From an uncultured Pseudohongiella sp. (GTDB lineage: Bacteria; Pseudomonadota; Gammaproteobacteria; Pseudomonadales; Pseudohongiellaceae): a DNA stretch of 64,000 nt. The stretch is taken from NCBI GenBank assembly GCA_965219645.1, contig OZ244788.1:723341-787340 (forward strand). Direction: 5' to 3'. The notes beneath the pieces were generated by a model, which was not told where the DNA came from, did not search any database, and saw only the letters and a list, made by a program, of their open reading frames with translations. The stretch's first letter is position 1. The number at the start of each line of letters is the position of its first letter. Both the position numbers and the translations under genes were made by a program. Positions 1 through 64,000 of this stretch are shown piece by piece.

Positions 1-1
1 C

Positions 2-541
2 CCGAAACGTCAAGCCATGCTGAGAACGACATTGAACGGATTCGGCGTGCAATCGAACGGCAAGGCGCTTGAAGTCAAGGCGTCGTTGGAAAACTTTCCG
101 CTTCGAAAACACAATCTTGTGCAAGCGATGTTGGCGGTCAACGATCTCTTCTATTTGGCTTCACCTACCATTGCAAGTTTGTTTCACGAGGATGTGACGG
201 CCTGGCTTGATCTGTCGGAGATCCGCTACACGCCCAGTGTCAAGTTCACGGGCAAAAGCGGCTATGACCATCGTTTCGATTTCGTCATCCCAAAGTCGAG
301 TCAGCAACCCGAGCGCATAATCCGCGCCATTAATCGGCCCAACCGGGAAACAGCCCAGGCAATGGCGTTTTCATGGATCGATACAAAGGAGGTACGTTCG
401 CCCGATGCTCACACTTACGCGATATTGAACGATTCGGAGCAATCCGCTTCCGAGAGCGTGCTGGATGCGATGCGAAGTTATGAAGTAGATCCGATTCCGT
501 GGTCGGGTCGCGATGAAATGCGAGAAGTATTGGCTGCATGA
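2..541 (+). CDS. DUF1829-like protein, probably 5'-truncated by the window edge (accessory gene often embedded in type I R-M loci)
   Basis: The frame is open from base 2 (first ATG at 17). The segment [24 protein letters not shown]...[28 protein letters not shown] resembles DUF1829 proteins as I remember them. It lies directly upstream of hsdR. Not database-checked. Confidence 0.6.
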
Positions 542-611
542 CCGAGAGACGTCATTCGCGAAAAAGCTGATCCCAAAACAACAGTCAACAAGTAGCAACA
601 AGACAAACAGA

Positions 612-3600
612 ATGAGCAAATTGCACGAAGCTGACGTGGAAGAAGCCGTGCTGGACTGGTTGTCTGGGCTCGGTTACGCCGTGATGCACGGTCCGGACAT
701 CTCTCCGGAAGGTCCAGCACCGGAGCGCATCAGTTACGACCAGGTGTTGCTGACCTCGCGCCTGCGCGAAGCTCTTAAACGCCTGAATCCAAACCTTCCC
801 CCTGAAACGCTGGAGGAAGTCCTGCGCAAGGTTCAGCAAACCGAAACCCCCTCGCTCATTGAAGAGAATCGACGCCTGCATCGCTATCTGATCGAGGGTG
901 TGCCGGTCGAGGTCGCTCGCGAGGACGGGAGCATCGGAGGTGATGTTGCCCGGCTGATCGATTTCGAAAACGTAGATGCCAACGACTGGCTGGCTGTGAA
1001 CCAATACACGGTGGTCGAACACAGCCACAACAGACGCCCCGACGTCGTGCTGTTCGTAAACGGACTACCCTTGGCCGTGCTTGAGTTGAAGAACCCCGGC
1101 GACGAAAACGCGACCCTCGAAGGCGCCTTCAACCAACTTCAGACCTACAAGGACCAGATTCCGTCCCTGTTTCGCACGAACGCCGCGCTCGTGACCTCGG
1201 ACGGAATCCAGGCGCGCCTCGGCTCGCTAACCGCCGATATCGAACGCTTCATGCCGTGGCGCACCGTGGATGGTTCAGTGAACGCGCCAAAGGGTACTCC
1301 GGAACTCGAAACGTTAATCGAGGGCGTGTTTGAAAAGTCCCGATTTCTTACCTTGATCCGCGACTTCACGGTGTTTGCGGACACTGGCTCGGGCATCGTC
1401 AAGATTGTGGCCGGCTATCACCAGTTCCACGCCGTACATCACGCGGTCGAAAGTACGGTTACCGCCACGAGTCAGCACGGCGACCGCCGTATCGGCGTCA
1501 TCTGGCACACGCAGGGCTCCGGCAAGAGCTTGCTCATGGCTTTCTATGCCGGGCAGATCATTGCCCATGCGGCCATGGAGAATCCAACCATCGTTGTCAT
1601 CACCGACCGTAATGACCTTGATGACCAGCTATTCGGTACCTTCAGCATGTGCCGCGACCTGCTTCGTCAAACCCCGATTCAGGCTGACGACAGAGACGAT
1701 TTGCGGAAAGTTCTGACCCGCCCCTCCGGGGGCGTCGTGTTCACGACTATCCAGAAGTTTAAGCCCGAAAACAGCGAGACCGAGTATCCGGCCCTGACCG
1801 ACCGCCGAAACGTCGTCGTGATCGCCGATGAGGCGCATCGCAGCCAGTACGGATTTCGGGCCAAGGTAAAGCGCAAGACCGGCGAGATATCCTATGGGTT
1901 CGCCAAGTATCTCCGCGACGCGCTCCCGAACGCCTCGTTCATCGGCTTTACCGGAACGCCGATCGAGAAGGACGATGTAAACACGCCCGCGGTGTTCGGC
2001 AATTACATCGATGTTTACGACATCAGCAGGGGCGTCGAGGACGGCGCTACCGTCCCGATCTATTACGAGAGCCGCGTAGCCCGCATTGAACTCGATGAGA
2101 CTGAGAAGCCGAAGCTCGACGAAGAAGTGGCTGCGTTGACCGAAGACGAAGCCGAGGGCGAACAGGAACGGCTGAAGCGAAAATGGTCCAACGTCGAGGC
2201 CGTGGTCGGCGCCGGAAAGCGCCTGGCCCTGGTTGCCGGCGACCTCGTAGACCACTTCGAAAATCGCGTCATCGGCATGGACGGCAAGGCCATGATCGTC
2301 TGCATGAGCCGCCGGATCTGCGTCGCGCTCTACGACGAGATCGTCAAGCTGCGTCCGAAGTGGCACAGCGGTGACGACGAGAGCGGAGACATCAAGATCG
2401 TCATGACCGGCGCCGCCTCGGACCCAAAGGAATGGCAGCAGCACATCGGCGGCAAGGCGCGCCGGGAATTGCTTGCCAAGCGGGCCAAAGACCCTGACGA
2501 CTCGCTCAAGCTGGTAATCGTCCGGGATATGTGGCTGACAGGCTTCGACGTGCCGAGCATGCACACGATGTACATTGACAAGCCCATGCGGGGGCACGGG
2601 CTCATGCAGGCGATCGCGCGAGTGAACCGCGTTTTCCGCGATAAGCCTGCCGGACTGGTCGTTGATTACATCGGCATTGCCCAGAATCTGAAGTCAGCGC
2701 TCAGCCAGTATTCGGGCGAGGACCGGCAGCACGCCGGTATCGACGAATCCGAAGCAGTCGCCGTGATGCTGGAGAAGTACGAGATCGTAAGCGGCATGTT
2801 CCACGGTTTCGACTACCAGGCCGGGCTCACAGGCACTCCGCAACAACGGCTTGTTGCCCTTGCCCACGCGATCGAGTGGATTCTAGAAATGCAACAGCGT
2901 GAGTCGGCCAAAGAGGCGACCGAGGAAGGCAAGAAGAAAGCGCATCGCCGATACAACGATGCCGTGCTGGCCCTTACCAAGGCGTTCGCCCTCGCGGCCG
3001 CGAGCGACGAGGCGCGGAGCATCCGCGATGAGGTCAGTTTCTTCCAAACCGTCCGGTCGGCGCTCGCCAAGAGCACAGCCGGCAGTGGGCAATCTTCCGC
3101 CCAACGGGATCTGGCCGTACAGCAGATAATCAGCCGCGCCGTAGTTTCGACGGACATCATCGATATTCTCGAAGCTGCGGGGTTGGAATCGCCGGACATC
3201 TCCATCCTTTCCGACGAATTCCTTGACGAAGTTCAGGGAATGGAGAAAAAGAATCTCGCCCTGGAAGCGCTACGCAAGCTCATCAACGGCGAGATTCGCT
3301 CGCAAAGCCGCGTCAACGTTGTGGAGACCCGAAAGTTCTCTGATCGGGTCGAAGAGGCAATCGCCCGCTACCATACCAATGCGATTACTACAGCAGAGGT
3401 CATTCAGCGTCTGATCGAACTTGCAAAGGACATCCGCGACGCGCACAAACGCAGCGAGGAGGAAGGGCTGACCCAGGAGGAAATCGCCTTCTACGACGCC
3501 TTGGCCCAGAACGAATGCGCGGTAGAGGTGATGGGAAACAAGCACCTCCGCGTCATCGCCCATGAGCTATTGAGCAGCCTGAAGAACAAGGCTTCCGTCG

Positions 3601-3752
3601 ATTGGCAGCACCGCGAATCGGCACGGGCGCGAATGCGGGTTCTGGTCAAACGCATACTCCGCAAACACGGCTACCCGCCCGACCTTCAAGACGCCGCCGT
3701 ACAAACCGTCTTACAGCAGGCCGAGGCACTCTCAGCAAGATGGGCCGCATAA
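612..3752 (+). CDS. hsdR: Type I restriction enzyme R subunit (HsdR), 1046 aa
   Basis: The ORF is 513-3752. I prefer the ATG at 612 ([17 protein letters not shown], a typical HsdR N-terminus). Helicase motif I is HTQGSGKS and the DEAH box is [10 protein letters not shown]. Size and C-terminal helical domain are typical of the family. Confidence 0.9.
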
Positions 3753-3753
3753 C
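3713..3753 (+). repeat. Left copy of a degenerate direct repeat (authentic hsdR 3' end, [14 protein letters not shown])
   Basis: 33/41 nt are identical, ungapped, to 6093-6133 (27/33 over the last 33 nt) by hand alignment. Confidence 0.75.
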
Positions 3754-3810
3754 TTTGTCGGAGTAGTTGTTGTGATGCTTTATACATTCGATGGTCCGCC
3801 TTGCGATCCG

Positions 3811-3819
3811 TGCTATTAT
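3811..3819 (+). promoter_or_regulatory. Possible extended -10 promoter TGCTATTAT for the AT-rich two-gene operon
   Basis: TGCTATTAT matches TGnTATAAT at 8/9 positions. It lies 29 nt upstream of the ATG at 3848. An AGGAGG RBS sits at 3833-3838. No good -35 element was found. Confidence 0.3.
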
Positions 3820-3847
3820 TGAAACGTCCACTAGGAGGTAAGCATAA

Positions 3848-4729
3848 ATGTCTATCCAAGGTATATTCAGTTCGCGATCACAGCAGCGAAAGTTTCTTCA
3901 ATGCTCTATTGTTATCATCCTTATGATCTTGGTTTTACTCTGCTTAATTCAGAATTTTTCTTCCGACGCATGGGGTTGGAATCTTTTGAAGGACGTGTTG
4001 ATCGCTCTGCTCGCGAGCATAATCTTTGTAATTGTCGGCACTCTATACGTGAAGTACTTTTTTAAGGATCCTCACGAAATTGCTTTTGCAAGCCGCCTCC
4101 TTCCTGAAGATATAGACTCGGAACTAACCAAAATAGCGAAATCCGCTACAGAATACAGACTATTCGTAAGAACTGGCAGGCACTTTCGGGCTAAAATTCT
4201 TGATTTAGTAAAGGATAACGCAATTTCCAATCGCCGACTTATCAAAATTGAAGCCATACTCCTTGATTTTCGGGATTGTGATACTTGTGAACAATATGCT
4301 TCGTACAGAAGATCATCATCCTTTGATCGTTATCTTTGGAGCAAAGAATATGTGCAAAAGCAGATATTGGCTACTATTCAAAAAATGATTCAGGTGGTTA
4401 GCGACCACTCAGAATTTGTCCAAATTGACCTCTACCTCAATAGCCGCCTTTCAACTTTTCGTTACGATGTATCGCAAGACTACATAATAGTGACCCGGGA
4501 GGATCCTAAAGACGTTGCCTTTCGATTTCGAAATTCGGATAAAGAATACGCGGCATACTCGTTTGAGTTCCGGCAGGTTCTGAAGGATGCCTGCAAATTT
4601 GAAATAGGAGATGTGAAGAATTCACCAAGAGATAAGTTGAGAGAGTTATTTGGTGAGAGTCCGATAGTTTCCGATTTGGAAGAAGATGCGAATATAGCTA
4701 CTAGGGAGCGTTCTCCTTATGTCCGCTAA
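3848..4729 (+). CDS. Hypothetical membrane protein, 293 aa: two N-terminal TM helices plus a ~220-aa soluble domain of unknown family
   Basis: AGGAGG lies 9 nt upstream of the ATG. Hydrophobic segments are CSIVIILMILVLLCLIQNF and VLIALLASIIFVIVGTLYVKYFF. The rest is hydrophilic with no motif I recognise. The region is very AT-rich compared with its flanks. Confidence 0.8.
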   Translation: MSIQGIFSSRSQQRKFLQCSIVIILMILVLLCLIQNFSSDAWGWNLLKDVLIALLASIIFVIVGTLYVKYFFKDPHEIAFASRLLPEDIDSELTKIAKSATEYRLFVRTGRHFRAKILDLVKDNAISNRRLIKIEAILLDFRDCDTCEQYASYRRSSSFDRYLWSKEYVQKQILATIQKMIQVVSDHSEFVQIDLYLNSRLSTFRYDVSQDYIIVTREDPKDVAFRFRNSDKEYAAYSFEFRQVLKDACKFEIGDVKNSPRDKLRELFGESPIVSDLEEDANIATRERSPYVR

Positions 4730-5354
4730 CTTATATCTTCCCCTGAGCCTCAAGCACCTCCGGGAGTTTTCACCAGCTTGCTTACTTGAACAAGTTAAAG
4801 GATGGATGAAGACTTCAAACACTGAGTGTTTCTTGCACCCTCTTGGATTCTGGACAGTTTTGCTTAGTAGGTCTAGAACTGAAGAGTGGCGATTTCATTA
4901 TTGGCCAAAGGGGTCTAGGACAATAACCGGAATGCCAGCAACTATTCACACCCACGACAAGGTAATTGAAAGCAAGGTTGTGCTTGGAGAATTAAGAAAT
5001 ATCGAGTATCAAATTGAGAAAGTGGGTACATTAGGTCGACCAATTTATCAAGTCGCTTACCATGGAGACAAATTCTCTCAAAAGACTAAAAATATTTTGA
5101 GAAATGATGGAGAGCGCGCAGCTGCTACTGTACTTTCAGAAAAAATAGTGCGTTACGGAGAAAGATATCGTGTTAAGGCCCACACCTATCATGAAGTGGT
5201 TGTATCTGAGGATATGGAGACAGCGACTATATGTAATATGAATTCGCATGTCCCAGGGCCTATAAACGTTCTCGGCTGCAACTCTTATGAGAACGAGATT
5301 TTGATTCAACGGATTTGCCGTCCAATTGATGAACTGATCGAATTGATTTCATAG
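4719..5354 (+). CDS. Hypothetical protein with cupin motif-1 signature, 211 aa
   Basis: The ATG overlaps the upstream gene by 11 nt, with GGGAG 11 nt upstream. GMPATIHTHDKVIESKVVLGE fits G-x5-H-x-H-x4-E-x5-G (cupin motif 1 is G-x5-HxH-x3,4-E-x6-G). Further His residues occur at HTYHEV about 75 residues later. Confidence 0.75.
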   Translation: MSANLYLPLSLKHLREFSPACLLEQVKGWMKTSNTECFLHPLGFWTVLLSRSRTEEWRFHYWPKGSRTITGMPATIHTHDKVIESKVVLGELRNIEYQIEKVGTLGRPIYQVAYHGDKFSQKTKNILRNDGERAAATVLSEKIVRYGERYRVKAHTYHEVVVSEDMETATICNMNSHVPGPINVLGCNSYENEILIQRICRPIDELIELIS

Positions 5355-5472
5355 CGCTAGTATCAATGACCGCTGAACAGTGAATGAAATCTATCGTCAA
5401 GGTGGAACATTCAATACGATTTATGGTCGATGTGAGTATGGCGGGTATCCCCTGGAATTCAGGATTTTTCAT

Positions 5473-5763
5473 TCAATAACCCAGAATCCCTTTGAGATTT
5501 CTTGCTCCATGGAGAATGCGAACTATCAGTAAATCGTTGCCAACTGGCTTGGAAAAGATCAAGTATCTTCCATGCACACATACCCTCATCCCGCGTCCAA
5601 GTTCTGAGCGGGGCGGGTAGGCATCGGGATTGTCCAGCAACTTCATACAGTTGCCCTGCAATTCTGCCACGAAGCTCGCGGCTCGCAAGGGATCGTCCCG
5701 AGCGATAAAGTCGCCAATCTCTTCCAGGTCTTCCGCCGCTTTTCGGGAAAACCTCAATTTCAT
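5473..5763 (-). CDS. parE: ParE/RelE-family type II toxin, 96 aa
   Basis: MKLRFSRKAAEDLEEIGDFIARD...LIVRILHGARN is the typical ParE pattern. The start overlaps the parD stop by 4 nt. Confidence 0.85.
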   Translation of the reverse strand: MKLRFSRKAAEDLEEIGDFIARDDPLRAASFVAELQGNCMKLLDNPDAYPPRSELGRGMRVCVHGRYLIFSKPVGNDLLIVRILHGARNLKGILGY

Positions 5764-6026
5764 CCGGAGGCAGACCGTTTCTGACTATCGTATTTGCGCT
5801 TAAGGCGATTGAATACTTCTTCCGCCGGATAGGATTCGTCCGGAGTCAGACCTTTGTCCAACTCCTTGCGGAGCGCTTCGAGCGTGGCTTCGCGTTCCTC
5901 CATTCGGTCCTTCAACAATCTCAAGGCATCGCGGACGACCTCACTGGCGGTAGCGTATCGTCCAGCCTCGACTTGTTGGCGAATAAAGGATTCGAAGTGT
6001 TTTCCGATGGCGTAACTGGATGGCAT
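5760..6026 (-). CDS. parD: ParD-family (COG3609-like) antitoxin, 88 aa
   Basis: MPSSYAIGKHFESFIRQQVEAGRYATASEVVRDALRLL is the typical ParD ribbon-helix-helix N-terminus. The ATG at 6026 has GAGGA 8-9 nt upstream. The ORF-track start at 6041 is a GTG. Confidence 0.85.
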   Translation of the reverse strand: MPSSYAIGKHFESFIRQQVEAGRYATASEVVRDALRLLKDRMEEREATLEALRKELDKGLTPDESYPAEEVFNRLKRKYDSQKRSASG

Positions 6027-6081
6027 GTTCGCATTCCTCACTCAACTGCTAAATATTATCAAATAATGATACGGTGAGTAA

Positions 6082-6132
6082 GGCTATTTGCCACAACAGT
6101 CCGAGGCTCGCTCGGCGATATGGGCCGCATGA
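6082..6132 (+). pseudogene. Relic of an hsdR 3' end (GYLPQQSEARSAIWAA*), right copy of the direct repeat
   Basis: It is preceded by an in-frame TAA at 6079. It aligns codon for codon with Hsd[16 protein letters not shown]: QQ, EA, SA and WAA plus the stop are conserved. Several mismatches are silent third-position changes, for example tca/tcg and gca/gcg. Confidence 0.65.
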
Positions 6133-6206
6133 CCTGATTCTCCCTGCATCCCCCTTCACATAGTCCCCCCCGTCTGCTTAGATTGAACCCCCACAGGAGG
6201 ATCGAG

Positions 6207-7550
6207 ATGAATATTCGCAGTATCGCCATCACCGGGCTCTTGCCGGTGCTGTTCCAGGCGGCGCCGGCCGTTGCGGCCGAGCGGGACTTTCACGATATCG
6301 CGGCGGCGGTTTCCGCCGAGCGCATCGAGCGGGACATTCGGACGCTGGTCGGTTTCGGAACGCGCCATACCTTGTCGGAGACGGCCTCCGACACCCGCGG
6401 CATCGGCGCGGCGCGCCGCTGGCTCGAGGCCGAGTTCAATCGGATTTCAGACGCCTGCGGCGGATGTCTGGAAGTGTTTACCGTCAGCGGCGTCGTTTCC
6501 GGCGAGAACCGCATTCCCGACCCCGTGGAAGTGGTCAATGTCATTGCCATGTTGCGGGGCGAGAGCGAGCCGAACCGGATGATGATGATGTCCGCCCATC
6601 TGGATTCCAGGGTCAGCGACCCGATGAATTTCGAGTCCGACTCTCCGGGCGCGAACGACGACGCCTCGGGCGTGGCCGGCGCCATAGAGGCGGCGCGGGT
6701 GCTGAGCCAGTATCGATTCCCTGCCACCATTGCCCTGGCTGTTCTTTCCGGCGAGGAACAGGGCTTGCACGGCGCCCGGATTCTCGCGCAGCACGCCATC
6801 GACAGCGGCTGGAATCTCGACGCCGTGCTCAACAACGACATGATCGGCAATATCACCGGCATCAATGGCGTCATCGACAACACCACCGCCCGGGTTTTTT
6901 CCGAAGGCACGCGCTATCTGGAAACCGAAGGGGAAGCGAACCAGCGTCGTGCGCAGGGCGGCGAGGTCGATTCGCCTTCGCGCAACGTCGCCCGCTACGT
7001 CGACGAAATGGCGGACCGCTACATCCCCAATCTCGACACCATGATGATCTACCGGATTGACCGCTTCGGTCGCGGCGGCGATCACCGGCGCTTCAACGAG
7101 GCAGGTTTCCCCGCGGTGCGGATAATGGAGACCAACGAAAACTACAACTACCAGCATCAGGACATTCGCGTCGAAGACGGCATCGCCTACGGCGACGTGA
7201 TCGAGCACGTGAACTTCGAATACGCCGCCAAGCTCACCGGGCTGAACGCGGTCACGCTGGCCGCAATGGCCTGGGCGCCCGCGCCGCCGGCCGGTGTCAC
7301 CATCGAAGGCGCCGTTCGCCCGAGCACCACCCTGAATTGGGAGAAAGTGCCCGGGGCCGCCGGCTACCGGGTGCACTGGCGGCTGACGACTTCACCGACC
7401 TGGGACTTCCAGCGTGACGTCGGCGACGTCGACAGTTTCACGCTCAAGAATATCGTCATCGACAATTACTTCTTCGGGGTTTCAAGCCTCTCTGACGAGG
7501 GTATCCAGAGCCCCGTGGTTTTTCCCGGCCCATCCGGTTCGTTCGACTGA
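6207..7550 (+). CDS. Secreted M28-family aminopeptidase with C-terminal fibronectin-III-like domain
   Basis: AGGAGG RBS precedes the ATG at 6207. Signal peptide is MNIRSIAITGLLPVLFQAAPAVAA. M28-style metal-ligand blocks are SAHLDS, GANDDASGVAG and SGEEQGLHG. The C-terminal segment GYRVHW...FFGVSS is FN3-like. Confidence 0.8.
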   Translation: MNIRSIAITGLLPVLFQAAPAVAAERDFHDIAAAVSAERIERDIRTLVGFGTRHTLSETASDTRGIGAARRWLEAEFNRISDACGGCLEVFTVSGVVSGENRIPDPVEVVNVIAMLRGESEPNRMMMMSAHLDSRVSDPMNFESDSPGANDDASGVAGAIEAARVLSQYRFPATIALAVLSGEEQGLHGARILAQHAIDSGWNLDAVLNNDMIGNITGINGVIDNTTARVFSEGTRYLETEGEANQRRAQGGEVDSPSRNVARYVDEMADRYIPNLDTMMIYRIDRFGRGGDHRRFNEAGFPAVRIMETNENYNYQHQDIRVEDGIAYGDVIEHVNFEYAAKLTGLNAVTLAAMAWAPAPPAGVTIEGAVRPSTTLNWEKVPGAAGYRVHWRLTTSPTWDFQRDVGDVDSFTLKNIVIDNYFFGVSSLSDEGIQSPVVFPGPSGSFD

Positions 7551-7572
7551 TTCCGATTTCTCCCTATCGCAA

Positions 7573-7733
7573 GCAAAACAAAACCACGCTTTTGTTTTGC
7601 GATAATGAAAAATTCCAGGGGTGGAGGCAAGCGTTTTCGAAGCGCAGCTTCGTGCGCAGCCGGAACGGCGCAGAGCCATGCTCTGCGACTGGACGGGAAT
7701 TTTTCAGAGAATTCCTGTGGCGTAGGCTCCTAG
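7573..7733 (+). repeat. Composite intergenic repeat: hairpin-hairpin module with a 73-nt insert, fused to a solo TIR of the CTAG MITE
   Basis: GCAAAACAAAACCACGCTTTTGTTTTGCGATAATGAAAAA is shared with 52084-52127 and 57361-57404. The insert at 7621-7693 is homologous to 57268-57340. GAATTCCTGTGGCGTAGGCTCCTAG (7709-7733) matches the MITE right TIR. Confidence 0.8.
7598..7606 (+). promoter_or_regulatory. Extended -10-like box TGCGATAAT inside the repeat, oriented toward ctaB
   Basis: 8/9 match to TGnTATAAT. The same box occurs at 52109-52117 and 57386-57394. Confidence 0.3.
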
Positions 7734-7836
7734 TGAGCGGCAGCTTGAGATTCAGGCCGAAAAATGCTTGAATGCACAGCCATTCGGCGACGTCTCATTT
7801 CACCTCCCTCGCCGCTCTGCGACTGGCCAGCAATCG

Positions 7837-8724
7837 ATGACTGAAACCGCAGCCCGGCAAGTTTTCGCCTCTTGGCGCGACTACTACGAAATGTGCAAGC
7901 CCCGGGTGGTCATGCTCATGGTCCTGACCTCGCTTGTGGGCATGTTTCTTGCCGTGCCCGGCATGGTTCCCTGGCGCGTGCTTCTGCTCGGCAACCTCGG
8001 CATTGCGCTGGTTTCCTGCTCAGGCGCCGCTGTCAATCATCTCCTGGACCGCCGCATCGACCGCATCATGGGCCGCACTTCCGGTCGGCCGTTGCCGCAG
8101 GGCCGGGTCGAGCCGGTGCAGGCCGCAGTTTTTGCGCTGCTGCTCTGCGCCAGCGGCATGGGCATTTTATTGTTGTGGATCAATCCGCTCTGCGCCTGGC
8201 TCACGCTGGCTTCCTTCGTCGGCTATGCCTTCATTTACACCGGCTACCTGAAACACGCCACTCCCCAGAATATCGTCATCGGCGGGCTTGCTGGCGCCAT
8301 GCCGCCGCTGCTTGGCTGGTCGGCGGTGACTGGAACCATCGAAGCCGACGCCCTCGTGCTTGTGCTGATCATCTTCGCCTGGACGCCGCCGCATTTCTGG
8401 GCGCTGGCGATTCACCGCAAGGATGAATACGCCCGCTCCGGCGTTCCCATGCTGCCGGTCACCCACGGCGAATATGCGACCCGGGTACATATCGTGGCGT
8501 ATACCCTGATTCTGGTGGCGGCAAGCGTCATCCCCTGGTTTACCGGCATGAGCGGCTGGCTCTACCTGGTCGCCGCGCTGCTGCTTGGCGCCGGATTCCT
8601 GTACTGGTCGGGCCGGCTCATGTTCCGCCCGCGGCCGGATATTCCCATGCGCACTTTCGGTTATTCCATCGTCTACCTCGCGCTGCTTTTCGCCGCCCTG
8701 CTGGTGGACCACTACCTGGTCTGA
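7837..8724 (+). CDS. ctaB: Protoheme IX farnesyltransferase (heme O synthase)
   Basis: Multi-TM UbiA-family protein with NHLLDRRIDRIMGRTSGRPLP and the second Asp-rich region. The ORF opens with TTG at 7768. I prefer the ATG at 7837 (MTETAARQV). Confidence 0.85.
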   Translation: MTETAARQVFASWRDYYEMCKPRVVMLMVLTSLVGMFLAVPGMVPWRVLLLGNLGIALVSCSGAAVNHLLDRRIDRIMGRTSGRPLPQGRVEPVQAAVFALLLCASGMGILLLWINPLCAWLTLASFVGYAFIYTGYLKHATPQNIVIGGLAGAMPPLLGWSAVTGTIEADALVLVLIIFAWTPPHFWALAIHRKDEYARSGVPMLPVTHGEYATRVHIVAYTLILVAASVIPWFTGMSGWLYLVAALLLGAGFLYWSGRLMFRPRPDIPMRTFGYSIVYLALLFAALLVDHYLV

Positions 8725-8731
8725 ATGGCAC

Positions 8732-9391
8732 ATGGCCGCCATCCGCCTCAACCGCACAGCCTGGCTGGCATTCGCCCTGCTGAATGTGCTGCTGTTGATG
8801 CTGATCGCGCTGCTGCTGCAGTTTCGCGCCGGTCGCGCCCAGCTTGCCCGGCTTGACAGCCTTGGCGCGGTGGTTTACCCCGAACCGGTTCCGCTGCGCG
8901 AAATTGCCCTGAGCGACCAGCGCGGACAGCCATTTGGCCTTGGCGACATGCGCGGCGCGTGGAACCTGGTGTTTTTCGGTTTCAGCGATTGCCCCGACAT
9001 GTGCCCCCTGACCCTGGCGGAAATCGAGCGCTACTACCGGGACCGGGGGGAATCCGCGGAAGCGCCGGTGCAGGTCGTTTTTGTTTCGATTGACCCGGCT
9101 GACACCCCGCCCGTCATCAACGAGTATCTGGATGGATTCCACGAGGATTTCATCGGTCTCAGCGGCAGCAGGGAAGCCGTCGCCGGGTTTGCCGGCCAGA
9201 TGTTTGCCAATACCGGAGCCAGGATGGACGCCGGCCACGGTCAGTCCGCCGATGCCCCCGAAGGCATGATCAGCCACAGTATCCATATCGCCGTGGTGGG
9301 CCCGCTCGGTGAACTGGTTGGCCTGCTGCGACCGCCGCACCGCGCCGCAGCCATTGGCGAGGCGCTGCGACTGCTCACGCAGCGGGCCTGA
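8732..9391 (+). CDS. SCO1/SenC copper chaperone for cytochrome oxidase assembly
   Basis: ATG at 8732 (MAAIRLNRTAWLAFALL, a single TM). Thioredoxin-like FGFSDCPDMCP motif and a conserved His (ISHSIH). It follows ctaB. Confidence 0.85.
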   Translation: MAAIRLNRTAWLAFALLNVLLLMLIALLLQFRAGRAQLARLDSLGAVVYPEPVPLREIALSDQRGQPFGLGDMRGAWNLVFFGFSDCPDMCPLTLAEIERYYRDRGESAEAPVQVVFVSIDPADTPPVINEYLDGFHEDFIGLSGSREAVAGFAGQMFANTGARMDAGHGQSADAPEGMISHSIHIAVVGPLGELVGLLRPPHRAAAIGEALRLLTQRA

Positions 9392-9407
9392 ACCCGGACA
9401 ATGAAAC

Positions 9408-12170
9408 ATGGCCGGCAATGAGCGCCATCCCGAACTCATCCTGGTAGACGGCTCTTCCTACCTGTTTCGCGCCTATCACGGGCTGCCGCCCCTGGTGAAC
9501 AGCCGGCAGCAGCCAACCGGCGCCATCCGCGGCGTGATCAACATGATCCGCAGCCTGCTGAACAAGTATCCCGGCAGCCGCATCGGCATTGTCTTCGACG
9601 CCAAGGGCAAGACCTTCCGCAGCGAGATCTACGCAGAATACAAGGCGCACCGCCCGCCCATGCCCGAAGACCTGCGCAGCCAGGTCGAGCCCATCCTCAA
9701 CATCATCCGCGCCATGGGCCTGCCCCTGCTGATCATCGATGATGTGGAGGCCGATGACGTCATCGGCACGCTTGCCGTGCAGGCCGGGGCGGACCAGGTG
9801 CCCACGCTGATTTCCACCGGCGACAAGGACCTCGCCCAGCTTGTCACCGGGCGGGTGGCGCTGATCAATACCATGAACGACGAACTGCTCGACCCTGCCG
9901 GGGTGAAGCGGAAATTCGGCGTACTCCCGGAACAGATCATCGATTATCTCGCCCTCATGGGCGACAAGTCCGACAATATTCCCGGCATCCCCGGCGTGGG
10001 CGCGAAAACCGCCGTCAAATGGCTTGGGGAATATGGGTCGATGCAGGGAATCATCGATCATGCCGGCGCCATCAGGGGCAAGATCGGTGAAAGGCTCAGG
10101 GACAATATCGAACAGCTCAAGCTGTCATACCGGCTCGCCACAATCCGTACCGATGTGCCGCTGGAACTGAAGTACCAGCAACTCCTGCGGCAGCCCGAGG
10201 ACAAGCAGGAACTGCACCGCCTGTTCAGCGAACTCGAGTTCCGCACCTGGCTGCGGGAACTCGAATCCGAAGGCGTGACTGCCACGCCGGCAACCGGGCC
10301 GGCCACCGAAAAGGCACAGGACAGCCCGGAATCCGAACTTGACCTGGACGCCGAGCCACCCGGAGCCGCAACCACGATCATCACCAGCGAAGAGCAGCTC
10401 CACGAACTTGTGACCGAACTCGGCGCCGCTCCCACATTCAGTTTCAATCTGGAAGCCGAACCAGGGCATTTTCTCCAGGCCCGCATCATCGGCGCCGCTT
10501 TTTGCGCCAAACCCGGACAGGCCGCCTACATTCCGCTTGACCACGACTACGAGGGCTGCCCCGAACAGTTATCCGCCGAGCGGGTTTTCAGGGCGCTGCA
10601 GCCATTGCTGGAAGACGCCCTCAAGCCGAAATGCGGCTATGACCTGAAACATCAGCTTCATTTGCTGGAGAACCTCGGCATCCGCCTGCAGCCGGTGAAA
10701 TCTGATGTGTTGCTGGCCTCTTATGTGGCCAACTCGGTGGCCGTGCGGCATCAGCTTGAATCCATCGGCAGGCGTTATCTGGACCATGCCCCGCCGGACC
10801 TGGAAAGCCTCACCGGCAAGGGCCGCGGGCGGCTCGCCATGCACCAGCTCGGCGTGCGGGAATTCGGCGATTGGGCCGGCGAACGGGCGGACCTCATCCT
10901 GCGCCTGACGGCGACCCTGGAAAAGCACCTGCGCGAGAACGGCCAGCTTGAAGGGCTCTACCGTTACTTCGAGATGCCCCTCGCGCCGGCCCTGCAACGC
11001 ATGGAGCGAAACGGCATCCTGCTTGACCGGGAGGCCCTGGCGAAGCAGAGCGCCGAACTCGCCGGGCAGCTTGCCGAGCTTGAACAGGCCGCTTTCGCGC
11101 TCGCCGGGGAGAATTTCAACCTGTCCTCGCCCAAGCAATTGCAGGCGCTGCTCTACGACAAGCTGCAACTGCCGGTATTGCGCAAGACGCCCAAGGGCCA
11201 GCCTTCCACCGCCGAGGATGTGCTGCAGGAACTCGCTGAAAGCTACGAACTGCCCCGGCTGCTGCTGCGACACCGGTCCCTCACCAAACTCAAGTCCACC
11301 TATACCGACAAGCTGCCGCTGGAGTTGCAGGCCGGCACCGGCCGCATTCACAGCAGCTTTCAGCAGGCGGTGGCGGCAACGGGCCGGCTGTCGTCCATCG
11401 ACCCTAACCTGCAGAACATTCCCGTGCGAACCGCCGAGGGTCGCCGGGTGCGCCAGGCCTTTGTCTGCCGGTCGGGATACCGGCTTGTGGCGGCGGATTA
11501 TTCCCAGGTGGAGCTGCGCATCATGGCGCATCTGTCCGGCGACCCGGGATTGCTCGCCGCCTTTTCCCGGGCCGAGGACATCCACCGCGCCACCGCGGCG
11601 GAAGTATTCGGCGTCGCCGTGGAAGATGTGGCGCCGGATCAGCGACGCAGCGCCAAGGCGATCAATTTCGGCCTGATCTACGGCATGTCGGCTTTCGGTC
11701 TTGGCCGGCAGTTGAATATCGGTCGGGAAGAGGCCCAGCACTACGTCAACCGCTATTTTGAGCGTTATCCCGGCGTCCGCGCCTTCATGGACCGCACCCA
11801 GGCCCAGGCCACGGAACTTGGCTATGTGGAAACCGTTTTCGGGCGCAGGCTGTATCTGCCGGACCTGCGCGCCGGGCGCGGCATGCTGCGGCGCGCGGCA
11901 CTGCGCACGGCCATCAACGCCCCCATGCAGGGCACCGCCGCCGACATCATCAAGCAGGCCATGATCGACATCGACCTGTGGCTGGAAAGCGAGCCCATCA
12001 AGGCCCGGATGCTACTGCAGGTGCATGACGAACTCGTTTTTGAAGTACACGAGGAAGATCTGCAATTGCTCTGCGACGGCGTCAGGTTCCGCATGATCAG
12101 CGCCGCCGCCCTCGATGTGCCGCTGGTGGTGGACATCGGCGTCGGCGCCAACTGGGACGAAGCCCACTGA
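9408..12170 (+). CDS. polA: DNA polymerase I, 920 aa
   Basis: 5'-nuclease N-terminus (LILVDGSSYLFRAYH), a 3'-5' exonuclease region, and polymerase motifs DYSQVELRIMAHLS, RRSAKAINFGLIYG and QVHDELVFE. Confidence 0.97.
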   Translation: MAGNERHPELILVDGSSYLFRAYHGLPPLVNSRQQPTGAIRGVINMIRSLLNKYPGSRIGIVFDAKGKTFRSEIYAEYKAHRPPMPEDLRSQVEPILNIIRAMGLPLLIIDDVEADDVIGTLAVQAGADQVPTLISTGDKDLAQLVTGRVALINTMNDELLDPAGVKRKFGVLPEQIIDYLALMGDKSDNIPGIPGVGAKTAVKWLGEYGSMQGIIDHAGAIRGKIGERLRDNIEQLKLSYRLATIRTDVPLELKYQQLLRQPEDKQELHRLFSELEFRTWLRELESEGVTATPATGPATEKAQDSPESELDLDAEPPGAATTIITSEEQLHELVTELGAAPTFSFNLEAEPGHFLQARIIGAAFCAKPGQAAYIPLDHDYEGCPEQLSAERVFRALQPLLEDALKPKCGYDLKHQLHLLENLGIRLQPVKSDVLLASYVANSVAVRHQLESIGRRYLDHAPPDLESLTGKGRGRLAMHQLGVREFGDWAGERADLILRLTATLEKHLRENGQLEGLYRYFEMPLAPALQRMERNGILLDREALAKQSAELAGQLAELEQAAFALAGENFNLSSPKQLQALLYDKLQLPVLRKTPKGQPSTAEDVLQELAESYELPRLLLRHRSLTKLKSTYTDKLPLELQAGTGRIHSSFQQAVAATGRLSSIDPNLQNIPVRTAEGRRVRQAFVCRSGYRLVAADYSQVELRIMAHLSGDPGLLAAFSRAEDIHRATAAEVFGVAVEDVAPDQRRSAKAINFGLIYGMSAFGLGRQLNIGREEAQHYVNRYFERYPGVRAFMDRTQAQATELGYVETVFGRRLYLPDLRAGRGMLRRAALRTAINAPMQGTAADIIKQAMIDIDLWLESEPIKARMLLQVHDELVFEVHEEDLQLLCDGVRFRMISAAALDVPLVVDIGVGANWDEAH

Positions 12171-12241
12171 GGCGATTGAGACACCGAATCAAGGGAATGA
12201 AAGTTACGTTCACCCACACAAAGGTTTTTCGAACTTGCTAT

Positions 12242-12835
12242 TCAGGCTTCGAGCCAGGAATCGAGACGTTCCCGGGCCTGTTCCAGGCCGATGCCGGCAG
12301 TGGCGGAAAACAATTGCACTTCCAGGGCGCCGCGCCCGGACAGCTCCTTGCGCACCGCCGACATTGCATTGTGGGCGGGATTCCGCTTCAGCTTGTCCGC
12401 CTTGGTCAGCAGCAGATGCAAGGGTAGCCCGGATTCCTGGGCCCAGTCGATCATCTGCCGGTCAAATTCCTTCAGTGGGTGCCGGATGTCGCTGAGCAGC
12501 ACAATCCCCTCAAGCTGGGCCCTGCCGGTGAGGTAATACTGCATCTCCCGCTGCCATTGCTCCTTCACCTCCAGAGGTACCTTGGCATAGCCATAACCCG
12601 GCAAATCCACAAGGTAGCGCCCGGCAAGCCCGGGCACCAGGAAGAAGTTCAGCATTTGCGTCCGTCCCGGCGTCTTGCTCGTCCGCGCCAGACGGGACTG
12701 CCGGCAAATCGCATTGATGGCGCTGGACTTCCCCGCGTTCGACCGCCCGACAAAAGCCACCTCGGCCAGACTGTCCACAGGACACCCATCCAGCGAAACC
12801 GCACTGGTGGCGAACGTGGTTTGGTCGAAGTCCAT
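12242..12835 (-). CDS. engB: Ribosome-biogenesis GTPase EngB/YihA
   Basis: G1 motif GRSNAGKSS, G3 motif DLPGYGY, G4 motif TKADK. The ATG at 12835 gives an E. coli-like N-terminus. The ORF extends to 12898. Confidence 0.9.
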   Translation of the reverse strand: MDFDQTTFATSAVSLDGCPVDSLAEVAFVGRSNAGKSSAINAICRQSRLARTSKTPGRTQMLNFFLVPGLAGRYLVDLPGYGYAKVPLEVKEQWQREMQYYLTGRAQLEGIVLLSDIRHPLKEFDRQMIDWAQESGLPLHLLLTKADKLKRNPAHNAMSAVRKELSGRGALEVQLFSATAGIGLEQARERLDSWLEA

Positions 12836-13000
12836 TGCGTTCGCAGGCCCTGTTGTGAGTGAACATGGCACGGGGCAAGTCGTTGGAGCGATGGCCATAT
12901 GCGGCGGGCATGCGAGGCGGGAAGCCGAGCCTGAAGCCTGCAGGGAGGTACTTACGGCGTCCGCCGCATATGGCTATCGCCCCAGCGACGACTCGAAGGC

Positions 13001-13157
13001 CTAGGAGCCTGCGCCGTAGGAATTTACGGCTGCAAATCCGCTCTCATCCACGCCCCTGGCCGCTCGATTTCGTTGCATATTCGCCTCAATCGACCGGCCA
13101 GGGGCGCGGCGATAGCGAATTTTCGCTTTCGCGAATTCCTACGGCGCAGGCTCCTAC
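13001..13157. mobile_element. MITE-like element, copy 1 (157 bp) with 24-nt TIRs starting CTAG
   Basis: The TIRs are CTAGGAGCCTGCGCCGTAGGAATT and AATTCCTACGGCGCAGGCTCCTAC, 23/24 complementary. An internal 12-bp stem is CGCCCCTGGCCG/CGGCCAGGGGCG. A second copy lies at 57040-57206. Confidence 0.85.
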
Positions 13158-13795
13158 AAGGCAGCGCGTTCCCGGTCGATGAGGAAATCCACGACTTCCA
13201 GCATCATTTGCTGGGTTGGCACATCCGTGCCCGTGGCGATCAGGTACTTGCCATTGACGATCATGTTGGGAGTACTCTGGATTCGATAATCCTGCATGCG
13301 GCTTTCGGCCTGGTTGACCCGGGTGCGGACGCCGAATGAGTTGAAGGCCCGGCTGAATTCTTCCTCGCCGACACCGTGGCTGGCGAACAGGTCGCCGATC
13401 TGCCGTTCATTCTGCAGGCGGTTGCCTTCGAGGTTGATGGCGTTGAAGACCGGCTCGTGGACGATGTCCACGGCATCCAGCGCCTCGGCGGTGTAGTAGA
13501 TCTGGGCGTGGATTTTCATCAGCCCGTTCCACATGGCGGGAATGCGGACGAAGTCGATATCGTCAGCCAGGTTTGCCTTCCAGTCTTCGATCAGGGGCTC
13601 GAAACGGAAGCAGTGGGAGCAGCCGTACCAGAACGCTTCGATAACTTCGACTTTGGAAGGATCGCGGGTGTTGACCGGAACGGGCAAGGTCACATAGTGC
13701 GTGCCGTCCACAAATCTTTCGACCTGCCCGAAAGCCATGTTGGCAAGGGGCAGCGCGAGGGCAAGGGCGAATACCGCAAGTGTTTTTCTGATCAT
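13154..13795 (-). CDS. dsbA: Periplasmic thiol:disulfide oxidoreductase DsbA
   Basis: The ATG at 13795 has a GGAGTG RBS. Signal peptide is MIRKTLAVFALALALPLANMAFG. Active site is FWYGCSHCF. The stop TAG (13154-13156) lies inside the MITE TIR. Confidence 0.9.
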   Translation of the reverse strand: MIRKTLAVFALALALPLANMAFGQVERFVDGTHYVTLPVPVNTRDPSKVEVIEAFWYGCSHCFRFEPLIEDWKANLADDIDFVRIPAMWNGLMKIHAQIYYTAEALDAVDIVHEPVFNAINLEGNRLQNERQIGDLFASHGVGEEEFSRAFNSFGVRTRVNQAESRMQDYRIQSTPNMIVNGKYLIATGTDVPTQQMMLEVVDFLIDRERAAL

Positions 13796-13862
13796 GGATT
13801 CACTCCGGATCGGTTCAGAATCATCTAGTGGAATGGAAACTACCACAGGCCGGCCCAGGCTC

Positions 13863-14480
13863 CTAGTGCAAGCCGGCCAGAAAACTGGCCAGGGCTTCGA
13901 GCTCCGGGTCGGTAAGGCGCTCGGTGACGACGCGCATCATGCCGCCAGGGTCGTTGGCGCGGGCGCCGGAGCGGAAGTCCTTGAGTTGCTGCAAGCTGTA
14001 TTCGGGGTGCTGGCCGCCGAGTGAGGGAAAGCCCGCCGGGGCGTTGCCGGTACCGGTGGGCGAATGGCAGGCGGAGCAGGCCGCCACCTGCAACTCCTGG
14101 TTGCCGGCCCGGTACAGGGATTCGGCAAGTTCCACGCTTTCCGGGTCGGCGCCGAGCAGGGTAGGCGCCTGGGCGGCGTAGTATGCGGCAAGGTCGGCGA
14201 TGTCTTCATCGCTGAGGTTGATGACCATGGCGGTCATGATGGGGCCGGGTCGGGCGCCGGACTTGAAATCCTGCAATTGCTTGATGAGGTAGCGCGCATT
14301 CTGGCCGGCGATCTTGGGATTGATGGCAAGCTCGCTGTTGCCGTCGGGTCCGTGGCAGGTGGCGCAGAGGGCGGATTTGGCCTCGCCGGCGGCAACATCG
14401 CCCTGGGCGAGCGCAATCGGCGCGGTTACCGCCGTGGCCATGGCGAACAACAAGAATAGCGATTTCTTCATCTCCTCCAT
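13863..14480 (-). CDS. Dihaem cytochrome c4
   Basis: Signal peptide plus two CxxCH motifs (CATCH and CSACH), each followed by a distal Met region. About 200 aa, next to dsbA as in many gammaproteobacteria. Confidence 0.9.
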   Translation of the reverse strand: MEEMKKSLFLLFAMATAVTAPIALAQGDVAAGEAKSALCATCHGPDGNSELAINPKIAGQNARYLIKQLQDFKSGARPGPIMTAMVINLSDEDIADLAAYYAAQAPTLLGADPESVELAESLYRAGNQELQVAACSACHSPTGTGNAPAGFPSLGGQHPEYSLQQLKDFRSGARANDPGGMMRVVTERLTDPELEALASFLAGLH

Positions 14481-14628
14481 CCCGCTGGATCAGCATTGGT
14501 GCATTCGGCCCCGGCGCGGTGCTGCCGCTGGCCGGGTGGAAGCGGATTATAGCCTGATTCCCGAAGGCGCTCCATTGTTCACCGGACCACAGTCCGTTTT
14601 CCAGGTCCGGTAATCTCGCCGCTTTCCA

Positions 14629-14860
14629 GCAATTCTCATTATGGCAATGGGCGCGCTCACATCGGTCATCCTGCGCGCAGTCCCGAGCGCCGCCGAGCCA
14701 TGCTCGGCGGCTGGGAAGTCGAGGCTGGGGTTTGGCGAAACCACTGTAGCCGCGCCGGGGAAGGCATGCACCCTCACACAGAATCCCCAAAGAGATTTTG
14801 CGACTGCGCTTCGCTTCGCGCAGAATGACCTGAATCCTGGAGCGCCAAAATGAGAATTGC
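14629..14860. mobile_element. 232-bp MITE-like element with 17-nt TIRs, containing a nested GCAGAATGAC palindromic repeat
   Basis: The left TIR is GCAATTCTCATTATGGC (14629-14645). The right TIR is GCCAAAATGAGAATTGC (14844-14860). They are 16/17 complementary. The interior 14665-14829 carries GTCATCCTGCGCGCAGTC...GCGACTGCGCTTCGCTTCGCGCAGAATGAC. Confidence 0.7.
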
Positions 14861-14980
14861 CGACCGCTTTCGGTCAGGCGCATCAGGCGATGCCAGGAGG
14901 CTGCGCCGACCGGTTAATCATGGTTAAATTTGCCGAACCGGGGCGGAGGCCCCCTGGCGGGGCGTCGCGAAAGTCTGGAA

Positions 14981-15784
14981 ATGCTTACATTGATAAGCCA
15001 ATGGGTAGCCACGCCGGGCCGTAACCGCAGGCTGTTCCAGCATTTCCTGTGGCAGGATTTCTTCGGGCAATTCAGCGCCGCGGCCGCCGGCGCGTTCTGG
15101 CTGTTCATCACGCCAGTCATTCATATCCTGATGTATTCCTTTGTTTTCAGCTATGTATTCCAGTTGCGGGAAGTGGCCGATTTCGGCCAGACGCAATTCG
15201 TCATCTTTCTCATGATCGGCTACCTGCCCTGGTTCGCCTGCGCCGAGGCCATGAGCAAATCGACCAATATGCTGCTCGAGAAGGCGCCGCTGATTACCAG
15301 GGTGGTGTTTCCCGTGCAAATCATTCCCGTGGTGGGAACCCTGGTGCCCTATCTGACCCACGGTATCGGCTTTTGCCTGTTACTCGCGTACATGGCGTTG
15401 ACCGGGCACTTGTCCTGGCTCTGGCTGCTGCTGCCGGTAGTGTTCGCGCTGCAATTCCTGTTCACCATGGGCCTGGTGGCGGTGCTGTCGGCGCTTTGCG
15501 TGTTTTTGCGCGATTTGCAGCAGCTAGTCTCGCTGGCGGTGACGCTGTGGTTTTTCCTCACGCCCATCATTTACCCGGTGACGCTGATCGAAAGCGAACT
15601 GCTGCGGGAGTTGTACCTGTTCAATCCCATGCACAGCTTCATCAACCTGTACCGGGAGATTATCCTGCTCGGCAGCTTTTCGTCCCTGCAGCTCGGCATC
15701 GCCGCAGGCTCTGCGCTGGTTTCCTGGCTGCTTGGCGGCTGGCTGTTCATGCGGATCCGCCATGCCTTCGGGGATGTGCTTTAA
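14981..15784 (+). CDS. wzm: ABC-2 type polysaccharide/O-antigen export permease (Wzm-like)
   Basis: Six-TM ABC-2 profile, immediately followed by a Wzt-like ATPase. The ORF opens with TTG at 14930. I prefer the ATG at 14981, but the start is uncertain. Confidence 0.8.
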   Translation: MLTLISQWVATPGRNRRLFQHFLWQDFFGQFSAAAAGAFWLFITPVIHILMYSFVFSYVFQLREVADFGQTQFVIFLMIGYLPWFACAEAMSKSTNMLLEKAPLITRVVFPVQIIPVVGTLVPYLTHGIGFCLLLAYMALTGHLSWLWLLLPVVFALQFLFTMGLVAVLSALCVFLRDLQQLVSLAVTLWFFLTPIIYPVTLIESELLRELYLFNPMHSFINLYREIILLGSFSSLQLGIAAGSALVSWLLGGWLFMRIRHAFGDVL

Positions 15785-15786
15785 CC

Positions 15787-17034
15787 ATGAGTCAGCCGCA
15801 TACCCGCATTGCCGTCAGGAATCTGAACAAGGAGTTCCGAATTTACGAGCGGCCCCAGGACAGGCTCGCCGAACTCATTCTGCGGCGACCGAAACATCGC
15901 CTGTTCCATGTGCTGAACGATATCTCCTTTGCCGTCGCCGACGGCCAGAGCCTTGGCATCATCGGCAACAACGGCGCCGGCAAGTCCACCTTGCTGAAGT
16001 TGCTCGTGGGCACCCTGCAGCCCACTTCGGGGCAGATCGAGATTGTGGGCCAGGTGGCGGCGCTGCTCGAGCTCGGAGCGGGCTTTCACCGCGATTTCAG
16101 CGGCCGCAGGAACATCTGGCTCAACGCCTCGCTGCTCGGCGTGGCGGACGACGACATCCGCGAACTCGAAAACGAGATCATCGAGTTCTCCGAACTTGGC
16201 TATTTCATCGACCGGCCCGTGCGAACCTATTCATCGGGCATGTTCGTGCGGCTGGCCTTCTCCATCGCCACCATGGTGCGGCCCGACATCCTCGTGATCG
16301 ACGAGGCGCTTTCCGTGGGCGACATGGCCTTCCAGCGCAAATGCGTGCAACGCATGCAGGACTTCCGCGCCAGACGCAAGACCATGGTCTTCTGCAGCCA
16401 TTCGATGTTTCACGTGCAGGAGTTGTGCGACAACGCGATCTGGCTCGACAAGGGCAGCATCCGCGAGATCGGCGCGAGCGACAAGGTGGTCGGGCACTAC
16501 GAGGACTATTGCACCAACAAGAAGTCCTACAACACGATCCGCAGCGATGTGCCGGAACTGCCGGAGCAGTCCGCTGCGGGCGACGAGGTGCAGGACTGCC
16601 GCATCAATTCGCTCTGGGTCCGGGATACCGGCGGCAGGGAGCTTTCCTCACTGACTCCCTTGCAGGACATAGTGCTCGAAATGGAAGTCGAGGCGCTGCG
16701 CGACGGCGTCGAAGGGTATTTCGGTTTTGCCTTCATGAAATCCGCCGAGGAGCCGGTGGCTTCCTTCCTCACCATCGACACGGAAGGTGTTGAAACCGGA
16801 CCCTTCGACAAGGGCGAGGTCTTCACCGTCTCGCTGACCGTGCGCAATCTGACCATGCGCGTGGGCAGCTACTATGTTCTCGGCGGATTGTGCGACGATA
16901 CCGGCCTGCTCTGGTACGAAACCCGCTACAGCAAGTTGCTCACCGTCGAACCCGGCAAGGGCATCGGGCCCATGATCATGCCCTCGGAGTGGTCGATTCG
17001 CAAATCGGGGCCTTCTGCGCCACAGGGACGATAG
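15787..17034 (+). CDS. wzt: Polysaccharide export ABC ATPase (Wzt-like) with extra C-terminal domain
   Basis: ATG at 15787 (MSQPHTRIAVRNLNKEF). Walker A is GNNGAGKST, signature is YSSGMFVRLAF, Walker B is ILVIDEAL. About 165 extra C-terminal residues are present, as in O-antigen-binding Wzt proteins. The long ORF 15049-17034 is an artefactual upstream extension. Confidence 0.85.
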   Translation: MSQPHTRIAVRNLNKEFRIYERPQDRLAELILRRPKHRLFHVLNDISFAVADGQSLGIIGNNGAGKSTLLKLLVGTLQPTSGQIEIVGQVAALLELGAGFHRDFSGRRNIWLNASLLGVADDDIRELENEIIEFSELGYFIDRPVRTYSSGMFVRLAFSIATMVRPDILVIDEALSVGDMAFQRKCVQRMQDFRARRKTMVFCSHSMFHVQELCDNAIWLDKGSIREIGASDKVVGHYEDYCTNKKSYNTIRSDVPELPEQSAAGDEVQDCRINSLWVRDTGGRELSSLTPLQDIVLEMEVEALRDGVEGYFGFAFMKSAEEPVASFLTIDTEGVETGPFDKGEVFTVSLTVRNLTMRVGSYYVLGGLCDDTGLLWYETRYSKLLTVEPGKGIGPMIMPSEWSIRKSGPSAPQGR

Positions 17035-17035
17035 G

Positions 17036-17060
17036 GAAAAATTACAGGAAGTAATTTTTC
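17036..17060. terminator. Perfect hairpin between convergent wzt and gspK, a possible bidirectional terminator
   Basis: GAAAAATTAC-aggaa-GTAATTTTTC forms a 10-bp perfect stem. It starts 2 nt after the wzt stop and ends 12 nt before the gspK stop. Confidence 0.45.
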
Positions 17061-17072
17061 GGAGGAAAAAGT

Positions 17073-18152
17073 TCAAAAAAGCAGGTCTTCCTCGGCCACC
17101 CTCGCGGGCGCGGTATCGGGGAGGACGCCGTATGGGTCCACGTGGTAGACGATGGGCGGATTGGTGTAGCCGCGGATTTCGAGAATTTCCATGTAGCCCC
17201 GGGTGACCGGGTCGGGATTGAAAAACTCGTCTTCCTCGGCAAGCCGCGTGAGCGTCTCCTGTTCGAGTTGCACCTTGGGGTAGACGAACAGTGTGTAAAT
17301 GTTGGAAGTGTTGGTGCCCACCCAGGGCGCGAGTTCCTGCAAATCCTCGAAGGGCACGATCTCGCCGATTTCGGCCATGTTGCTGATGTCTTCGCGCTCG
17401 CGGAAGGCGATCAGGTTTTCGATGCTTTCCTCGCTCAGGCCCGGTATCAGGCGCATGGCCTCCCGGGTGGCGAGATTGAGATTAAGCCTGCGGCCGTTGC
17501 CGTAGACAGTGAAAGCGGCTTCGAGATTGACGCCTTCCAGCAATTCGTCGAAGCCCCGAATCAGGCGCAGTTCGTCGACGCTGTCGAGCTCGGGATTGTT
17601 GCGGGGCGCGTATCCGCCCTCTTCCAGCTCTTCGTAGTAGTCCGCCTCGGCGCCGTTGACGCCTTCGAGTTCATTGAGGTCGGTCCAGTCGGTCCAGGCG
17701 GCGAGCAGTTCCTGCACTTCCTCCGGGTCGGCGTCGAGCCCGCCGAGCCAGTGGGTGATCAGGGTCTGCATGTCCTGGCGGTTGATCCGGTTGAGATTGA
17801 TCTTGCCGGCATGGTCGTAGATGCGCACCGCCAGGCCCTCGGCAATGGGGTACTGCGGCTGCAATTCCCTGCCGTTGAAACGGTAGGAGGGGGTGAGAAT
17901 CTCGCCGTTCTCGGCCAGTTCGAGCGGCTCTCCCACCGGTAGTTCCATGCGTTCGAGCATGAGTTCCATTTCGGCATGGCTTACCGCCCCCATCAGTTCG
18001 GCCCAGGCCAGGCTTGCATCGCGATGGTTCACGGCGGCCGACGCCGACAGCCGCACCCGGGAAGCCATGGCGGTGACGAGCACCGCAAGCAGCACCGCGG
18101 TCCACAGGACGATAACGATCACCGCGCCGCGCTGGCTGGCGAAGCTTCTCAT
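17073..18152 (-). CDS. gspK: Type II secretion minor pseudopilin GspK
   Basis: ATG at 18152 overlaps the gspJ stop (ATGA). N-terminus MRSFASQRGAVIVIVLWTAVLLAVLV, then the helix-hairpin-helix-like GspK core (YYEEL...LDSVDELRLIRGF). The ORF-track version (587 aa) is over-extended. Confidence 0.85.
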   Translation of the reverse strand: MRSFASQRGAVIVIVLWTAVLLAVLVTAMASRVRLSASAAVNHRDASLAWAELMGAVSHAEMELMLERMELPVGEPLELAENGEILTPSYRFNGRELQPQYPIAEGLAVRIYDHAGKINLNRINRQDMQTLITHWLGGLDADPEEVQELLAAWTDWTDLNELEGVNGAEADYYEELEEGGYAPRNNPELDSVDELRLIRGFDELLEGVNLEAAFTVYGNGRRLNLNLATREAMRLIPGLSEESIENLIAFREREDISNMAEIGEIVPFEDLQELAPWVGTNTSNIYTLFVYPKVQLEQETLTRLAEEDEFFNPDPVTRGYMEILEIRGYTNPPIVYHVDPYGVLPDTAPARVAEEDLLF

Positions 18153-18832
18153 TGCAGCAGCCCCTGCAGGCCCACATTGGGCTGTATCGAGCGGTGCCGC
18201 GAATTGCGGATTCGCGCCAGGACTTCCAGCGGCTCGTCCTGGTCCCCGGCCCGGTCCAGCGGCTCGAACAGGATATGCACCGCCAGGGGCAGTTCCTGGC
18301 GCTCGTCGCCATGCCATTCGTCGATCCACTGCCGGCTTTCGTCGAGTTCGGTGTAGAGGTACTGAAAGCCGGCGCGGTAGCCCGGCAGCAGCAGGGAGGC
18401 TTCGGCCTCTTCGAAACGCTCCTCGGGATGGTCGGTGAATGCCGGCGCGAGTTTCAGCACCACGCCCTGTTCCTCGTCGTTGTATAACTGCCAGGCGGCA
18501 AGCCCGGGCCGCCGCTGGGGGGAAACCGTGGATACCCAACTCAGGGTTTCGTTCTCGCCGCTGAAGTACACCAGCCGGGTCAGCGACTCCTCGTCGAGCC
18601 AGGAATGGGGGAAGGCGCCATGCAGGGCGCGGTCGATCTGCAGCAGCGCCAGGGAATTGTCGAGATCGCCGTCGAGCCGGTCCGAATCCCGGTTCCAGTC
18701 CGAGGCCACCAGAAAAACCGCCGCGGACAGCAACGCGAGCAAGGTCGCGGTCAACGCAAGTGCGAGCAGAACCTCGATCAGAGTAAAACCCCCATTGACG
18801 CGATGAAATTGTATGCTTCCCCTGCGCCTCAA
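18149..18832 (-). CDS. gspJ: Type II secretion minor pseudopilin GspJ
   Basis: Prepilin motif NG/GFTLIEVLLALAL. I propose the in-frame TTG at 18832, which gives the leader M-RRRGSIQFHRVNG. The only upstream ATGs (18976, 19018) lie inside repeat DNA. Confidence 0.75.
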   Translation of the reverse strand: MRRRGSIQFHRVNGGFTLIEVLLALALTATLLALLSAAVFLVASDWNRDSDRLDGDLDNSLALLQIDRALHGAFPHSWLDEESLTRLVYFSGENETLSWVSTVSPQRRPGLAAWQLYNDEEQGVVLKLAPAFTDHPEERFEEAEASLLLPGYRAGFQYLYTELDESRQWIDEWHGDERQELPLAVHILFEPLDRAGDQDEPLEVLARIRNSRHRSIQPNVGLQGLLQ

Positions 18833-18838
18833 ACACTT

Positions 18839-18922
18839 GTCATTCTGCGCGCAGTCGCAGAATCTCCCTGGGAGACTGCTGCATGAGATTCTGCGACTGC
18901 GCTTCGCTCCGCGCAGAATGAC
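18839..18922. repeat. GCAGAATGAC palindromic repeat (double-stem hairpin element) in the gspI-gspJ spacer
   Basis: The sequence is GTCATTCTGCGCGCAGTCGCAGAATCTC-N18-GAGATTCTGCGACTGCGCTTCGCTCCGCGCAGAATGAC. The outer and inner arms are each self-complementary. Confidence 0.85.
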
Positions 18923-18943
18923 AGGGTGGGGGCTTTGCTCCGC

Positions 18944-19027
18944 GGGGAATGAAAGTGTTTCCGATGGGTGTCCCATGACTTTCTCGGGGAATGAAAGTGT
19001 TTCCGATGGGTGTCCCATGACTTTCTT
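18944..19027. repeat. 42-bp tandem duplication (2 copies)
   Basis: GGGGAATGAAAGTGTTTCCGATGGGTGTCCCATGACTTTCT(C/T) occurs twice back to back, with period 42 by coordinate counting. Confidence 0.85.
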
Positions 19028-19028
19028 C

Positions 19029-19409
19029 CTAGCGTGGCAGCAGCAGCCGGACCCAGCGGGTGCCGGGGATGATGCGGTCCCGCTCCCGGTCCTCGATTTC
19101 GAAAGCCTGCAGGGCCTGGGTGGTGCCGATGGTCTTGCGGATCGGGTCTTCCAGCAGTTCTCCGGCGCGGATCAGATAGCGCTCGCTCTCCAGCACCGGC
19201 GCCACCTCGTTGTATTCGTTCTCGAGCAGGGCGAAATTCACCGCGGCGCGCAGATCGGTGGATTCCCGCAGCCCCTCGCTGGCGCGCAGGGACAATTGCT
19301 TGCTCGCTCCGAGCAGGCTGAACAGGCCGCCGAGCACAAAGCCGGCGATCGCCAGGGCGACGATGACCTCGAGCAGGGTAAAGCCTCTTTCAGCGCGGGG
19401 GATCTTCAT
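19029..19409 (-). CDS. gspI: Type II secretion minor pseudopilin GspI
   Basis: MKIPRAERGFTLLEVIVALAIAG prepilin N-terminus, 126 aa. Confidence 0.85.
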   Translation of the reverse strand: MKIPRAERGFTLLEVIVALAIAGFVLGGLFSLLGASKQLSLRASEGLRESTDLRAAVNFALLENEYNEVAPVLESERYLIRAGELLEDPIRKTIGTTQALQAFEIEDRERDRIIPGTRWVRLLLPR

Positions 19410-19920
19410 CGTAGGCGGTTTCCATGCGGCCGGTGACGGGATTGATCGCGATGCTAGCGCTAAGGTCTTCGCGCTGCAGCAGCAGGGCGCCGCCGGTGCT
19501 GCCGCCTTCCGGGAAAAAGGTGACTTCCAGCGGTTCCCGCACGGTTTCCCGCTGGCCGGCGCTGTCGAGAAAATGCAATTCGATATCGCGCGCTTCGAAT
19601 ACCCCGGCGCTGAACATCGGAGCCTGGTAGTCGAAAGGCTCGTCTTCGGTCTCCGGCAGAAAACTCACCGTGGCGGGATTGCCGCTGACGATGGCGTTGC
19701 GCCGGGCCTGGTTGAGCAGGTTCGTCGCTTCCCGCACCTCGACATCGAACCCCCGGGTATCGAGGTCGCCCAGCCGCGGTACCAGAAAAGCTCCCGCCAG
19801 CGCGATAATCGTCAATACCAGCAGGACTTCAAGCAGCGTGAATCCACCCTGGCCCGCCCGATAAAAACTCAGCGGCACAGGGATGTGTCCATGAAAAATT
19901 CCACGGAAGGAATTTTTCAT
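19390..19920 (-). CDS. gspH: Type II secretion minor pseudopilin GspH
   Basis: Prepilin motif QG/GFTLLEVLLVLTIIAL. The ATG at 19920 lies within a 30-nt perfect-arm palindrome. An alternative GTG at 19878 gives a shorter leader. Confidence 0.8.
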   Translation of the reverse strand: MKNSFRGIFHGHIPVPLSFYRAGQGGFTLLEVLLVLTIIALAGAFLVPRLGDLDTRGFDVEVREATNLLNQARRNAIVSGNPATVSFLPETEDEPFDYQAPMFSAGVFEARDIELHFLDSAGQRETVREPLEVTFFPEGGSTGGALLLQREDLSASIAINPVTGRMETAYDEDPPR

Positions 19921-19930
19921 CGATAAAAGC

Positions 19931-20344
19931 TCATTCCCGGCCGATGTCGGCGTCATTGCCCGCGCCGCCCTGGGCGCCGTCCGCGCCGAGGGAGTACAGG
20001 CTGAAACTGTTGTCGTCGGGCTCGTAGACATAGGCATTGTCCCAGGGGTCTTCGGGCAGTTCCGTACCACGTAGATAGGGTCCGTTCCAGGCGGCGCGGT
20101 TGGAGTCGTTCCGCATCAGGCCGTCGAGCGAGTCGGGATAGCGGCCCACGTCGAGGCGGTACATGTCCAGCGCCGCGGACAGGGTGGAGATTTCCGCCGT
20201 GGCGGCGTCGCGCATGGCGCCCGCCTGCTGATTGAAAACGTTCGGCGCCACCAGTACCGCGAGCATGGCGATGATTGCCATCACCACCAGAATCTCGATC
20301 AGGGTAAAGCCGGAGGACCGCATTCCCGGATTGGACGTATTCAT
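19931..20344 (-). CDS. gspG: Type II secretion major pseudopilin GspG
   Basis: The ATG at 20344 has an AGGAG RBS. Sequence MNTSNPGMRSSGFTLIEILVVMAIIAMLA then LDMYRLD...YP...PWDN.Y.Y, the classic GspG pattern. Confidence 0.92.
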   Translation of the reverse strand: MNTSNPGMRSSGFTLIEILVVMAIIAMLAVLVAPNVFNQQAGAMRDAATAEISTLSAALDMYRLDVGRYPDSLDGLMRNDSNRAAWNGPYLRGTELPEDPWDNAYVYEPDDNSFSLYSLGADGAQGGAGNDADIGRE

Positions 20345-20385
20345 GATTTGCACTCCTGACGCTCGTCGGAACCGTGTTGGCCTGC

Positions 20386-22566
20386 TCACATTTCCTCCTC
20401 CTCGAACAACTGGGAGACGAGTTCGAAACGATTGAGGATGTCGGAGTATTGTACACCTCCGCCTTCGGCGTTGAGGTTGATGATTTCCGGCCGCAGCACG
20501 ATGAACAGCTCGCGCCGCTCGACGCGCAGTTGCCGGTAGGAAAACAGGTTGCCCAGCACGGGAACCTGGTTGAGCAGGGGAACGCCGCGATTGAGGTTCT
20601 CGTTGTCGCTCTGGATCAGGCCGCCGAGGACGATGTTCTCGCCGTTGTTCACCACCACGGTGGTGCTGATTTCCTGATTGTTGAACACCGGGTTGTTGTT
20701 GACCCCGGACGCCGCGTTGTCCACCGAGGAAAGCACCTGGCGAATGGTCAGGGTCACCACGCCGTCCTCGTTGATCTGGGGCGTGATGTAGAGTTCGATT
20801 CCCGTGGGCCGGTACTGGATATTGGTGGTGGCGAGGCCGCCGGTGGTAATCGACTGTCCCGCCTCGATGGGCACTTCGGCGCCGATCTGGATTTCGCCTT
20901 CCTGGTTGTTGGTCACGAGCAGCGAGGGCCGGGCGAGCAGGCGCACCTCGTTGTTCTGGGCGATGGCCTCCAGCGTGGCTTCCACCCGGGCCGCGCCGTC
21001 GAGGAAACTGCGGGTGAACATGAGTCCGTTCAGGGTGGGCACGAAACCGGTCTCCGCGGTGTTTTCCAGCGGCATCAGTTCGGCGTCCCGGGCGACCCGG
21101 CTCCAGTCGACGCCAAAGCGCGTCTCGTCGTTCAGGGTCACCTGGGCGATGACGGCGTTCACCATGACTTGCAGCGGCGCCACGTCGAGTTGACTGATGG
21201 TGGTGAGCAACTGCCGGTAGTCCCTGGCGCTGGCCCGGATCAGCAGGCTGTTGGTGGCCTCGTCGGCGACGATCCGCACTTGCAGATTGGCGGAAACCCC
21301 TGCGGAGCTTCCGCTTTCCGCCGCTGGCGCCGGCGTGGCGGCCCCGGCGTCGCCTTCGCCGTTCTGGTCTTCCGAGTTGTCCACCAGGTCCAGGTTGACC
21401 TGTTCCTCGATATTGGCCAGATCGTCTTCCGCCTGCAGGCCGGGCAGCAGGGGCTCCTCGTCTTCCTCGAATACCTGGCTCAGGGTTTCCGCAAGTTCCA
21501 GCGCCGGCAGGTTCTTGACCCGGTACATGAACAATTGCTCCACCTGCTGCTGGCTTTCGGCGTCGAGAATCGCCACCCAGCGGCTGACTTCGTCGAAGCC
21601 CCGGGTAGCCGGGGCGGTCACGAGCAGGGCATTGATGCGGCCGATGCCGCGGACCTGGTAGGAAGGATTCTCGCCTTCGATCAGGAGCAGGATTTCCGCG
21701 AGTTCCTCGGCGACTTCGATGGCATTGGCGTTCTCCAGCGGATAAATGCGGATGCCCTGGTTGAGAAAGGGGTCGGCGTCCACCAGCAGCAGCAACTGGT
21801 TGATGCGCTGGAGTTCTTCCGGGCCGGCGCTGATCGCCAGGGTATTGTTGACGGTGAATTGCTGCACGTCGGCTTCGTTCTGCAATAGCGGGCGGATGAC
21901 TTCCATGGCCGCCTCCGCCGAGACGTAGACCAGCGGCGTCACCTGCATGATGCGCGCGGCGCCGCTGTTGTCGAGGCTGTCCGGCGTGGCGAACTCGGTG
22001 GCCGCGGGCGCGCTCACCTGACGCACGTTGTAGACATTGCCGACCCGGTTGATGACCACCCCGGCGTCCCGGGTCAGCAGGCGCATCAGGGGCCAGATGT
22101 CTTCCCGGGCCAGGGGCCGTTCCTCGGCAGTGCGCAGGCTCACGGTCCGGTTGATGGTCGGGTCGATGACCAGGGAGATATCCAGCGCTTCGGCGAGTTC
22201 CTCGAGCACGAGGCGCAGGTCCGCCTCCTCGTAATTGAGTTCCACCACGTCGTCACCGACGACGCTGACCGGCTCCGGGGCGATATCCGCGCCGACGCCG
22301 CCGGAAAGCAGCGAGCCGTCGCGATTGATTTCATCGATCAGCTCAAGCTGGGCGGCCGCGGCCGCGGCCTGGGCCGCGGATATGGCGTCCGGGCCGGGCG
22401 ACCCTGGCTCGGAGGGGGCGGTTTCCGGCTGGGCGGCCTGGGAGGGCGTTGCGGCCTGGCTTGCGCCCGCGCCGCCGCTGTCGGTCACGCTGGTGCAGGA
22501 GGCCAGCAATATGGCCAGCGGCAACAGCGCCAGCGGCCCCGGCCCGGATCTGGAGTGAACTCGCAT
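20386..22566 (-). CDS. gspD: Type II secretion secretin GspD with lipoprotein signal (liposecretin-like)
   Basis: The C-terminal secretin domain is VVVNNGENIVLGGLI...VPLLNQVPVLGNLF. The N-terminus LALLPLAILLASC has an L-A-S-C lipobox, followed by an Ala/Pro/Ser/Gln-rich linker. Confidence 0.9.
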   Translation of the reverse strand: MRVHSRSGPGPLALLPLAILLASCTSVTDSGGAGASQAATPSQAAQPETAPSEPGSPGPDAISAAQAAAAAAQLELIDEINRDGSLLSGGVGADIAPEPVSVVGDDVVELNYEEADLRLVLEELAEALDISLVIDPTINRTVSLRTAEERPLAREDIWPLMRLLTRDAGVVINRVGNVYNVRQVSAPAATEFATPDSLDNSGAARIMQVTPLVYVSAEAAMEVIRPLLQNEADVQQFTVNNTLAISAGPEELQRINQLLLLVDADPFLNQGIRIYPLENANAIEVAEELAEILLLIEGENPSYQVRGIGRINALLVTAPATRGFDEVSRWVAILDAESQQQVEQLFMYRVKNLPALELAETLSQVFEEDEEPLLPGLQAEDDLANIEEQVNLDLVDNSEDQNGEGDAGAATPAPAAESGSSAGVSANLQVRIVADEATNSLLIRASARDYRQLLTTISQLDVAPLQVMVNAVIAQVTLNDETRFGVDWSRVARDAELMPLENTAETGFVPTLNGLMFTRSFLDGAARVEATLEAIAQNNEVRLLARPSLLVTNNQEGEIQIGAEVPIEAGQSITTGGLATTNIQYRPTGIELYITPQINEDGVVTLTIRQVLSSVDNAASGVNNNPVFNNQEISTTVVVNNGENIVLGGLIQSDNENLNRGVPLLNQVPVLGNLFSYRQLRVERRELFIVLRPEIINLNAEGGGVQYSDILNRFELVSQLFEEEEM

Positions 22567-22582
22567 CGCGGCGGTCTCCCTG

Positions 22583-23784
22583 TCAGAATTCCACGGTATT
22601 CATGCTGAACACCGCGGAAAGCATGGTAATCGTTATGCCACCGACAACGATGGCAAGAATGATGATCAGCGCGGGCTGCAAGGCGGAAACCAGGGTGGCG
22701 ACCTGATTGCGCACTTGCGTGTCGAAAGTTTCCGCCGCCTTGAGCAGAATGGCTGCGGTGCGGCCGGATTCCTCGCCCACGCCGACCAACTGGTGCAGCA
22801 GGGTGGGAAAGCGGTTGGTCTTCTCCAGCGAAACGCCGAGCCCGGCGCCGCCGCGCACGTCTTCCTCGACCCGGGCGAGCTCTCCGGTCAGCACGCTGTT
22901 GACGAGCACTTCCCTGGCCACCCGCAAGGCCCGGATCAAGGGAATCCCGGCGCCCATCAGCGCTCCCATGGTGCGGGCGAACAGCGCGCATTCGCGGTAT
23001 AGCAGCAAATTGCCGAGCAGGGGCAGGGACAGCAGAAACCCGTCCTTGCGCAGGCGCCCGGCGGCGGAAGCGTCGAGTCGTTTCCAGCCGAGAAAGGCCA
23101 GCCCCGCCAGCAGCAACAGCAGATAACCGTAGTTTTGCAGCCATTCGCTCATGGCCAGCAGGGTCGCCGCCGAGGCGGGAATTTCCGCCCCGGAATCCAC
23201 GAACATGGCGGCGAACTGGGGAATGACGAAAATCATCAGCAGCCCCACCGAGAGAATGCCGGTAATGACGAGCACCACCGGATAGACCATGGCCGAAATG
23301 ATCGACTGGCGGGTTTTGGCGTTGCGTTCGAGGAATTCGGCGAGATCGGGCAGCAGTTCGTGCAGGATGCCGCCTTCCTCGCCGGCGCGGACGATATTGA
23401 CGTACATCTTGCCGAAAACTCCGGGATGCTGCTCCATGGCCTCGGCGAGGCTGCTGCCCTCCTTCACTTCCCGCAGCAAGCCGCGCACGAGTTCGCGCAT
23501 GGCGGCGGAGCCGGACATGCCCTCGAGCAAGCGCAGGGCGCGGTCGATGGGCACCCGGGCTTCCACCAGCGTGCAAAGTCCGTTGGTGAAATCGAGCAGG
23601 CTGGCGGGGGAAATCCTGCGTCGCTCGAAATTCCAGCTTGCCGCCTTGCCGGGCTGGACCCGGATCGGCGTCAGCCGGCGGCCCTGCAGGATGCGCACGG
23701 CCTCGCGCTCGGTTTCGGCTTCCAGCGAACCGCTCTGGCGATTGCCACCGGCGTCGAAAGCCTGGTATCGGAAAATCCGCTCGT

Positions 23785-23788
<4 letters not shown>
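22583..23788 (-). CDS. gspF: Type II secretion inner-membrane platform protein GspF
   Basis: 401 aa with two GspF-type repeats and three TM segments. It sits between gspE and gspD. Confidence 0.9.
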
Positions 23789-25248
<1,460 letters not shown>

Positions 25249-25260
25249 GTTCGGTTCCTG

Positions 25261-25830
25261 TCAGTCCGCAGCGAATGCCGGGCGGGCGAAGCCCACCACG
25301 GTAATGGCGCCGGTGTACTGGGTACGGCTGCGGCTCAGGCTGAAATCGGTAACCCGCAGCCGCGGCATGGACTCTCCGAGGCGTTCCAGAAAAGCCACGG
25401 TGCGATCGGCCTCTGTGGTGCGGAAGGACATTTCCTGGCTGATCAGCAGCCAGCCTTCGGTTTCCAGCCGCTCGGCAAGCCGGGTCGAGTTCACCGTCAG
25501 GCCCGATTCCCTGGCGTAGCGCGACAGATCCTGCTGGATCGCCGCTTCAATGAGCGGGATCGTGTCGCCGGAGAAAATACCCAGCTGCATTTCGGTTTCC
25601 CGCAACTCGACCTCAGCCCTGTCCCCGGCCCAGCGGGCGCTGTTTTCAATCAGCCGCTGTTCCTGGTCCAGGGCGAGTTCCAGCGCCTCGACCTGCTGGC
25701 CGCGTTGCTGGCTCCAGGCGCCGATGGCGGGGATGAGGTAACTGGCCAGAAACACCATCCCCACCGCCCCCAGCAGCAGCAACAGATTTCTTTCGCGGGT
25801 GGAAATGGCCACGTTAGTGTGCTGTCCCAT
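25261..25830 (-). CDS. gspM: GspM/PilO-like type II secretion assembly protein
   Basis: 189 aa with a single N-terminal TM (LLLLLGAVGMVFLASYLIPAIG), a coiled region and an alpha-beta C-terminus. It sits between gspL and gspE. Assignment rests on architecture and context. Confidence 0.65.
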   Translation of the reverse strand: MGQHTNVAISTRERNLLLLLGAVGMVFLASYLIPAIGAWSQQRGQQVEALELALDQEQRLIENSARWAGDRAEVELRETEMQLGIFSGDTIPLIEAAIQQDLSRYARESGLTVNSTRLAERLETEGWLLISQEMSFRTTEADRTVAFLERLGESMPRLRVTDFSLSRSRTQYTGAITVVGFARPAFAAD

Positions 25831-25844
25831 AAGTTCGCTGCATT

Positions 25845-27125
25845 TCAGCGCTCCGGGAAGTAGCGCGCCATGTAGGCTTCAAAATTGATTTCGGCCAGCC
25901 GCAGGTCGATGTAGTACTGGTCATTGCTGGTGGCGCGGGAGAACACGACTTCGGTGAACATGGGATCCTGTTCCAGCCTTTGCAGGATCGACTGGGGGTC
26001 TTCGCTGGCGCCCTGGATGCGAATGACGCCTTCGGAGATTTCCAGATCCGACAGCCGGTTCGGGCTGAGCACGAGTTGCAGGTTGAACAGGGCCGCGCGC
26101 ACCGCCTGGTCAGGAAAATCGTTCACCGCGCCCCAGCGGTCCTCGAAATCCACCACGACTTCCCGGTCCGCCCGTGCGGGGGCCGACAACTCGCGTCTTG
26201 AGTCGAGCTGGCGGTTGAGACTGTTGATCTCGAACTGCTGGAAAATGAAAGGCAGGGCCGCAAGAAGAGCCACAACCCCGAGTGCGGCTGCTCCGCGCAG
26301 GGCAAGACGACGCTGCTCCCTGCGGCGGCGGCGGGCCAGGGCGGCAGCGGGGAAGAAACCGTAATCTCCATGGGCTTCCCGGTTAAGCGCCCCGGCATAC
26401 TGCGCCAGGGAATCGATCCGCCGCGGGTCGCCGCCGGCAGCGGCCCGCAGTTCGGCCTCCCATTGGCTGGCGAACTCTTCCTGCTCGAGGTCAGCGGCTT
26501 CGATATGCTTCCATTGCCGCAGGGCGCCGCCGATGGAATGGGAGAAAGTCAGGCTTACGCCATCGGTATCCACAAGCCCCGACCGGGGGGACTGGCTGTG
26601 CAGGATGCGGGGCTTGACCGCGGCAAGGAACAGGCCATGTTCAGCAAACGCCCGGTGCAGTTCATCAAGCCGCGCCGAGCGCATCCACAGCACGGCCTGT
26701 GGGCCGTCCTCCTCGCCATGCACCGCAAGGGCAAGCGGTTCTTCCAGCGACGGCAGGGCAGTTTCGGCCTGCAACAAAACCGCCGAACGCAGGTTCTCGC
26801 CACTGACCCCGGGCATTTCCGCCCAGGTGGCGGCAAACTCTCCCGGCGGCAACAACAGCAGTATCGAGCGCTCCTTGCCGGCGCCAAGCAGTTTGCGGGC
26901 GGCGGCGGCAATCGCCAGGGCGCCCGGATGACTGTTTTTCTGTTCCGGCTCTTCGGCCAAAGGCGCCGCATTCCCGCTTTCCACGTGCAGCGCCTGCCCG
27001 CCAAAAATCAGCAGGCTGGCATCCACCTGCCGCAGCAATTCGCGGCCGGGGTTGGCAAACAGCAGGCGCCTGAGCGCTGGCGGCAGCCGAGCCGCCCAGG
27101 CATGGGGAGACAATAAACCAGACAT
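25845..27125 (-). CDS. gspL: GspL-like type II secretion protein (cytoplasmic actin-like domain, TM, PilN-like periplasmic domain)
   Basis: 426 aa with a central RRRRREQRRLALRGAAALGVVALLAALPFIF TM segment and a PilN-like C-terminus. It is the first gene of the operon. Confidence 0.65.
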   Translation of the reverse strand: MSGLLSPHAWAARLPPALRRLLFANPGRELLRQVDASLLIFGGQALHVESGNAAPLAEEPEQKNSHPGALAIAAAARKLLGAGKERSILLLLPPGEFAATWAEMPGVSGENLRSAVLLQAETALPSLEEPLALAVHGEEDGPQAVLWMRSARLDELHRAFAEHGLFLAAVKPRILHSQSPRSGLVDTDGVSLTFSHSIGGALRQWKHIEAADLEQEEFASQWEAELRAAAGGDPRRIDSLAQYAGALNREAHGDYGFFPAAALARRRRREQRRLALRGAAALGVVALLAALPFIFQQFEINSLNRQLDSRRELSAPARADREVVVDFEDRWGAVNDFPDQAVRAALFNLQLVLSPNRLSDLEISEGVIRIQGASEDPQSILQRLEQDPMFTEVVFSRATSNDQYYIDLRLAEINFEAYMARYFPER

Positions 27126-27296
27126 TCGCAGCGCCCGGAGACGATATGCAATGAATCAGGCAGTTAGTCGGCAGCACGGCCAATAAAGTTTGTTATTTTG
27201 AATCGGCATCCGGGCGCAAAATTGATTTGCCGGGGGCGAATCCGTACTATCGGTGAGAACCCAGAGGGCCTGCGGCGCAGGCTTCCAAAGTCTGAC

Positions 27297-27995
27297 ATGA
27301 AGAAAATCCTCATCCTGGATGACGATGAGAAACTTGGCCAGTTACTGACCCGGTATCTTGAGCGTCATGGAATGGAATGCCATGTGGCGCTGGCGCCGCC
27401 CCAGGGTTTCGAGTTGCTGAAAAGGCTCAGGCCGGACCTGCTGATTCTCGATGTCATGCTGCCAGTCAAGGACGGTTTTGAGGTCTGCCGGGAGATTCGC
27501 GCCAAATCCGCGATTTACGGCGACCTGCCGATTCTCATGCTCACCGCCCATGCTGAAGTCACCGACCGTATCGCCGGGCTTGAGCTCGGCGCCGACGATT
27601 ATCTGCCCAAGCCATTTGAACCCCGGGAATTGCTCGCCCGCATCCAGAACATTCTGCGCCGCAGCATGGAAGAGCACGAGCTGCGGGAAATCCAGGAGAT
27701 CGAGGGGCTTGAGGTGGATGTCTCGCGGCGGGAGGTCAAGCTCGACGGGAAAGTACTCGACCTCACCACCATGGAATACGAATTGCTGGTGCTTTTCATG
27801 CAGTTTCCCAACAAGACTTTCAGTCGGGATGAACTCATGAACCGGTTGCGGGGCATCAATGCCGAACTGTTCTCCCGGGCCGTGGACACTCTTGTGAGCC
27901 GCCTGCGCCACAAGCTCAACGACACTTCGAAGACGCCGCGCTTCATCAAGACCATCTGGGGGCGCGGCTACACCTTTGTCGGCAAGCAGCTATGA
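27297..27995 (+). CDS. OmpR/PhoB-family response regulator
   Basis: ATG at 27297 (MKKILILDDDEKL). Receiver Asp in LLILDVMLP. C-terminal winged-helix ending TIWGRGYTF. Confidence 0.92.
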   Translation: MKKILILDDDEKLGQLLTRYLERHGMECHVALAPPQGFELLKRLRPDLLILDVMLPVKDGFEVCREIRAKSAIYGDLPILMLTAHAEVTDRIAGLELGADDYLPKPFEPRELLARIQNILRRSMEEHELREIQEIEGLEVDVSRREVKLDGKVLDLTTMEYELLVLFMQFPNKTFSRDELMNRLRGINAELFSRAVDTLVSRLRHKLNDTSKTPRFIKTIWGRGYTFVGKQL

Positions 27996-29329
27996 ACCAT
28001 CTGGCGCAGTCGATCCGCCGCTCGCTGTTCCTGCGCCTGTTGCTGATTTTCGGCACCACGGTGCTGCTGTTCATCGTCATCATCGCCGGTGCCCTGCAAC
28101 TGGTGAGCAATAGCAGCAATACCATCGACGCCATTCCGGATTTCTTCACCCGCAATATCGATTCCATTATCGATATCGAAAGCATCGGCGCGCCTCCCAA
28201 TCTTGCGAACGCCATGCGGCTTGCCGAGGAGCTTGGCTGGACCATCCAGATCCGCAGTCCCATCATGCGCTGGAGTTCCGACACCGATGACCGCATCGAC
28301 GTAAGCCAGGCGGAATTCGACCATACCCTCAGCGCCGATGCTGAAATCCGCCGCATCGGCGGCGAGGACATCATCCTGGTGGAGCGGGGCGGCTACGAGT
28401 TCTACCTCTACCAGCGCGCCGTACCCGAAGCCGGCGCCAACAATATCGTGCTCTACGCCGGGTTCGCCCTTGCCGCGCTCGTGCTGCTGCTCAATTACAT
28501 CATGGTGAACCGGCTGCTGGCGCCGGTGCGGCTGCTCAAGCAGGGCGCCGAGCGCATCCGCAATGGCGACCTGGGTTTTCGCGTGGACAGCGACCGGCAG
28601 GACGAACTTGGCGAACTCACCGAAAGCATCAATCACATGGCCGATTCCCTGCAGTCCATGCTGGAAGCCAAGCGCCAGTTGCTGCTCGCCATCAGCCACG
28701 AATTGCGCTCGCCGCTGGCCAAGGCGAAACTGCGGCTGGAATTTATCGAGGACAGCGAGCAAACCGGGCAACTGCGCGAGGACATCAACGAAATCGACCT
28801 GCTCATCGCCGACCTGATCGAGGCGGAGCGGCTCAATCAGGAACATTCGGTGCTGGTGGCCGAAGCGGTTCACCTGGGCGCTTTCCTGCGCTCGGTCACC
28901 GCCCAGTACGTCGAATACAAGGGCAGCCTCGAAGTGAAAACGCCCCGACCCGACCAGGAGTTTCACATCGACAAGCTGCGCATCCGGCTGCTGCTCACCA
29001 ATCTGCTCAACAATGCCGTGCGCCACGGCGAGAACAATCCGATCATCGTCAGGGTTTCCTTCCCGGGCGAGGAAGCGCGGATTGAAGTGATCGATCAGGG
29101 CGAGGGCATTTCCAGGGAACATCTGGCGCAGATCGCCGAGCCTTTTTATCGCGCCGACAGCGCCAGGCGACGCAATACCGGCGGTACGGGGCTGGGCCTG
29201 TACCTGTGCCGCCTGATTGCGGAAGCCCACGGCGGCGGCCTGAACATCGACAGCAAGCCCGGCGAGGGAACCTGCGTCACCGTGAAGCTGCCCCGCCGAC
29301 CCGGCGTCGCGGGGGAATCAGCGTCCTGA
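27992..29329 (+). CDS. Sensor histidine kinase (2 TM, HAMP, HisKA, HATPase_c)
   Basis: H-box ISHELRSPL, N-box LLNNAVRHG, G1 DQGEGI, G2 GGTGLGLYLC. It overlaps the regulator's stop by 4 nt. Confidence 0.92.
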   Translation: MNHLAQSIRRSLFLRLLLIFGTTVLLFIVIIAGALQLVSNSSNTIDAIPDFFTRNIDSIIDIESIGAPPNLANAMRLAEELGWTIQIRSPIMRWSSDTDDRIDVSQAEFDHTLSADAEIRRIGGEDIILVERGGYEFYLYQRAVPEAGANNIVLYAGFALAALVLLLNYIMVNRLLAPVRLLKQGAERIRNGDLGFRVDSDRQDELGELTESINHMADSLQSMLEAKRQLLLAISHELRSPLAKAKLRLEFIEDSEQTGQLREDINEIDLLIADLIEAERLNQEHSVLVAEAVHLGAFLRSVTAQYVEYKGSLEVKTPRPDQEFHIDKLRIRLLLTNLLNNAVRHGENNPIIVRVSFPGEEARIEVIDQGEGISREHLAQIAEPFYRADSARRRNTGGTGLGLYLCRLIAEAHGGGLNIDSKPGEGTCVTVKLPRRPGVAGESAS

Positions 29330-29444
29330 GATTCTGCACGAAGCGAAGCCTCTCCCTGCCGTCATTCTGCGCGGAGCGAAGCGGAGTCGCAGAATCTCAG
29401 GCAGAGTCCTCCCAACAAGATTCTGCGACTTCGCGCAGAATGAC
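29328..29444. repeat. GCAGAATGAC palindromic repeat copy, starting within the kinase stop codon
   Basis: The sequence is GAGATTCTGCACGAAGCGAAGC...GTCATTCTGCGCGGAGCGAAGCGGAGTCGCAGAATCTC...AGATTCTGCGACTTCGCGCAGAATGAC. Confidence 0.85.
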
Positions 29445-29458
29445 AAGCGCGTGGAGCT

Positions 29459-31408
29459 TCAGCCCTTCGCGGCGCGGCGCCTTCCGGATCGCAGGAAGAA
29501 TGTGGCAAGCAGCAGTACGCTGAGCAGTGCGGGCATCAGCAGGGTATTGATCCAGCGCAGATTGCTGCCGAGCCGCTCGATGTCCTCGGTCAACTGGAAC
29601 TGCACATCGCGCAGCCTGCGGCGGGTGTCGATCATTTCCTGGTTGAATTGATCGATTTCGGCCTGGATTTCCGGGGCGATCACATCCAGCGGATCGCCTT
29701 CCTCATTCTGGCTCAGGCGCGCGACTTCGGCCTCGGTTTCCGCCAGCCGGGCGAGTAGCACCGACTCTTCCTCGCGCAGCCGGTCGTCGGCCTGTCGCTG
29801 CATCTCGATCACCCGGCTGAACGGTCGCGAATAGGTTCCCCGGCTGCGGATACTGGCAAGGCTGGCGCCGCCGGCGAGATTGTCCAGGGCATTGATGATC
29901 AGGTCGCCGTTGTTGGCGAAGGGCTGGGGAATGCGCTGGCCAAGGAACCGGGCCACCTGCACCCACATTCGGTCCGTCATCATGTCGGTGTCGGCGAACA
30001 GCAGGATGTTGACCGGCGCCTCGGACCAGGCGAGATGCGGCGCGGTTTCTTCCGCGGCGTCGGCAGTCTCCGTTTCGGCGTCCGCATCCTCGCCCGATTC
30101 TTCCTCTTCCGTCTCGGGCGGCGGCGGTCCATCGGGGAAAGCCGATTCGAGCACGCCGCTGATTCTGGCGGCCAGGGTATAGCTCTCCGGGCTGGGCGCG
30201 AAACTCTCGAACAGCGCAGCGGGCTCGGCAAGATCCTGCACCAGCGCGGCTTCCATGAGCATGGAATTGGGTGAGGATTGCATCAGCGGCTCGAACAGGG
30301 TGACGGCGCCCTCGGCCTGGGCAATCACCCCCGCCGAGGAAACATTGACGGTTTCCAGCAGGCTGGTGATGATGTCGTCGCCGTCGAGATTGTCGCGCTG
30401 GACGCCGAGCATGCCGAGGTGGGGTTCCGGGCGCGAGCCCTGTCCCATGGAAACCCGCAAGGCGAGGTCGCTGTCGGCGAGCACCTTGCTGCTGTCGTAT
30501 TCCACGCCCCAGGCTTCCAGCAGCCCGGGCAGGTCGGAACTCATGCCGGCGGGCACGAGAATGCCCTGGGGCGAGCGCGTCACCAGGGAGTCGGCATTGG
30601 GGTCGAGAAAGACCATCGCCTGGCCGCCCCGCATCAGGTGCTGGTCGATGGCGTACAGCATCTGCTGCGACAACTCTCCCGGATGCACCAGCATGACGAT
30701 GTCCACGTCTTCCCCGATTTCCTCGTCGAGGGCGCTGATGCGGCGCACTTCGTACAATTGACGGATGATGTCCATGACGAACCAGGGCTGCAGCATCTGG
30801 TTGCTGGCGGGGTCAAAGCCGCCGTCGAGATCAAGTTCGGTGAGCAGGGCCACCACCTGGCGCTCTGGATTGGCCGCCTGGGTGATGAGCTTGACGAATT
30901 CGTATTCGAGGAAAGGTTCCTGGTCGGGCCGGATCAGCGGCATGGTTTCGGAAATGCGCAGGGTTTCCGGCGCGCCTTCGGCCAATGGCTGGGCCGCCAC
31001 AATGCCAAAATAGATCGCTTCGCCGCCCTGGGTGACGGGAACCGGCTGGATGCCGAACTGGTTGGCGAGGTCCTCGTCTTCGGAAAAGGGCTCCGGATCG
31101 ATGACGCTCAGGCTCAGCAGGCCGTCGCTGGCGATCACGATCTCCCGCAGCAATTCCTGCACCCGGGTGGCGTAGGTGCGGATCTGGGGCACGTCCCCGG
31201 TGGCGGAATCGGAGTAGAAAAAGCGCAATTCGATGGGCGTCTCCAGATTCGAGACGATATCCCGGGTCGCGGGAGCAAGGGTGAACAGGCGGTCTTCGGT
31301 CAGGTCCAGGCGCCAGCCCGGCAGCAGGGAAATCGCGGCGACCGCGAACAGCAGGGCCGCTGCGATCAGGACCAGTCCGACCAGTGATACCAAGCGTCCG
31401 GTTGTCAT
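29459..31408 (-). CDS. GldG-like ABC-transporter auxiliary protein
   Basis: 649 aa with N- and C-terminal TM anchors and a large periplasmic body containing an acidic insert (PPPETEEEESGEDADAETE). It lies downstream of an ABC-2 permease and ATPase, the gldA/F/G-type arrangement. Confidence 0.75.
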   Translation of the reverse strand: MTTGRLVSLVGLVLIAAALLFAVAAISLLPGWRLDLTEDRLFTLAPATRDIVSNLETPIELRFFYSDSATGDVPQIRTYATRVQELLREIVIASDGLLSLSVIDPEPFSEDEDLANQFGIQPVPVTQGGEAIYFGIVAAQPLAEGAPETLRISETMPLIRPDQEPFLEYEFVKLITQAANPERQVVALLTELDLDGGFDPASNQMLQPWFVMDIIRQLYEVRRISALDEEIGEDVDIVMLVHPGELSQQMLYAIDQHLMRGGQAMVFLDPNADSLVTRSPQGILVPAGMSSDLPGLLEAWGVEYDSSKVLADSDLALRVSMGQGSRPEPHLGMLGVQRDNLDGDDIITSLLETVNVSSAGVIAQAEGAVTLFEPLMQSSPNSMLMEAALVQDLAEPAALFESFAPSPESYTLAARISGVLESAFPDGPPPPETEEEESGEDADAETETADAAEETAPHLAWSEAPVNILLFADTDMMTDRMWVQVARFLGQRIPQPFANNGDLIINALDNLAGGASLASIRSRGTYSRPFSRVIEMQRQADDRLREEESVLLARLAETEAEVARLSQNEEGDPLDVIAPEIQAEIDQFNQEMIDTRRRLRDVQFQLTEDIERLGSNLRWINTLLMPALLSVLLLATFFLRSGRRRAAKG

Positions 31409-31418
31409 ATTCCTAGTC

Positions 31419-32171
31419 CTAATTCGCTTTCTTGATTTCGATGACGATTGCGCTGGCGAGCAGCCAGGCGGCGATGAACACGCTGAAGTAAAGCACGTCC
31501 CGGATATCGAGTACGCCCTTGGAGATCGAGTCGAAATGCGTCAGGAAGCCCAGCGCCGCCACCGCATCGACGATGCCCTGGGGCATCCAGTCGGGAAAGG
31601 CGTTGAGCAGGATCGGCGAACCCATGATGACGAACAGGAAACAGATGCTGACCGTCAGAATGAAGGCGATCACCGGATTGCGGGTGCAAGCGGACAGGCA
31701 CGAGCCGATGGCGAGATAGGCCCCGGCCATGAACCAGCTTCCGATATAGCCCGCCACGATGACGCCGTTGTCCGGGTCGCCGAGATAGTTCACCGTGACC
31801 CAGATCGGGAAAGTCAGCAACAGGGCGATTCCGGTCAGCGCCCAGGCGGCGAGAAACTTGCCGAGCACGGCGTCCGCGAGTCTTACGGGTAGCGTCAGCA
31901 GCAGTTCGATGGTGCCGGTCTTGCGTTCGTCGGCCCACAGCGCCATGGCGATGGCCGGCGCCATGAACAGGTAGAGCCAGGGATGGAAACCGAAGAACGG
32001 CAACAGGTCGGCCTGGCCCCGGGCGTAGAAGCCGCCGAGTTCGAAAGTGAAAATGCCGTTGGTGATGAGAAAGATCACGATGAACACGTACGCCAGCGGC
32101 GTGGCGAAGTAGCCCATCAGTTCGCGCCGGAAGATGATTCCCAAGTTGTTTAAGAAGAGCTTCTGCATCAT
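31419..32171 (-). CDS. ABC-2 family permease (GldF-like)
   Basis: ATG at 32171 overlaps the ATPase stop (ATGA). MMQKLFLNNLGIIFRRELMGYFATPLAYVFIVIFL, about six TM segments. Confidence 0.85.
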   Translation of the reverse strand: MMQKLFLNNLGIIFRRELMGYFATPLAYVFIVIFLITNGIFTFELGGFYARGQADLLPFFGFHPWLYLFMAPAIAMALWADERKTGTIELLLTLPVRLADAVLGKFLAAWALTGIALLLTFPIWVTVNYLGDPDNGVIVAGYIGSWFMAGAYLAIGSCLSACTRNPVIAFILTVSICFLFVIMGSPILLNAFPDWMPQGIVDAVAALGFLTHFDSISKGVLDIRDVLYFSVFIAAWLLASAIVIEIKKAN

Positions 32172-33106
32172 GCCGCCTCCCGCCTGCCGGCGTCTTCGGT
32201 AACGGCGCGGAACACGTCTTCGAGTTGCCCGCGCCTCGCGTGGAACTCCTCGACCGGCCATTGCCGCTGCTGGGCAAGCTCGGAAACTCGCGCGAAAATC
32301 GGCTTGCCCGCCGAAAGAATTGTGAAGCTCGCCTGGTCGAGCCGGTCCTGCTCGACGCCGGCGATCTCCGCCACGCCTTCGAGTTCGCTGGCCAGGTCGA
32401 GTTCGCCGGCCAGCCGCACCTCGACCGCGTGGTGGTAGCGCGAGCGCGCTTCGAGTTCAGCCGGTGTACCGTCGGCGACGATCCTGCCTTCGTCGATGAT
32501 GATGGCCCGGGTGCATACCGCGGTTACTTCTTCGAGGATATGGGTGGAAACGACGACGATCTTGTCCTTCGCCAGGTTGCGGATCAATTCGCGCACGTGG
32601 TTCTTCTGGTTCGGGTCGAGACCGTCGGTGGGTTCGTCGAGAATCAGCGCCTTGGGGTCGTGCAGAATCGCTTGGGCCAGGCCCACCCGCCGCTTGAATC
32701 CCTTGGACAAGGTCTCGATCGTCTGATGCGCGACCGATTCGAGCGCCACGTCGCCCATGACATCGGCGATGCGCCGCTCGGCTTCCTCGCCGCGAAAGCC
32801 GCGAATGCGGGCGATGAAGCGCAGGAACTGCAGCGTCGTCATGTCGCCGTAGCAGGGCGCGCCTTCCGGCAGATAGCCGATCAGCGCCTTGGCTTCAAGC
32901 GGCTTGCTGCCGATATCGAAGCCGTCGATGGTGACGCTGCCGGCGCTCGGCGCGAGAAAGCCGGTGATGACTTTCATCGTGGTCGACTTGCCCGCGCCGT
33001 TCGGCCCGAGAAAGCCGAGCACTTCGCCTTCGCGGACCTCGAAACTGAGGTCATCGACGGCGACGACCTGATCGAATTTCCTGGTCAGATTCCTGATTTC
33101 AATCAC
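32168..33106 (-). CDS. ABC transporter ATP-binding protein (GldA-like)
   Basis: Walker A GPNGAGKST, signature LSKGFKRRVGLAQA, Walker B LILDEPTDGLD. Confidence 0.92.
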   Translation of the reverse strand: MIEIRNLTRKFDQVVAVDDLSFEVREGEVLGFLGPNGAGKSTTMKVITGFLAPSAGSVTIDGFDIGSKPLEAKALIGYLPEGAPCYGDMTTLQFLRFIARIRGFRGEEAERRIADVMGDVALESVAHQTIETLSKGFKRRVGLAQAILHDPKALILDEPTDGLDPNQKNHVRELIRNLAKDKIVVVSTHILEEVTAVCTRAIIIDEGRIVADGTPAELEARSRYHHAVEVRLAGELDLASELEGVAEIAGVEQDRLDQASFTILSAGKPIFARVSELAQQRQWPVEEFHARRGQLEDVFRAVTEDAGRREAA

Positions 33107-33434
33107 TGGTTCGCAATTCCCCGTCTATGCCCGATCCATGCTCGATACATCCGGCCCCGCACACGGGCGCCCGTTTCAGGCACGCAAATATAAGTATGCC
33201 TGCGCGGTTTTTCAAGATTGCACGAACATGTGGAGGCGAGGCATGCATCGCCCGCGGACCCGATCAAAGCCACAGTCGGGTGGGGATTCTGCGACTCCAC
33301 ATCGTTACGCGCCGGATGGCACGGAGAGAAACATAGGGGGCGCGTTCAATGCCAGAATGGGAAATTCTGGCGGGTTGCTCTCTATTAGGTTGTGAACTAA
33401 ACTAGAGCGACTAGACTAATTAGGGAATGCCGCC

Positions 33435-33674
33435 ATGAGGGTCGTCAACATGCACGAGGCGAAGACTCAGCTTTCCAGGCTTGTGGAGAGTGCGGTCCGG
33501 GGAGAGCCTTTTGTCATAGCCAGGGCCGGCAAGCCGCTGGTCAAGGTGGTCAGTCTTGGCGGGGCGCCGGAGCCGACGCCGGTTGGATTTTTGCGCGGAA
33601 AGTTTGAGATACCCGAAGACTTCGATAAGCTCGGCGCCTCGGAAATCGAGTCGATGTTCGAAAGCGAAACGTGA
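33435..33674 (+). CDS. Phd/YefM-type antitoxin (VapB role)
   Basis: MRVVNMHEAKTQLSRLVESAVRGEPFVIARAGKPLV is a typical Phd-family N-terminus. 79 aa. The stop overlaps the VapC GTG start. Confidence 0.85.
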   Translation: MRVVNMHEAKTQLSRLVESAVRGEPFVIARAGKPLVKVVSLGGAPEPTPVGFLRGKFEIPEDFDKLGASEIESMFESET

Positions 33675-34057
33675 AATTGTTGATCGACACCAACTTGCTG
33701 CTGCTGGCGGCCGCAGCGCCTGAACGCTTGCGCCCGGAAACTAGGGAACTGATCGAGGCAAGCGATACGACCAGAATTTTCAGCGCGGCCTCGATCTGGG
33801 AAGTCGCCATAAAACGCGGCCTGGGCCGAGATGACTTCAATGTTGACCCGCATGTGCTGCGCCGCGGCCTGTTGGAGAATGGATACGAGGAATTACCGAT
33901 TTCCGGGAACCACGCCGCTTTCGTGCTGTCCTTGCCGCCGATACACAAAGATCCGTTTGACCGCATGCTAGCCGCGCAGGCGCAGGTCGAGGGCATAACA
34001 CTGTTCACCAGCGACAAGTTGCTCGGAATCTACCCTTGCCCGATCAAGTTTGCGTGA
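33671..34057 (+). CDS. vapC: PIN-domain toxin VapC
   Basis: MKLLIDTNLLLL contains the first PIN Asp. FSAASIWEVAIK and FDRMLAAQA...TSD match PIN acidic-residue spacing. 128 aa. Confidence 0.85.
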   Translation: MKLLIDTNLLLLAAAAPERLRPETRELIEASDTTRIFSAASIWEVAIKRGLGRDDFNVDPHVLRRGLLENGYEELPISGNHAAFVLSLPPIHKDPFDRMLAAQAQVEGITLFTSDKLLGIYPCPIKFA

Positions 34058-34070
34058 GCGGGGATGCGAA

Positions 34071-34123
34071 CCAATTCGGAATGAATTCCGAGTTGGTCAA
34101 GCCAATTCGGAGTTAACTCCGAA
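34071..34123. terminator. Two adjacent palindromes between convergent vapC and xylA, a possible terminator region
   Basis: CCAATTCGGAAT-g-AATTCCGAGTTGG is imperfect. TTCGGAGTTAACTCCGAA (34106-34123) is a perfect 18-nt palindrome. No clear U-tract is present. Confidence 0.3.
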
Positions 34124-34162
34124 AAAGTCACTGTGAAAACTGTTTTTCCGAAGGCGGCGTGG

Positions 34163-35512
34163 TTAGCGGCCGGCGCGGACGATGTGGTCGTTGATCAGGT
34201 TTTCCACCAGTTCCTGTTTGCCGCTGATCCGGGCGGGCTCGTCGGAGTCGGCGGCGATGTCCCGCAGCGCCGCCAGATCGAGTTCCCGGTTTTCGAAGCG
34301 TTCGCCGTCGCCGGAATCGAAGCTGCTGTAGCGTCCCTGCCTGAGCGAATGCATTTTCGGGTCGCTGAGGACGCTGTCGGCGATCAGCAGGCCTCGCGCG
34401 AATGCGTCCATGCCGCCGATGTGGGCGATGAACATGTCCTCGACGTCGGTGGATTCCCGCCTGACCTTGGCGTCGAAGTTGAGTCCGCCGCGGCCGAGGC
34501 CGCCCGCTTCGAGCACGACCATCATGCCGTGGACGCAATCGTACAGGTCGAGCGGGAACTGGTCGGTGTCCCAGCCGTTCTGCGGGTCGCCGCGATTGGC
34601 GTCGATGGAGCCGAGCAGGCCCGCGTCCGCCGCCATGCGCAGATCGTGCGCGAACGGGTGTCCCGCGAGGGTGGCGTGGTTCGCTTCGATGTTCAACTTG
34701 AAATCGCCCGCGAGCCCATGATGGCGCAGGAATCCGATTACGGTCTGGGCGTCGAAATCGTATTGATGTTTCATCGGTTCCATCGGCTTGGGTTCGATCA
34801 GGAAGGTACCGTCGAAGCCGATCGAACGGCCGTAGTCGCGGGCTTTTTCCAGGAAAATCGCCATGTGCTCGAGTTCCCGGCGCGTATCGGTGTTCTGCAG
34901 GCAGGCATAGCCTTCGCGTCCGCCCCAGAATACGTAGTTGCTGCCGCCCAGCTCGACGCTTGCCTCGAGCGCCGCCTTGACCTGGGCCGCGGCTCGCGCG
35001 ACGACGGCGAAATCGGGATTCGTCGCGGCGCCGTTCATGTAACGCGGATGGGAAAACAGGTTCGCCGTGCCCCAGAGCAGCCGCAATCCCGTCTCGCGCT
35101 GCCGCTCTTTCGCGAGTTCGACCATCGCCCGCAGGTTTTCTTCGGACTCACCGACCGAGTCGCCTTCGCTGGAGAGGTCAAAGTCGTGGAAGCACCAGAA
35201 CGGCACGCCCAACTTGCTGAAGAACTCGAAGGCGGCATCCACACGGTCGCGAGAACGGTCCATTGCGTCGGATTTCACCGCCCAGGCGTGCCGGCGCGTT
35301 CCCGGCCCGAATGGGTCGGCGCCTTCGGCGCAAAACGTATGCCAGTAACAGACGGCGAAACGGAGGTGTTCTTCCATCGTCTTGCCGGCGACCACGCGCG
35401 CAGGGTCATAAGCCTTGAAGGCGAGCGCATTGTCGGATTCAAGTCCTTCGTATCCGATCCGGCCGATGCCGGGAAAGTACTCCCGGTCTCCGACGAAAAC
35501 TTTTCGACTCAT
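34163..35512 (-). CDS. xylA: Xylose isomerase
   Basis: The ATG at 35512 has a GAGAGGAA RBS. Signature blocks are [23 protein letters not shown] and [20 protein letters not shown]. Confidence 0.95.
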
Positions 35513-35548
35513 GTTCTTTCCTCTCACCGTTCCGGGCTGTTTCCGATC

Positions 35549-37030
35549 TCAGGCATAAAGCGAAGAGACCGCCGCTACCGCCTGCTGATATTGGCCGTAG
35601 GCATCTTCGTAGGATTTCACCGCTTCGCGCCGGGGTTCGCAACACAGGCCGTCGTTGCGAGTCAGATTTGCGCGGCAGATTTCCGTGATCGAGGCGCCGG
35701 GTTCGAGCAGTTGCATGGCTTGCAATGCCGCCCCGAAAGCCGCCCCTTCCTGCTGTTCGTAAACCGTTACCGGGGAGGCGCAGATATCGGCGACTATCTG
35801 CCGCCATTCGCCGCTGTTGGCGCCGCCGCCGGTCAACACGATATTTGCCGCATTCACGCCGAGGGCCGTGAGTTCGTCGATGCCGAACTTCAACGCGAAG
35901 GTGGCGCCTTCGACTGCCGAGCGCAGGAAGTTTTCCGGCTTCATGTTGCGGCCGTCGAGACCGACGATGCAGCCGCGGGCTCCGGGAAGGTTGGGCGTGC
36001 GCTCGCCATTGAAGAACGGCAGCGTGATCACGCCTTCCGAGCCGCGCGGCGCCTGCCTGATGCGCGATTCGAACGTGGTCAGGCCGGCGCCGAACAGGTC
36101 TCGCATCAGTTCGGTCGTGACGGTGCAATTCATCGTGCAAAGCAGGGGCAGCCAGCCGCCGGTCGATGAACAGAAGGCGGCGATGTTGCCCTTGGGATCA
36201 ATGACGGGCTTGTCCGCGTACGCATAGACGGTGCCCGAGGTTCCCAGGCTCATGGTGACGTTGCCGGGGCTGACATTGCCGGTGCCGATGGCGCCCATCA
36301 TGTTGTCGCCCCCGCCGATGGCCATCGGAATGCCTGCGGGAATGCCGAGTTCGGCGGCCGCGTCGGCGCGAACCTCACCGATCGCTTCGTTGCCGATGCG
36401 CAAGGGAGGCAGGCATTCGTTCAGATCCCGACCAGGGTCGACCGCGCGCAACATGGCTGGCGACCAGTCGCGCCGGCGGATATCGAGCAGGCCGGTGCCC
36501 GAGGCGTCGCCCATTTCCATGCAGCGTTCGCCGGTCAGATAGAGATTGAGGTAATCGTGGGGCAGCAGAATGGCGTCGAGTTTTTCGTATTCGCGTGGGA
36601 GATTCTTCTTCAGCCAACGGATCTTCGAGGCCGTGTAGCCAGGCGGAATCGGATTTCCCGCCTGCTCGATGCAGGCATCGAACCCGCCGGCTTCGCGCAT
36701 GATTTCGGCGCATTCGTCTTCGGTCGAGGTATCGCACCACAACTTTACCGGCGCCAGAACCCGATCGGCTGCATCGACGGCGACAAAACCGTGTTGCTGG
36801 CCGGAAACCGCCAGCGCTCGGGCGGAAGCGCGAAGTTCCGGATCGACCCCGGAAAAAGCGGTTTTCAGTGCGCTCAGCCACCATTGGCTCAACTGTTCGG
36901 CGGCGCCGCTTTCGTCTTGGCGCAGTTCCAGCGGAGCGGATTTCACCGCCGCGACTTCGCGCAAGTCCACGTCGTAAAACACCAGCTTGAGCGCCTGGGT
37001 GCCCAGGTCGATGCCGACAACGGTGTTCAT
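35549..37030 (-). CDS. xylB: Xylulokinase (FGGY family)
   Basis: MNTVVGIDLGTQALK N-terminus, like E. coli XylB. FGGY C-terminal block IVLTGGGANS. Alternative ATG at 37048. Confidence 0.9.
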   Translation of the reverse strand: MNTVVGIDLGTQALKLVFYDVDLREVAAVKSAPLELRQDESGAAEQLSQWWLSALKTAFSGVDPELRASARALAVSGQQHGFVAVDAADRVLAPVKLWCDTSTEDECAEIMREAGGFDACIEQAGNPIPPGYTASKIRWLKKNLPREYEKLDAILLPHDYLNLYLTGERCMEMGDASGTGLLDIRRRDWSPAMLRAVDPGRDLNECLPPLRIGNEAIGEVRADAAAELGIPAGIPMAIGGGDNMMGAIGTGNVSPGNVTMSLGTSGTVYAYADKPVIDPKGNIAAFCSSTGGWLPLLCTMNCTVTTELMRDLFGAGLTTFESRIRQAPRGSEGVITLPFFNGERTPNLPGARGCIVGLDGRNMKPENFLRSAVEGATFALKFGIDELTALGVNAANIVLTGGGANSGEWRQIVADICASPVTVYEQQEGAAFGAALQAMQLLEPGASITEICRANLTRNDGLCCEPRREAVKSYEDAYGQYQQAVAAVSSLYA

Positions 37031-37225
37031 CAGTAGATTTTCTCTCATGCGCCTGGAAAGCCTGCCACAGGGGGCGATGCTGAAGCATACTCCATCGTCA
37101 GGAAAGCCAGAAACTCCAATTTGGGGCGCCAAAATGAGAATTGCCGACAGGAAAGCTGCGCGTCTGTGTTTCGGCGGGTGGCGCGGCTATAATTGCCGGC
37201 CTGCTGCCGCTCCCGGACGATTTTC

Positions 37226-37369
37226 ATGTGGAATCAAACCCAGATTACAGCCCGGCTGGGCGCCTGCCTGATGGCGCTGTTGCTACTGTGCGCCTGCGGC
37301 CAGAAGGGAGGGCTGGTGCGGCCGGAAGCCGCGGGCGGCATGCCTCCATCGTCGATGTCGAGTCCCTGA
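37226..37369 (+). CDS. lptM: Small lipoprotein LptM/YifL-like, 47 aa (below the ORF-track cutoff)
   Basis: Hand translation gives MWNQTQITARLGACLMALLLLCACGQKGGLVRPEAAGGMPPSSMSSP*. The lipobox plus CGQKG-L motif resembles E. coli YifL (TGCGLKGPLY). The position just upstream of lysA-dapF matches known synteny. Confidence 0.7.
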   Translation: MWNQTQITARLGACLMALLLLCACGQKGGLVRPEAAGGMPPSSMSSP

Positions 37370-37371
37370 CC

Positions 37372-38625
37372 ATGGACCATTTTCTCTATCGCGGCGATGA
37401 ACTGTTCGCCGAAGACGTGGCGGTGGCCGGAATTGCGTCCGCGGTGGGCACGCCCTGTTTCGTCTATTCCCGGGCCACCCTGGAGCGGCATTTCCGGGTT
37501 TACCGGGAAGCGCTCGGCGAACTTGCGGGCCTGGTCTGTTTCGCCGTGAAGGCCAATTCCAATCTGGCGGTGCTGAATGTGCTCGCCCGCCTCGGCAGCG
37601 GCTTCGATATCGTCTCCGGCGGCGAGCTTGCGCGTGTGCTTGCCGCCGGGGGTGAGGCGGGCAGGACCGTGTTTTCCGGGCCGGGCAAGAGCGCAGCCGA
37701 GATTCGCCGGGCGCTGGCCGCAGGCATCCGCTGCTTCAATGTGGAATCCGAAGCGGAACTCGAACGCATCAACGAAATCGCTATCGCCATGGACGTCATC
37801 GCGCCGGTTTCCCTGCGCATCAACCCCGATGTGGACGCCCGCACCCATCCCTATATCGCCACCGGCCTGAAAGAGAACAAGTTCGGCATCCCCGCCAGTT
37901 GCGCCCTCGCGTTATATCGCCGCGCGGCCCACTTGCCGGGGCTGCATCCCGTGGGCATCGACTGTCATATCGGTTCCCAGTTGACCAGCGTGGCGCCATT
38001 TCTCGACGCCATCGACCGGCTGCTGCCCATCGTCGGCCAACTTGCCACGGAGGGCATCGCGCTGCGGCATCTCGACATCGGCGGCGGCCTTGGTGTGCGC
38101 TATGGCGAGGAAGCGCCGCCCCAGCCCGATGAATTGATGCGGGCGGTGGCGGGGCGCCTGGAGGGCGGCGGCCTTGAAGTCGTCATCGAACCCGGGCGCT
38201 CCATCGCCGCCAATGCGGGGATTTTCGTCACCGGCGTCGAGTACCTCAAGGAGAATGATTCGCGTCGTTTCGCCATTGTGGACGGGGCCATGAACGATTT
38301 GCTGCGGCCCGCCCTGTATGGCGCCTGGCAGGACATCATCCCGGTCCGCCCCAGGACCGGTTCCGCCGTGGTCTGTGATGTGGTGGGGCCGGTTTGCGAG
38401 TCGGCCGATTTTCTTGGCAAGGAGCGGAAACTTTGCCTTGCAGCCGGCGACCTGCTCGCGGTGCGCGGCGCCGGCGCCTATGGTTTTGTCATGAGCAGCA
38501 ACTACAATTCCCGCACCCGGGCGGCGGAAGTCATGGTGGATGGCGACCGGTTCCATATCATCCGCCAGCGCGAATCCAGCGCCGATCTGTTCGCCCTGGA
38601 ATCGACCCTGCCGGTCCTGGACTGA
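37372..38625 (+). CDS. lysA: Diaminopimelate decarboxylase
   Basis: ATG at 37372 (MDHFLYRGDELFAE). PLP-Lys block CFAVKANSN, then GGGLGV, EPGRSI and CESADF. The 494-aa ORF-track version is over-extended. Confidence 0.95.
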   Translation: MDHFLYRGDELFAEDVAVAGIASAVGTPCFVYSRATLERHFRVYREALGELAGLVCFAVKANSNLAVLNVLARLGSGFDIVSGGELARVLAAGGEAGRTVFSGPGKSAAEIRRALAAGIRCFNVESEAELERINEIAIAMDVIAPVSLRINPDVDARTHPYIATGLKENKFGIPASCALALYRRAAHLPGLHPVGIDCHIGSQLTSVAPFLDAIDRLLPIVGQLATEGIALRHLDIGGGLGVRYGEEAPPQPDELMRAVAGRLEGGGLEVVIEPGRSIAANAGIFVTGVEYLKENDSRRFAIVDGAMNDLLRPALYGAWQDIIPVRPRTGSAVVCDVVGPVCESADFLGKERKLCLAAGDLLAVRGAGAYGFVMSSNYNSRTRAAEVMVDGDRFHIIRQRESSADLFALESTLPVLD

Positions 38626-38658
38626 AATTTTCGGCGCCGAACACTCCGGGCAGCCATC

Positions 38659-39495
38659 ATGCAAATTCGATTCACCAAGATGCACGGGCTGGGCAATGAT
38701 TTCATGCTCGTGGACTGCCGCGAGCGCGAATTCGACTTGCCGCCGAGCCGTATCGCGGCGCTCGCCGACCGTCGCCGGGGCGTGGGCTTTGATCAACTGC
38801 TGGTGCTTGAGGCCAGCCGCGGCCCGGATGCGGATTTCCACTACCGCATCTTCAATCCCGACGGCGGCGAAGTCGAACATTGCGGCAATGGCGCCCGCTG
38901 TCTTGCCCGCTATGTGGCCGACAATGGCCTGAGCCGGCGTAATCCGCTCCGGGTGACTACCGTGAACCGAACCCTGACGTTGCGCCTGCTCGACGATGGC
39001 AATGTGGCCGTGAACATGGGCCGCCCCGATTTTGACCCGCAAGCACTGCCTTTCCGCACTCCGCGCCGCCAGCGCCAGTATCGCCTCGCCCTGGGCGCCC
39101 CGGACGGAGAAATCCGCTTTGCCGCGCTGTCCATGGGGAACCCCCATGCGGTAATTGAAGTTGAAGACCTGGCGAATGCTGCCGTAAAGAGAATAGGAAA
39201 GGCGCTGGGAAATCACGCGGATTTCCCCGCCGGCGTGAACGTGGGGTTCATGCGGGTGGAAAGTCGCCATCGCATCGGGCTTCGCGTGTACGAGCGGGGT
39301 CCGGGAGAAACTCCGGCCTGCGGCAGCGGTGCCTGTGCGGCGGCGGCAAGCGGCATGGCGGTCGGGCGGCTCGACAGTCCGGTAACCGTGGCGCTGGCCG
39401 GGGGAGAACTGCAGATTGAATGGCAGGGCGGCTCGACCCCGGTAATCATGTCGGGGCCGGCGCAGGCCATCTACGAAGGAACCGCAATCCTATGA
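38659..39495 (+). CDS. dapF: Diaminopimelate epimerase
   Basis: MQIRFTKMHGLGNDFMLVD. Catalytic Cys blocks are EHCGNGARC and TPACGSGACA. Confidence 0.95.
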   Translation: MQIRFTKMHGLGNDFMLVDCREREFDLPPSRIAALADRRRGVGFDQLLVLEASRGPDADFHYRIFNPDGGEVEHCGNGARCLARYVADNGLSRRNPLRVTTVNRTLTLRLLDDGNVAVNMGRPDFDPQALPFRTPRRQRQYRLALGAPDGEIRFAALSMGNPHAVIEVEDLANAAVKRIGKALGNHADFPAGVNVGFMRVESRHRIGLRVYERGPGETPACGSGACAAAASGMAVGRLDSPVTVALAGGELQIEWQGGSTPVIMSGPAQAIYEGTAIL

Positions 39496-40223
39496 ACAAG
39501 CACGCAACCGCCGAATCCGGCGCAGCCGGCGAAGAAGCTTTTGAGTTGACCGAAGAGCGGGTTACCGCCTGGCTGGCGGACAATCCCGGGTTCTTTCTCC
39601 GGCAAGAGAAACTCGTGGCCGAACTCGTCTTGCCACATGAATCCGGCAAGGCGGTCTCCCTGCTCGAGCACCAGGCTGCCCTGCTGCGGCAGCGTTTTGA
39701 CAATATCAGCCGCAAGCTTGGCGAGTTGCTCGAAAATGGCCGCCGCAGCGAGCAATTGTTCAATATCAGCCGCCAGCTCGTGCTTGCCCTGATCGAAACC
39801 CGCAATCCGGAGCAGGTCATTGCGGTCACCCGGGGGCATCTGTTCAGCCGCACCGATGTGGAAGTGCTGGAAGTGATCTTTCTCGCTGGCCGGGGCGCCC
39901 TGCCCGAAGGCGGTTTCCGCATCGAGGACGAGGCTGTAATGCTGGACGAATTCAAGGATGTGTTCCGCCTCAACAAGGCGCATTGCGGCCAGCAGCGCGA
40001 AGCGATGCTCAACTGGCTGTTCCCCGAGGGCAGCGCCCGGATCCAGTCCACCGCGCTTTGCCCGATCAATTCCGCTGGCAAACCTCTGGCCCTGATGGCG
40101 CTTGGCCAGCGATCCCCGGACCACTTCACCATCCACATGGAAACACTGTTTCTGGATTTTATTGCCGAAGTCATGGGCGCCATGTTCACATTGCACCTGG
40201 CGCGCCAGGAGCCTGCGCCGTAG
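39492..40223 (+). CDS. DUF484 (YigA-like) protein
   Basis: ATG at 39492 overlaps the dapF stop. Sequence VTAWLADNPGFFLRQEKLVAELVLPHESGKAVSLLEHQ plus a GAF-like C-terminus is the usual post-dapF gene. Confidence 0.8.
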   Translation: MNKHATAESGAAGEEAFELTEERVTAWLADNPGFFLRQEKLVAELVLPHESGKAVSLLEHQAALLRQRFDNISRKLGELLENGRRSEQLFNISRQLVLALIETRNPEQVIAVTRGHLFSRTDVEVLEVIFLAGRGALPEGGFRIEDEAVMLDEFKDVFRLNKAHCGQQREAMLNWLFPEGSARIQSTALCPINSAGKPLALMALGQRSPDHFTIHMETLFLDFIAEVMGAMFTLHLARQEPAP

Positions 40224-40261
40224 GCTCCCAGGCGCTACCAAGCGACCGGGCACAGGCATAC

Positions 40262-43200
40262 ATGGCGAGCGAAAACTCCGACCCGCAAGCAGCACTGGTT
40301 TCCATCATCTGCCGGACCATGGGCCGCCCCGAACTGCGGGAGGCGCTGGCCTCCGCCGCGGAACAGACCCATGCGCCACTGGAAATCGTACTCGTGGACG
40401 CCGCCGCCCGGGGCGAAGCGGCCTGCCGGGACGATTGCGGGGATGTCTCCGCAAGCCTGGCCCTGCCCGATGCGCCATTGTCCCGGCCCGAGGCAGCCAA
40501 TTTCGGCCTCGAACGCGCCCGGGGCGACTATCTGCTGTTTCTCGACGAAGACGACTGGCTGGCGCCGGACCATATCGAGCATCTTCTGGCCTGGCTTTCG
40601 CGGCAGGGCGAAGTGGCCGCGGCCTACAGCGGCACCCGCAAGACCGACCCTGCCGGCAAGGCCACCCTGGAAACTTTCCGGCAGCCCTTCGACCGCTGGC
40701 TGCTCATGCGCGACAACTACATTCCGATTCATTCGATGCTGTTCGCCCGCAGCCTGCTGGATGGCGGCATTCGTTTCGATGAGCGCTTCGCCATTTTTGA
40801 AGACTGGGATTTCTGGCTGCAACTGAGCGAGCGCACGGATTTTCACTACCTGGACCGCGTCACGGCCTTCTATCGTTCTGGCGGCACCTCGGGAGCCGCC
40901 GACCTCGACGATCACCTACAACGATTCGACCCCGAACATAAACTCGGAATCGCACGGTCCGCCATTTACGACAAATGGCTCAAGCGCTGGTCCGGCGATC
41001 AATTGAACCAGTTGCTCGGCGCAAGCCAGCGGGAATGGGTGGACAGCATCCACCGCATCGGCGAGCTTTCCCGGGACAAGCAAAAGGCTGAAAAGCAGGC
41101 GAAAAGACTGCACGCCGAGCGGGATGATTTACGCCGGACGCAAGCCCGGCTCAATACGATGATCCACAGCCTGCAAGCGGCCAATGCGGAACTGCACGGT
41201 GTGGCGTTGGAATTGCGCGCCAATCTCGGCAGCCTGCTGCATTCGCGAAGCTGGAAAATGACCCGTCCTTACAGATGGCTCGGCGCGCTTGCCGGAAAAC
41301 CGCAGCCATTGATGGCTGATTCATTGCAGGCGGCGCCGCAGCCCAGGCCCCGTCCCGCGGAGGACGCCGCAAACAAACAAGGTTCTCCTGTCGGACCGGA
41401 ACCCGCTCCGGCCCGGAAAAACGGCGATTACAAGGCGGCATTCGATGGCAAGGCCGAACAGGCTCTCGCCGACTTTCTGGCCGGCGGCGAGAAACTGGCG
41501 ATTCCCGCTGCCGGGCGCCCGGAACTTTCGGTCTTGCTGGTTTTCCACAATCAGGCCCGCCTCAGCTTGCTCTGTCTGCAGGCGCTGATGCAAAATGCGG
41601 ACATCCCTTTTGAACTGATCATCGTCGATAACGCATCCAGCGACCGCACGACGGAATTGCTCGGCCGGCTGGAAAACATCAAGCTGATCCGCAATGCGGA
41701 GAATGTCGGCTTCGTCAAGGCCGTGAACCAGGGCGCGGAGCTTGCCGCCGCCGATCATCTGCTGCTGCTCAACAACGACGCCTTCATCGAACCCGGCGCT
41801 CTCGGCGCCGCCCTGGCATGCATGGGGCGGGAAGAGCGGGCGGGCGCCGTGGGCGGCAGCATTCGCCTGCTCGATGGCAAATTGCAGGAAGCGGGCAATA
41901 TCATCTGGCGCGACGGCTCCTGCGCAGGCTACGGTCGCGGCGGCGACCCGGAGGACGGCGCCTTCCGCTTTCGCCGCGACGTGGACTACTGCTCGGGCGC
42001 CTTTCTCCTGTTCGCCAGTGAGAAGTTCCGGGAACTCGGCGGTTTCGATGAAGCTTATGCGCCCGCCTACTATGAGGAGTCGGACTTCTGTCTGCGCCTG
42101 CGGCAACAGGGCCTGCGGGTGATTTATGAGCCCGCCGCCCGGGTGCGGCATTACGAATTCGCCAGCGCCGGCGGCATGCGGGCCGCCGCGGTATTGCAGG
42201 ACAAGAATCGCGCGCTGTTCCGAAAAAAACACGCGGAATTCCTGCGAGGCCAGCCGGAAGCCGACCCGAAGCGAATGGTGCATGCACGCACGGCCAACAA
42301 ATATCCCAACCTGCTGTTCATCGACGACGCGGTGCCCCATGCCAGCCTTGGCGGAGGTTATCCGCGCTGCCGCCACATCATTTCCCAGCTGTCGCAAATG
42401 CCGCTTAATGTCAGCTTTTATCCGCTTCATGTTTCGCTTGACGACTGGCGCGAGGTGTATCGGACCCTGCCGGAAAACGTTGAAGTGCTGCTGAACCGGG
42501 GCCGTTCGGGACTTGCCGAACTGTTGCGCGAACGGGCGGGTTTCTACCGCCGTGTCATGATCAGCCGCCCCGCCAATATGGAATTTTTCAGTGCGGTGCT
42601 CGACTCCCTGCCCGGGGAAGCCAGGCAATTCGACGTCATTTACGACGCGGAAGCCGTATTCGCCGGTCGGGAATTACTCTGGCGCGAATTGCAGGGAGAA
42701 TTCATTGACAGCGAAGAAAAGCGGCGCGTAATGGCCGGGGAACTCGACCTCGCCAAGGGCGCATTCGCAGTGACTACGGTATCCGCCACCGAAGCCGAAC
42801 TGTTTGCCCGCCAGGGCCACGAGCGCGTTTTCGTCCTCGGCCACGGCCTTGAGCCCAAAGCGCAGCCAGCGCCATTCGACGGCCGCCGGGGGCTGCTTTT
42901 CGTCGGCGCGCTCAAGCATGAACATTCACCCAATGTGGATTCGCTGCTGTGGTTCGCCTGCAATGTGCTGCCGCTGATCGAGCGGGAACTGCCGGAAATC
43001 GACTTGCAGGTGGCTGGCAATATCGGCGCCCCTTCCCTGACGAGCATCGACCGGTTGAACATTCATCTGCGCGGCAGGCTGGAATCCCTGGATACCCTGT
43101 ATCGGCAGTGCCGGGTATTCATCGCCCCCACACGCTTCGCCGCCGGCATCCCCCACAAGGTGCACGAGGCCGCCGCCCATGGCGTTCCCGCGGTGGTGAC

Positions 43201-43423
43201 TCCGCTGCTCGCGAGGCAATTGGGCTGGCGGCACGAACAGGAAGTGCTGGTGGCGGAGAATCCGCAGGATTTCGCGGCGCAATGTCTGCGACTGTATCGC
43301 GACGCGGAACTGTGGGAGCGGCTCAGCGGGACCGCTGCCGAAGCTGTGGCGCGGGACTGTTCCGCCGAGCGCTTCCGGCAGACGCTGCGAGAGGTGGTCG
43401 GGATCGATCCGGACCCCGGGTAG
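40262..43423 (+). CDS. 1053-aa multidomain glycosyltransferase: GT2, coiled coil, GT2, GT4-like
   Basis: ATG at 40262. The N-terminal GT2 is VSIICRTMGR...LFLDEDDW. The coiled coil is KQKAEKQAKRLHAERDDLRRTQARLNTM...SRSWKMTRPYRWL. The second GT2 is LSVLLVFHN...IIVDNASSD...LLLLNNDA...SGAFLLF. The C-terminal GT4-like Rossmann region is RVFIAPTRFAAGIPHKVHEAAAHGVP. Confidence 0.8.
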   Translation: MASENSDPQAALVSIICRTMGRPELREALASAAEQTHAPLEIVLVDAAARGEAACRDDCGDVSASLALPDAPLSRPEAANFGLERARGDYLLFLDEDDWLAPDHIEHLLAWLSRQGEVAAAYSGTRKTDPAGKATLETFRQPFDRWLLMRDNYIPIHSMLFARSLLDGGIRFDERFAIFEDWDFWLQLSERTDFHYLDRVTAFYRSGGTSGAADLDDHLQRFDPEHKLGIARSAIYDKWLKRWSGDQLNQLLGASQREWVDSIHRIGELSRDKQKAEKQAKRLHAERDDLRRTQARLNTMIHSLQAANAELHGVALELRANLGSLLHSRSWKMTRPYRWLGALAGKPQPLMADSLQAAPQPRPRPAEDAANKQGSPVGPEPAPARKNGDYKAAFDGKAEQALADFLAGGEKLAIPAAGRPELSVLLVFHNQARLSLLCLQALMQNADIPFELIIVDNASSDRTTELLGRLENIKLIRNAENVGFVKAVNQGAELAAADHLLLLNNDAFIEPGALGAALACMGREERAGAVGGSIRLLDGKLQEAGNIIWRDGSCAGYGRGGDPEDGAFRFRRDVDYCSGAFLLFASEKFRELGGFDEAYAPAYYEESDFCLRLRQQGLRVIYEPAARVRHYEFASAGGMRAAAVLQDKNRALFRKKHAEFLRGQPEADPKRMVHARTANKYPNLLFIDDAVPHASLGGGYPRCRHIISQLSQMPLNVSFYPLHVSLDDWREVYRTLPENVEVLLNRGRSGLAELLRERAGFYRRVMISRPANMEFFSAVLDSLPGEARQFDVIYDAEAVFAGRELLWRELQGEFIDSEEKRRVMAGELDLAKGAFAVTTVSATEAELFARQGHERVFVLGHGLEPKAQPAPFDGRRGLLFVGALKHEHSPNVDSLLWFACNVLPLIERELPEIDLQVAGNIGAPSLTSIDRLNIHLRGRLESLDTLYRQCRVFIAPTRFAAGIPHKVHEAAAHGVPAVVTPLLARQLGWRHEQEVLVAENPQDFAAQCLRLYRDAELWERLSGTAAEAVARDCSAERFRQTLREVVGIDPDPG

Positions 43424-43454
43424 CCCGCGCAACGCGGCCACACGCCCGGAACCG

Positions 43455-44165
43455 TCAATACTCCACCGGTACCGCGTCCAGGCTGCGCCAGAGATACCAG
43501 GACGCCACCGAACGCCAGGGCCGCCAGGGTTCGGCAATGGCGATCATTTCCTTCGGCCCCGGGCGCTGGCCGTTATTGAAATGATTGGCGATGGCTTTCT
43601 GGATGCCGATGTCGTCCACTGGCAGCACATCGGGCCGCAGCAAGTGGAAAATCAGGAACATTTCGGCGGTCCAGCGGCCAATGCCCTTGACCTTGACAAG
43701 GCGTTCAATCACCTCCTCGTCGTCCATTTCACCCCATTGCTCCTGTTGCAGCGAGCCATCAAGAAAGCGCCCCGCCAGGCTGAGCAGATAACTCGCCTTT
43801 TGCCGTGACAGGCCGCAGCCGCGCAGGCTCTCCACATCCTCCCCGCCCACCGCCTCCGGCGAAATCCCGCCAAGCCGCCCGAGCATCTTCTGCCAGACCG
43901 ACTCCGCCGCTTTCACCGAAATCTGCTGGCCCACGATCGAGCGCGAAAGCGAGAAGAAAGGATCATGCCGCGGCCGCAGCATCGAGTCACCCGCCCGGGC
44001 GATAATCCCGCCCAGCACCGGATCAATCTCTCCCAAAGCCCGCCGGGCCTCATCCCAGTACGGCGCAGGCCGCTCGTCGCCGCCGCCCATGATTCTGGAC
44101 AAATCCAACTCCTCCGCTGTGCGGTACGCCAGAGTAAAAGCAATGCCGGGGAATGTCCATTGCAT
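43455..44165 (-). CDS. HhH-GPD DNA glycosylase (3-methyladenine glycosylase II / AlkA-like)
   Basis: Helix-hairpin-helix LVKVKGIGRWTAEMFLIF plus catalytic Asp in LPVDDIGIQKA. The start is uncertain (44210, 44165 or 44090). Confidence 0.8.
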   Translation of the reverse strand: MQWTFPGIAFTLAYRTAEELDLSRIMGGGDERPAPYWDEARRALGEIDPVLGGIIARAGDSMLRPRHDPFFSLSRSIVGQQISVKAAESVWQKMLGRLGGISPEAVGGEDVESLRGCGLSRQKASYLLSLAGRFLDGSLQQEQWGEMDDEEVIERLVKVKGIGRWTAEMFLIFHLLRPDVLPVDDIGIQKAIANHFNNGQRPGPKEMIAIAEPWRPWRSVASWYLWRSLDAVPVEY

Positions 44166-44299
44166 TGCAGCCTGTGCATTACAATCTGAATCTCCGGTCT
44201 CTAGCCGCACCTATTCACGAAGGTCAATTGTAGAGGTCAAAGGCATGCAGAACGAACAGATTTTGCTGGAAATGCGGTGAGTCCGGACTGGGACACTCT

Positions 44300-45870
44300 T
44301 TTTTTGCTTGTTCGCCGGCATTTTGGCAAGTAGCACCGCTTCGCAGTGGATTTTCGGCGAGCGCCGACCCAGACCGACGGGTCTGTACAGCAAAACCGGG
44401 CGGAATAGCCGGATCAGGTCACAACCGCGCCGACCGAGCGTGCAATGCGGCGCCAATCGTCGGCGAACGGGGTGCCGAGCGGCAGATGGATGACGATGCG
44501 CCGTACCGACGATTCGATCCAGGCGCCCAGCTTCAGCAAGCGTAGCCGCAAGGTGCCGACCTGGGCACGCGCACACGCGGTCCACCGAGCTTTGAGACGA
44601 AGTTCCCGCATCAGCACATAAGCGGCCGCCGTCATTAATGCCCGGAACTGATTGGCCAGGAAACTGGTGCAACTGGTGCGGTCGATCCGCAGGCCGAGCT
44701 TGAGTTCTTTCAAACGATTTTCAGCGTCGCCACGCGCGCAGTAAGAGACCTCGTAGATGTGCCGCGGGGTGGTCTTCAGGTTCGTGACCAGGAATCTCGG
44801 GTTGTCCTTCGCTTTCCGGCCGAAATGGGTGGTGACTTCCGCCTTGACGATCACCCGGCGCGGGTGCGGCCAACTTCGGGCCCGGTACGTGCCTTCGCCA
44901 TAGCGGCGGGCCGATGTGTGTCCGGCTTCGAAGTCGGCCCGGACATCGTCCAGCAACGGCTCGGCCAGCGCTTCGAGCACCGGGTTCTTCGCCATGCCCA
45001 CCACATAGTCGAGCCGGTTCGCCTCGAAAAACCCATACAACTCCGGACCGGAAAAACCGCTGTCCAGCCGGATGCGCAAGCGCGCCTCCGGAAACGCCCG
45101 GCGCAAGCGCGGCAGCAGTCGCTTCAACACACCGATCGCTCCGTGCCTGGCAACGGCATTGCCAGCGCGCAGGACATAGCAGAACAGATACTGCTCCACC
45201 TCGTCGTCGAACGTCAGGAACCCCGCCAACGGCAGATAACAGGCCGTGTCGTAGAACCCATTGAACAACGTCAACTGCTGGCCGCCATGGGTGGGATCAA
45301 CCGTCGGGTCCAAGTCGATGGTGATCCGCCGCACCCGCTTCTTGCGCCGTTTGTGGCGCGCGATCACCGTGTCCGCCAACGTCTCGGACATACGCAGCAG
45401 GGCTCGGCGCCGGACCGAATTCTCAAACCGCGACAGCGTCGGCTGCGACGCCAGAGACCCGCCCGCAACCGGGTCGCGCCCCACCAGAAGCTTCATCACC
45501 GGATCCTCGGCAAGTCGTGCCGCGTCATTGCCGTCGGCATAGCCGCAGGCAATGGCGAACAGACGCTGTTGAAACAATTCCGTCAGTGTATGCGTGACCT
45601 TCGATTGCTGGCGCTCGTCGGACAAACACGCCGCCAGCGCCGTACTCAACTCGAGCTTCTCGTCGCACGCCTTGAGCAGAACCGCGCCACCATCGGAACT
45701 GGCATGATCCTGGTCAAACTTGGCGACTACCGTCTTTTTCGACAGATTCTTGAACAGAACACCCTGTTTGGTGGTATTGTGTGACATGCAAAAGCCCTCG
45801 GCGCGAGTAAGTGTTTGTTGGCAAACATCATTTTCTCATAACCAAAGGCTTTTGTTTTATTTGTTCGTGA
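44300..45870 (-). mobile_element. IS1380-family insertion sequence (boundaries approximate)
   Basis: A single 457-aa DDE transposase fills the interval. I could not identify convincing terminal inverted repeats or a target duplication by eye. Confidence 0.45.
44414..45787 (-). CDS. IS1380-family DDE transposase
   Basis: The N-terminus VVAKFDQDHASSDGGAVLLKACDEKLELS...FAIACGYADGNDAARL is the hallmark of the IS1380 / DDE_Tnp_1_4 group as I recall it. 457 aa. Confidence 0.88.
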   Translation of the reverse strand: MSHNTTKQGVLFKNLSKKTVVAKFDQDHASSDGGAVLLKACDEKLELSTALAACLSDERQQSKVTHTLTELFQQRLFAIACGYADGNDAARLAEDPVMKLLVGRDPVAGGSLASQPTLSRFENSVRRRALLRMSETLADTVIARHKRRKKRVRRITIDLDPTVDPTHGGQQLTLFNGFYDTACYLPLAGFLTFDDEVEQYLFCYVLRAGNAVARHGAIGVLKRLLPRLRRAFPEARLRIRLDSGFSGPELYGFFEANRLDYVVGMAKNPVLEALAEPLLDDVRADFEAGHTSARRYGEGTYRARSWPHPRRVIVKAEVTTHFGRKAKDNPRFLVTNLKTTPRHIYEVSYCARGDAENRLKELKLGLRIDRTSCTSFLANQFRALMTAAAYVLMRELRLKARWTACARAQVGTLRLRLLKLGAWIESSVRRIVIHLPLGTPFADDWRRIARSVGAVVT

Positions 45871-45880
45871 ATTATTGGGG

Positions 45881-45982
45881 CTAGGAGTCTGCGCCACAGG
45901 AATTCGCGAAAGCGAAAATTCGCTATCGTCGCGCCCCCGACCGATAATGAAAAACTCCATGGATGGAGTTTTTCAGAGAATA
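45881..45982 (+). repeat. Half copy of the CTAG MITE fused to hairpin 2 of the mosaic repeat
   Basis: CTAGGAGTCTGCGCCACAGGAATTCGCGAAAGCGAAAATTCGCTATCGTCGCGCCCCC is the reverse complement of the right half of the MITE. It is followed by GATAATGAAAAACTCCATGGATGGAGTTTTTCAGAGAATA. Confidence 0.8.
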
Positions 45983-46054
45983 CCCAGGAATCTGCCTTTT
46001 TGACTTGCGAAACAAATTTTCCCATGATTTTCCACCCAACAAGGCGAAGCCATT

Positions 46055-47593
46055 TTGCTTGAAGACTCCACCCCGGTAATTGTCGGCGCGGGCCAGTACA
46101 GTGAGCGCAAGCCGCCGCTGCAGGCTCTGCCGCCCATGGGTCTTGCCGCCCGCGCCGCGGACGCCGCCCTCCAGGATACCGGCAGGAAAGAAGGGCTTGC
46201 CGCCCATATCGACACGATGGCGGTGGTTCGCTGCTTCGAGGATTCCCGCAACCGGCCCCGGGACGATCATGGCTTCGGCCGGGCGGAAAACCCGCCGCGG
46301 GCTGTGGCGCGGCGTATTGACGCGAACCCGGCCCGGATGGTTTATGGCCCGATTGGCGGCGATACTCCCCAGACCCTGGTGAATGAAATCGCCCAGGCGA
46401 TTGCCGAAGGAGAAGCGGGCATGGCCCTGCTTGCCGGCGGCGAAGCCATCGATACCGCCCGCACCGCGTCCCGCGCCGGTCTCAGCCTCGATTGGCATGA
46501 GTCCGGCGGTGGTCCGCTGGAGGATCGCGGCATGGGCGCAGTGCTGGCGACTCCGCATGAATTGGCCCATGGCATCGGTATTCCCGTGCAGACCTATCCG
46601 TTGTTCGAAAACGCCATTCGCGCCCGGCTTGGCCACGGTCTGCATGAGCATTTGCTGCACATGGGCCGGCTCATGGCGCCCTTTACCCGGGTGGCGAAGG
46701 ACAACCCCTTCGCATTTTATGGAGAGGCCCGCAGCGCCGGGGAACTTGCCAGGGTCGGCGAAGACAATCCCTTCATCTGTCTGCCGTATCCCAAACTGCT
46801 CAACGCCAGGGACCGGGTAAACCAGGGCGCCGCCCTGCTCATGACTTCGGTGGGTCGGGCGCGGGAGTTGGGCATCGACCCGCGCCGGTGGATTTTCCTC
46901 CATGGCTGCGCCGAAGCAAGGGAAAAGCGGCTCGTCTCCCAACGGGTCAATTATCATTCCTCACCGGCGATTCGCGCCAATACCGCCGCGGCTTTCGCCA
47001 TGGCCGGCAAGACCGTGGCCGACATGGATTTCATCGATCTGTATTCCTGCTTTCCCTCGGCGGTGGAAGTGGCCTGCGCCGAACTCGGTCTGGCGGTCGA
47101 TGATCCAGGGGGCCTGACGGTTACCGGCGGATTGCCGTTCTTCGGCGGCCCCGGTAACAACTACAGCATGCACGCCATCGCCACCCTGTCAGGCTTGCTC
47201 CGGGCGCGTCCCGGCAGTTTTGGACTCGTCACCGCCAACGGGGGCTATCTTTCCAAGCATGCAACGGGGATATACTCCACGGTGCCATTCGCCGGGCCAT
47301 GGCGGAGGCCGGATTCTTCCGCGATGCAGGCGCAAATCGACGCCATGGCCGGCCCGGAGTTCACTGAACAGCCCCGGGGAGCGGCCACGGTGGAAACCTG
47401 GACCGTTTGCTTTCGGCGTGGCGCGCCTGTGCGGGGTATTGTCATTGGCCGATTGCACGATAACGGAAAGCGATTTATCGCCAACACCCCGGCGGATGAA
47501 GCCACATTGCGGCGCCTTGCAGACGAAGGGCAAATCGGTCGCGGCGGCCGGGTCAATGCAACCGGAGAGGGTAATATGTTCAGGCTCGAGTGA
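46055..47593 (+). CDS. Thiolase-like (SCP-x type acetyl-CoA acetyltransferase family) protein with C-terminal OB-like extension
   Basis: TTG start. 512 aa. The N-terminus PVIVGAGQY is thiolase-like, and the C-terminal half contains GGPGNNYSMH in a thiolase-like context. Family-level call only. Confidence 0.65.
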   Translation: MLEDSTPVIVGAGQYSERKPPLQALPPMGLAARAADAALQDTGRKEGLAAHIDTMAVVRCFEDSRNRPRDDHGFGRAENPPRAVARRIDANPARMVYGPIGGDTPQTLVNEIAQAIAEGEAGMALLAGGEAIDTARTASRAGLSLDWHESGGGPLEDRGMGAVLATPHELAHGIGIPVQTYPLFENAIRARLGHGLHEHLLHMGRLMAPFTRVAKDNPFAFYGEARSAGELARVGEDNPFICLPYPKLLNARDRVNQGAALLMTSVGRARELGIDPRRWIFLHGCAEAREKRLVSQRVNYHSSPAIRANTAAAFAMAGKTVADMDFIDLYSCFPSAVEVACAELGLAVDDPGGLTVTGGLPFFGGPGNNYSMHAIATLSGLLRARPGSFGLVTANGGYLSKHATGIYSTVPFAGPWRRPDSSAMQAQIDAMAGPEFTEQPRGAATVETWTVCFRRGAPVRGIVIGRLHDNGKRFIANTPADEATLRRLADEGQIGRGGRVNATGEGNMFRLE

Positions 47594-47601
47594 CCCGGTT
47601 G

Positions 47602-47711
47602 GTCATTCTGCGCGTCCTCCCCGCCGTGGTTGTGCGCGCGTTCCCCGCCGTCATTCTGCGCGCAGTCGCAGAATCTCATTGGGAGGGCACTGCATGAGAT
47701 TCTGCGACTCC
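47602..47711. repeat. GCAGAATGAC palindromic repeat copy (two left arms plus inner stem-loop)
   Basis: The sequence is GTCATTCTGCGCG...GTCATTCTGCGCGCAGTCGCAGAATCTC-N18-GAGATTCTGCGAC. Confidence 0.85.
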
Positions 47712-47897
47712 GCTTCGCTTCGCGCAGAATGACAGAAGGGTGGCTTCGCTTCGCGCAGAATGACAGAAGGGTGGCTTCGCTTCGCGCAGAATGACAGAAG
47801 GGTGGCTTCGCTTCGCGCAGAATGACAGAAGGGTGGCTTCGCTCCGCGCAGAATGACGGGAAAGCAGCTTCGCTTCGCGCAGTGTGAGGGGAGGGTG
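47712..47897. repeat. 31-bp tandem array, about 6 units (4 near-perfect, 2 degenerate), amplifying the right arm of the palindromic repeat
   Basis: The unit is GCTTCGCTTCGCGCAGAATGACAGAAGGGTG. CGCGCAGAATGAC recurs at 47721, 47752, 47783, 47814 and 47845, and its degenerate sixth copy CGCGCAGTGTGAG at 47876, giving an exact period of 31. Confidence 0.9.
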
Positions 47898-47985
47898 GCT
47901 TTGTCTCGCACAATATGGCCGGAGGGTGACTTCTCTGCGTGCGGTGTGGAGAAAATTTACCACTGGACAGGATGCGGATGCCAAA

Positions 47986-48744
47986 ATGAGATTCGACAAT
48001 CAGAAAGTGCTGGTCACCGGCGGCTCCCGGGGCATCGGTCGCGCCATTGCGCTGGCCTTCGCCGGGGCCGGGGCGAAAGTCGCCATCGTGTACCGCGGCA
48101 ATACGGCGGCGGCGGAAGCGGCGCTGGCGCAATTGCCGGGCGAGGGTCATATCGCCCTGGCCGCCGACGTGGCGGACCCGGATGCGGTTCAATCCGCTGT
48201 GGACGATGTCGCGGAACACCTTGGCGGAATCGATGTTCTCGTGAACAATGCCGGCATCGGCATCTATCATCGCATCGCCGAGGTTTCCTACGGGGAATGG
48301 CAAAGAACCTGGCGCGAGACCCTGGCCGCGAATCTGCTTGGCCCCGCCAATCTCTGCTACTGCGCGGCGCGGCACATGATCGCGGGCGGCGGCGGAAGGA
48401 TCGTCAATATCACTTCCCGGGGGGCTTTTCGCGGCGAGCCGCTGAAACCCGCCTACGGCGCGAGCAAGGCAGCCCTCAATTCCCTGAGCCAGTCACTCGC
48501 CGTGGCGCTGGCGCCGCACGACATCTTCGTTGGCGCGGTGGCGCCGGGATTCGTCAATACCGAATTGACCGCTGATCGCCTTGGCAGCCCCGAAGGCGAG
48601 GAAATCCGAGCCCAGAGCCCTTTCCATCGCGTCGCCGAACCCGGGGAAGTCGCCCATGCCGTGCTTTTCCTCGCCTCCCGCGGCGCCGAATTCGCCACCG
48701 GAACCATCATCGACGTCAACGGCGCCTCCTATTTGCGCTCCTGA
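47986..48744 (+). CDS. Short-chain dehydrogenase/reductase (FabG-like)
   Basis: ATG at 47986. Motifs are TGGSRGIGRAIA, NNAG and YGASKAAL. Confidence 0.9.
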   Translation: MRFDNQKVLVTGGSRGIGRAIALAFAGAGAKVAIVYRGNTAAAEAALAQLPGEGHIALAADVADPDAVQSAVDDVAEHLGGIDVLVNNAGIGIYHRIAEVSYGEWQRTWRETLAANLLGPANLCYCAARHMIAGGGGRIVNITSRGAFRGEPLKPAYGASKAALNSLSQSLAVALAPHDIFVGAVAPGFVNTELTADRLGSPEGEEIRAQSPFHRVAEPGEVAHAVLFLASRGAEFATGTIIDVNGASYLRS

Positions 48745-48746
48745 AG

Positions 48747-49097
48747 CTACAAGGCTTCGATTTCCCCGGCGCTGATGGGCTCGCCGCTATTGCTCCAGGC
48801 ATTGCGCACGTAATTGATCACCGCCGCCATTTCCGCCGAACCGAGCGCCCCGCGAAAGGAAGGCATCTCGCCGCGTCCGATGATGAGCACCAGCGCCACA
48901 TCAGCCCCGGAGCCCGCCACGGTTTCATTGCCGTCGAGGGCGGGATACACATTCGCGATCCCGCCTCCATCCACCTGATGACATTCCGCGCAATTGTCCA
49001 AGAACAGCCGTTCGCCATCGAGCCCGGCAACAGGTTCCATACTCGCGCAAGCGGAGAGCAGTAAAAGCAAAACCGGGGATTGGGAAGTTCGGCGCAT
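48747..49097 (-). CDS. Monohaem class I cytochrome c, probable lipoprotein
   Basis: VLLLLLSAC is a lipobox-like signal. CAECH haem site and a distal Met (GEMPSF). 116 aa. Confidence 0.85.
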   Translation of the reverse strand: MRRTSQSPVLLLLLSACASMEPVAGLDGERLFLDNCAECHQVDGGGIANVYPALDGNETVAGSGADVALVLIIGRGEMPSFRGALGSAEMAAVINYVRNAWSNSGEPISAGEIEAL

Positions 49098-49129
49098 TGG
49101 TTACCCGATCACTTCGCTATACTCGTGCG

Positions 49130-50713
49130 ATGTTATTCCAGATTGACCAGGCGCGCTGCCGAATCAACCGCCATGACTTGTTCACCGTGGAGCGCTTTGC
49201 AATCAACGCCGGCGAGCGCTGGTGCGTTTTCGGTCCAAATGGCGCCGGCAAATCCCTGCTCGTCGACCTCATCACCGGGCGCCGTCCCGAAACCGGCAGC
49301 TACCTGCGATTCGCCAAGGGTTTTGACCCCGTCCGGGATATCCTGCCCGTTTCCTTCGAGGAGCAGCAGCGGCTGTGGCAGCGTGATGAGCGGCTTGACA
49401 TCAGCGATTTCCGCGAAGACGCGATCGACCGCGGCACCCTGGTGGCTGAACTGATTCGTTCAAGCTTGCCGGCGGCGGAACAGGACGAATCACTACTGCG
49501 GGGGCTTGCTGCGGAGCTCGACCTCACCGCCCTGCTGCAAAAGGGAATCCGCTTTCTGTCCTCAGGCCAGATCCGCCGCGCCCTCATCGCCCGGGCGCTA
49601 TACGGCCAGTACGCATCACGTCCGCGGCTGCTGATCTTCGATGAGCCACTGGAAGCGGTGGACCGGGAATCCCGTGACCGCATCGAGCAGGTCATCGCCG
49701 GGCATCTCGGCCCCGGCTGCGCCAGCCTGCACCTGTGCCGGCGCGGGGGCGACCGCTTCCCCGGCGCAACGCATTTGCTCGTCATGGAAAACCTTGGCGT
49801 GCTGGCGCAGGGCCCAATGCGGGAAGCCCGATGGCAAAAGGCCATTGCGCGCTTTCGGCGCGAGCCGGTTATTCCCGAACGCCTGCCATTCGCGCACTTT
49901 ATTGACGGGACCAGCCGAAAAAACCGGGAAAAAAACAAAAACCGGGACACCCATCCAAAAATCCAGGATACCCATTCCCCGGACACAAACCAGGACACCC
50001 ACCCGCCTGAATCGAAGCTGATCGAACTGAAAGGCGTGAGCGCCGGCTACGGCGACCTGCAAGTGCTGCGGGATGTTCACTGGACGATGACCAGCGCGCA
50101 TCACGTGCTCGTCGAAGGCCCCAACGGCTGTGGCAAGTCCACCCTGCTGAGCCTCATCGACGGCGAGAATCACAAGGGCTATGGCCAGGAGGTGTACCTG
50201 TTCGGCCGGCGCAAGGGCAGCGGCGAGACCGTCTGGGACATCAAGCGCTGTTTTGGCGTCGTGTCCAATGAGTTGCACAACCGCTATGTGAAGGGCTGGA
50301 AAGTACTCGATGTGGTGGTGTCGGGATTTTTTGATTCGGTGGGGCTTTACGACAACAGCGGCGCCAGTGAACAGGGCCGGGCCGGGGCCTGGCTCGAAAG
50401 CCTCGGCATGGCGCATCTTGCCGGGCGCTACTACCACCAGATTTCCTTCGGCCAGCAGCGCCTCGTGCTGCTCGCCCGGGCGATGGTGAAACAGCCCGCC
50501 ATTCTCGTGCTCGACGAGCCCTGCGTCGGGCTCGATGACTACCACAGGGACTTCATTCTCGGAATGCTCGAAGCCATCGCCGGGCAAACACCCACCCGGC
50601 TGATTTACGTCAGCCACATCCCCGACGAAAAACCCGCCTGCATCAATTACCGCCTGCGCTTCGTCGCCGCCAGGGACGGCGCATACCGGCTGGAACAGTC
50701 GGAAGCAGGGTAG
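49130..50713 (+). CDS. Tandem-ATPase ABC protein without a membrane domain (ModF-like)
   Basis: Two Walker A motifs (GPNGAGKS, GPNGCGKS), two signature motifs (LSSGQIRRALIARAL, ISFGQQRLVLLARAM) and two Walker B motifs. The interdomain linker is low-complexity. Confidence 0.8.
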   Translation: MLFQIDQARCRINRHDLFTVERFAINAGERWCVFGPNGAGKSLLVDLITGRRPETGSYLRFAKGFDPVRDILPVSFEEQQRLWQRDERLDISDFREDAIDRGTLVAELIRSSLPAAEQDESLLRGLAAELDLTALLQKGIRFLSSGQIRRALIARALYGQYASRPRLLIFDEPLEAVDRESRDRIEQVIAGHLGPGCASLHLCRRGGDRFPGATHLLVMENLGVLAQGPMREARWQKAIARFRREPVIPERLPFAHFIDGTSRKNREKNKNRDTHPKIQDTHSPDTNQDTHPPESKLIELKGVSAGYGDLQVLRDVHWTMTSAHHVLVEGPNGCGKSTLLSLIDGENHKGYGQEVYLFGRRKGSGETVWDIKRCFGVVSNELHNRYVKGWKVLDVVVSGFFDSVGLYDNSGASEQGRAGAWLESLGMAHLAGRYYHQISFGQQRLVLLARAMVKQPAILVLDEPCVGLDDYHRDFILGMLEAIAGQTPTRLIYVSHIPDEKPACINYRLRFVAARDGAYRLEQSEAG

Positions 50714-50731
50714 GGCGGCTAACGATGCCGG

Positions 50732-51163
50732 TCAACTGCGAATGTAATCCTGCAATTGCTCTATGGTTGCCTGCTGGCCGCTCATGATGTCCTTGACGAT
50801 ATCGCCAAGCGAGGCGATGCCCACCACCAGGCCATCGTCCACCACCGGCAAATGGCGGATGTGGTTGTCGGTCATCAGATTGAGCGCAGCGTCCACGGCA
50901 TGGCTGGAAGGCACTGAAACCACCCGGGTGGTCATGATTGCATCAACCCGGGTATCCCGCGAAGCGCGGCCCTTGAGAATCACCTCCCGGGCATAATCGC
51001 GCTCGGAAATAATGCCCTGCAATTCGGGCCCGGTCATCACGAGCAAGGCGCCGACGCGATGATCCGCCATCAGCTTGATGGCGTCATAGACGCTGGCCTC
51101 CGGGCGAATGGAGCAGAGTTCCTTCTTCTGTTTGCGGTCGAGTATCTGTCGCATGGTATGCAT
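50732..51163 (-). CDS. CBS-pair domain protein
   Basis: 143 aa with two CBS repeats (VGALLVM...GIISERD and IRHLPVVDDGLVVGIASLGDI). Confidence 0.85.
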   Translation of the reverse strand: MHTMRQILDRKQKKELCSIRPEASVYDAIKLMADHRVGALLVMTGPELQGIISERDYAREVILKGRASRDTRVDAIMTTRVVSVPSSHAVDAALNLMTDNHIRHLPVVDDGLVVGIASLGDIVKDIMSGQQATIEQLQDYIRS

Positions 51164-51180
51164 GGCGCGCCTCCAGTGTT

Positions 51181-51735
51181 TCAGTCGAGCCGGGTCAGCA
51201 GGATATTGGCGTAACCCGCATTGTTGCCATAGAAACCGTAACTGTCATTGACAAACAGGGCGAGATTGCCGCTGCACGCCGCGACGAAGCGGTAGCTGCC
51301 GCTTGCCGCGTCGTACCGCAGGTCGGAGACTCCCGCAAGGCTGTCCCGGGGGCAATCCGGCTGGCGCAGCATCAGTTCGAACCAGTTGTGGCTCCGGGAC
51401 CGGCGCAGATTGCCCGCCCACTCGAAGGGCATCAGGCTGTTGCCGAAACCCCGCTCGTCCAGCGGCTCCCCGGCTTCATTGACGTCAATGTCGCGGTCGA
51501 TCCAGTGGCTCAGGATCGTGATGCGAAAGGCGTAATCCGCTCCGGCGTCGAGGGATACACCGGTATCGAAGTTCAGGTAGCTGGTGAAAAAGTCCAGATT
51601 GACTTCTTCGCCCACCGCCAGGGGGGCGCCCGGCTCGGCGGCGCCGAACAGGTTCAACCGGGGCGCCTGGCAGGCCCCGAGCAGCAGGCTTGCCGCAAAA
51701 ACCCCGGCAAGGGTCAACAAAATGGTTCGATGCAC
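51181..51735 (-). CDS. Hypothetical lipoprotein; the C-terminal beta-rich domain faintly resembles PA-IL/LecA-type folds
   Basis: I prefer the GTG at 51735, with GGGAG 7 nt upstream. Signal is LAGVFAASLLLGAC (lipobox). The C-terminal pattern is GNLALFVNDSYGFYGNNAGYANILL. The domain guess is weak. Confidence 0.6.
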   Translation of the reverse strand: MHRTILLTLAGVFAASLLLGACQAPRLNLFGAAEPGAPLAVGEEVNLDFFTSYLNFDTGVSLDAGADYAFRITILSHWIDRDIDVNEAGEPLDERGFGNSLMPFEWAGNLRRSRSHNWFELMLRQPDCPRDSLAGVSDLRYDAASGSYRFVAACSGNLALFVNDSYGFYGNNAGYANILLTRLD

Positions 51736-52000
51736 TGGAATACTCCCTGGGTCATCAATCTCCGGCACGGACCGTTCAGTCTACCCCGAGCGTTCATGCC
51801 GTCAAGTCCGCTGTCCAGGCAAGTTGCCTGACAAAAGATGTCCCATTTTCAAGTAGACACCCGCGGCGCATCGGCCTAGAATACCCCCTCAGTATGTGGA
51901 ATGCTGAAACCTGTGCCGGCGGCCCCAGCGGGGCTGTTCCTGAGAGCGGATTGGAGCAATCTCCATTCCGTTTTTTTGTGCCCGCGATTCAGGTTGCCCA

Positions 52001-52152
52001 GGGAACTTCTGAGCGAGTCAGAGCTTCCCTGCGGCACATGGAAGTGCCGCCGAATTCGATGGCGTAAGCCATTGAATTCGGGAGCAAAACAAAACCACGC
52101 TTTTGTTTTGCGATAATGAAAAACTCCACGGATGGAGTTTTTCAGAGAATAC
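52001..52152 (+). repeat. Mosaic intergenic repeat (4 hairpins) abutting the carA start
   Basis: It is homologous to 57207-57430 without the 73-nt insert. It contains GGAACTTCTGA/TCAGAGCTTCC, CGGCAC/GTGCCG, CAAAACAAAA/TTTTGTTTTG and TGAAAAACTCCA/TGGAGTTTTTCA stems. Confidence 0.85.
52109..52117 (+). promoter_or_regulatory. Extended -10-like box TGCGATAAT oriented toward carA
   Basis: 8/9 match to TGnTATAAT, 49 nt upstream of the proposed carA TTG. Confidence 0.35.
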
Positions 52153-52165
52153 TTTGGAGCGAAAG

Positions 52166-53306
52166 TTGAAGAAGTCCGCGATCCTGGCCCTTGAAGACGG
52201 CAATCTGTTCGAGGGTATCGCCATTGGCGCAGCCGGTTGCAGCAGTGGCGAAGTCGTTTTCAATACCGCCATGACCGGCTATCAGGAAATCCTCAGCGAC
52301 CCATCCTACGCCCGGCAGATCGTAACCCTCACCTATCCCCACATCGGCAATACCGGCGCCAACGCCGAGGACATGGAGTCCTCCCGGGCCTGGGCCGCCG
52401 GGCTGGTTATCCGCGACCTGCCGCTGCTGGCGAGCAATTTCCGCAGCCGGCAAAGCCTGGACGAATTTCTCAAGGAGCAGAATGTCGTCGCCATCGCCGA
52501 AATCGACACCCGGCGCCTCACCCGCCTCCTGCGGGAAAAGGGCTCGCTGAACGGTTGCCTGCTCTCCGGTCCGGAGTTTGTCCGGGGCGGCGCCGAACGG
52601 GCTCTCGCCGAGGCCCGCAAGTTTCCCGGTCTCAAGGGCATGGACCTGGCGCGGGTGGTCAGCGTTGCCGACAGTTACGCCTGGGACGAAGGCGTCTGGG
52701 CGCTCGACAAGCGCAATGAAACCGCATCAGCCGCGCTGGATGTTTCCCGCTTTCATGTCGTGGCTTACGATTTCGGCGTCAAGCACAATATTCTGCGAAT
52801 GCTCGCATCCCGGGGCTGCGCCATCACCGTGGTTCCCGCCACCACCCCGGCGGGGGAGGCGCTGGCCATGGGGTCTGATGGCATTTTCCTTTCCAACGGC
52901 CCCGGCGACCCGGAGCCCTGCGATTACGCCATTGCCGCGGTGCGCGAGTTTCTCGCCGCCGGCATACCCCTGTTCGGCATCTGTCTCGGCCATCAGTTGC
53001 TTGGCCTCGCCTGCGGCGCCCGTTCGGTGAAAATGCCCCATGGCCATCACGGCGCGAATCATCCCGTGAGCAATCTCGATGACGGCTCGGTGCTGATCAC
53101 GAGCCAGAACCATGGATTCGCCATCGACGAGGACAGCCTGCCGGCGCCGCTTCGCTGCACCCACCGTTCCCTGTTCGACGGCAGCCTGCAAGGCATCGCC
53201 CACCAGGACAAGCCCGCCTTCGGCTTTCAGGGCCATCCGGAAGCAAGCCCCGGACCACACGACGCCGCGCCGCTTTTCGACCACTTCATGCAACTGATGA
53301 CCAGCC

Positions 53307-53323
<17 letters not shown>
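52166..53323 (+). CDS. carA: Carbamoyl-phosphate synthase small (glutaminase) subunit
   Basis: TTG at 52166 gives [17 protein letters not shown], the canonical CarA N-terminus (TTG at 52154 is also possible). The GATase catalytic Cys is in GICLGHQLL, with a distal His in GHPE. Confidence 0.93.
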
Positions 53324-56534
<3,211 letters not shown>

Positions 56535-56566
56535 AATTCACCAGCAGACGGAAGCAAGACCAGGCC

Positions 56567-57043
56567 ATGCCCAGAGTTCCCATGACAGTCGCCGGCGAAA
56601 AGAAGCTGCGGGAAGAGCTGCAGCATCTCAAGTCCGTGGTTCGCCCCTCGATTTCCAAAGCCATTGCCGAGGCGAGGGAACACGGCGACCTGCGCGAGAA
56701 CGCCGAATATCACGCCGCCCGGGAGCAGCAGGGTTTCTGCGAGGGCCGCATTACCGAGATCGAACGCAAGCTTGCCGATGCCGAAGTCATCGACGTGACC
56801 CGCATCGAGGCCGGCGGCAAGGTCATATTCGGCGCCACGGTCACCCTGTTCAATCTCAAGACCGGGGAAAACGTGACCTACCAGATTGTCGGCGAGGACG
56901 AGGCCGACGTCGCCGCGGGCAAGATTTCGGTGGTATCCCCCATCGCCAGGGCGTTGATGGGCAAGATCGAGGGAGACGAAGTCGTGGTGCAGGCGCCGGC
57001 GGGCGACATCGAGTACGAAATCGATACCGTGGAGCATATCTAG
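56567..57043 (+). CDS. greA: Transcription elongation factor GreA
   Basis: 158 aa. The N-terminal coiled coil contains [22 protein letters not shown], followed by a C-terminal globular domain. The stop TAG (57041-57043) lies inside the MITE TIR. Confidence 0.95.
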
Positions 57044-57206
57044 GAGGCTGCGCCGTAGGAATTCACGGCTGCAAATCCGTTCTCATCCACGCCCCTGGCC
57101 GCTCGATTTCGTTGCATATCCACCAATATTCGCCTCAATCGACCGGCCAGGGGCGCGGCGATAACGAATTTTCGCTTTCGCGAATTTCTACGGCGCAGCC
57201 TCCTAG
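57040..57206. mobile_element. MITE-like element, copy 2 (167 bp)
   Basis: By hand alignment it differs from copy 1 by 7 substitutions and a 10-nt insertion (CCACCAATAT). A C-to-G change in the left TIR is mirrored by G-to-C in the right TIR. Confidence 0.85.
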
Positions 57207-57430
57207 GGAAGCTCTGATCAAGTCAGAGCTTCCCTGCGGCACATGGAAGTGCCGCCGAATTCGATGGGTGAAGGCAAGCGTTTTCAAAGCGCAGCTTCGA
57301 GCGCGGCCGCAACGGTACGGAGCTATGCTCCGTGACTGGAGTAAGCCATTGAATTCGGGAGCAAAACAAAACCACGCTTTTGTTTTGCGATAATGAAAAA
57401 CTCCACGGATGGAGTTTTTCAGAGAATACT
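57207..57430 (+). repeat. Mosaic intergenic repeat with 73-nt structured insert (57268-57340), upstream of rlmE
   Basis: It has the same modules as 52001-52152 plus an insert homologous to 7621-7693. Confidence 0.85.
57386..57394 (+). promoter_or_regulatory. Extended -10-like box TGCGATAAT oriented toward rlmE
   Basis: 8/9 match to TGnTATAAT, 63 nt upstream of the rlmE ATG. Confidence 0.35.
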
Positions 57431-57456
57431 TGGGAGTTTGCGGGAGCCGCACCGCC

Positions 57457-58101
57457 ATGAGCCGGTCGAAATCGAGCAAGCGCTGGCTGCGGGAGCATTT
57501 GTCCGATCCACACGTCAAGCGCAGCCGCGAGGAAGGCTACCGTTCCAGGGCGGGTTACAAGCTGCGGGAGATCCAGCGGCGGGACCGGATGATCCGACCG
57601 GGCATGACCATCGTGGATCTGGGCGCTGCGCCCGGGTCCTGGTCCCAGGTGGCTGCGGAGTTGACCGGCCCCGATGGCAATCTGATCGCGGTGGACCTGT
57701 TGCCCGTGGCGCCGATTCCCGGCGTCGAGTTCATCCAGGGCGATTTCAGTGAGCAGACTGTGCTTGACGAAGTGTTGGGCAGGCTGGCGGGGGCAAGCGC
57801 GGACCTTGTAATCTCCGACATGGCCCCCAATATGAGTGGAGTGAAGGGTATCGATCAGCCCCGCGCCATGGCGCTCGCCGGGCTTGCCCTGGACCTGGCG
57901 GCGCGTATACTCGCTCCCGGTGGCGGCCTGCTGGTAAAAGTCTTCCAGGGCGCGGGCTGCGAGGAATTCCGAGCGTCGCTCAAGGCGGATTTTGCCGCGG
58001 TCAAAACCAGAAAACCGGAAGCGTCCCGGGCGCGTTCCAATGAAATGTACTTGCTCGCAAGCGGCTTTCGTGGGCAGAATAGGAAGTTCGCAGCGCCGTG
58101 A
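57457..58101 (+). CDS. rlmE: 23S rRNA U2552 2'-O-methyltransferase RlmE (FtsJ)
   Basis: The ATG at 57457 has GGGAG 10 nt upstream. Sequence KRWLREHLSDPHVKRSREEGYRSRAGYKL with SAM motif VDLGAAPGSWSQ and DMAPNMSG. Confidence 0.93.
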   Translation: MSRSKSSKRWLREHLSDPHVKRSREEGYRSRAGYKLREIQRRDRMIRPGMTIVDLGAAPGSWSQVAAELTGPDGNLIAVDLLPVAPIPGVEFIQGDFSEQTVLDEVLGRLAGASADLVISDMAPNMSGVKGIDQPRAMALAGLALDLAARILAPGGGLLVKVFQGAGCEEFRASLKADFAAVKTRKPEASRARSNEMYLLASGFRGQNRKFAAP

Positions 58102-58151
58102 GTACCTGCTGGCGGGATGCGGTCCGGGTTTGACCCGGGGGAGGCAAGGCC

Positions 58152-60089
<1,938 letters not shown>

Positions 60090-60119
60090 CCGGTTGTTCC
60101 CGCGGCGCAGTTCCTGACA

Positions 60120-60983
60120 GTGACCACCATGCTCAGCACCGGCCAGGGCGGTCTTGACCTCTCGCGCCCGGTTTGCATGGGCATCGTCAATCTGACGCCG
60201 GACTCCTTCTACGACGGCGGCGCCCTGGCCGCGGAATCCGGCAGCGGTTTCCGCATCGATCTCGACAAGGCCCTGCGTCAAGCCGAAGACATGGTCAACG
60301 AAGGCGCGGCGCTGATCGATATCGGTGGCGAATCGACCCGCCCCGGCGCCGGGCAGGTTTCAGCCGAAGAAGAAATCGGCCGGGTGATGCCACTGGTGGA
60401 GGCGGTGCTGGCCCGCCTTGACGTGATCGTTTCGGTGGATACGAGTTCGCCCGAAGTCATGCGGGCCGCCGCCCGCGCCGGCGCCGGCATGATCAATGAC
60501 GTGCGCGCCCTGCGCCGCCCCGGCGCCCTGGAAGCCGCAGCCGGCTCCGGCATGGCGCCTTGCCTGATGCACATGCGCGGCGAGCCGGGAACCATGCAGC
60601 AGCAGCCGGAGTACGGCGATGTGGTTGCCGATGTCGCGGATTTCCTTGATCGGCGCGCAGCGGCCGCCATGGCGGCGGGCATCGCTCCCGAGCGCATTCT
60701 TGTCGATCCGGGATTCGGCTTCGGCAAGACCGCCGCACACAACTACGCCCTGTTGCGAAATCTTCCCCGGTTTGCCGATTCCGGCTTTCCCGTGCTCGCC
60801 GGCGTGTCGCGCAAGGCCATGATCGGCGCCGCCACGGGCCGGGCGCCCGGGGACCGGCTGCCAGGCAGCATCGCCGCCACAATGCTTGCCCTGGAAGGTG
60901 GCGCCCGCATCATCCGCAGCCACGACGTGGCTGCCACGATGGACGCGATTGCAGTACACTCATTCCCCCGGGAAGCTGGTTGA
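60120..60983 (+). CDS. folP: Dihydropteroate synthase
   Basis: [25 protein letters not shown] and GVSRKAM blocks. Start is GTG at 60120 or ATG at 60129. Confidence 0.93.
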
Positions 60984-60994
60984 AGCACATCGCC

Positions 60995-62344
60995 ATGGGC
61001 AGCAACGGCAAACAATATTTCGGCACCGACGGCATCCGCGGCCCCGTGGGCGCCGCGCCGATCACGCCGGACTTCATGCTCAAGCTCGGCTGGGCCGCGG
61101 GCAAGGTGTTCGGCGGCATGGGCAACGGCCGCAACAAGATTCTCATCGGCAAGGACACCCGCATTTCCGGGTACATGTTCGAAGCCGCCCTCGAAGCCGG
61201 CGTCACCGCTGCCGGCGTGGACATCAGCCTGCTTGGTCCCATGCCGACGCCGGCCATCGCCTACCTGACCCGCACCCTGCGCGCCCGGGCCGGCATCGTC
61301 ATCAGCGCTTCCCACAATTCCTTTCACGACAACGGCATCAAGTTTTTCTCCGGCCAGGGAACCAAACTGCCCGACGCCATTGAACTGGCCATCGAGGCCG
61401 AGCTGGACAAGGAACTGACCACGGTTTCCTCCCAGACCATCGGCAAGGCCTCGCGAGTCGATGACGCGGCGGGGCGCTACATCGAATTCTGCAAGAGCAC
61501 CATCGGCCCGATGCTCAAGCTGACGGGGCTGAAGATCGTGGTGGACTGCGCCCACGGCTCCACCTATCACATCGCGCCGAATGTCTTCGAGGAACTCGGC
61601 GCCGAAGTCAGCGCCATCGGCGTTTCCCCCAACGGGCTCAATATCAACAAGAAGGGCGGCTCCACCCTGCCCGGAAAGCTGGTGGAGCGGGTGCTGGAAG
61701 CCAGCGCCGACCTCGGCATCGCATTCGATGGCGACGGGGACCGGGTCATCATGGTGGACCATCGCGGGAGAATCGTCGACGGCGACGAAATCCTCTATGT
61801 CATCGCCCGCAACCGGCAACGGGAAGGTCTGGAATTCGGCGGCGTGGTCGGCACCCAGATGAGCAATCTCGGGCTTGAACTTGCCCTGGCGGAACGCGAT
61901 ATTCCCTTCGCCCGCAGCCCGGTGGGCGACCGCTATGTCATGCAGGAACTGGTCGACCGGGGTTGGGGCCTGGGCGGTGAATCCTCGGGCCATATCATCA
62001 TCACCGATCTCAACACCACCGGCGACGGCATCGTCTCGGCGCTGCAAACCCTGGCGGCCATCGTCGGCCTGGAACAATCCCTGGCGGACTTGTGCCAGGA
62101 AATGCACAAGCTGCCGCAGTCCGTGGTGAACGTTCGCATCGCCAACGGAGCGGACCCAAGCACCTATCCGGCGGTGCAGGCCGCCATTGCCAGGGTGAAG
62201 CAAAAGCTCGGCGGCAACGGGCGGGTGCTGCTGCGGCCGTCAGGCACCGAGCCCGTGGTCCGCGTCATGGTGGAAGGCGAAAACGCCGCCCACGTGCAAA
62301 CCCTGGCCGAGGAACTCTCGGAGCTGGTTGCCCGGCAGAATTGA
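60995..62344 (+). CDS. glmM: Phosphoglucosamine mutase
   Basis: The ATG at 60995 gives [16 protein letters not shown]. The phosphoserine loop is [15 protein letters not shown], followed by FDGDGDR and the GEESGH-like block GGESSGH. An alternative TTG lies at 60980. Confidence 0.95.
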
Positions 62345-62370
62345 ATTCCTGCGGTACAAAACCGGCCCTC

Positions 62371-62527
62371 GTCATTCCGCGTGTAATCCCCCCTCCCGTC
62401 ATTCTGCGCGTAGCGAAGCGAAGTCGCAGAATCTCATGCAGCGGCCTCCCAAGGAGATTCTGCGACTACGCGCAGAATCTCATGCAGCGGCCTCCCAAGG
62501 AGATTCTGCGACTACGCGCAGAATGAC
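62371..62527. repeat. GCAGAATGAC palindromic repeat copy with an internal 46-bp tandem duplication
   Basis: The sequence is GTCATTCCGCG...GTCATTCTGCGCGTAGCGAAGCGAAGT, then [CGCAGAATCTCATGCAGCGGCCTCCCAAGGAGATTCTGCGACTACG] x2 (62425-62470 and 62471-62516), then CGCAGAATGAC. Confidence 0.85.
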
Positions 62528-62669
62528 AGGGGAGGGAAAACCTGCGGGACATCCACTTCCGTCTTTCGGCTTAGCAAGGCTATTGCGCGCAAAGAGTGCT
62601 TTCGCTAGAATCAGCGCCCCGTTTTTGGCGGCTTGAATCGCTGCTTCGGAATACGAGAAATCAGCGAAC

Positions 62670-63428
62670 ATGCGCCGTAAACTGGTGGTCGGCAATTGGA
62701 AAATGCATGGCTCCCCGGGACGAAACAGGGACTTGCTTGAAGCCATCAAGCCCGCCCTGCAAAGCCTTGAAGGCCGGGTGGAAATCGCGGTTTGCCCTTC
62801 GTTTCCGCATTTGGCGGATACCAGGGCGATACTGGCCGGAAGCCGGGTCGGATTGGGCGCCCAGAACCTGTTCAGCTTCGGGGAAGGCGCCATGACGGGA
62901 GAAGTGTCCGCTTCCATGCTGGCGGACGCTGGCGTTGGCCTGGTCATTGTCGGGCATTCCGAGCGCAGGGGCAGACTCGGGGAAACCGATGCCCAGACAG
63001 CGGACAAGTTTGCCGCCGCCCGGAAAGCCGGCCTCGTGCCGGTCCTCTGCGTCGGCGAAACGAGGCCGGAACGCGACGCCGGCGAAACCGCAGCGGTGGT
63101 CCTGCGTCAGCTTGACGCCGTCATCGACAATCAGGGAATCGCAGCCCTGGACAAGGCGGTGCTGGCCTATGAGCCAGTCTGGGCCATCGGCAGCGGCGAC
63201 CCGGCAACGCCGGAACAGGCCCAGACGGTTCACGCGCTGTTGCGTGAGCGGCTCAAACAGCACAGTGGGAAAATTGCGGATGAAATTCGCATTCTCTATG
63301 GCGGCAGCGTAAACGCAGCCAATGCGGGGGAATTATTCGCCCAGCCGGACATAGATGGTGGTCTGGTGGGAGGCGCTTCGCTGAAAGCGCGGGAATTCAT
63401 TGCCATCTGTGCCAGCGCGGGTAGCTGA
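62670..63428 (+). CDS. tpiA: Triosephosphate isomerase
   Basis: LVVGNWKMHG, IVGHSERR, AYEPVWAIGSG and GGASLK blocks. Confidence 0.96.
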   Translation: MRRKLVVGNWKMHGSPGRNRDLLEAIKPALQSLEGRVEIAVCPSFPHLADTRAILAGSRVGLGAQNLFSFGEGAMTGEVSASMLADAGVGLVIVGHSERRGRLGETDAQTADKFAAARKAGLVPVLCVGETRPERDAGETAAVVLRQLDAVIDNQGIAALDKAVLAYEPVWAIGSGDPATPEQAQTVHALLRERLKQHSGKIADEIRILYGGSVNAANAGELFAQPDIDGGLVGGASLKAREFIAICASAGS

Positions 63429-63429
63429 T

Positions 63430-63948
63430 ATGCAAACACTGGTTGTCGTTCTTCATGTCGTCGTGGCCGTGGCCATAGTCGGCCTCGTGCTGCTGCAGCA
63501 GGGCAAGGGCGCCGACGCCGGCGCCTCATTCGGCGCCGGGGCGTCGCAAACCGTTTTTGGCTCCTCGGGCAGCGGCAGCTTCCTCGTGCAGGCCACCACG
63601 GTAGCCGCGGTGCTGTTCTACGCCACCAGTCTCGGGCTGGCGATTTACGCCCGGGGCCAGTCGCAACTCGCCGACCCGACGGGCCTGCCCATCGAAAATC
63701 AGGATTTGCTGCAGCAATCGGTCATCGAACAGCAGTCCGCGGCCGATAATCCGGATGAGATCGAATTGCCCATCGACGACAACCTTCCGCAAATCGACGC
63801 CGGCGGCGATATCATCGTCTCGGAACCGATACAGATCGCGCCGGCGGACGATACCGGCAATACGGATGTCATTGAGATTGTCCCCGCGACCGATGACCTG
63901 CCCCAAGCGGAAGAACCCGGTCAGGACGACTTGCCCAACCCGCAATGA
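63430..63948 (+). CDS. secG: Preprotein translocase subunit SecG with a long acidic C-terminal extension (172 aa)
   Basis: ATG at 63430. MQTLVVVLHVVVAVAIVGLVLLQQGKGADAGASFGAGASQTVFGSSGSGSFL is canonical SecG. A second TM follows, then about 90 residues rich in D/E/P/I/Q. Confidence 0.9.
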   Translation: MQTLVVVLHVVVAVAIVGLVLLQQGKGADAGASFGAGASQTVFGSSGSGSFLVQATTVAAVLFYATSLGLAIYARGQSQLADPTGLPIENQDLLQQSVIEQQSAADNPDEIELPIDDNLPQIDAGGDIIVSEPIQIAPADDTGNTDVIEIVPATDDLPQAEEPGQDDLPNPQ

Positions 63949-63966
63949 ACCCAGCAGAAAAAATGT

Positions 63967-64000
63967 GCCGAAGTGGTGGAATTGGTAGACACGCTATCTT
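63967..64000 (+). tRNA. tRNA-Leu, 5' part only (truncated by the window end)
   Basis: GCCGAAGTGGTGGAATTGGTAGACACGCTATCTT matches the acceptor stem and long D-arm of bacterial tRNA-Leu. The secG-tRNA-Leu synteny is as in E. coli (secG-leuU). The anticodon is not in the window. Confidence 0.8.

Follow-up and report, generated by a model that had tools for sequence, protein, structure and literature searches.

Does a pair of AT-rich genes lodged between a restriction gene and a toxin-antitoxin operon constitute an undescribed defence system? The question is raised by a 64,000-nt stretch of the genome of an uncultured Pseudohongiella species (hereafter the window, at its full length), in which the initial annotation singled out a gene for a two-transmembrane (2TM) protein and a gene for a cupin-motif protein as an orphan two-gene operon and a candidate defence or abortive-infection module. 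We refer to these genes, and to the proteins they encode, as A and B.

Organization and composition of the locus

The coordinates of the locus (Table 1) confirm the two co-directional open reading frames of 293 and 211 aa and their 11-nt overlap. The ATG of B (4719-4721) lies within the Tyr-Val codons of A, whose stop codon is TAA at 4727-4729, and the GGGAG that had been noticed ahead of this ATG is found at 4704-4708, where it forms the ribosome-binding site of B at a distance of 10 nt. The overlap indicates that the two genes are likely to be translationally coupled. A consensus scan detected no sigma-70-like promoter in 3753-3847, and no tRNA, Rfam family, convincing promoter or convincing terminator was found around the locus. 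Terminator-like sites in the region number 4, against 2.2 +/- 1.6 in shuffled sequences, and the hairpin at 5451..5473 is not significant by itself.

Table 1. Features of the A-B locus and its neighbours, in coordinates of the window.
Feature	Coordinates	Strand	Basis
DUF1828/DUF1829 gene, truncated by the window start	17..541	+	PADLOC PDC-M24B, 5e-69
Type I hsdR	513..3752	+	PADLOC REase_I, 1180 bits
Shine-Dalgarno AGGAGG of A, 9 nt 5' of the ATG	3833..3838	+	Sequence inspection
Gene A	3848..4729	+	293-aa ORF
Two-TM hairpin of A, residues ~10-71	3875..4060	+	AlphaFold2 helices 10-37 and 42-71
PLD-like alpha/beta domain of A, residues ~85-285	4100..4702	+	Foldseek, family conservation
C-terminal tail of A, S289-P-Y-V-R293	4712..4726	+	Family alignment, junction loci
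A/B overlap, 11 nt, TCNCCNTATGNNCGCTRA	4719..4729	+	A stop overlapping B start
Gene B	4719..5354	+	211-aa ORF
Cupin motif 1 of B, G71-x5-H77-x-H79-x4-E84-x5-G90	4929..4988	+	Alignments
Weak terminator-like hairpin with T-run, between convergent B and parE	5451..5473	+	Consensus scan only
parE, convergent with A-B	5473..5763	-	Pfam ParE_toxin, 1.6e-19
parD, type II toxin-antitoxin partner of parE	5760..6041	-	Pfam ParD_antitoxin, 2.4e-16

The foreign composition reported for the pair is pronounced. The G+C content of A-B is 0.41 (0.415 for the region 3753-5472), against a mean of 0.626 +/- 0.016 and a minimum of at least 0.585 in 1.72-kb windows across the remainder of the window, which corresponds to z of about -13. 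Third codon positions display the same disparity, with GC3 of 0.41 in A and 0.39 in B versus 0.73 in hsdR and 0.80 in polA. The hand-counted values of the initial annotation were exact: the 60-nt lines starting at 3901, 4501 and 5041 have G+C of 0.30, 0.433 and 0.30, and the line starting at 8041 has 0.717. The parDE genes are intermediate at 0.51-0.54, and the core-genome composition is back from about 6183. Pfam and PADLOC identify the neighbours as had been claimed—a type I HsdR, a DUF1829-like gene and ParDE. The true start of hsdR is probably the ATG at 612, since the PADLOC alignment begins at residue 35 of the open reading frame.

Relatives and pairing of the two genes

The term orphan proved to be wrong, as both proteins have many homologues. 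Close homologues of A number 190 or more, and its family falls into at least 603 clusters at 50% identity; B has 117 homologues of about 210 aa, and a Pfam domain is present in none of them. Mean column identity is 62% in A (49 sequences) and 54% in B (26 sequences). B directly follows A in all 20 of the 20 core genomic loci, and the SPYxR/ATG overlap motif occupies the junction in the window and in all 20 other core loci. The adjacency extends to the outer subfamily, where B comes after A in 30 of the 31 metagenome loci with a downstream open reading frame (hmmsearch E 3e-14 to 2e-21), across junctions of -31 to +8 nt. In most cases the neighbouring genes overlap. The pair is kept at about 25% identity in the actinobacterium Nonomuraea, and likewise at loci L032 and L069. 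Two proteins, P0301 and P0334, unite A and B in a single chain (hhalign probability 98.1% and 97.3%). A conserved third component was considered and rejected by clustering, A and B being the sole genes common to the loci.

These conservation data already refute the reading of A and B as chance frames in an AT-rich spacer or as a decayed remnant, to which we assign a negligible probability. The foreign composition and the lack of a promoter-like site upstream would be compatible with such an origin, but hundreds of full-length homologues across phyla share conserved motifs, the predicted folds are confident, the Shine-Dalgarno sequence of A is strong, and the overlap is itself conserved.

The taxonomic spread of the pair is patchy and takes in alpha-, beta- and gamma-proteobacteria, an Anaerolineales MAG, an actinobacterium and, as a variant locus, Bacteroides. 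One copy resides in Cupriavidus necator H16, where B is H16_A0878 and A the gene immediately before it, another in Pseudomonas sp. 8BK (WP_160015444/WP_160015445), and frameshifted copies of A occur in two loci (L022 and L023). Judging by its foreign G+C content, its patchy distribution and the frameshifted copies, the pair is horizontally mobile.

A TIR domain can take the place of the N-terminal TM module of A without loss of the PLD-like domain or the cupin partner. In the protein P0391, TIR_2 (1.3e-18) stands in place of the two-TM region and is fused to the PLD-like domain of A; an overlapping gene for a B-type cupin follows, and the locus adjoins AbiEii. The presence of this variant with its cupin partner beside AbiEii strengthens the link of the family to immunity. 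It is a link that is not visible from the window alone; Pfam detects no TIR domain in the window copy of A. Another variant is found in a Bacteroides MAG, where the gene after the A-like one encodes a B12-binding/radical SAM-like protein and the cupin is absent. This partner is represented by one locus and scores 29.2 bits in Pfam, against a gathering threshold of 29.5.

Protein A carries a two-TM hairpin and a degenerate PLD-like domain

The two AlphaFold2 helices of A agree with hydrophobic segments at residues 13-42 and 43-73 (Kyte-Doolittle), and the description of A as a 2TM protein stands. The N-terminus bears three positive charges. Going only by this positive-inside charge count, we infer that the N-terminus and the PLD-like domain would be cytoplasmic (N-in/C-in). 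The initial annotation overlooked that most of the protein consists of this presumably cytoplasmic PLD-like domain, devoid of HKD residues.

The AlphaFold2 model of A (mean pLDDT 87.0) is predicted to have the PLD alpha/beta fold, at TM-scores that are moderate. The top 35 Foldseek matches in the PDB all belong to the PLD family, MITD1 included. The best among them comprise FAM83/BJ-TSA-9, E. coli PssA, SauUSI, vaccinia F13, PLD, PLD3 and BfiI, with the lowest E-values at 4urj (1.8e-4, probability 1.00, target TM 0.60) and 8yr5 (2.1e-4). Conservation taken over 120 family members identifies G110, R111, R114, D140, C147, Y150, Y153, R154, W164, T176, S202, R205, T216, E218 and D219 as conserved superfamily-wide.

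The catalytic motif HxK(x)4D(x)6GSxN is absent from A, and the 120 family sequences share no conserved His or Lys. Pfam PLDc and PLDc_2 do not match A at E <= 1, and the A profile does not match a genuine PLDc_2 protein (hhalign probability 0.7%), leaving the HKD-equivalent positions unmappable by sequence. The lack of the motif, of a PLDc match and of hhalign similarity together exclude an HKD-type phosphodiesterase or transferase mechanism for A. We considered H112, within the motif RTGRHFR, as a stand-in catalytic His and rejected it, because distant relatives of A have Thr, Tyr or Glu in this motif and because a family-wide conserved His is lacking altogether. According to its model, A is best described as an inner-membrane protein with a PLD-like domain from which the catalytic His and Lys are gone, but in which a set of Arg, Tyr, Ser, Thr, Glu and Asp residues and a single Cys is preserved.

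The protein ends in a short conserved tail, with Pro-Tyr found within the final five residues of 104 of the 118 A-family members. Conservation of SPY as a mere by-product of the embedded ATG of B was considered and rejected: Pro-Tyr is kept at non-overlapping junctions and also where the next residue rules out an ATG, and is therefore a feature of the protein. Where the family is near-invariant, the window copy of A carries two substitutions, P119 to D and E172 to Q, and might be weakened by these changes.

Protein B is a five-histidine cupin

AlphaFold2 and Foldseek bear out the assignment of B to the cupins. By fold, B is a soluble cupin (mean pLDDT 89.4, pTM 0.86) with 171 matches in the PDB at E <= 1e-3, and the 50 matches listed are cupins without exception. 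The top matches are B. subtilis CDO/YubC, human ADO, mercaptosuccinate dioxygenase and rat CDO; 3eqe and 4qm9 have E-values of 1.5e-6 to 3e-6 and ADO of about 5e-6, and 8vni is also matched. Identity to the thiol dioxygenase structures is 9-14%, with TM-scores of only 0.36-0.60. For A and B alike the fold matches are moderate, at TM-scores of about 0.37-0.60 and identities of 7-18%.

Five histidines of B do not vary among 53 sequences: H40, H60, H77, H79 and H158. The predicted structure has the beta-barrel of cupins, and the sequence has motif 1 as well as motif 2 (G147...H158) with its distal His, encoded at 5190-5192. H77, H79 and H158 occupy, by alignment, the canonical cupin metal-ligand positions of the two motifs, and a catalytic role of the metal site is putative. 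E84 of motif 1 is retained in the core family only and varies elsewhere among the 53 sequences. Beyond the 3-His site, B has an N-terminal helical extension and the additional H40 and H60. Sequence comparison does not recover these relationships: Pfam cupin, CDO_I (PF05995) and PCO_ADO (PF07847) have no match to B at E <= 1, NCBIfam likewise has none, and the B profile matches neither a thiol dioxygenase nor any other chain among the PDB sequences. No HTH, RHH, AbrB or other DNA-binding domain was detected in B by Pfam or Foldseek.

Absence from databases and literature

Pfam, NCBIfam, PADLOC and PHROGs contain nothing above threshold for A or B except phrog_4784, a family without an assigned function that matches B at 7e-9 and is uninformative. 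In PADLOC-DB v2.0.0, with its PDC candidates included, no family matches A or B at E <= 1. As PADLOC, Pfam and NCBIfam all fail to match it, the pair lies outside every named system of these libraries, in keeping with the failure of the initial annotation to recognize a named defence system. The profiles of A and B retrieve nothing meaningful from the PDB sequences. Many defence systems, though not all, occur on phages or plasmids; IMG/VR, the phages of INPHARED and the plasmids of PLSDB yielded no close relatives of the pair, and Foldseek against BFVD returned generic viral cupins only. A literature search, which included the H16 locus tags, found no paper describing the A-B pair, nor was a dead PLD fold or a five-His cupin found tied to immunity in the searchable literature.

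Genomic neighbourhood

The surroundings of the pair are rich in defence and mobile genes. The flanks of the core family (261 open reading frames) match 179 PADLOC families at E <= 1e-10, and the independent flanks of the outer subfamily (93 open reading frames) match 134, against 9 generic families (lowest E-value 6e-37) in a housekeeping control (47 open reading frames of a single genome); this is a crude count of matched families rather than genes, obtained with a home-made ORF caller and one small control. Among the matches of the core flanks are restriction enzymes (type I, IIG and ISP, E = 0), SIR2 (2e-83), PD-T7-5 (1e-130), PDC-S08, PDC-S67, mad2 and PbeA. The outer flanks hold a complete Gabija system (GajA 8e-265, GajB 4e-228), PDC-S68 (2.5e-274) and AbiEii (2.5e-90). 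SIR2-HerA and toxin-antitoxin genes are also present among the flanks, and the contexts resolved by Pfam contain integrases, IS66, TrwC, Phage_CRI, HipAB/RES, ParE, MmeI-type RM, REase-ARP and a 1258-aa RVT_1 protein. In three independent genomes B is followed, at a distance of 100-150 nt, by a gene for a small serine recombinase, a type of enzyme already reported to mark defence loci (PMC13552941). The Mesorhizobium locus L027 has mostly hypothetical or housekeeping neighbours and no obvious defence gene.

A metabolic or lipid operon was encountered in none of the approximately 40 contexts examined. This bears on the reading of A-B as a physiological module outside any conflict, in which an O2- and metal-dependent oxidation, for instance of the thiol dioxygenase kind, would be coupled to a membrane-associated PLD-like protein that binds or remodels phospholipid head groups, or the pair would serve as an island-borne stress or redox sensor. 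The nearest folds lend themselves to such a role: CDO, ADO and mercaptosuccinate dioxygenase in the case of B and, in the case of A, among others the phosphatidylserine synthase PssA together with MITD1 and F13, pseudo-PLDs that bind membranes. With its two N-terminal TM helices ahead of a PLD fold, A also recalls cardiolipin synthases, and at some loci no defence gene is evident nearby. We nonetheless find this reading rather doubtful, as the contexts share no conserved third gene, the HKD residues on which all PLD-type phosphatidyltransferases depend are missing from A, and Pfam CDO, cupin and PLDc are all unmatched. Patchiness, foreign composition, pseudogenization and the TIR variant are better suited to conflict systems.

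Toxin-antitoxin genes recur beside the pair: ParDE in the window, ParE in L069, and HipAB with RES in L025. A conserved cassette of A-B and ParDE was considered and rejected. The ParE proteins of the window and of L069 are unrelated, and the adjacency of A-B and parE therefore arose independently. Together with the coupled two-gene layout, movement between islands and the frameshifted copies of A, these neighbours would suit an addiction module that stabilizes islands without dedicated phage defence, with A as a membrane toxin and B as its antidote; membrane toxins with protein antidotes are known elsewhere. We hold this unlikely. A and B exceed the usual size of a type II pair, and the would-be antidote is encoded downstream, measures 211 aa and has no DNA-binding domain, at odds with the type II arrangement, in which a small, labile, DNA-binding antitoxin usually precedes a small toxin. 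Its five invariant His in a metal-binding cupin suggest chemistry rather than simple sequestration, single-chain fusions are hard to square with a differential stability of toxin and antitoxin, and the exchange of TM for TIR is typical of immune effectors. The border between addiction and abortive infection is blurred, and the addiction reading partly overlaps with the explanation we prefer.

Proposed function and mechanism

We conclude that A-B is a self-contained, coupled and mobile module which, with a probability of roughly 0.55, is an undescribed defence against phages or other mobile elements, probably acting by abortive infection. The candidacy put forward by the initial annotation has gained support, and the pair is a strong candidate immune system whose function is predicted from sequence. 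Homologues co-occur as neighbours and as fusions, the flanks are not metabolic operons, and no profile match places A or B in a non-defence pathway.

The roles of effector and receptor for A, and of enzyme or sensor for B, are proposed by analogy with effectors that swap TM and TIR modules. The PLD-like domain of A would be receptive or regulatory, binding B or an anionic ligand, rather than a phosphodiesterase. B would be a metal-dependent enzyme or sensor that is set off by infection. It would then either modify A, with the Pro-Tyr tail or Cys147 as possible sites, or generate a small molecule to which A binds. The activated N-terminal module would damage or depolarize the membrane in its 2TM form and presumably consume NAD+ in its TIR form, and activation of the effector would lead to the arrest of the infected cell. 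For A itself we infer that killing may proceed by membrane disruption, an idea already voiced in the initial annotation.

The manner in which B might act on A admits a narrower mechanism that would hold whether or not the pair is defensive: B would modify A itself, at the Pro-Tyr tail or Cys147, without a diffusible signal, and in anaerobes a B12/radical SAM enzyme would achieve the equivalent without oxygen. ADO, one of the nearest structural relatives of B, oxidizes N-terminal cysteines of proteins. The prevalence of Pro-Tyr at the end of A, whether or not the genes overlap, and the union of both domains in the fusion chains are consistent with such a modification, as is the B12-binding/radical SAM-like partner that replaces the cupin in the Bacteroides MAG. 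Replacement of an O2-dependent enzyme by a radical SAM enzyme is a classic pattern in anaerobes, exemplified by HemF and HemN. The radical SAM partner is nevertheless confined to a single locus, with Pfam scores just under the gathering thresholds, and the Pro-Tyr tail could be a plain docking peptide; on balance we judge this narrower mechanism improbable.

Within the preferred reading of A-B as a defence module, a more specific and tentative proposal is that it represents a new kind of immune module, in which oxidative modification by an oxygen-dependent five-His cupin triggers a TM or TIR effector through a dead PLD-like receptor. The target of the modification would be the Pro-Tyr tail or Cys147 of A, or a small molecule, and in anaerobes a B12/radical SAM enzyme would stand in for the cupin. 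We know of no described defence system that is triggered by redox or oxygenase chemistry, and we advance this proposal as a somewhat unlikely one.

If the pair protects against phages, it would constitute a widespread immune system built from two families that have no models in Pfam, NCBIfam or PADLOC. Even if it is not defensive, a function would be defined for a large uncharacterized two-gene family. The exchange of TM for TIR, the natural fusions and the Pro-Tyr tail offer direct experimental handles, and C. necator H16 is genetically tractable, which makes the question testable in that species.

Comparison with known systems

At the level of folds, residues ~85-285 of A share the architecture of the PLD/HKD superfamily, including its pseudo-enzymes FAM83/BJ-TSA-9 and MITD1. 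Unlike the enzymes of the superfamily, A has a single PLD-like lobe without HxK(x)4D. B resembles the 3-His thiol dioxygenases (CDO, ADO/PCO and mercaptosuccinate dioxygenase) in its HxH and distal His, and E84 is dispensable outside the core family, as would be expected of a 3-His site. It differs from these enzymes by the extra invariant H40 and H60 and by the N-terminal helical extension.

Among defence systems, RexAB and Kiwa follow the same two-gene logic, in which a small membrane protein is paired with a cytoplasmic partner in defence islands. The folds and domain content of A-B are different, and PADLOC finds no profile similarity between them. The closest analogy for the action of A-B may lie with Pycsar, CBASS and Thoeris. 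Effectors of these systems resemble A in having a constant C-terminal domain behind a swappable two-TM or TIR module, and the systems resemble A-B in having a single adjacent partner enzyme and a defence-island setting. The PADLOC models of Pycsar, CBASS and Thoeris do not match A or B, however, and the components differ: the constant domain of A is a degenerate PLD-like domain instead of a cNMP-binding, SAVED, STING or SLOG/Macro domain, and the partner is a five-His cupin instead of a nucleotide cyclase or a TIR protein. The A-B fusions and the Pro-Tyr tail suggest, within the bounds of this analogy, that the two proteins communicate by direct contact rather than through a diffusible messenger.

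Composition and conservation of the gene pair

The genes A and B, encoding a membrane protein and a cupin, most probably form an undescribed two-gene defence or conflict module, a reading to which we assign a probability of roughly 0.55. Both open reading frames lie exactly where the initial annotation had placed them. They overlap by 11 nt, with the ATG of B falling within the penultimate codons of A (TCT CCT T-ATG-TC CGC TAA), and a strong AGGAGG stands 9 nt upstream of the ATG of A. The pair has a G+C content of 0.41 and a GC3 of about 0.40, against a mean G+C of 0.626 +/- 0.016 (1.72-kb windows) and a GC3 of 0.73-0.80 in the rest of the window. This gap of about 13 standard deviations is far beyond chance and confirms the sharply foreign composition originally proposed; the three G+C values then counted by hand were exact on recount. 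Searches near the pair in the window gave no tRNA, no Rfam family, and no promoter or terminator of convincing quality. The neighbours named at that stage, a DUF1829-like gene, a type I HsdR and ParDE, are present as described. The true start of hsdR is probably the ATG at 612, because the HsdR profile alignment begins only at residue 35 of the long reading frame, and hsdR therefore probably does not truly overlap the DUF1829 gene.

The earlier description of the pair as an orphan was mistaken. Searches returned at least 190 close homologues of A and 117 homologues of B, the latter about 210 aa long. For A, a profile search across 1.84 billion representative proteins gave 603 clusters, mostly of about 300 aa and with the same layout. 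No name or Pfam domain was found among the homologues of either protein. That A and B are chance reading frames is extremely improbable. B lies directly 3' of A in all 20 sufficiently intact genomic loci among the 22 fetched with the A profile, and the 20 share the junction TCNCCNTATGNNCGCTRA, which encodes SPYxR-stop with the embedded ATG of B. In an outer subfamily with only about 25-30% identity to the window's A, the next gene after A encodes a B-type cupin in 30 of the 31 metagenome loci where any ORF lies downstream, the spacing ranging from -31 to +8 nt. The actinobacterium Nonomuraea retains both the pair and the overlap at about 25% identity, and the pair also occurs in L069, another of the collected loci; the adjacency that the initial annotation had proposed to check thus recurs in core and outer families. 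Clustering of all neighbouring ORFs found no third gene common to the loci: only A and B are shared, and there is therefore no third component. Two proteins, P0301 (505 aa) and P0334 (514 aa), are natural A-B fusions that match the B profile in hhalign with 98.1% and 97.3% probability. Adjacency across loci, the absence of other shared genes and the natural fusions give the functional link between A and B nearly the strongest support that comparative genomics can offer. A further protein, P0278 (601 aa), consists of two A copies in tandem, of the actinobacterial type.

The family is distributed patchily across phyla. The window copy and those nearest to it combine an AT-rich composition (0.41-0.46 G+C) with GC-rich hosts. 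In the three closest loci (L025, L026 and L030; 51-58% identity) the pair has 0.44-0.46 G+C in hosts of 0.56-0.70, so that low G+C is persistent in this subclade and does not reflect only one recent transfer. A is frameshifted or truncated in Ca. Competibacter (L022) and Pseudomonas baetica (L023), and B is truncated in the former; these copies look like decaying ones. The window's A carries Asp at position 119 and Gln at position 172, against Pro and Glu, respectively, in 89% of the family, and its other near-invariant residues are all intact. Database searches found the pair on no phages, viral contigs or plasmids. A toxin-antitoxin-like addiction module is a rival reading that appears quite unlikely.

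Features of the window locus and of related loci from other genomes and metagenomes
Locus	Feature	Coordinates	Strand	Remarks
Window	DUF1828/DUF1829 gene beside hsdR	17-541		PADLOC candidate PDC-M24B, 5e-69; cut by window start
Window	Type I HsdR	513-3752		long ORF
Window	A	3848..4729	+	ORF, 293 aa
Window	GGGAG ahead of B	4704-4708		read from sequence
Window	B	4719..5354	+	ORF, 211 aa
Window	ParE/ParD pair	5473-6041		convergent with A-B, just downstream
L069	ParE-type pair	8288-8800		convergent, just downstream of A-B; unrelated to window pair; inserted between ruvABC and cobS
L032 (metagenome contig)	P0391 locus	4525-6394		AbiEii/DUF6088 module directly upstream
L024 (Bacteroides MAG)	distant A-like gene and partner	9668-11954
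L001 (Pseudomonas sp. 8BK)	736-aa protein and 318-aa radical SAM-like protein	6535-9695		directly upstream of A
L002, L004, L005	small serine recombinase	about 11590-12258	same as B
Pseudomonas sp. 8BK	integrases, HNH gene, SMC-like ATPase
Pararhizobium	type ISP restriction enzyme, SIR2-HerA, NOV_C, resolvase
L025	HipAB, RES, DUF433
L026	two IS66 copies, TrwC relaxase, SNF2/NOV_C
Paraburkholderia	Phage_CRI, excisionase-type HTH_17 gene, MazG_C, UDG, PLDc_2, resolvase
Burkholderia stagnalis	REase-ARP
L030	MmeI-type restriction-modification, DCD, integrase, transposases
C. necator H16 (L068)	1258-aa protein with weak RVT_1 (reverse-transcriptase) match, Ser/Thr kinase, DUF4145			directly upstream of pair

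Protein folds and conserved residues

The two transmembrane segments first noticed in A are recovered in the AlphaFold2 model as hydrophobic helices at 10-37 and 42-71. Together with three positive charges among the N-terminal 18 residues, they imply an N-in/C-in hairpin that leaves the other 220 residues on the cytoplasmic side. This domain, for which the model is confident (mean pLDDT 87.0), matches folds of the PLD superfamily: FAM83/BJ-TSA-9, E. coli PssA, the SauUSI nuclease domain and vaccinia F13, and further PLD, PLD3, BfiI and MITD1. The likeness is at the level of fold only, with no Pfam PLDc match, no PDB sequence match and nothing by hhalign against a genuine PLDc_2 protein. An alignment of 120 sequences spanning the whole family contains no conserved His or Lys, and the HKD catalytic motif is therefore absent. 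Conserved instead are G110, R111, R114, D140, C147, Y150, Y153, R154, W164, T176, S202, R205, T216 (100%), E218, D219 and the C-terminal P290-Y291. Pro-Tyr lies within 5 residues of the C-terminus in 104 of 118 A proteins, including those of non-overlapping loci. Its retention where the genes do not overlap rules out an origin as a by-product of the start codon of B, so that Pro-Tyr belongs to the protein itself. We infer that the PLD-like domain is not catalytic and has a binding or regulatory role, its target perhaps being B or an anionic ligand.

The model of B is very confident (mean pLDDT 89.4, pTM 0.86) and, with its PDB fold matches, agrees with the predicted cupin of the initial annotation. 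Closest in the PDB are B. subtilis CDO/YubC, human ADO, mercaptosuccinate dioxygenase and rat CDO, with other metal cupins ranking behind them. The core family carries the canonical cupin motif 1, G71-x5-H77-x-H79-x4-E84-x5-G90. Among 53 diverse members H40, H60, H77, H79 and H158 are invariant and E84 and H155 variable, a pattern consistent with a predicted 3-His site and two further essential histidines. Profile searches give no sequence-level support for membership of B in the CDO/ADO families. An accessory redox or lipid function of the pair, for which the folds of A and B speak, is a rival reading that we consider unlikely.

In P0391, a relative of A, a TIR_2/SEFIR domain (1.3e-18) takes the place of the hairpin in a fusion with the A-type PLD-like domain, and an overlapping B-type cupin (hhalign 98.5%) follows. 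TM and TIR modules interchange ahead of a constant domain in Pycsar, CBASS and Thoeris effectors.

A distant A-like protein of 315 aa in a Bacteroides MAG has the 2TM hairpin, the C..Y..YR and ITREDPRD motifs and TPY near the C-terminus. The next gene encodes, in place of a cupin, a B12-binding/radical SAM-like protein of 429 aa that contains the motif CAYNCNFC, seen at one locus and with Pfam scores just under threshold. Radical SAM-type replacement of an O2-dependent enzyme is a classic anaerobic substitution, and this protein may be such a substitute for the O2-dependent partner.

Genomic context

Flanks of the core family (23 contexts, 261 ORFs) matched 179 PADLOC families and those of the outer subfamily (18 contexts, 93 ORFs) 134, each at E <= 1e-10, against 9 (generic ATPase/polymerase cross-hits, best E 6e-37) in 47 housekeeping ORFs of this window, a crude tally of families and not genes, made with a home-made ORF caller and a single small control. 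The tally is consistent across the two independent sets, in line with the defence context first suggested. Among the many core-flank matches below 1e-60 are type I and IIG restriction-modification, SIR2, PD-T7-5, PDC-S08, PDC-S67 and mad2. Outer flanks contain a complete Gabija, PDC-S68, two PDC-S08 matches, AbiEii and OLD/AriA-type ATPases by PADLOC, and integrases and VapE by Pfam. No clear defence neighbour was seen in Mesorhizobium.

A small serine recombinase (resolvase) of about 200 aa is encoded 100-150 nt 3' of B in Pararhizobium, Agrobacterium and Sphingomonas (L002, L004 and L005); resolvases also occur within 10 kb of the pair in Paraburkholderia and Pandoraea. Small serine recombinases mark antiphage loci (2026 paper, PMC13552941).

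The ParE proteins of the window and of the distantly related locus L069 have no detectable similarity, and their arrangement beside A-B therefore arose independently. In Pseudomonas sp. 8BK the 736-aa protein matches WD40 beta-propellers and, very weakly, ATP-grasp (E 0.0025-0.0044), and its gene and the radical SAM-like gene sit within an integrase-rich island. The pair is also present on chromosome 1 of the model organism Cupriavidus necator H16, in surroundings that look like a defence-type island; its B (H16_A0878, CAJ92025.1) is deposited as a 192-aa gene model with a later start than the 210-aa family consensus.

Proposed function and relation to known systems

The computations establish the pairing, the folds, the loss of HKD, the invariant histidines, the TM/TIR swap and the context; we infer the roles of A and B, the trigger and the killing mechanism. 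In the proposed module the effector role would fall to A, with the cytoplasmic PLD-like domain governing the TM hairpin, or the TIR domain in the variant. B would serve as a metal-dependent sensor or enzyme, either acting on A or producing the ligand of A. The resemblance of B to ADO, the A-B fusions and the single Bacteroides radical SAM-like locus prompted the idea that B modifies A, at the Pro-Tyr tail or Cys147, which seems worth testing.

All available computational tests favour the undescribed defence module initially proposed, which has the status of an unproven candidate. A search of the openly accessible literature turned up no account of a pair of this kind. Candidate systems are common; A-B stands out by unusually strong comparative support, implies unusual chemistry, can easily be tested, and is part of a large unannotated family. 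By fold, A is a PLD-superfamily pseudo-enzyme that fails PLD profile membership, and B is a cupin nearest the 3-His thiol dioxygenases that fails profile membership in those families. In its possible working the pair would come nearest to two-gene systems with swappable TM/TIR effectors, but by PADLOC it is a member of none of them, and it is a candidate modular two-gene immune-type system of unprecedented parts.
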